A stretch of DNA of 22,387 bases from Promethearchaeia archaeon (lineage in GTDB: Archaea; Asgardarchaeota; Lokiarchaeia; Sigyniarchaeales; SOKP01). The notes under the pieces are model-generated. The model was not told where the DNA came from, ran no database searches, and saw only the letters and a program-made list of their open reading frames with translations. This document shows positions 1 to 22,387 of this stretch, one piece after another (position 1 is the stretch's first letter; each line of letters starts with the position of its first letter). The DNA is taken from the NCBI GenBank assembly GCA_046483985.1, contig JAWOCD010000025.1, positions 1 to 22,387 on the forward strand, written 5' to 3'. Made by a program: the position numbers and the translations under genes.

Positions 1-369
1 GCGTGATTGATTTTGCCCTCCTTTACCTATACCGTTCGAGAGCTCATACATTTTCTGGGCTCATATGTGGGCAGATCTCCCACCCTTTTCCGAATCAATT
101 CGAATGTTCTTTAAAATTTCAGGTTATTGCATCTTTAATAACTTGTGGTCTTTTTGATTAAAATTCTACCCTTAAAAATTAAAAAGATCCTGGGAAATAG
201 AGGAAAAAATCTTGTTAATAAAAACTTAAAATTTATAAAATTTCAAGAATGAAATTAACTTATAATTTAAAGTCTTAGTAAAAATTTATACTTCTACCTA
301 TAACTTAATTCTTTAAATGATTTGAACTTATTAAAAGTAAATTTATAATTTAAGAGCGTTTATTTGAAT

Positions 370-966
370 ATGAAAGATATGAACAAAAAGAAAAAATTCA
401 ACGACATATTGGATATTGATGATGATGACAAAAAGATCATCGAAATGATTGAAGAGGATCCAAATATTACCCACAGCGATATCGCAAAGGAAGTAGAGAA
501 AAGCCAACCTGCCGTTGGCGCACGGATTATTAAATTAGAGCGAAAGAACTTACTCAAAAAACAGGTGGGATTTAATATTAAATATGTTGATATTAAAGTT
601 GCAATCGTCTATGTTTCTACAAAGGATGTAGAGAAAATCGTTAAGAAAGTCAAGACTTGCCCCTTTATCAATCACGCCTTTAAAATTTCTGGAGAATATA
701 ATTTACTCTGTTTTATCGCGGCTTCAAACTTGCAAACCATTGAACATCTGATCGATTTGTGCTTTAGAAAGGATCCAAATGTAATTAATGTGAAAACCAA
801 TGTATTAATTGATTCAATTCATAATTTTGTCCTTCCCATTGATTTTCAAATTGAAAATTTTGATGAGACATCTTCATATTGCGGTCCCGATTGTAATATT
901 AATCCAAATATCCCTGATTATAAATTTGATGATGAAGAACCAGAAGAAGAATCAGAAGAAGAATAA
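370..966 (+). CDS. Lrp/AsnC family transcriptional regulator with C-terminal CGxxC motif and acidic tail
   Basis: N-terminal HTH (IDDDDKKIIEMIEEDPNITHSDIAKEVEKSQPAVGARIIKLE), RAM domain with SGEYNL, C-terminal CGPDC. The track start at 364 is TTG; the ATG at 370 (or 379) is more likely. Confidence 0.9.
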   Translation: MKDMNKKKKFNDILDIDDDDKKIIEMIEEDPNITHSDIAKEVEKSQPAVGARIIKLERKNLLKKQVGFNIKYVDIKVAIVYVSTKDVEKIVKKVKTCPFINHAFKISGEYNLLCFIAASNLQTIEHLIDLCFRKDPNVINVKTNVLIDSIHNFVLPIDFQIENFDETSSYCGPDCNINPNIPDYKFDDEEPEEESEEE

Positions 967-1029
967 AATATCTCCTTTCTTTTATCTCTAGTCCTAAATT
1001 AATTTCTCTCGGTATTTTTAATGCTTTCC

Positions 1030-1581
1030 TTAAATTTTTCCTCGCTTTTTTGCAAGCTTATATTTACACTTATCACCACATCCGTCCTCTAAAGTTGGGT
1101 TGTGGTTTTCTGAATCAAAATCAACCGGCAAAATAAAATCCTTTGCGATATTTGACACTATTTCCATTGAGACCGAGCTTACATCTGGGTTTTTTCGAAA
1201 ATGATAATTTACAATGTTATCCAATTTTTGGAGGTCAGAGCAAGACAACATGATACAAATATTATGAGCCCCAGATACTCGAAACGCATTTAGCATAAAA
1301 GGACAAAACTTTGCCATTTCCATAATTTCGTCGGGATGCTTTGATTTTAATTCCACGATGGCAAGAAATAAATTCACTTTCTTAAAATTTATCCCTGGTT
1401 GGAATTGTAACACCCCGCTTTTCTCCAGCTTTTTGATGCGCATCCCTACGGTGGGTTGGGACCGATTTATCCTTTCTGCGATTCTCGTATGAGTCATATT
1501 AGGATCTTCTTGGACAAGACTGATTATTTTTCGGTCAATATCATCTAACTTTAATTTCTCTGAAATCATTTCTTTGCTCAT
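1030..1581 (-). CDS. Lrp/AsnC family transcriptional regulator (paralog of 370..966)
   Basis: LDDIDRKIISLVQEDPNMTHTRIAERINRSQPTVGMRIKKLE HTH, SGAHNI RAM motif, C-terminal CGDKC; convergent with its paralog. Confidence 0.92.
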   Translation of the reverse strand: MSKEMISEKLKLDDIDRKIISLVQEDPNMTHTRIAERINRSQPTVGMRIKKLEKSGVLQFQPGINFKKVNLFLAIVELKSKHPDEIMEMAKFCPFMLNAFRVSGAHNICIMLSCSDLQKLDNIVNYHFRKNPDVSSVSMEIVSNIAKDFILPVDFDSENHNPTLEDGCGDKCKYKLAKKRGKI

Positions 1582-1880
1582 TTATATTTTATAAATTATT
1601 TATAATAAATTTGATTTAATTTTAAATCTTTGTCTGGATTTGAAGGACCCTGGATTCAACTAATTTTTTTATTCGCATTCCCAAGTTCGATAATCTTCTT
1701 ATCTATTGAATTGAATTGAAAAATATTTTTACTCATTTTAAATATTCTAAGAGAATAAATTCCGAATTCACATAAAAAGATCATAACGGAACTAATAAAT
1801 TTAACGATCTGCGATTGTCAATCATAAAAAAGCCCATTTTCTGAGTCGTTCCAATTAGGAAAGCTTTAAGACCGAAAGGA

Positions 1881-3479
1881 TTATCTGTCTTCTATCTTTA
1901 TTCCTAGGTCCCATAATTTTTCTCGGATCTCATCCGATAATTCATACTGTTTTTGGTCTCTAAGTTTTTTTCTCGCATCCAGAATCACATCTAGTAAACG
2001 ATTTATAGTTTTCCCTCGTTTATCGAAACTTCCCGCTTTTTTTAAGGCTAATTCCTCAACTTCTTGGGGAAATTTTCCAAAATATTCTATTAATTGATTA
2101 CGTATTGTTGAACCTATCTTATCTTCCCGGAAATTAAAATAAAGGTTATTAATTATTTTTAATAATTCATTTGCTATCCGTCCTCTTTCATCAAAACTGC
2201 TGGCAACTCCTAATGCTAATCGTTCTTCTAAATTTGGAAAGATTCCAAAAATATTTTCTATCATCTTAACAAGCGAGAAAAATTTATCTTTGAACTCTTC
2301 AGTAAGAGGAGTATTCTTTTCGAGTATATACCGATTGATTTCCCGGAACAAACTTAGAAGTTTAGCAATCGCCACTGATGTATTAAAATCGTTATCCATT
2401 GCTTTTATGATCTCTTCTCGAGATTTTTCCAATTTTTGGATAATAAGTTCTGCATCTGGACTGTCTTCCTCCTCCACGGGACTGTTATCAATTATTTTAA
2501 TGGTATTCAGTAATTTCTCATAATTTTTTTGTGCTTGCTCCATACTGTCGAGCGAATAATTTATGGAGCTGCGATAATGGCTTGATAAAAGAAACAATCT
2601 AATAACCATCGGTTCAAATTTCTCCATGATCTCAGAGACAAGGAAAAAATTGCCTAAACTCTTGGACATTTTCTCGTCATCAATCTGTACAAATCCATTA
2701 TGCAGAAAATATTTTGCGAAAAAGTCCTTTCCCGTATATGCGGTGGATTGGGCAATCTCGTTTCGATGATGTGGAGTTTTTAGATCTTGTCCGCCTCCAT
2801 GGATATCGATCGTTTCGCCAAGATATTTGATAGCCATAGCCGAGCATTCAATATGCCATCCTGGCCTTCCTTCCCCCCACGGGCTTTTCCACGATGGTTC
2901 TCCCTTTTCTTTTGCTTTCCACAATGCAAAATCCTTCGGGTTATATTTATCTCCAAACAGAGGTTCTTCATCTTCGGGAATCGGTTCCATTTGGTTTTCC
3001 TCTTCTTCCACATTCTGAAATATAGTGTGATATCTTTCTAAGGTGTTAACTGAAAAATAGACCGAGTTATTACTTTCATAAGCGTGTCCTTTTTCGATGA
3101 GTTTCTCCACGAATTCTATAATGAAATCAATGGCTTCTGTGACCCTGGGATTGACATCCTCTTCTTTTATGTTCATTTGTTGCATAATATTTTCGTATTC
3201 CTTGATATAATATTCGCTTAACTCCTTATAGTCTTGATTCCGTTCCTTTGCCCGCTTGATAATTTTATCATCAATATCGGTGTAATTTTTTACTATTTCC
3301 ACTTTATAATCCTTGAATTCTAAGTATCGACGGATAACATCAAATACGACTGCAGATTTTGCATGTCCAAGGTGAGGACTATCATATACCGTTGGGCCAC
3401 ATACATACATTAAAACTTTGCTGGAATTTAAGGGCTTAAACATTTCCTTTTGGAACGTCAAACTATTGTAGACTTTCAT
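1881..3479 (-). CDS. cysS: Cysteine--tRNA ligase (class I)
   Basis: [13 protein letters not shown] (HIGH), [48 protein letters not shown]. Start moved to MKVYNSLT (3479) because the longer track ORF overlaps the tRNA. Confidence 0.97.
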
Positions 3480-3518
3480 CGGTATAAAAGGTTTCTTATT
3501 TTTAGAAATTAAGAATAA

Positions 3519-3591
3519 AGCCAGCGGAGGGATTTGCACCCACGAAAAACGGCTCTGCAGGCCGCCACTTTAACTACTCAGTAACGCTGGC
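3519..3591 (-). tRNA. tRNA-Cys (anticodon GCA), no intron, CCA not encoded
   Basis: Reverse complement folds as a cloverleaf: acceptor GCCAGCG/CGCTGGC, D-arm ACT-GAGTAGTTAA-AGT, anticodon arm GCGGC-CTGCAGA-GCCGT, T-arm GTGGG-TGCAAAT-CCCTC, discriminator U73 (Cys identity element). Confidence 0.93.
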
Positions 3592-3783
3592 AATTATATT
3601 TTTATAAATTAAAAAAATTATACATATTTCTAATTATTTGAAGCAATTATTAAAAGTTATTATATTTTTTATATTCAATAGACTTTAAACAGTTTTATTT
3701 TGATTTTATTTGAATCTGACTCATTAAAATTATAATTTATTATCGCAATTTTATTTATTTTTCTTTATTTTATTCATATTAAG

Positions 3784-4251
3784 ATGGAAGAAAAAGCAAC
3801 GTTTGCAGCTGGCTGTTTCTGGGGGGTAGAGGCCGCTTTTCGCAAAATTGATGGAATAAATTCTACTCGGGTAGGATATACAGGAGGAAATTTTCCACAA
3901 CCAACGTATAAAGATGTATGTTCAGACAAAACGGGACATGCAGAAGCAGTGGAACTTATTTATGATACAGAAAAAATAACATATGAAGAATTGCTTGATG
4001 TATTCTGGAAAATCCATAATCCAACCACAGTGAACAGACAAGGTCCAGATATTGGCTCTCAATATCGTTCGGCTATCTTTTATCATAATGAGAAACAAAA
4101 AGAACTCGCCGAAAAATCTAAAAAACAAATGAATGAGAAATATAAAAGAACAATTGTTACTGAAATTGTTCCAGCCTCAAAATTTTGGGAAGCGGAGGAA
4201 TATCATCAGCACTATAAGGAAAAGCGTAAGGGGGGACTTTTTTCTCTCTAA
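3784..4251 (+). CDS. msrA: Peptide-methionine (S)-S-oxide reductase
   Basis: GCFWG active site, [35 protein letters not shown]. Confidence 0.97.
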
Positions 4252-4516
4252 TTTTTATCCATTTTTCAAAAATTTACTAATATTAATGCGAGAAAGCAAT
4301 ATTTAGTCAATTCTTTGGAATCCTTATGTTTTGGAGTAATTACGCACCAAAAACAACCTTATCCCTAGACAATGATGTAATTTCGTTTATAATTTTTAAG
4401 GATATTCTGGCTTGTGGAGAGATAGTATACATTTGGTAGATCCTCCTATAAAAATTAAATTTATTAGACCGAAACCCGTGTTTTAAATATATCTTCGAAT
4501 TATTCCTTACAACATC

Positions 4517-5215
4517 ATGTATCTGAATTTACCCGATAATCTGAATCTTCGAAAACGATATTGTTATCTATGCGGAGATCAGATGGATTTTGGCGAGTTT
4601 TATGCAAGAAATCATACGCTCTCAGCCCTCCGTATAATGAAATTATGGGAAAATAAGAACTTAGAATTTTTTTGCTGTGCTTGTTATGATTCCATTCAAG
4701 AACAAAAAAACCTTTCAGCACCAAAACATGCTTTAGATATCGAGGAGCGAGAAGCCTTGAAGATCATCGAGCGAAGATATAAAGTATTCATCCCGTTAGT
4801 GAAATCCTTAGATTTTCAAGTAGGATTTATTATGGATGAGGGAAAAGTTAGTGGATTAAGTTTATTTAGATGCCATATTTCTGAAATTCCCAATATCCTT
4901 CCAAAGTTTTCCTCCTTAAAAAAATTGAACTTGGCATGGAATGATCTTACAAAGTTAGATAAATCAATCTGTTCTCTTTATAATCTAAGAATTCTGAATG
5001 TAAGCGGGAATAAAATAAAGGAGATATCCAAAGATATTGCAAACCTCCAGCATTTAAGGGAATTTAATTTAAGTTATAATAATTTAACAGCACTCCCTTT
5101 TACTATTGGTGCTCTTTATCGGCTAAGGCATTTAAATTTAATCCAAAATGAAATAAGCGAAACGCCCCATATCTTGCAATTTTTAAGGCGAATTGGACTG
5201 AAAATTCTCAGCTAA
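4517..5215 (+). CDS. Zn-finger (CxxC...CCxC) plus leucine-rich-repeat protein
   Basis: N-terminal CYLC...CCAC; about five LxxLxLxxNxL repeats (LKKLNLAWNDL, LRILNVSGNKI, LREFNLSYNNL, LRHLNLIQNEI). Confidence 0.85.
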   Translation: MYLNLPDNLNLRKRYCYLCGDQMDFGEFYARNHTLSALRIMKLWENKNLEFFCCACYDSIQEQKNLSAPKHALDIEEREALKIIERRYKVFIPLVKSLDFQVGFIMDEGKVSGLSLFRCHISEIPNILPKFSSLKKLNLAWNDLTKLDKSICSLYNLRILNVSGNKIKEISKDIANLQHLREFNLSYNNLTALPFTIGALYRLRHLNLIQNEISETPHILQFLRRIGLKILS

Positions 5216-5270
5216 GGGTAATTTTTTCCCCATATATAAGATTTAATTTATTGACCCTCTTTTTAAATAT

Positions 5271-6071
5271 ATGAAACAATTCTTTAAAGATGAACCCCGA
5301 CTCCTTGCTCATCGGGGGATGCCGCTCGAATACCCGGAAAATACATTACTTTCCTTTGAAAAAGCGGTTGAATTTGGAGTTGATGTAATTGAGACTGATA
5401 CTCATTATACAAAAGATAAGAGGTTTGTCATTCTCCACGATGACGAGTTATCACGGGTATCAAATGGCACGGGAAATGTGTCCGATTATACTTTAGCAAA
5501 ATTGAAAGAACTTGACGCGGCTTACAACTTTACTCCTGATGGTGGGGAAACTTATCCTTACCGGGATCAAGGGATAACCTTTGTGTCTGTGGATGAGGTG
5601 CTGAAGAAATTTCCGGATCAAAAATTCAATATCGATCTGAAAGATAATAATCCCGATCAAGTAAAAGATTGGAGCGAATTAATTGAAAAATACGATGCTC
5701 AAGACCGTGTCCTCACCGCATCGCAATATAAGGGGAATTTAAAGCAAGTCCGACAATCATTTCCGGAGATGGCAACTTGTTTTTCCGCGGGTGAAATTTT
5801 TAGTTTTTATATTCGGAATAAAATTGGGGGATATAAATGGTTGCAGAAGAAAACATACAAAGGAGATGCAATACAGATACCAGTCAAAATGGGGCCACTT
5901 CGTTTAGTTTCAGATAAAACCATAAAAAATGCCCATAAAATAGGGTTTAGAATTCATGTATGGACGATTAACGATGCAAAGACTATGCGCTCCTTGTTTG
6001 AAAAGGGAGTAGATGCCATCTTTACCGATAATCCCCGTGTTTTAAAAAAAGTGGTAGGAGAAATATTTTAA
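5271..6071 (+). CDS. Glycerophosphodiester phosphodiesterase (GDPD family, cytoplasmic)
   Basis: AHRG...PENT, ETD, HD, VWTIND, GVDAIFTDNP motifs; no signal peptide. Confidence 0.93.
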   Translation: MKQFFKDEPRLLAHRGMPLEYPENTLLSFEKAVEFGVDVIETDTHYTKDKRFVILHDDELSRVSNGTGNVSDYTLAKLKELDAAYNFTPDGGETYPYRDQGITFVSVDEVLKKFPDQKFNIDLKDNNPDQVKDWSELIEKYDAQDRVLTASQYKGNLKQVRQSFPEMATCFSAGEIFSFYIRNKIGGYKWLQKKTYKGDAIQIPVKMGPLRLVSDKTIKNAHKIGFRIHVWTINDAKTMRSLFEKGVDAIFTDNPRVLKKVVGEIF

Positions 6072-6088
6072 AGACTTAACTTTTCATA

Positions 6089-6634
6089 TTATGAGTTAAG
6101 AATTGTTATTCTTCCCTCTATCGTTTGCTGACGCTCTATAGTGGCTTTTACCGGACATATCTCTTCGACTTGTTGCAGAGCATGCTCTACTTTTTGCTTT
6201 TTCTCTTCCGTTTTAATATACCAATGATAATGAATTTTATAATACCCTGGAGGGGGAGAATCCTTCTCCTTGAGGATGCTTCGCTTGTCATAGATCCCGT
6301 TTACTTTTACTTGAATCTCTTCTACATTTAAATTCAAGAAGCTGAAATAAATCAGAGCCGAAGTTTCTAAACAATTGGCTATAGACGCTAATAAGGCTTC
6401 CATTGGATTTAGATAATTACCTGTACCCCCTAGCTCTTTAGACTCATCATTTTCCAGTACTTTCCCTCCTACTTTTGCTTTCACATGCAAGTTTTTTATT
6501 TGCTGGGAAGTTGCCGATCTCTCCGTAATATATAATTCGTCTGCTCTCTCGGAAAATTTGAGTTTCCGCATATTTTTTATCCGATCAAGAAACGAATTTA
6601 AACTTTTCTTTGAGACTAATCCTTCTTCTTCCAT
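6089..6634 (-). CDS. OsmC/Ohr family protein
   Basis: DE..ELGGTG...NPMEALLASIANC and ICPV give the two conserved Cys. ATG at 6634 preferred because the TTG at 6715 overlaps the upstream gene. Confidence 0.85.
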   Translation of the reverse strand: MEEEGLVSKKSLNSFLDRIKNMRKLKFSERADELYITERSATSQQIKNLHVKAKVGGKVLENDESKELGGTGNYLNPMEALLASIANCLETSALIYFSFLNLNVEEIQVKVNGIYDKRSILKEKDSPPPGYYKIHYHWYIKTEEKKQKVEHALQQVEEICPVKATIERQQTIEGRITILNS

Positions 6635-6687
6635 ATAAGAGAAAAATTTTTCATCCTTTTTAGAATGTTTGTTCTCTGAACTATCTC

Positions 6688-7478
6688 TTAAATATCTAAG
6701 AGATTGTTTCCGCAATTACCGCAAAATTTATCCTTCACCTGCACCTTGTAACCACATAAAGGGCAATAATTGACCCCGTTAGATCGCTGAGAAGGGGTTG
6801 GTCCCTCCTCAGTTCTTGGGTCTACCATATTTGTTTGTTGAGGTTGATGTAAATTCCCTCTCCGTATATATCTCAAGTCTTTAAGATTTGCTAATTTAAA
6901 AAATCCAATAATCTGGAATATAGCGGCAATTACTCCGGTAATAATTAAAAATCCGAGCATATATAGTATACTTGCAGTCTTAAGATTGCTGGATCCTTCA
7001 ATCCCATCTCTTCTAATATGGGGCGGAAAGGAATTCTGGTATTCTAGAAAAAAATCATGAAGACTTTCAAAAGCACGCATTTGAAATAATCCTATTAAAA
7101 ATTGCATACCAAACACTAAAAAAACCACTAAAAGAATTAAATATAAGAGATTATCGAAACCTCCATAAAGAGAAGTAGAGGGATAATAAAACATCTCCCT
7201 TATCATGAAAATAAATACAATTAATGTGATAACGGATATAATTATTTCGATTACTATTACAATTATACTGTATGATAAATATTTATAAAAAGTTTCCATT
7301 TTTTTGTCTTGAAGTTTCTTTGCAATTCTTTTTCCATTTCTTATGATCAACATATAATAAATCAAGTTAATAATAAAAATAAAAGGAAAAAGAAACCGAT
7401 CACTGTAAATATAGCTAAATAATAAAACCTTGCCCCTAATTGTATAAACTCCTTTTTTATATCGGGTTCTTTCATCAT
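6688..7478 (-). pseudogene. Multi-pass membrane protein with C-terminal zinc ribbon, frameshifted near the 5' end (or a sequencing error)
   Basis: ATG at 7478 gives MMKEPDIKKEFIQLGARFYYLAIFTVIGFF, which matches the neighbour's N-terminus (EELIKMGDRWYYIAILTILSF) and stops at TGA 7364-7362. The other frame continues PFIFIINLIYYML...CPLCG...CGNCG. One base is missing near 7385-7395. Confidence 0.75.
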
Positions 7479-7573
7479 TTTTTTTCTCAATATACTAATG
7501 CAAGGAAAATATGTAAAAAAATAGAAATAATAAAAGAAAATGTAAATGATTTTAATAGCGCGCTACTATTAGG

Positions 7574-8374
7574 CTAAAGATCTAATTCAGAACCACATTT
7601 TCCACAGTATTTTTCATTCCCTTCCAGCCTAGATCCACAGACGGGACAGAATCTGGCTTGACCAGTACTCGGAGCTGGAGGCTGGTCTTCAAGCGCCTCG
7701 GGATTTACGGGTTCTCCCTCTTCATCCTCGACGGCAGGGGGTTGATCTTGCTGGGGTTGTCCTTGAGAATATTTTAAATCACGGAGTTTTGCCAATTTAA
7801 AATACCCAATTATTTGGTAGATGATTGCAATTATCAAGGTAACAACCAAGAATGCTAAAATAACACAAAGTGCGGCAGTTTTTAATTTTTTTGAACCATC
7901 AATCACTTCTTCTCCGATGTGTTGGGGGAATAAATTTTTATTATTGACAAAAGATTCGTTTAATTTCCCGAATGCTTTATATTGTAGAATCCCCACTATA
8001 ATAAACATGACCAAAACACCACCCATGACTCCAAGGAATGGAAAGACGTTTAAAGAACTTGTAGTATAATATCCTTCGCTGGATGCAATTGAATACATAA
8101 ACGAGTACATAATAACACCGAAGAAAATCGCGACTACTATTCCTACAAACATCACGATAATACTATATAAATAGTATTTTCGGAATTCTTTCATTTTTTT
8201 GTCGTTAAGTTCTTGAGCAATTCGTTTGGCATTCCCTAAGATCAATATGAAAAATATAAAAATTATTATTCCTGGGATTACTGGGATGATAAAACTCAAT
8301 ATTGTGAGTATAGCGATATAATACCAGCGGTCTCCCATCTTAATTAATTCCTCATACAATCGTCCATTTGTCAT
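7574..8374 (-). CDS. Multi-pass membrane protein with C-terminal zinc ribbon (CPVCG...CGKCG)
   Basis: Several hydrophobic segments, a Q/P/E-rich linker and a CxxC...CxxC ribbon; clear tandem paralog of 6688..7478. Confidence 0.8.
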   Translation of the reverse strand: MTNGRLYEELIKMGDRWYYIAILTILSFIIPVIPGIIIFIFFILILGNAKRIAQELNDKKMKEFRKYYLYSIIVMFVGIVVAIFFGVIMYSFMYSIASSEGYYTTSSLNVFPFLGVMGGVLVMFIIVGILQYKAFGKLNESFVNNKNLFPQHIGEEVIDGSKKLKTAALCVILAFLVVTLIIAIIYQIIGYFKLAKLRDLKYSQGQPQQDQPPAVEDEEGEPVNPEALEDQPPAPSTGQARFCPVCGSRLEGNEKYCGKCGSELDL

Positions 8375-8457
8375 TTAACTTATACCTTGATTTTATTAAT
8401 TTTAATTTCAATACTTTACTTTTTTATTAGAAGAATAAGAAATATACCTTAATATAA

Positions 8458-9381
8458 TTAAATGTTATAAATATCGGTAGATAAATATCGTTCACCGGTA
8501 TCGCAGACGATAAAGACAATGTTTTCCTCTCTCATAAAGTTATCTGCAATTTTATTTAAGGTGGCCCATGCAACCGCTCCACTGGAAATACCCCCAAATA
8601 TTCCCTCTAATTGCGCCAATTTTCGTGCAGTATCTACAGCATCCTCATACGAAACGGGCACTACTTCATCATATACCTTCGTATTTAAAACCTTGGGCAC
8701 AAATCCTGCTCCAATCCCTTGAATCTTATGTTTTCCGGATTTTCCGCCCGAAAGAACTGGTGATTTAGCAGGTTCAACCGCAAACACTCTCAATCGTTGT
8801 CCGACCCGATCTTTTAATATTTCGCCCACCCCAGTGATGGTTCCTCCCGTTCCCACACCCGCCACAAATCCATGAAGTCGACCAGCTAAATCATTAAATA
8901 TCTCCTTTGCAGTGGTCTGTCTATGAATTTCTGGATTGGCTTTATTTTTAAATTGTTGGGTGAAATATGCATTATCCTCCTCAGCCAACTCTTCAGCTTT
9001 TTGAATGGTGGTTTCTAAACCTCCTTCTGGAGAAGTTAAAACTAAATTTGCTCCATAAGCTTTTAATATTCTTCGCCTTTCAACGGATACTGATTCGGGC
9101 ATAACTATAGTTAAATGATATCCTTTTGTTGCGCAAACTAATGCTAATCCAATACCCGTATTTCCAGAAGTTGCCTCAATGATATGACTTTCTTCATTGA
9201 TTAGCCCTTCTTTCTCGGCTTTCTCGATCATTGCCAGTCCAATTCTGTCCTTGCTGCTTCCCCCTGGATTAAAATACTCCAATTTTGCATAAACATTTGG
9301 TTTTAATTCTTTTCCTATCTGATTGAGCTTTACTAACGGGGTTTTCCCAATAGTTTCAATTATATTATTGTACTTTGTCAT
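8458..9381 (-). CDS. cysK: Cysteine synthase A (O-acetylserine sulfhydrylase)
   Basis: IGKTPLV, NPGGSSKDRIG (PLP lysine), EATSGNTGIGLA, GVGTGGT, HKIQGIGAGF, DTGERYLST. Confidence 0.95.
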   Translation of the reverse strand: MTKYNNIIETIGKTPLVKLNQIGKELKPNVYAKLEYFNPGGSSKDRIGLAMIEKAEKEGLINEESHIIEATSGNTGIGLALVCATKGYHLTIVMPESVSVERRRILKAYGANLVLTSPEGGLETTIQKAEELAEEDNAYFTQQFKNKANPEIHRQTTAKEIFNDLAGRLHGFVAGVGTGGTITGVGEILKDRVGQRLRVFAVEPAKSPVLSGGKSGKHKIQGIGAGFVPKVLNTKVYDEVVPVSYEDAVDTARKLAQLEGIFGGISSGAVAWATLNKIADNFMREENIVFIVCDTGERYLSTDIYNI

Positions 9382-9595
9382 ATTCTTAGGTGATTAAAAT
9401 TTAGGATTTCTTATATATTTCTTAATTGTATGTGCTGTGGTATAAATTATATCTTAAAAAAAAACGTTCTGATTCCTTGTTAAATTTGTTAAGTAAGAAA
9501 ATTATAAATTTTTTGAAATTTTTAGTTATATGTTATTTTAATTTTGATAAGGCTTCAAGAGACCGAAAATCAAGTTTAACTTTTGGGGAAGAAAC

Positions 9596-9793
9596 ATGAA
9601 AGAAAAAATTCAATTAGAAATTTCTAAAGAAAATAATCGACGCCTAACTGCGATTAGTCAGTTCTTAGATCTCCCTTTATCTCACTTGGCAGAATTAGCG
9701 TTTCAAGAGCTTTTTTTAATGATCCAAGATGACACCGATATATTTCTAAAAGAGATTGGTTTTTATGAAAAATTACACAAGCAAATTACCTAA
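9596..9793 (+). CDS. Small hypothetical protein, possibly ribbon-helix-helix DNA-binding
   Basis: ATG start; N-terminal strand KIQLEIS followed by two amphipathic helices, the second starting LSHLAELAF, as in CopG/RHH proteins. Confidence 0.5.
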   Translation: MKEKIQLEISKENNRRLTAISQFLDLPLSHLAELAFQELFLMIQDDTDIFLKEIGFYEKLHKQIT

Positions 9794-10396
9794 TTTTTTT
9801 TATTTTTTTTATCATATAAATTAATTTTCATAAGATATTTATTCAAATACTATATTTAATGTATTTCAGTTATTGCAAGACGCTCAAGTCATCAAATTTT
9901 TTTAGACCCTCATTTGAGGAGAGTATTTAAAAGAAAATTGCTAGGATGGCAAGGAGTTGATAATCCTCAATCTCATGGACTATTTGACATCGTAGAAGCG
10001 GACAGTCTTTAAATAAAATGGGGTACGACCCAGAGAATCTGTCTATTGTTCTCCAATAACAATTCTCAAATACAAGAAGAATTATGAACATAATGGCTCC
10101 CCAAGGGTTTATTAGAGAAATAGTTGTGCAATAATTAATTCAATTGTTGCTTCTTTGGGAGCCTATCGAATTTTTTCTTGCTACCATTATTCATAATCTC
10201 AAAGAGAAGAGAAAGCTAAACACATAACTTGTAGGAAAAAACTAAGATAATCCGAAGCAATGATTTTTATTGCAAGGAATTTTTTTTTCATTTTTAATAA
10301 ATTTAAAAATCAAATAACTCCTCTTTTTTAAAATGTTTCTTTCCTTTCAATATCTAATGCGAAAATTTAGCATTTCTATAAATTTTTTGTTTTATT

Positions 10397-11398
10397 ATGA
10401 TTTTGCGTCAAGTTGTTTGGGAAGATCAAAACGATTTGGTTCTGGGATTTATAAAGCAGTCTGAGGAAGACAAGGATCTAGACGACCCAGACAATATTAA
10501 GCGACTTAATTTGAGATATGAAATTTCTAAACGAAATAGTCCAGCGGGAAATCGAAACGCATATCCCGTTTTGGTTTCTGTGAAGGATTTTCACATAATT
10601 CAACAAGCAATGGCATTTTCTATTAGTTTAGATAGAATTATTGATCCCAAAGATCTCCAGATCTTTTTTTCTAAATTAACCATAATATTTCATTCTGGAA
10701 AAAGAAAAGAGATTTTCATTAATAAAAGATATCGAATGTCAGACATTGAGACAGATGAGGACTTTTTTACTGAGTTTTACACCGCACAAGAAGAGGAATT
10801 AGAGAATTTCTTTTCGAATTCCATTACTCATGAAGAAGTCTACGAGGAAATTGAAACCGATGTTCAAAACGATCAAAAAAGAAAACGCGTAATTTATAAA
10901 AGAAATCAAACCCGAGTTTCGAGTTCTCACAATAATCAACAAATGACCGAACTGTTGCGGAAAAACAATCAGCGATTACAAAATGTCGAAAAAGCGTTAA
11001 ATAGTCTTACAAAAACGCTTCAAAATCTTGATGGACTAAATCTGAATACGGATAATTCTCTTAGATCATCGCCGCTTCCTCCTCCTCCTCCTTCTTCTGG
11101 GGAAATAAAAAAACCAAAAAATAAAACATCTTCCAAAAATACTATTTCTAGCTTTTCAAAGCGGAAAAAAAAATCAATAACCCCAAAAGGATCGAAAATG
11201 GCCTTTTTAGGAGAATTGAAGGAAGTGCTCAGTTCGAGCAAGAAAAAATCGGGGAGATTCAATTTTCATGATGTGCTCAAGCCGATGAGTGATGACGAGC
11301 TAAATGACGTTACTTTAAAAGAGGAAGAACTAGAAAAGAGAGAAAATGATTATGTGTCACGAAATATCATTAAGCAAGAACAAACAGAAGAGGAATAG
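10397..11398 (+). CDS. Hypothetical protein: globular N-domain, coiled coil, polyproline, WH2-like helix+LKP, acidic tail
   Basis: 333-aa ORF with heptad stretch LLRKNNQRLQNVEKALNSLTKTLQNL, PLPPPPP, and KMAFLGELKEVL...VLKPM. Confidence 0.75.
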   Translation: MILRQVVWEDQNDLVLGFIKQSEEDKDLDDPDNIKRLNLRYEISKRNSPAGNRNAYPVLVSVKDFHIIQQAMAFSISLDRIIDPKDLQIFFSKLTIIFHSGKRKEIFINKRYRMSDIETDEDFFTEFYTAQEEELENFFSNSITHEEVYEEIETDVQNDQKRKRVIYKRNQTRVSSSHNNQQMTELLRKNNQRLQNVEKALNSLTKTLQNLDGLNLNTDNSLRSSPLPPPPPSSGEIKKPKNKTSSKNTISSFSKRKKKSITPKGSKMAFLGELKEVLSSSKKKSGRFNFHDVLKPMSDDELNDVTLKEEELEKRENDYVSRNIIKQEQTEEE

Positions 11399-11417
11399 TT
11401 TTTATTCTTTACTTTAT

Positions 11418-12311
11418 TTATGAAATTAGTCTATTTACTAACCATTCTTTATAGGCATTTAGATCTTTCCACGATGTTGCACATCGTATATTTTTCCCAT
11501 TCTCATCAATTATCATCAGTCCTTTATGATTGATTTTAATCCTGAGTTCTTCTATATTTAGATATTTCTCTGAGAGTGCTAAATAGGCTGCCACGGTATC
11601 GAAAAGGACAGGTGTTTTACCTTTCGAAACTTTTCGTTTTCCTGGATCCCCATGTTCCAACCAAAAATGATAGGTATCCAATAAGGTATTAACTATAGGA
11701 TCTTGAGCATTCTTTAAGGTTCTTAAATAATCTCCCGAAAGCGTTACAATTCCACAAGTGTCTAATGGAGTGATGGTCATATTCCAATCCGCTTGAAAGA
11801 CTTGTTGAGCCGCTGGTAGGTCTGCGATAATATTATACTCTGCGCTTGACTGGGAAACCCCCTCATATCCGCGATAAATGCTTCCCTGCATTCCAATGAA
11901 TTCCACTTTTTCAACAATCTTAGGTTCTTTATTGATTGCTGCTGCAATGTTAGTAAGGGGCCCAATTGCAATGATGGTTATTTTTCCCTCTGCATTCAGA
12001 ATGGTTTCGATTAATTTCTCAACGCCATTATCGTAAATACTTCCGGGGTATTGGGAGATATTAAATTGCTTAATCCAATCCCTTTGAGTAGTATACCATT
12101 TACCTTTTTGCTGATCTCCAGTAGCAATGGGAATATCAGTTCTATTGGCCAAAGTGAGATATTTTGCACAGATTTTTGCTCGATAGTTAGTATCGCCCGA
12201 TACAGTGGTGATTAGTTTTAAATCTATCTCGGGCGATTTTAACAGGATAGCCATAGCCCACGAATCGTCGAAATCCATTCCCAGATCAGTATCTAATATA
12301 ACTTTTCTCAT
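11418..12311 (-). CDS. Inosine/uridine-preferring nucleoside hydrolase family protein
   Basis: ILDTDLGMDFDD Asp box, ITTVSG, AIGPLTNIA, AEYNI..D..AA. Confidence 0.9.
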   Translation of the reverse strand: MRKVILDTDLGMDFDDSWAMAILLKSPEIDLKLITTVSGDTNYRAKICAKYLTLANRTDIPIATGDQQKGKWYTTQRDWIKQFNISQYPGSIYDNGVEKLIETILNAEGKITIIAIGPLTNIAAAINKEPKIVEKVEFIGMQGSIYRGYEGVSQSSAEYNIIADLPAAQQVFQADWNMTITPLDTCGIVTLSGDYLRTLKNAQDPIVNTLLDTYHFWLEHGDPGKRKVSKGKTPVLFDTVAAYLALSEKYLNIEELRIKINHKGLMIIDENGKNIRCATSWKDLNAYKEWLVNRLIS

Positions 12312-12512
12312 CGCTTTGTAATGTAGTACTGGAGAATTTTTATAAATTCCGATCTAAATTCTATATTAACTAATTATAAGGTTTTCTTATAATGAAATGA
12401 AGAGATAATTATGAAGATGAGTATAAGAATAAGAATCCTTTAGAAATTGATAACATCGCTAAAATTTTAGCAAAATAAGAAAAAGAAAAAAATGGAAAAT
12501 GAAAATACAAAT

Positions 12513-14387
12513 TTAATTTTTAAGCTTTTTATAGGCAAAATAGATTATGCCAGATGCCACTATAAGGGTCACCAATGAGATCCCCATACTACTTGGGATT
12601 CCTTCCAGTTGTTTGTTATTATTTTCGTCATCTGAAGTATCATCGTGATCTTCGGCTTCCGATACTTCAACAACGGTAAATTGCACAGAGTCAGAAGCGG
12701 TATTACCCGATTCATCTTCAACGGTAATTTCGTAGGTGTAGTCCCCTTTCTGTTTTCCGTCGGGAATGTCATAAGTGATATTTTCACTATCCCAAGTTGC
12801 ATCGGAAACTACTGCCGATCCGTCCTCGGTGATCGAATAGTTACTCGGATAATCGTCGGTGGCCGTCCATGTGATGGATTGATCTGTGTAACCTTCGGAA
12901 ACGGAAATGTTGTCGGGTTGATCTATGGTGGGTGAAGTCGAGTCTGAAATTTGTTCCACTTCTATATCTATAATGGCAGTCGAATACGAACCGTACATGT
13001 CATAAACTCTCGCTTCTAATTCATGATATCCCTCTGATAGACCATCTAAATTAATGTTGATGTCTTGATCATTGGTCCACGAATTGGAACTACTCCATGA
13101 GCCTTCATCTATCATATATTCATAATAATCGGGATCATCATCTTCGGCAGTTATGCTAACTTCATTACCCGATGTATCCAAATAATATGTATAAGAAGGA
13201 TCATATGAGAGGGTTGGAGCGGGATCTTCAACGATTGTGGTTGTTGCGGAATCATCATTATTATTGATAACCGTTTCACCAGAAACCGCATCGCAATATG
13301 CTTCAACCGTCACGGAACCACTGGCCGGCAATGTATAATTGGTTGATAATGTATAACTTTCCTCAGGAGCTAAATCAAAACCGGAATGAGAAGTTTCGGT
13401 GATCCCCCCGATATCGAGATAAAAATTAATATCCGAGGCAGTATCAGAGCCTATATTGGTTACCTTTGCAGAATAGGTCACAGTTGAGTGTGCTTCTCCC
13501 TCTGAGGGAGCTGTCCTAAAAGTGACGTCTAAATCGGGTCGAACAGCTGATCCTCCGTTATAAACCCAATCCACAGCACCAACAAAAAGATTTTCGGTAT
13601 CGTGAGCATCATCTTCGGGATATTGATCCCAGATTTGGACAAAACGACCTTGCTCCGGAAGATCGAACGCAGCCGCTTGTATGTTATTCGGTTGACCTGG
13701 TTGTTCTACTAGCGGATGAAAGTATTGAGCATCGGTACCTAAGTTAGCTTCCAGTTCTGTTTTCAAAAATTGAGAATTTCCACTCGTTCCTGTAATTTGT
13801 TCGTATAATGAATAGGATTCCATAACGGGATGTGCGGAATTAGTTACATTTCCTTCATCAGTAGCACTATAGTCCCATAAATCATCATAGTAATTTGACT
13901 CATGAATCTCCCCGGTTATTAAACCTTCATAAAAGAGCACAACAACTGAGCTATCAAGAGAAACAATATGTCCGTTATAATCTCGGCTCCAATTGCCAAT
14001 TCCGGCTGCAGCGGTATCTGTAGGTCCATTATCGGGTAGAACTAACACATCAATTCCCATATCATAAAGACTGGTTCCGTCTGTTATATCATCATTTGTA
14101 ATAATTGTAGTAGAATAGCCGCGATCGTCTAATACTTGCTGAACTCTCTCATAGGGATTACTATTACCTCCGTACCAACCAGAATAACTGTCCCCTTCTT
14201 CTGAATTCAAAATCGCCACTTCAATATCAGTGGCACTAGAATTAGGGGATTGAGCTTGATAGAGATGTGAGGGATTCGTCTCATTAGTTTCAAGAGTATT
14301 ACCAATAAATAATAAGAACGTAGCACCCAGTAAAAAGCAAAAGATTAGGGCAAAAAGCACGCCTTTTCTATATGTTTTTTCTTTCAT
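12513..14387 (-). CDS. Large acidic cell-surface protein (signal/TM, GATase-like alpha/beta domain, CARDB and Ig-like domains, C-terminal TM anchor)
   Basis: N-terminal hydrophobic segment after basic residues; DVLVLPD; CARDB-like VTNIG...LAPEES...E..INNN; beta-rich repeats; N-X-S/T sequons; GIPS + TM + KKLKN tail. Confidence 0.8.
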   Translation of the reverse strand: MKEKTYRKGVLFALIFCFLLGATFLLFIGNTLETNETNPSHLYQAQSPNSSATDIEVAILNSEEGDSYSGWYGGNSNPYERVQQVLDDRGYSTTIITNDDITDGTSLYDMGIDVLVLPDNGPTDTAAAGIGNWSRDYNGHIVSLDSSVVVLFYEGLITGEIHESNYYDDLWDYSATDEGNVTNSAHPVMESYSLYEQITGTSGNSQFLKTELEANLGTDAQYFHPLVEQPGQPNNIQAAAFDLPEQGRFVQIWDQYPEDDAHDTENLFVGAVDWVYNGGSAVRPDLDVTFRTAPSEGEAHSTVTYSAKVTNIGSDTASDINFYLDIGGITETSHSGFDLAPEESYTLSTNYTLPASGSVTVEAYCDAVSGETVINNNDDSATTTIVEDPAPTLSYDPSYTYYLDTSGNEVSITAEDDDPDYYEYMIDEGSWSSSNSWTNDQDININLDGLSEGYHELEARVYDMYGSYSTAIIDIEVEQISDSTSPTIDQPDNISVSEGYTDQSITWTATDDYPSNYSITEDGSAVVSDATWDSENITYDIPDGKQKGDYTYEITVEDESGNTASDSVQFTVVEVSEAEDHDDTSDDENNNKQLEGIPSSMGISLVTLIVASGIIYFAYKKLKN

Positions 14388-14644
14388 TTTTTTAACCTTA
14401 TTGTTTGATTATATTATTATATAATAATATAACGAACCATTCCTATATAAATGTTTGGAATCTAAAAAATTAAAAACTCTAAAATATGAATAAGAGATTT
14501 TTTATCCCTTGAAATGCTTGATTAGTAAATATCTAACAGGGAAAATCCTTACATTGTTGAAAGAGAACAAGTGGATAAAGGTGATACGCAGTTGCCCGAA
14601 ATGTCATAAGAATTGATAATTGGATGAGGGATGGGGTTAAGTAT

Positions 14645-14693
14645 CAAAATACAAAATACAAAATACAAAATACAAAATACAAAATACAAAATA
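14645..14693 (+). repeat. Perfect heptanucleotide tandem repeat (CAAAATA)7
   Basis: Seven exact copies counted directly. Confidence 0.97.
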
Positions 14694-14797
14694 TGTCAAC
14701 TAATCTTAACTAATTAACTTAACAAATCATAAGTGGGAATATTAAATAGGATGCTGATAGTAATAGATAACAAATACTAATGTAAATGTGAAACTAA

Positions 14798-15490
14798 ATG
14801 GCATTTCTAGAGCAACAAGAAGATTTCATAATTAAAGAAATGGAAAAGCTAGATGTTCGAGTTTATGTGGATGTGTATACCGATTATAAAATTAATGATT
14901 TGGGTGAGCGAACACGTACGTGCTCCTCATGCGAATCTGCAGTTCAAATGCTTCAAAAAATGTCCGATCATTCTCACGACAAACTGATACTTAATGAAAT
15001 CTCCATAGAGAAGGACGAGAAAGTAGCTGAGAAAAATGATATAGACAAAATTCCCACTATTGTTTTAAAAAATGATGAGAAAAAGGAGGTTCTTCGTTAT
15101 ATCGCGAACCCTCGGGGAAATCAATTTCCTCCCTTTGTAAAAATCATACATTTTTTATCAGGTGTTCGCTCATACTATGAGGATACCGTCAAAGAGAGTT
15201 TGCAAGATATTCCTAAATCTACTATTGAGCAATTTGTTACACATACTTGTCCAAAATGTCCTCAAGTTGTACCCATTACGGCGGTTATTTCGATACTCTC
15301 AGAGGGGAATGTCCATTTAAAAATTATTGATGTGGACGATAATCCTGATATTGCAATGGACTATACTATCATGGAGGTCCCTCATACAATTATCAATGGT
15401 GAAAAACAGATTAGTGGGATGTTTAACATTCAAGATTTATTGGAAAAGTTAACAGAAGGAAATCGAGATCTAGGCGGTATGTATATGTAA
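14798..15490 (+). CDS. Protein disulfide oxidoreductase (two thioredoxin folds, AhpF-NTD/PDO-like)
   Basis: CSSC and CPKC motifs, cis-Pro motifs KIPT and EVPH, G.QF..F linker. Confidence 0.85.
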   Translation: MAFLEQQEDFIIKEMEKLDVRVYVDVYTDYKINDLGERTRTCSSCESAVQMLQKMSDHSHDKLILNEISIEKDEKVAEKNDIDKIPTIVLKNDEKKEVLRYIANPRGNQFPPFVKIIHFLSGVRSYYEDTVKESLQDIPKSTIEQFVTHTCPKCPQVVPITAVISILSEGNVHLKIIDVDDNPDIAMDYTIMEVPHTIINGEKQISGMFNIQDLLEKLTEGNRDLGGMYM

Positions 15491-15969
15491 ATCTTATCAA
15501 ATTCATTATGTTTTTCCGCACATATGCCATTAACTTAGACAGATAATCCATGCACATTAATTTTCTGGTAGACATTAACTTGCACATTCTGAGATGATCA
15601 AAAATTATATCGTAATCTGCATCCATTTAAGCATTCTTTCCCCTCTAACCCTAAGAAGTCCACTCGGATAAATAGTAAGAAATACATTTTCGAACTCTTT
15701 GGGTACCTTTACTCAATTCCAATAAGTTAAGATTTTGAAATTATTTAAATTTATACTAATATTTTTAATAGAATTTCATTAATCTTGGAAAATTCCTAGG
15801 ATTTTTTCAATTCTTCGAAGGTTTCTTTTCTCAAACTGAACATATTTCAGTTAAGAGACCATAATCCTAAAATTTATATACTATTTAGCAATAATTATTA
15901 TTAAATGTTCACTCAAATTTCATTTCATTGGTGAAATGTTCATAATATAATAAAATATACTGATGACTT

Positions 15970-17121
15970 ATGATTGGTTTATGGGATAAAAAAGCAGATG
16001 CCGTTGTCGATGGAGATAATCTTAGGACTATTGATCATCTTCCTGACAGTAGTTTTGTCGATTCAGAAGGATTGGCTCATTATGTCTTTAGCAAAAAAAT
16101 GTTCAAAAATCCGCGCTATCGTATTCCAGAGGATGATCTTACCTTATTTGAAAAATTCTTAGACGGAGGTTCCCGAAGTTATCCTTCTGATGGATCCATT
16201 CCATTGGATATTGTAGCTACCGAAGCACAACTCATTATCCATAAGATTATTGACATCGCATCAAACCCCAGTCATCAATATCATGAAGATGCCCAAGAAG
16301 TCTTAAAGAACGGCAAGTTTGGAATGGTGAGAGGCTGTGTAAAACTCTACTTGAAAAAATATACGACCCGGGATTGGAGGCGGAAACGCTTCACTGATGA
16401 TATCGACTTCTGGATCTATAAAGTTAAATTATATGAGCATGTGCTGAAAGAAACTGGATGGACGCGCAATAGTAAAACAAAAGAATGGGAAAAAACCCAA
16501 AAATGGGTTGATTATGATACGAGATGTATGCAAAGCGGTAAATTAATTGCAGCCAACAATCTCAATCAGCGGATGGATTTTGGAAGTGGTAGTTTTCTCG
16601 AAGGAGCAACACTGAAAAATATCTTTGATAAGAAGTTACGGAGAGGCCATGATGTTGATTTAAGTGATGTTATCAATGTGGCGATGGTACAATATAAAAA
16701 TGCAGAGAACACAACTGAAGATTGGAAAGAATCTTGGGAAGCTATTGAAGCGGTTGCCAATACCCGCAGTTCACGCACAATTTCAAACATGATTTCGCTT
16801 TGCCGTTACGCCTATGCAATTGCAGATTATATAGAACGGGTGGCGAGCGCAATTCGAAAATATAATAAGACTATCTTTGACAAGCAAAAATATCCGAATA
16901 AAGCGTTAAAACGGATATGCCGGTACTCCACGCATTGGATGGGGTATTTAATGAATAACGGAGCAGAGTCAACACGTTCAATGATCTATTCCTATCTTTT
17001 GGAACAGCAAAACTTGAAACAAAAATACGCTTCGAACTTGCGGAGATTTGCTGATGAGGTTCTTGCCTTAATTAATACCAAATTGAGCTATGCGGGGATT
17101 AAAATTAAAATTCAAGACTAA
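15970..17121 (+). CDS. Hypothetical protein with Pol-beta-like nucleotidyltransferase motif
   Basis: GMVRGCV...RKRFTDDIDFWI resembles hGG...R.T.DhD; later KKLRRGHDVDLSD resembles the K...R.KD..D helix. Confidence 0.55.
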   Translation: MIGLWDKKADAVVDGDNLRTIDHLPDSSFVDSEGLAHYVFSKKMFKNPRYRIPEDDLTLFEKFLDGGSRSYPSDGSIPLDIVATEAQLIIHKIIDIASNPSHQYHEDAQEVLKNGKFGMVRGCVKLYLKKYTTRDWRRKRFTDDIDFWIYKVKLYEHVLKETGWTRNSKTKEWEKTQKWVDYDTRCMQSGKLIAANNLNQRMDFGSGSFLEGATLKNIFDKKLRRGHDVDLSDVINVAMVQYKNAENTTEDWKESWEAIEAVANTRSSRTISNMISLCRYAYAIADYIERVASAIRKYNKTIFDKQKYPNKALKRICRYSTHWMGYLMNNGAESTRSMIYSYLLEQQNLKQKYASNLRRFADEVLALINTKLSYAGIKIKIQD

Positions 17122-17227
17122 AATCGAAACCTAAGTTATACCGATCTTTTTTCTTTCTCAATATCTCGGTTATTGAATAGAAAATAAAAAATAAAAAAGT
17201 ATCCATTAGAAAAATCATCGACTCTCA

Positions 17228-18199
17228 TTATAATAATTCAAAAAGATCTTTTGTAGTTAGATTCAAGCGCTCCTTTTTCCCGAAGACTCGAATAAACCAA
17301 TAGCAATCTGGGCAATAATATGTCACATAATCTCCATTATAATCATGCACCCGCCTTCGTGCGATTTTCTCAGCGACATCCGTTCGCAGCTGATACCCGA
17401 CTCCTCCCCCGCAACACCACATCGGAATATCCATAATTTGATACCCGGAGGATCTTAGCAAATTTTCAATATACTCATCTATCCCCTCAATTTTGTCATA
17501 TACTAAGGGACATGCGTGCTGAATGCTCACGGTCCCTTCTTTTTTTTCTCGGGCAGGTTCTAAATAGTCTGTATAATAACTAACTTTAATGCTCAAGTCA
17601 CTGTAATGCTCTTTAAACACCATATAACAGCTGGGGCATACGGTGATGATCTCTTGAAAATTATGTTCTTGAAAAATCTGCTTGTTTTTCTCTATTAATT
17701 TGGGGTGCACCTCTGTTTCTCCGGTTACAAACAAAGGATATCCGCAACAAATTTCTTCAGCAAGTACGGTAAAATCAATATCATGCTCCAACAAGTATTT
17801 TGCTGCATGTTCCCCGTATTTGGGCGTCTTTACGCTGGTAAAACAGCCAAAATATAATAAAGTCTCACTTTTTTGAGGAATACCTCCGGGTAATTGTATT
17901 CGGCTTTTGTTATCCTTATAAGGAGTACCATATTCGTCAAAAATCCTTTTTATTTTTTCTAAGTCCTTAATGGTGTTTCCATCATTAATGAATTTTTGTT
18001 TCAGTAATACTCGCTCATCTGAGGTCCCACAATCCCGACAATGAACACAATTATAAAGCGTTTTATAATCCTCTTGCTTGAAATCGATGTGATCCTTTTT
18101 TTCCAACAAATTGCGGACCTGTTCGTTGCTCAAAAAGTTTTCCGCCTCTATCACTTTCGTGGGACATTTTCTCTCCTTCTCATCTTCCCGTTTTGCCAT
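17228..18199 (-). CDS. Fe-S oxidoreductase with two CCG domains (HdrB/HdrD/GlpC-like)
   Basis: CPT...CVHCRDC; GC...ICCG...CPSC; HAC...WCCGGG...CPDC. Confidence 0.88.
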   Translation of the reverse strand: MAKREDEKERKCPTKVIEAENFLSNEQVRNLLEKKDHIDFKQEDYKTLYNCVHCRDCGTSDERVLLKQKFINDGNTIKDLEKIKRIFDEYGTPYKDNKSRIQLPGGIPQKSETLLYFGCFTSVKTPKYGEHAAKYLLEHDIDFTVLAEEICCGYPLFVTGETEVHPKLIEKNKQIFQEHNFQEIITVCPSCYMVFKEHYSDLSIKVSYYTDYLEPAREKKEGTVSIQHACPLVYDKIEGIDEYIENLLRSSGYQIMDIPMWCCGGGVGYQLRTDVAEKIARRRVHDYNGDYVTYYCPDCYWFIRVFGKKERLNLTTKDLFELL

Positions 18200-18317
18200 T
18201 TTTTGGACACTATTAAAATTTTATTCCTTTATGATGTAGTTCTTAATGTTTTTAAAAAATGAAACAAGAAAAAATCTTGGAATCCTAGACCGATTGTAGG
18301 ACTTCTCATTTATTAAA

Positions 18318-19310
18318 TTAAAGAAGCAGCTCAAATATATCTTTGAATTTCGGTTTTATGTGGGTCTTTCTTCCTAATCGAGAAAGAACCCACCAGCAGC
18401 TTACGCAATAGCTGGTCACATAATCGATTTCTTCTTTGTTGAAATCTTCCATCCGCTTTTTTGCAATCTCTTCAATTATGTCCGTTCTGTGCATGTACCC
18501 GATTCCGCCGCCACAACACCAATGCGGGACGTCTATCACATCATATCCACTATCTTGAAAGATCTTCTCCACCTTTTTATCCACGTTTTCCCGTCCACGA
18601 TTTTTTAACTGGCATAAATGCTGAAAGGCAACGGAACCCCACTTTTTTTCCGTTGCAGGTCTGAGATATTTAGTAATATATTCAAATTCTATCTCGTTAT
18701 CCATTTTCTTAGCATAATCATTCCGAAATAAGTGATAGCATGCAGGACATAGACAGATGATGCGATCATAAGCCTTGAAGATATCGATATTTTCCTCCAT
18801 ACATATATTTAGCTCACGGGTTGACCCAGACACATACCAGGGCCATCCGCAGCAGATTTCTTTATCCAAAATAGTAAAGTCCACTTCCTGCGCTAACAAA
18901 TATTGAAGTGCATGCTCGGTATAACGGGGGATACGAATGGTCGATAAACATCCCATAAAAAAGAGCGTGTCTGATTCCTCTGGAATCCCATCAGGTATTC
19001 GTATACGCATCTCATTGGTGGGGTAGGGGGTTCTATATTTTTGAAAATAATCCCTCATATCTTTCCATCCCTCAAAGGTGTATCCTTGTTCCAGATATTT
19101 TTGCTTGAGTTGAATTCTCTCTCTTTCCGTCTCGCATTCCCCACAATCTACACAATTATAAACCGCATAGAAATCGTCCTTCTCAAATTCAATCTCGCCT
19201 AAGTTTTCCATCTTTTCTTTTACTTCTTCATCATCTAAAAAATGTTCGGGGTCAACTTCCTTGGTGGGATAATTTTCTCTCCCTTCAATACGTGATTCTT
19301 TTTTCTCCAT
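18318..19310 (-). CDS. Fe-S oxidoreductase with two CCG domains (paralog of 17228..18199)
   Basis: CVDCGEC; GC...ICCG...CPAC; HLC...WCCGGG...CVSC. Confidence 0.88.
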   Translation of the reverse strand: MEKKESRIEGRENYPTKEVDPEHFLDDEEVKEKMENLGEIEFEKDDFYAVYNCVDCGECETERERIQLKQKYLEQGYTFEGWKDMRDYFQKYRTPYPTNEMRIRIPDGIPEESDTLFFMGCLSTIRIPRYTEHALQYLLAQEVDFTILDKEICCGWPWYVSGSTRELNICMEENIDIFKAYDRIICLCPACYHLFRNDYAKKMDNEIEFEYITKYLRPATEKKWGSVAFQHLCQLKNRGRENVDKKVEKIFQDSGYDVIDVPHWCCGGGIGYMHRTDIIEEIAKKRMEDFNKEEIDYVTSYCVSCWWVLSRLGRKTHIKPKFKDIFELLL

Positions 19311-19458
19311 TTTAGAGACCTATAATCATTGAATTTTATTCCTTTATTAAATATTTTTCTTTTGTAAAAATAACGCTCCCTAACTTATATTCCAATTATG
19401 ATAATCTAAAAAAGTATATTCGGCTTTGTAAAGAAGAACTTCTCTGCACGACATAAAA

Positions 19459-19504
19459 CTGAACTATCACACCCTACAATACGGTGCTTTCTCGCACTCT
19501 AACG
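19459..19504 (-). mobile_element. Minimal IS200/IS605-derived element (left end fused to right end, ~46 bp)
   Basis: TTTAC|CGTTAGAGTGCGAGAAAGCACCGT is identical to the 5' end of the 19782..20005 element; it is followed by an imperfect hairpin CACCGTA-TTG-TAGGGTG and AGTTCA, the same ending as that element. Confidence 0.6.
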
Positions 19505-19536
19505 GTAAAAATAGAGAAAAAAACAAAAAAGTTCCT

Positions 19537-19701
19537 TTAATCTTCTTCTTTTTTTTCTACAATTACATTATCTCGTTGGATTCCTGTTTCTCGACTCTCC
19601 GGGAGCGGTTTTCCACAATAGTCTTTTTGTGCCTGCATCTCCTTCCAATCTTCTTCCATTTTTTTATCTAATTCTTCTTTATCTGATTCTTCCTTTTTCA
19701 T
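19537..19701 (-). CDS. Small acidic hypothetical protein (54 aa), below the ORF-track cutoff
   Basis: MKKEESDKEELDKKMEEDWKEMQAQKDYCGKPLPESRETGIQRDNVIVEKKEED*; E/K-rich like neighbouring genes; TTTATAAA about 40 nt upstream. Confidence 0.6.
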   Translation of the reverse strand: MKKEESDKEELDKKMEEDWKEMQAQKDYCGKPLPESRETGIQRDNVIVEKKEED

Positions 19702-19781
19702 ATTCTTTAGTTAGAAATGTTTTTATTTAAAAATTACATTTATAAAAAATTGATTTGAGTTTTATTTTTTCGCTTCTTCTT

Positions 19782-20005
19782 TTGAACTGGCATATCCTAA
19801 AGGGCGATGGATTCGTAATTCATCGAGAATCGCCGACACATATAACATCGGTCTTACATCCTCTTCAAACGTCAAACCCGCAACCCCTACGGTTGGGGAT
19901 GAACTTGGTTATCTTCCATCAATTACATTATTAATAGCGCTCCTTTATAAAAATATGGGCGATTCATCAGCGCCATGAAGGACGGTGCTTTCTCGCACTC
20001 TAACG
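19782..20005 (-). mobile_element. Non-autonomous IS200/IS605 mini-element carrying a tnpB 3'-end/omegaRNA-like remnant
   Basis: Follows TTAC. Left-end-like GCGA-GAAAG-CACCGTCC-TTCA-TGGCGCTG-ATGAA-TCGC. Degenerate reading SAINN...TVGVAGLTFEEDVRP resembles the TnpB C-terminus (NAAxNI...TVGxxG...DVRP). Right-end-like GAATCC-ATCGCCCTTTAGG...AGTTCAA. No transposase present. Confidence 0.7.
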
Positions 20006-20029
20006 GTAAATAAAAAAATAAGTTAAGGA

Positions 20030-20407
20030 TTATTTTTTTCCTTGTTGCGCGATAAATTTGAAGGCAGATTTCTCTTTTTCCTCTGGTCTCCGTTCGGGTA
20101 CATTATAAAAATCCTTATCAACAGTTTTATAATAATCTGGGCGCATAAAAAGATTGCAGTAACATGTTCCGTATTCCGGTACATCCTTTTGTGCATATAT
20201 GCAAGGACAGATTATATCTCTGTCCAATTTCCTTTTTCCAGATGCTAACCGACATGGACAGCTTTGATATCCTAATTTCTTTTTATTCTCTATCAGCCCT
20301 TCAATTAAATCATTCAACGTTTCTTCATCTTTATTTAATATCCAGTCATTGGCCTCACATACATTATTACAATATTCTTTCATCCCTTCCTTCGTTTCCA
20401 TATCCAT
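20030..20407 (-). CDS. ftrB: Ferredoxin:thioredoxin reductase catalytic (beta) subunit
   Basis: CPCR...CPC...CYC triad. Start set at MDMETK (20407), just after the glutaredoxin stop, with GGAGGTG inside the upstream gene's last codons. Confidence 0.9.
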   Translation of the reverse strand: MDMETKEGMKEYCNNVCEANDWILNKDEETLNDLIEGLIENKKKLGYQSCPCRLASGKRKLDRDIICPCIYAQKDVPEYGTCYCNLFMRPDYYKTVDKDFYNVPERRPEEKEKSAFKFIAQQGKK

Positions 20408-20408
20408 T

Positions 20409-20729
20409 TTATTCGCCACCTCCTTTCTCGATGACTTCCTCATATGTATTAGGGCTATATCCAACTATTGGTTCTCCATCGCAGACCATAAAGGGATAAG
20501 ATATTCTCTTATCAAAATTGCTTTTTAGATAATCAATAATTTGCGATTTTTGACCATTTTCTATTTTATCCACATCAATATAATGGTATTTAATATCATG
20601 TTCATTGAGCCATCGTTTACATTTTTTGCACCACATACAAGTTGAAAGGGTAAAAATGGTTATATCATGCTTGTTATTTTTGCCTTCCACATCAATCGCT
20701 AATGTATCAATTAATTCTTCTTTTGACAT
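20409..20729 (-). CDS. Glutaredoxin/NrdH-like protein
   Basis: TLSTCMWCKK active site, SYP cis-Pro, IVGY. Confidence 0.88.
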   Translation of the reverse strand: MSKEELIDTLAIDVEGKNNKHDITIFTLSTCMWCKKCKRWLNEHDIKYHYIDVDKIENGQKSQIIDYLKSNFDKRISYPFMVCDGEPIVGYSPNTYEEVIEKGGGE

Positions 20730-20784
20730 TTAAAATCTCCATTTCGAGTTTCTTTGTGATATATATGCTATTTTATTGAAGTAT

Positions 20785-21119
20785 TTATTTTTCGTTTTCT
20801 TTTAATTTTTTAAGATTTTCTTTCCAATGAGGGTCAATACAAGCAAACGCTTCTTCCGTTCTCTTTTTAATATCTTCATGACAAGAGTCCAATAAAAACC
20901 CAAAGACGTTTAGTGCTCTTTTATCCCCAATCGCCATTAAGCTGTCAATGCAATTAAACAAATGTTTTGATAATCCGATTTGTAATACGGGGGAATTAAC
21001 GGAGTTCCCATTCCTCAAATTTCCTAACTCATGGCCGCCTTCTGCTCTTTTTTGCCATGTTTCGCCTTGAAAGATCTTTTTTATTCTCTCATTTAGTTTT
21101 TTATTTCAGGAGGTCTCAT
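20785..21119 (-). pseudogene. Frameshifted HEAT-repeat-like gene
   Basis: ATG 21119 gives MRPPEIKN*. Adding one A to the A6 run (21097-21102) gives MRPPEIKKLNERIKKIFQGETWQKRAEGGHELGNLRNG...IDSLMAIGDKRAL, with HEAT-like W..R...ELG and L..IGD.RAL motifs. Confidence 0.5.
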
Positions 21120-21265
21120 CCGTTTTCACTCTAAATAATGATTTATCCACATAAGAACCTAGTTATAATAAATTATAAAAAGATTAAAGAACGCAAAGAC
21201 ATTAAAAATTTATAAGGTACATTTTTAATTATTTGATAAAATTATTTTTCTATACAAGAAATAAA

Positions 21266-22318
21266 ATGAGTTCTACCGAACAATTCCTCTGTATTAGCTA
21301 TTTTGATCAAATTATCGGGCCGAATATATTTTATTGCAACAAGCCGCTAGAAGAAAAGAAAGAGGATACCCCCGATTTAGAACGTATTTTAGAATTTAAC
21401 GAAGAGCCCGGAACTTTTATTTTTGCATTTCGGAAATTCCAAACGATTAATCGGATCTTCTATGTTGATTCTCGTATTGCCCGAGGGGGTAAAGAACTCA
21501 TAATGATTTCTTACTTAGTTAAAACATCCTATTTCCGAAATGAAATAACCGATGTATTCAAATATTTGCGGTCTAAAAAGCCTATTTTAGAAGACTTCTC
21601 TGAAGAATTATCCCGGATTGAAGAATTACCGAAAGTCCTCGCCAGCGAAAAGGGCAAACACCCCAGAGGAAATCTCCTTCAGTTTGGCTCAAAAAAGTTC
21701 CAAGAAGAATTTTTGGCTGTGTTTAATAAATATTACAATAAAATAATTCCCAAACACCCGTATAATGTTCCATTCAAGAATAAAGGGGCTTCGAAGAAAA
21801 AGATTTTTATTTTCGGTTCCAAAAAATCCGGTAAAAAAACATTTTTAAAAAATATTGAAGCTATCCAGTTCCATAAGCAAGTAAATAGAGACTTACCCAC
21901 ACTTATCTATGAGATTGTCATAGATAATATTGAAGTGATGACATTTAATTGTACCGATGCCAATATAGAATGTGAAGAATGTCCGGATTTCGGAAATTGC
22001 CTAAATAATGCTCAAGGATTTATATTGATTTTTGATGTGTCTGATAAGCAATCTCTTATTGAAGCCAGAAAGAAATACCAAACTATAGTAAATAAATGTC
22101 AATTATACAAGAAAGATACTAATAGTACGCCAGTATTAATCGTTGGTAATAAATTTACACAACATGAAGAAGTACTGGAGGAAATGGTTGAAGAAAAATT
22201 TGATCTTGACATAGCAAAAAAATGTGATATTGTTTTCAAATATTTTTCCATTAATATCATGAAAGAGGATGAAAAATTAATGAACGCGCTTCGGTGGCTT
22301 GTTCAAAATATGATGTAG
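21266..22318 (+). CDS. Longin/uDENN-like domain fused to a degenerate Ras-like small GTPase domain
   Basis: N-terminal LCISYFDQIIGP; C-terminal IFIFGSKKSGKKT (G1), LPT (G2), AQGFILIFDVSD, LIVGNKF (G4). ATG 21266 preferred over TTG 21233. Confidence 0.75.
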   Translation: MSSTEQFLCISYFDQIIGPNIFYCNKPLEEKKEDTPDLERILEFNEEPGTFIFAFRKFQTINRIFYVDSRIARGGKELIMISYLVKTSYFRNEITDVFKYLRSKKPILEDFSEELSRIEELPKVLASEKGKHPRGNLLQFGSKKFQEEFLAVFNKYYNKIIPKHPYNVPFKNKGASKKKIFIFGSKKSGKKTFLKNIEAIQFHKQVNRDLPTLIYEIVIDNIEVMTFNCTDANIECEECPDFGNCLNNAQGFILIFDVSDKQSLIEARKKYQTIVNKCQLYKKDTNSTPVLIVGNKFTQHEEVLEEMVEEKFDLDIAKKCDIVFKYFSINIMKEDEKLMNALRWLVQNMM

Positions 22319-22387
22319 TTCCTTCATTTTCATTAGAAGAGGATTCTATTGCGAAAAGTGTAGATCAGATCAAAATCGCTTAAAAAT

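What the first reader, a model, noticed from the sequence alone, without database searches (positions are those of the whole stretch)
19760..20010. Orphan TnpB omegaRNA-like cassette in a 224-bp IS200/IS605 mini-element
Seen (minus strand): TTAC, a left-end hairpin, an internal TTTTATAAA, then CCGTAG-GGG-TTGCGG, GATGTAAGA, CCGATGT/GTGTCGG, CGATGAA, GAATCC...CCCTTTAGG...AGTTCAA. All tnpA and nearly all tnpB coding sequence is missing. Known: IS200/IS605 elements insert 3' of a short motif (TTAC for IS608), have subterminal hairpins, end near TCAA, and the tnpB 3' end plus right end encodes the omegaRNA whose guide is the right flank. Inference: the element kept essentially the RNA scaffold behind a TATA-like box, so it may express a guide (about AAGAAGAAGCGAAAAAATAA) for a TnpB in trans. 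A family of such copies would be a dispersed guide library. Hairpin mismatches suggest some decay.
Basis: partly seen in the sequence, partly recalled or inferred. Interest (0 to 1): 0.75.

Follow-up and report, generated by a model that had tools for sequence, protein, structure and literature searches.

The report
Gene-less IS605 mini-transposon keeping guide-RNA end
This 224-base stretch is a protein-less miniature of a TnpB-carrying IS200/IS605 transposon in an archaeal genome that still holds the template of the nuclease's guide RNA; this kind of element is already described, and this copy looks old and partly decayed.

Summary
On the minus strand, TTTAC (20010-20006) is followed by a 224-bp element (20005-19782) that ends in GTTCAA. 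It is one of about 25 near-full copies and more than 40 partial copies in this genome.

A covariance model built only from four tnpB-linked 3' ends hits 19782-19903(-) at 67.9 bits, E 2e-16. Full 419-aa tnpB genes in two other genera end in the same 125 nt. So the interior is the omegaRNA-coding tail of a lost tnpB.

Its helices are kept by compensatory changes, and the layout matches the ISDra2 omegaRNA: a UUUA loop at -20..-17, and UUC at -5..-3 facing GGA at -105..-103. The ends follow IS608 rules (TTAC, AAAG, hairpins, TCAA). A conserved TTTATAAA box lies upstream of the scaffold, and the host is an archaeon with TBP genes.

Function is not shown:
- No transcript over the scaffold was recovered.
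- No intact cognate TnpB is assembled here, only a 57-codon tail at a contig start.
- The guides match only their own flanks.
- This copy's end hairpins carry mismatches.

Such elements (PATEs) carrying omegaRNAs for trans-acting TnpB were described by Meers et al. 2023. The scan has already noted this family on other contigs of this genome. Verdict: a new member of a known kind, of modest interest.

The parts
20006..20010 (-). TTTAC: target site left of the element, and the expected TAM of the cognate TnpB
   Evidence: Conserved in 40 of 49 left ends while the bases further upstream are not. IS608 inserts 3' of TTAC (PMC3201880).
19782..20005 (-). The whole 224-bp non-autonomous IS200/IS605 element (PATE)
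   Evidence: Similarity among 25 copies starts and stops at these bases. nhmmer matches the full family model, E 2.2e-67.
19957..19998 (-). Left end: outer stem GTGCGA/TCGCCC around the imperfect palindrome CACCGTCC-TTCA-TGGCGCTG. AAAG (19988-19991) lies just 5' of the hairpin foot, and 18 nt separate TTAC from that foot.
   Evidence: Pair counts on 19 copies give 94% and 85% of cells paired, with an AU/CG swap at one pair. The geometry matches IS608 (TTAC 19 nt from the foot of IPL, guide AAAG). This copy has 2 mismatches in the inner hairpin.
19944..19951 (-). TTTATAAA: candidate archaeal TATA box, about 23 nt upstream of the first scaffold helix
   Evidence: Nearly invariant in the 19 copies. 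The genome encodes TBP. Use as a promoter is inferred, not shown.
19898..19920 (-). Helix H0, GATGGAA...GTTCATC, upstream of the core scaffold
   Evidence: 78-88% of cells paired in the mini-element rows. The tnpB-linked copies have a different hairpin at this place.
19782..19903 (-). omegaRNA-type scaffold: the relic of the tnpB 3' end plus the right end
   Evidence: Model R1, built from 4 tnpB-linked tails only, scores 67.9 bits, E 2.1e-16, over model positions 1-125. 87% of cells are paired against 30-42% in the slid controls.
19878..19892 (-). Stem-1-like hairpin CCGTA-GGGGT-TGCGG. Its loop (-106..-102) can pair with GUUC at -6..-3 to form a pseudoknot.
   Evidence: UA/CG swap in 12 of 44 sequences. 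The pseudoknot is 94% paired, with one compensatory change. The positions match the ISDra2 pseudoknot (PMC10097598).
19825..19863 (-). Long hairpin (helices H5 and H2), equivalent to stems 3a and 3b of ISDra2
   Evidence: All 5 pairs of H2 and 2 of the 6 pairs of H5 show changes on both sides.
19789..19814 (-). Right end: GAAT (19811-19814), then the imperfect palindrome CCATCGCCC-TTTA-GGATATGCC. The loop TTTA falls at -20..-17.
   Evidence: 7 of 8 pairs covary in the family. This copy keeps only 5 of 8 pairs. In the parent gene the stop codon TAG lies in this loop.
19782..19785 (-). TCAA: right cleavage site and last four bases of the element
   Evidence: Present in nearly all copies. IS608 CR is TCAA.
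19762..19781 (-). Right flank AAGAAGAAGCGAAAAAATAA, which would be the guide if the scaffold is transcribed
   Evidence: Position only. Its other matches in the genome are low-complexity and none is preceded by TTAC.
19459..19508 (-). Second, ultra-short derivative. TTAC plus 24 nt of left end (with TTTAC, a 29-nt stretch identical to the main copy) is joined to GGGTGTGATAGTTCAG, with no scaffold.
   Evidence: the repeat finder family D1, BLAST 100% over 29 nt, nhmmer E 3.4e-4, sequence read.

Best explanation

One internal deletion removed about 1.15 kb of tnpB. What remains is the left end (hairpin plus a TATA-type box), the last roughly 140 nt of the gene, and the right end. In intact elements that last stretch is the template of the omegaRNA scaffold.

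Shown: the boundaries, the family, the IS608-type end signals, the homology to full tnpB genes, and a strand-specific folded structure kept by compensatory changes.

Inferred:
- Copies were spread by a Y1 transposase (TnpA) supplied by other elements, through single-strand peel-and-paste 3' of TTTAC.
- If transcribed from the TATA box, the RNA would be an omegaRNA whose guide is the 16-20 nt right flank.
- With a cognate TnpB supplied in trans, that RNA would direct cutting of the emptied site (TTTAC plus flank), so that the copy is restored by recombination.

This particular copy is old: its closest sister is 91% identical. Both end hairpins carry mismatches, and no intact cognate tnpB is assembled in the genome. 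It is therefore most likely an immobile, passively decaying insertion. Its scaffold apart from stem 4 is still intact.
For: - Family and boundaries.
- End signals as in IS608 (TTAC, AAAG 5' of the hairpin foot, hairpins, TCAA about 10 nt past the right hairpin): one search read against PMC3201880.
- No usable ORF. The tnpB-tail frame is broken by a 4-nt length difference between subfamilies.
- Parent genes. G055:C260 and G036:C4 carry 419-aa TnpBs (HTH_OrfB_IS605, OrfB_IS605 and TNB domains). Their last 125 nt plus right end match the element. G036 also has TTTAC and a related left-end hairpin.
- Covariance model R1, built from tnpB-linked tails only, hits the window copy at 67.9 bits, E 2e-16.
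- Structure. 87% of cells are paired against 30-42% in slid controls, 25 of 38 pairs change on both sides, and 0 of 500 shuffles reach the observed values. The result holds within the 19 mini-element copies alone. Many G-U pairs place the fold on the tnpB-sense strand.
- The layout matches ISDra2.
- TnpA genes are present, with similar left hairpins beside them.
- The orthologous intergenic region of a relative lacks the element.
- Decay of this copy.
Against: - No read or contig shows a transcript over 19782-19960.
- No precise empty-site allele was found, so mobility rests on the pattern of copies.
- Compensatory changes among mini-element subfamilies that share one deletion junction suggest the RNA fold was under selection after tnpB was lost. 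That argues against a purely passive history for the family.
- The assembly is fragmented, with 128 contigs and many ending inside IS copies, so a cognate tnpB could be missing from it.
Confidence: 0.85

Rival explanations
1. The family is a working, guide-only parasite. The RNA is made from the element's own promoter and loaded by a TnpB encoded elsewhere in the cell. It drives cutting and recombinational refilling of emptied sites, so that copies keeping the scaffold are retained better than copies without it.
For: - The TATA box is conserved and correctly placed.
- The RNA-only helices (H1, H2, H5) keep pairing through compensatory changes among subfamilies that share the same deletion junction.
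- At least four independent deletion forms keep the same 125 nt.
- C31:1-191 is an open-frame tnpB tail of the right lineage at a contig start.
- All 16 relatives with this TnpB lineage also carry the scaffold.
- The model is stated in Meers et al. 2023.
Against: - No cognate full-length TnpB is seen in this genome, nor in G034, G014 and G015, which hold 23, 12 and 9 scaffolds.
- Derivatives with no scaffold at all also persist, one of them 270 bp away.
- No transcript was seen.
- This copy's stem 4 and left hairpin are damaged.
Confidence: 0.3
2. The conserved fold serves only single-strand DNA transposition, as recognition structures for TnpA. It has no role as RNA.
For: TnpA acts on the same (top) strand and needs the subterminal hairpins. 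G-T pairs are tolerated there too.
Against: - By what is known of IS608, TnpA needs only the hairpins and the guide and cleavage tetranucleotides.
- Copies that keep just those parts exist here.
- The covarying helices H1, H2 and H5 lie outside them. They match stems 1, 3a and 3b of a solved omegaRNA position by position.
Confidence: 0.08
3. The copies act as a dispersed guide library that aims a TnpB, or a nuclease-dead TnpB-like repressor, at other loci in the genome.
For: 49 different right flanks sit behind the scaffold or the right end.
Against: - Non-self matches of these flanks are short and low-complexity, at chance level.
- Only one is preceded by TTAC.
- Each flank is simply the DNA next to an insertion.
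Confidence: 0.03
4. The element encodes a small protein, using the open frame MDDNQVHHITAGTAGLAFGEDVRP... seen in some copies.
For: Several copies keep about 47 open codons beginning with ATG.
Against: - The frame is the residue of the TnpB tail.
- It is shifted or stopped in other subfamilies and in the window copy itself.
- Conservation follows base pairs, not codons.
Confidence: 0.02

Closest known systems
PATEs: palindrome-associated transposable elements of Haloquadratum walsbyi, and PATE-like elements of Geobacillus stearothermophilus (PMC3119063; Meers et al. 2023, PMC10055086)
   Same: They are gene-less IS200/IS605 derivatives with both transposon ends and many copies per genome. They are presumed to be moved by TnpA in trans. 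Meers et al. say they often encode omegaRNAs that TnpB would have to act on in trans.
   Different: The host here is an AT-rich archaeon with Arf/Ras-type GTPases, which earlier notes of this scan call an Asgard archaeon. The sequence family is different. Here the link to the parent tnpB, the covariation and the promoter box are documented copy by copy.
IS608 of Helicobacter pylori (IS605 group)
   Same: Insertion 3' of TTAC, AAAG just 5' of the left hairpin about 19 nt from TTAC, right end TCAA about 10 nt past the right hairpin, and no terminal inverted repeats.
   Different: IS608 carries both tnpA and tnpB. The parent found here (G036) carries only tnpB, and the element itself carries no gene. 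The flank preference here is the five bases TTTAC.
ISDra2 TnpB omegaRNA (PMC10097598)
   Same: The scaffold overlaps the tnpB 3' end and runs to the right end, and the guide is the flank. There is a UUUA tetraloop at -20..-17, UUC at -5..-3 facing a G-A stretch at -105..-103 in the stem-1 loop, and a long stem 3 at about -82..-44.
   Different: There is no sequence similarity, and stem 1 is shorter here. The pseudoknot and stem 2 are almost invariant here, so covariation cannot prove them. No protein partner lies in cis.
Haloarchaeal sotRNAs, now read as omegaRNAs (Rfam RF02656 and RF02657; PMC12558985)
   Same: Archaeal RNAs that overlap the 3' end of IS1341-type tnpB genes in sense.
   Different: No Rfam family matches this region, even at E up to 10. 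This is a separate scaffold lineage.

Membership tests
IS200/IS605 non-autonomous element (PATE) | Inserted 3' of a short conserved motif, with no target duplication and no terminal inverted repeats | tested here: met
   TTTAC precedes 40 of 49 left ends. The flanks are otherwise unrelated, and the ends are not inverted repeats of each other.
IS200/IS605 non-autonomous element (PATE) | Subterminal imperfect palindromes at both ends, with guide tetranucleotides 5' of each hairpin foot | tested here: met
   The left and right hairpins are 85% paired in the family, with compensatory changes. AAAG and GAAT lie 5' of the hairpin feet. AAAG is confirmed for IS608 in PMC3201880. GAAT as the right guide of IS608 is from my memory.
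IS200/IS605 non-autonomous element (PATE) | No transposase or tnpB gene inside the element | tested here: met
   The element is 224 bp. The only frame is a broken relic of the TnpB tail.
IS200/IS605 non-autonomous element (PATE) | Many dispersed copies, and a Y1 transposase in the same genome | tested here: met
   About 25 near-full copies. There are 15 Y1_Tnp matches, several beside similar left hairpins. Whether that TnpA actually moves this family was not tested.
IS200/IS605 non-autonomous element (PATE) | An empty-site allele showing precise insertion | tested here: inconclusive
   The relative G010 lacks the element at the orthologous spacer, but the spacer has diverged too far to show the junction. 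Neither the empty nor the occupied junction is in the metagenome collection.
TnpB omegaRNA | Sequence continuous with the 3' end of a tnpB gene and the right end | tested here: met
   Full tnpB genes in G055 and G036, a gene cut by the contig end in G059, and a 57-codon open-frame tail at the start of own contig C31 all end in the same 125 nt. Model R1, built from those four, hits the window at E 2e-16.
TnpB omegaRNA | Conserved secondary structure on the sense strand | tested here: met
   87-89% of cells paired against 27-43% in slid controls, with compensatory changes in H1, H2, H5 and the right hairpin.
TnpB omegaRNA | A pseudoknot joining the last bases before the guide to the stem-1 loop | tested here: inconclusive
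   The pairing is possible in 94% of cells and sits at the ISDra2 positions, but only one compensatory change was seen. A competing nested helix (TGAATTA/TAGTTCA) is equally well paired.
TnpB omegaRNA | Transcribed, with the flank as the guide | tested here: inconclusive
   RNA-library contigs cover the neighbouring genes and the left junction, but not the scaffold. Contigs drop repeats.
TnpB omegaRNA | A cognate TnpB present in the same cell | tested here: inconclusive
   Only a 57-codon tail at the start of contig C31 was found. There was no match at E<=1e-40. The assembly breaks at IS copies.
Rfam omegaRNA-type families (sotRNA RF02656 and RF02657, and others) | A match to the curated covariance model | tested here: not met
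   There is no relevant hit at the gathering score or at E up to 10.

The most novel reading that the evidence does not exclude
After losing tnpB, this mini-element lineage kept evolving under selection for the omegaRNA fold, with its own archaeal promoter. On this reading it is a guide-only hyperparasite that borrows TnpA to move and TnpB to be retained, and it has spread through at least 10 genera of this archaeal family.
Probability: 0.3. Interest if true: 0.5.

Novelty: new member of a known kind. Interest (0 to 1): 0.3.

Why it matters
If the RNA is made and used, these elements would show that the guide RNA alone can be the unit that TnpB-based homing preserves. That would be a natural separation of guide and nuclease, of the kind thought to precede CRISPR arrays, and here it would be found in archaea related to the eukaryotic lineage.

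In practical terms, the family offers a compact scaffold of about 125 nt and a predicted TTTAC TAM for the 419-aa TnpBs of G036 and G055.

As it stands, the finding mainly helps annotation. About 70 such pieces in this genome should be labelled as transposon remnants, not as genes or novel RNAs.

Tried and rejected
- Rfam, at the gathering score and at E up to 10, gave nothing relevant.
- Folding the single sequence gave z = -0.44, which is uninformative. The structure only appears in alignments.
- The first candidate parent was the 'type B' tnpB fragments of this genome (C71, C24, C18). They share only the last 35-40 nt, so I rejected them as the direct parent.
- The abundant tnpA-tnpB 'type A' elements have a different tail and a different right end.
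- tblastn of the relic peptide against the own genome found no full TnpB carrying it.
- The guide-library idea was tested and found no TTAC-flanked secondary targets.
- Sequencing runs held under a sixth of the sampled words. The contigs laid do not cover the scaffold uniquely, and the DNA-run contigs come from other copies. No claim about expression or habitat is made beyond noting that identical neighbouring sequence stands in salt-lake RNA libraries.
- Searches for the empty-site and occupied-site junctions in metagenome contigs both returned zero, so they carry no weight.
- The rRNA search for taxonomy found nothing, because rRNA is not assembled.
- The small-protein reading was rejected.

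Full report
**Observation.** Read on the minus strand, the window shows TTTAC at 20010-20006 and then a 224-bp unit from 20005 to 19782 that ends in AGTTCAA. The unit has no gene. The only ORFs over it are short, mechanical ones.

**It is a repeat family with sharp boundaries.**
- The own genome (4.06 Mb, 128 contigs) gave 45 BLAST matches, the best non-self at 91% identity, E 8e-81.
- A family profile found 135 hits, 23 of them spanning the whole unit.
- In an alignment of 25 copies with flanks, similarity begins at TTTAC and ends right after GTTCAA. The flanks are unrelated.
- TTTAC precedes 40 of 49 left ends, while the bases before it only follow the AT-rich background.
- This is the pattern of an element that inserts 3' of a fixed short motif without duplicating its target.

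**The ends follow the IS608 rules.** In IS608 the left cleavage site TTAC lies 19 nt 5' of the left hairpin foot. It is read by the tetranucleotide AAAG just 5' of that foot. The right end is TCAA, 10 nt 3' of the right hairpin (PMC3201880). Here:
- 18 nt separate TTAC from the hairpin CACCGTCC-TTCA-GGGCGGTG (family consensus).
- AAAG directly precedes that hairpin.
- GAAT lies 5' of the right hairpin CGCCC-TTTA-GGGCG.
- TCAA ends the element about 10 nt later.
- That GAAT is the right guide of IS608 is from my memory, not from a paper read here.
- The genome has 15 matches to the Y1 transposase family and 26 to the TnpB zinc-ribbon domain. Many sit at contig ends.

**The host is an archaeon.**
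- It has two tandem-repeat TBP genes. No rRNA is assembled, and GC is about 34%.
- The element lies between a ferredoxin-thioredoxin-reductase-like gene and a small conserved ORF.
- An Arf/Ras-type GTPase gene lies 1.2 kb away.
- The conserved TTTATAAA (19951-19944) is therefore a credible TATA box. It lies about 23 nt before the first helix of the scaffold. Its use is inferred.

**The interior is the tail of a tnpB gene.**
- Translating the copies shows a relic frame...GTAGLAFGEDVRPMLSVSAILDELRIHRPLGRGSS. It is not kept between subfamilies, because a 4-nt length difference shifts it. The constraint is therefore not on protein.
- In this genome, no full tnpB carries this tail. The only trace is the start of contig C31, where 57 open codons (72% identical to the TnpB below) run into the same right end.
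- In relatives the parent is clear. G055:C260 and G036:C4 encode 419-aa proteins with the HTH_OrfB_IS605, OrfB_IS605 and TNB domains.
- Their last 125 nt plus right end match the element. The stop codon TAG sits in the TTTA loop of the right hairpin. G059:C91 is the same but is cut by its contig end.
- The G036 copy also has TTTAC, a related hairpin and the shared ATGAAT motif on its left side. That gives a tnpB-only element of about 1.4 kb. Its exact left boundary is not settled.

**A non-circular model test.** I built a covariance model from the four tnpB-linked tails only (A5, R1).
- It hits the window at 19782-19903(-) with 67.9 bits, E 2.1e-16, across the whole model.
- It finds 69 places in the own genome.
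- It finds the scaffold in 24 of 61 sampled genomes and 10 of 13 genera of the taxonomic family.

**The scaffold is a conserved fold.** The test used 44 sequences (A3) and a structure of my own.
- 87% of cells are paired, against 30-42% when the partners are slid.
- 25 of 38 pairs change on both sides, and no shuffle in 500 reaches the observed values.
- The helices that TnpA has no known use for carry the clearest swaps: the CCGYA/TRCGG hairpin, the long hairpin GAGGAT...ATTCTC, and its inner helix CCGAT/GTCGG.
- The same holds among the 19 mini-element copies of this genome alone. All but one of those 19 (C41) share one deletion junction.
- Frequent G-U pairs put the fold on the tnpB-sense strand.

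**The layout matches the solved ISDra2 omegaRNA** (PMC10097598). Counted back from the guide:
- The UUUA loop falls at -20..-17.
- UUC falls at -5..-3, facing GGA at -105..-103 in the loop of the first hairpin. That is the pseudoknot of ISDra2.
- The long hairpin spans about -82..-44, as stems 3a and 3b do.
- The pseudoknot and a 3-bp stem 2 are almost invariant here, so they are consistent but unproven. A competing nested helix is equally well paired.

**What is not shown.**
- *Expression.* RNA-library contigs from salt-lake samples cover the small ORF (19470-19676, no mismatch), the reductase gene and the junction into the left end (19983-20230). Nothing unique lies over the scaffold, and contigs drop repeats.
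- *A partner.* The TnpB lineage is found in 16 of 61 relatives, and all 16 also hold the scaffold. Eight scaffold-bearing genomes show no such TnpB, including this one (45 hits), G034 (23), G014 (12) and G015 (9). Assemblies break at IS copies, so this is weak evidence.
- *Targets.* The 49 right flanks have only chance-level, low-complexity matches elsewhere, and only one of those is preceded by TTAC.
- *An exact empty site.* The relative G010 lacks the element in the orthologous spacer but has diverged too far to show the junction. The junction searches were blank.

**State of this copy.** The RNA-only helices are intact: 29 of 30 pairs, counting the pseudoknot and stem 2. The right hairpin keeps 5 of 8 pairs, and the left hairpin has two mismatches. 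The copy is therefore probably no longer a good TnpA substrate, and its stem 4 is weakened.

**Variety of derivatives.**
- Some copies fuse 15-20 nt of left end to the same 125 nt. Some keep more of tnpB, up to the RuvC-III region. Some have the scaffold but no left end.
- Some keep only the two ends. One such copy of about 46 bp lies 270 bp away in this window.
- Retention of the scaffold is therefore common but not obligatory.

**Comparison and novelty.** Gene-less IS200/IS605 derivatives are known as PATEs (PMC3119063). Earlier notes of this scan describe the same family on other contigs of this genome and reach the same reading. I consulted them only after forming mine, and they did not change it.
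- the parent tnpB lineage;
- the independent model test;
- the position-by-position match to ISDra2;
- the spread across genera;
- the hint that the fold was kept after tnpB was lost.

**Verdict.** The anatomical interpretation is right and the functional claim is untested. This is a new member of a known kind, of modest interest.

Noticed in passing
window 19459-19508 (-): An ultra-short derivative of the same family. TTAC plus 24 nt of left end (with TTTAC, a 29-nt stretch identical to the main copy) is joined to about 16 nt of right end that finishes in TCAG, with no scaffold. It lies between the small ORF and the CCG-domain gene.
   Followed up: partly
window 19537-19701 (-): A 54-aa acidic ORF with a conserved upstream TTTTTTATAAAT box. 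Both are kept in relative G010. An RNA-library contig matches 19470-19676 without a mismatch. The mini-element's right end lies about 20 bp upstream of this promoter and points into it.
   Followed up: partly
window 21233-22318 (+): A 361-aa protein with a C-terminal Arf/Ras-type small GTPase domain. This fits an Asgard-type archaeon.
   Followed up: no
G000 contig ends C125:7-111 and C127:5-163: Tandem arrays of a left-end fragment of about 50 nt (GTTAC-CACTAGAG...), repeated every 54 nt at contig ends.
   Followed up: no
G000 C97:58750-59082 and C13:38223-38456: A mini-element copy cut at position 204 abuts the first 43 codons of a Y1 tnpA on the opposite strand. The same junction stands at two contig ends, so it may be one locus.
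   Followed up: no
G000, many contig ends (e.g. C96, C74, C116, C4, C26, C27): A different and abundant tnpA-tnpB element. Its TnpB tail reads ...KICPPANA, and its right end reads GGAATCCCCGTCCTTTAGGGCGGGGAGACTTCAA. It breaks the assembly repeatedly. A 409-aa open frame lies at C97:63-1290.
   Followed up: partly
G012 and G014 (relatives), contig starts and ends: Many R1 hits lie within 20-170 nt of contig ends. This suggests recently active, near-identical full-length elements of this lineage in those genomes.
   Followed up: no
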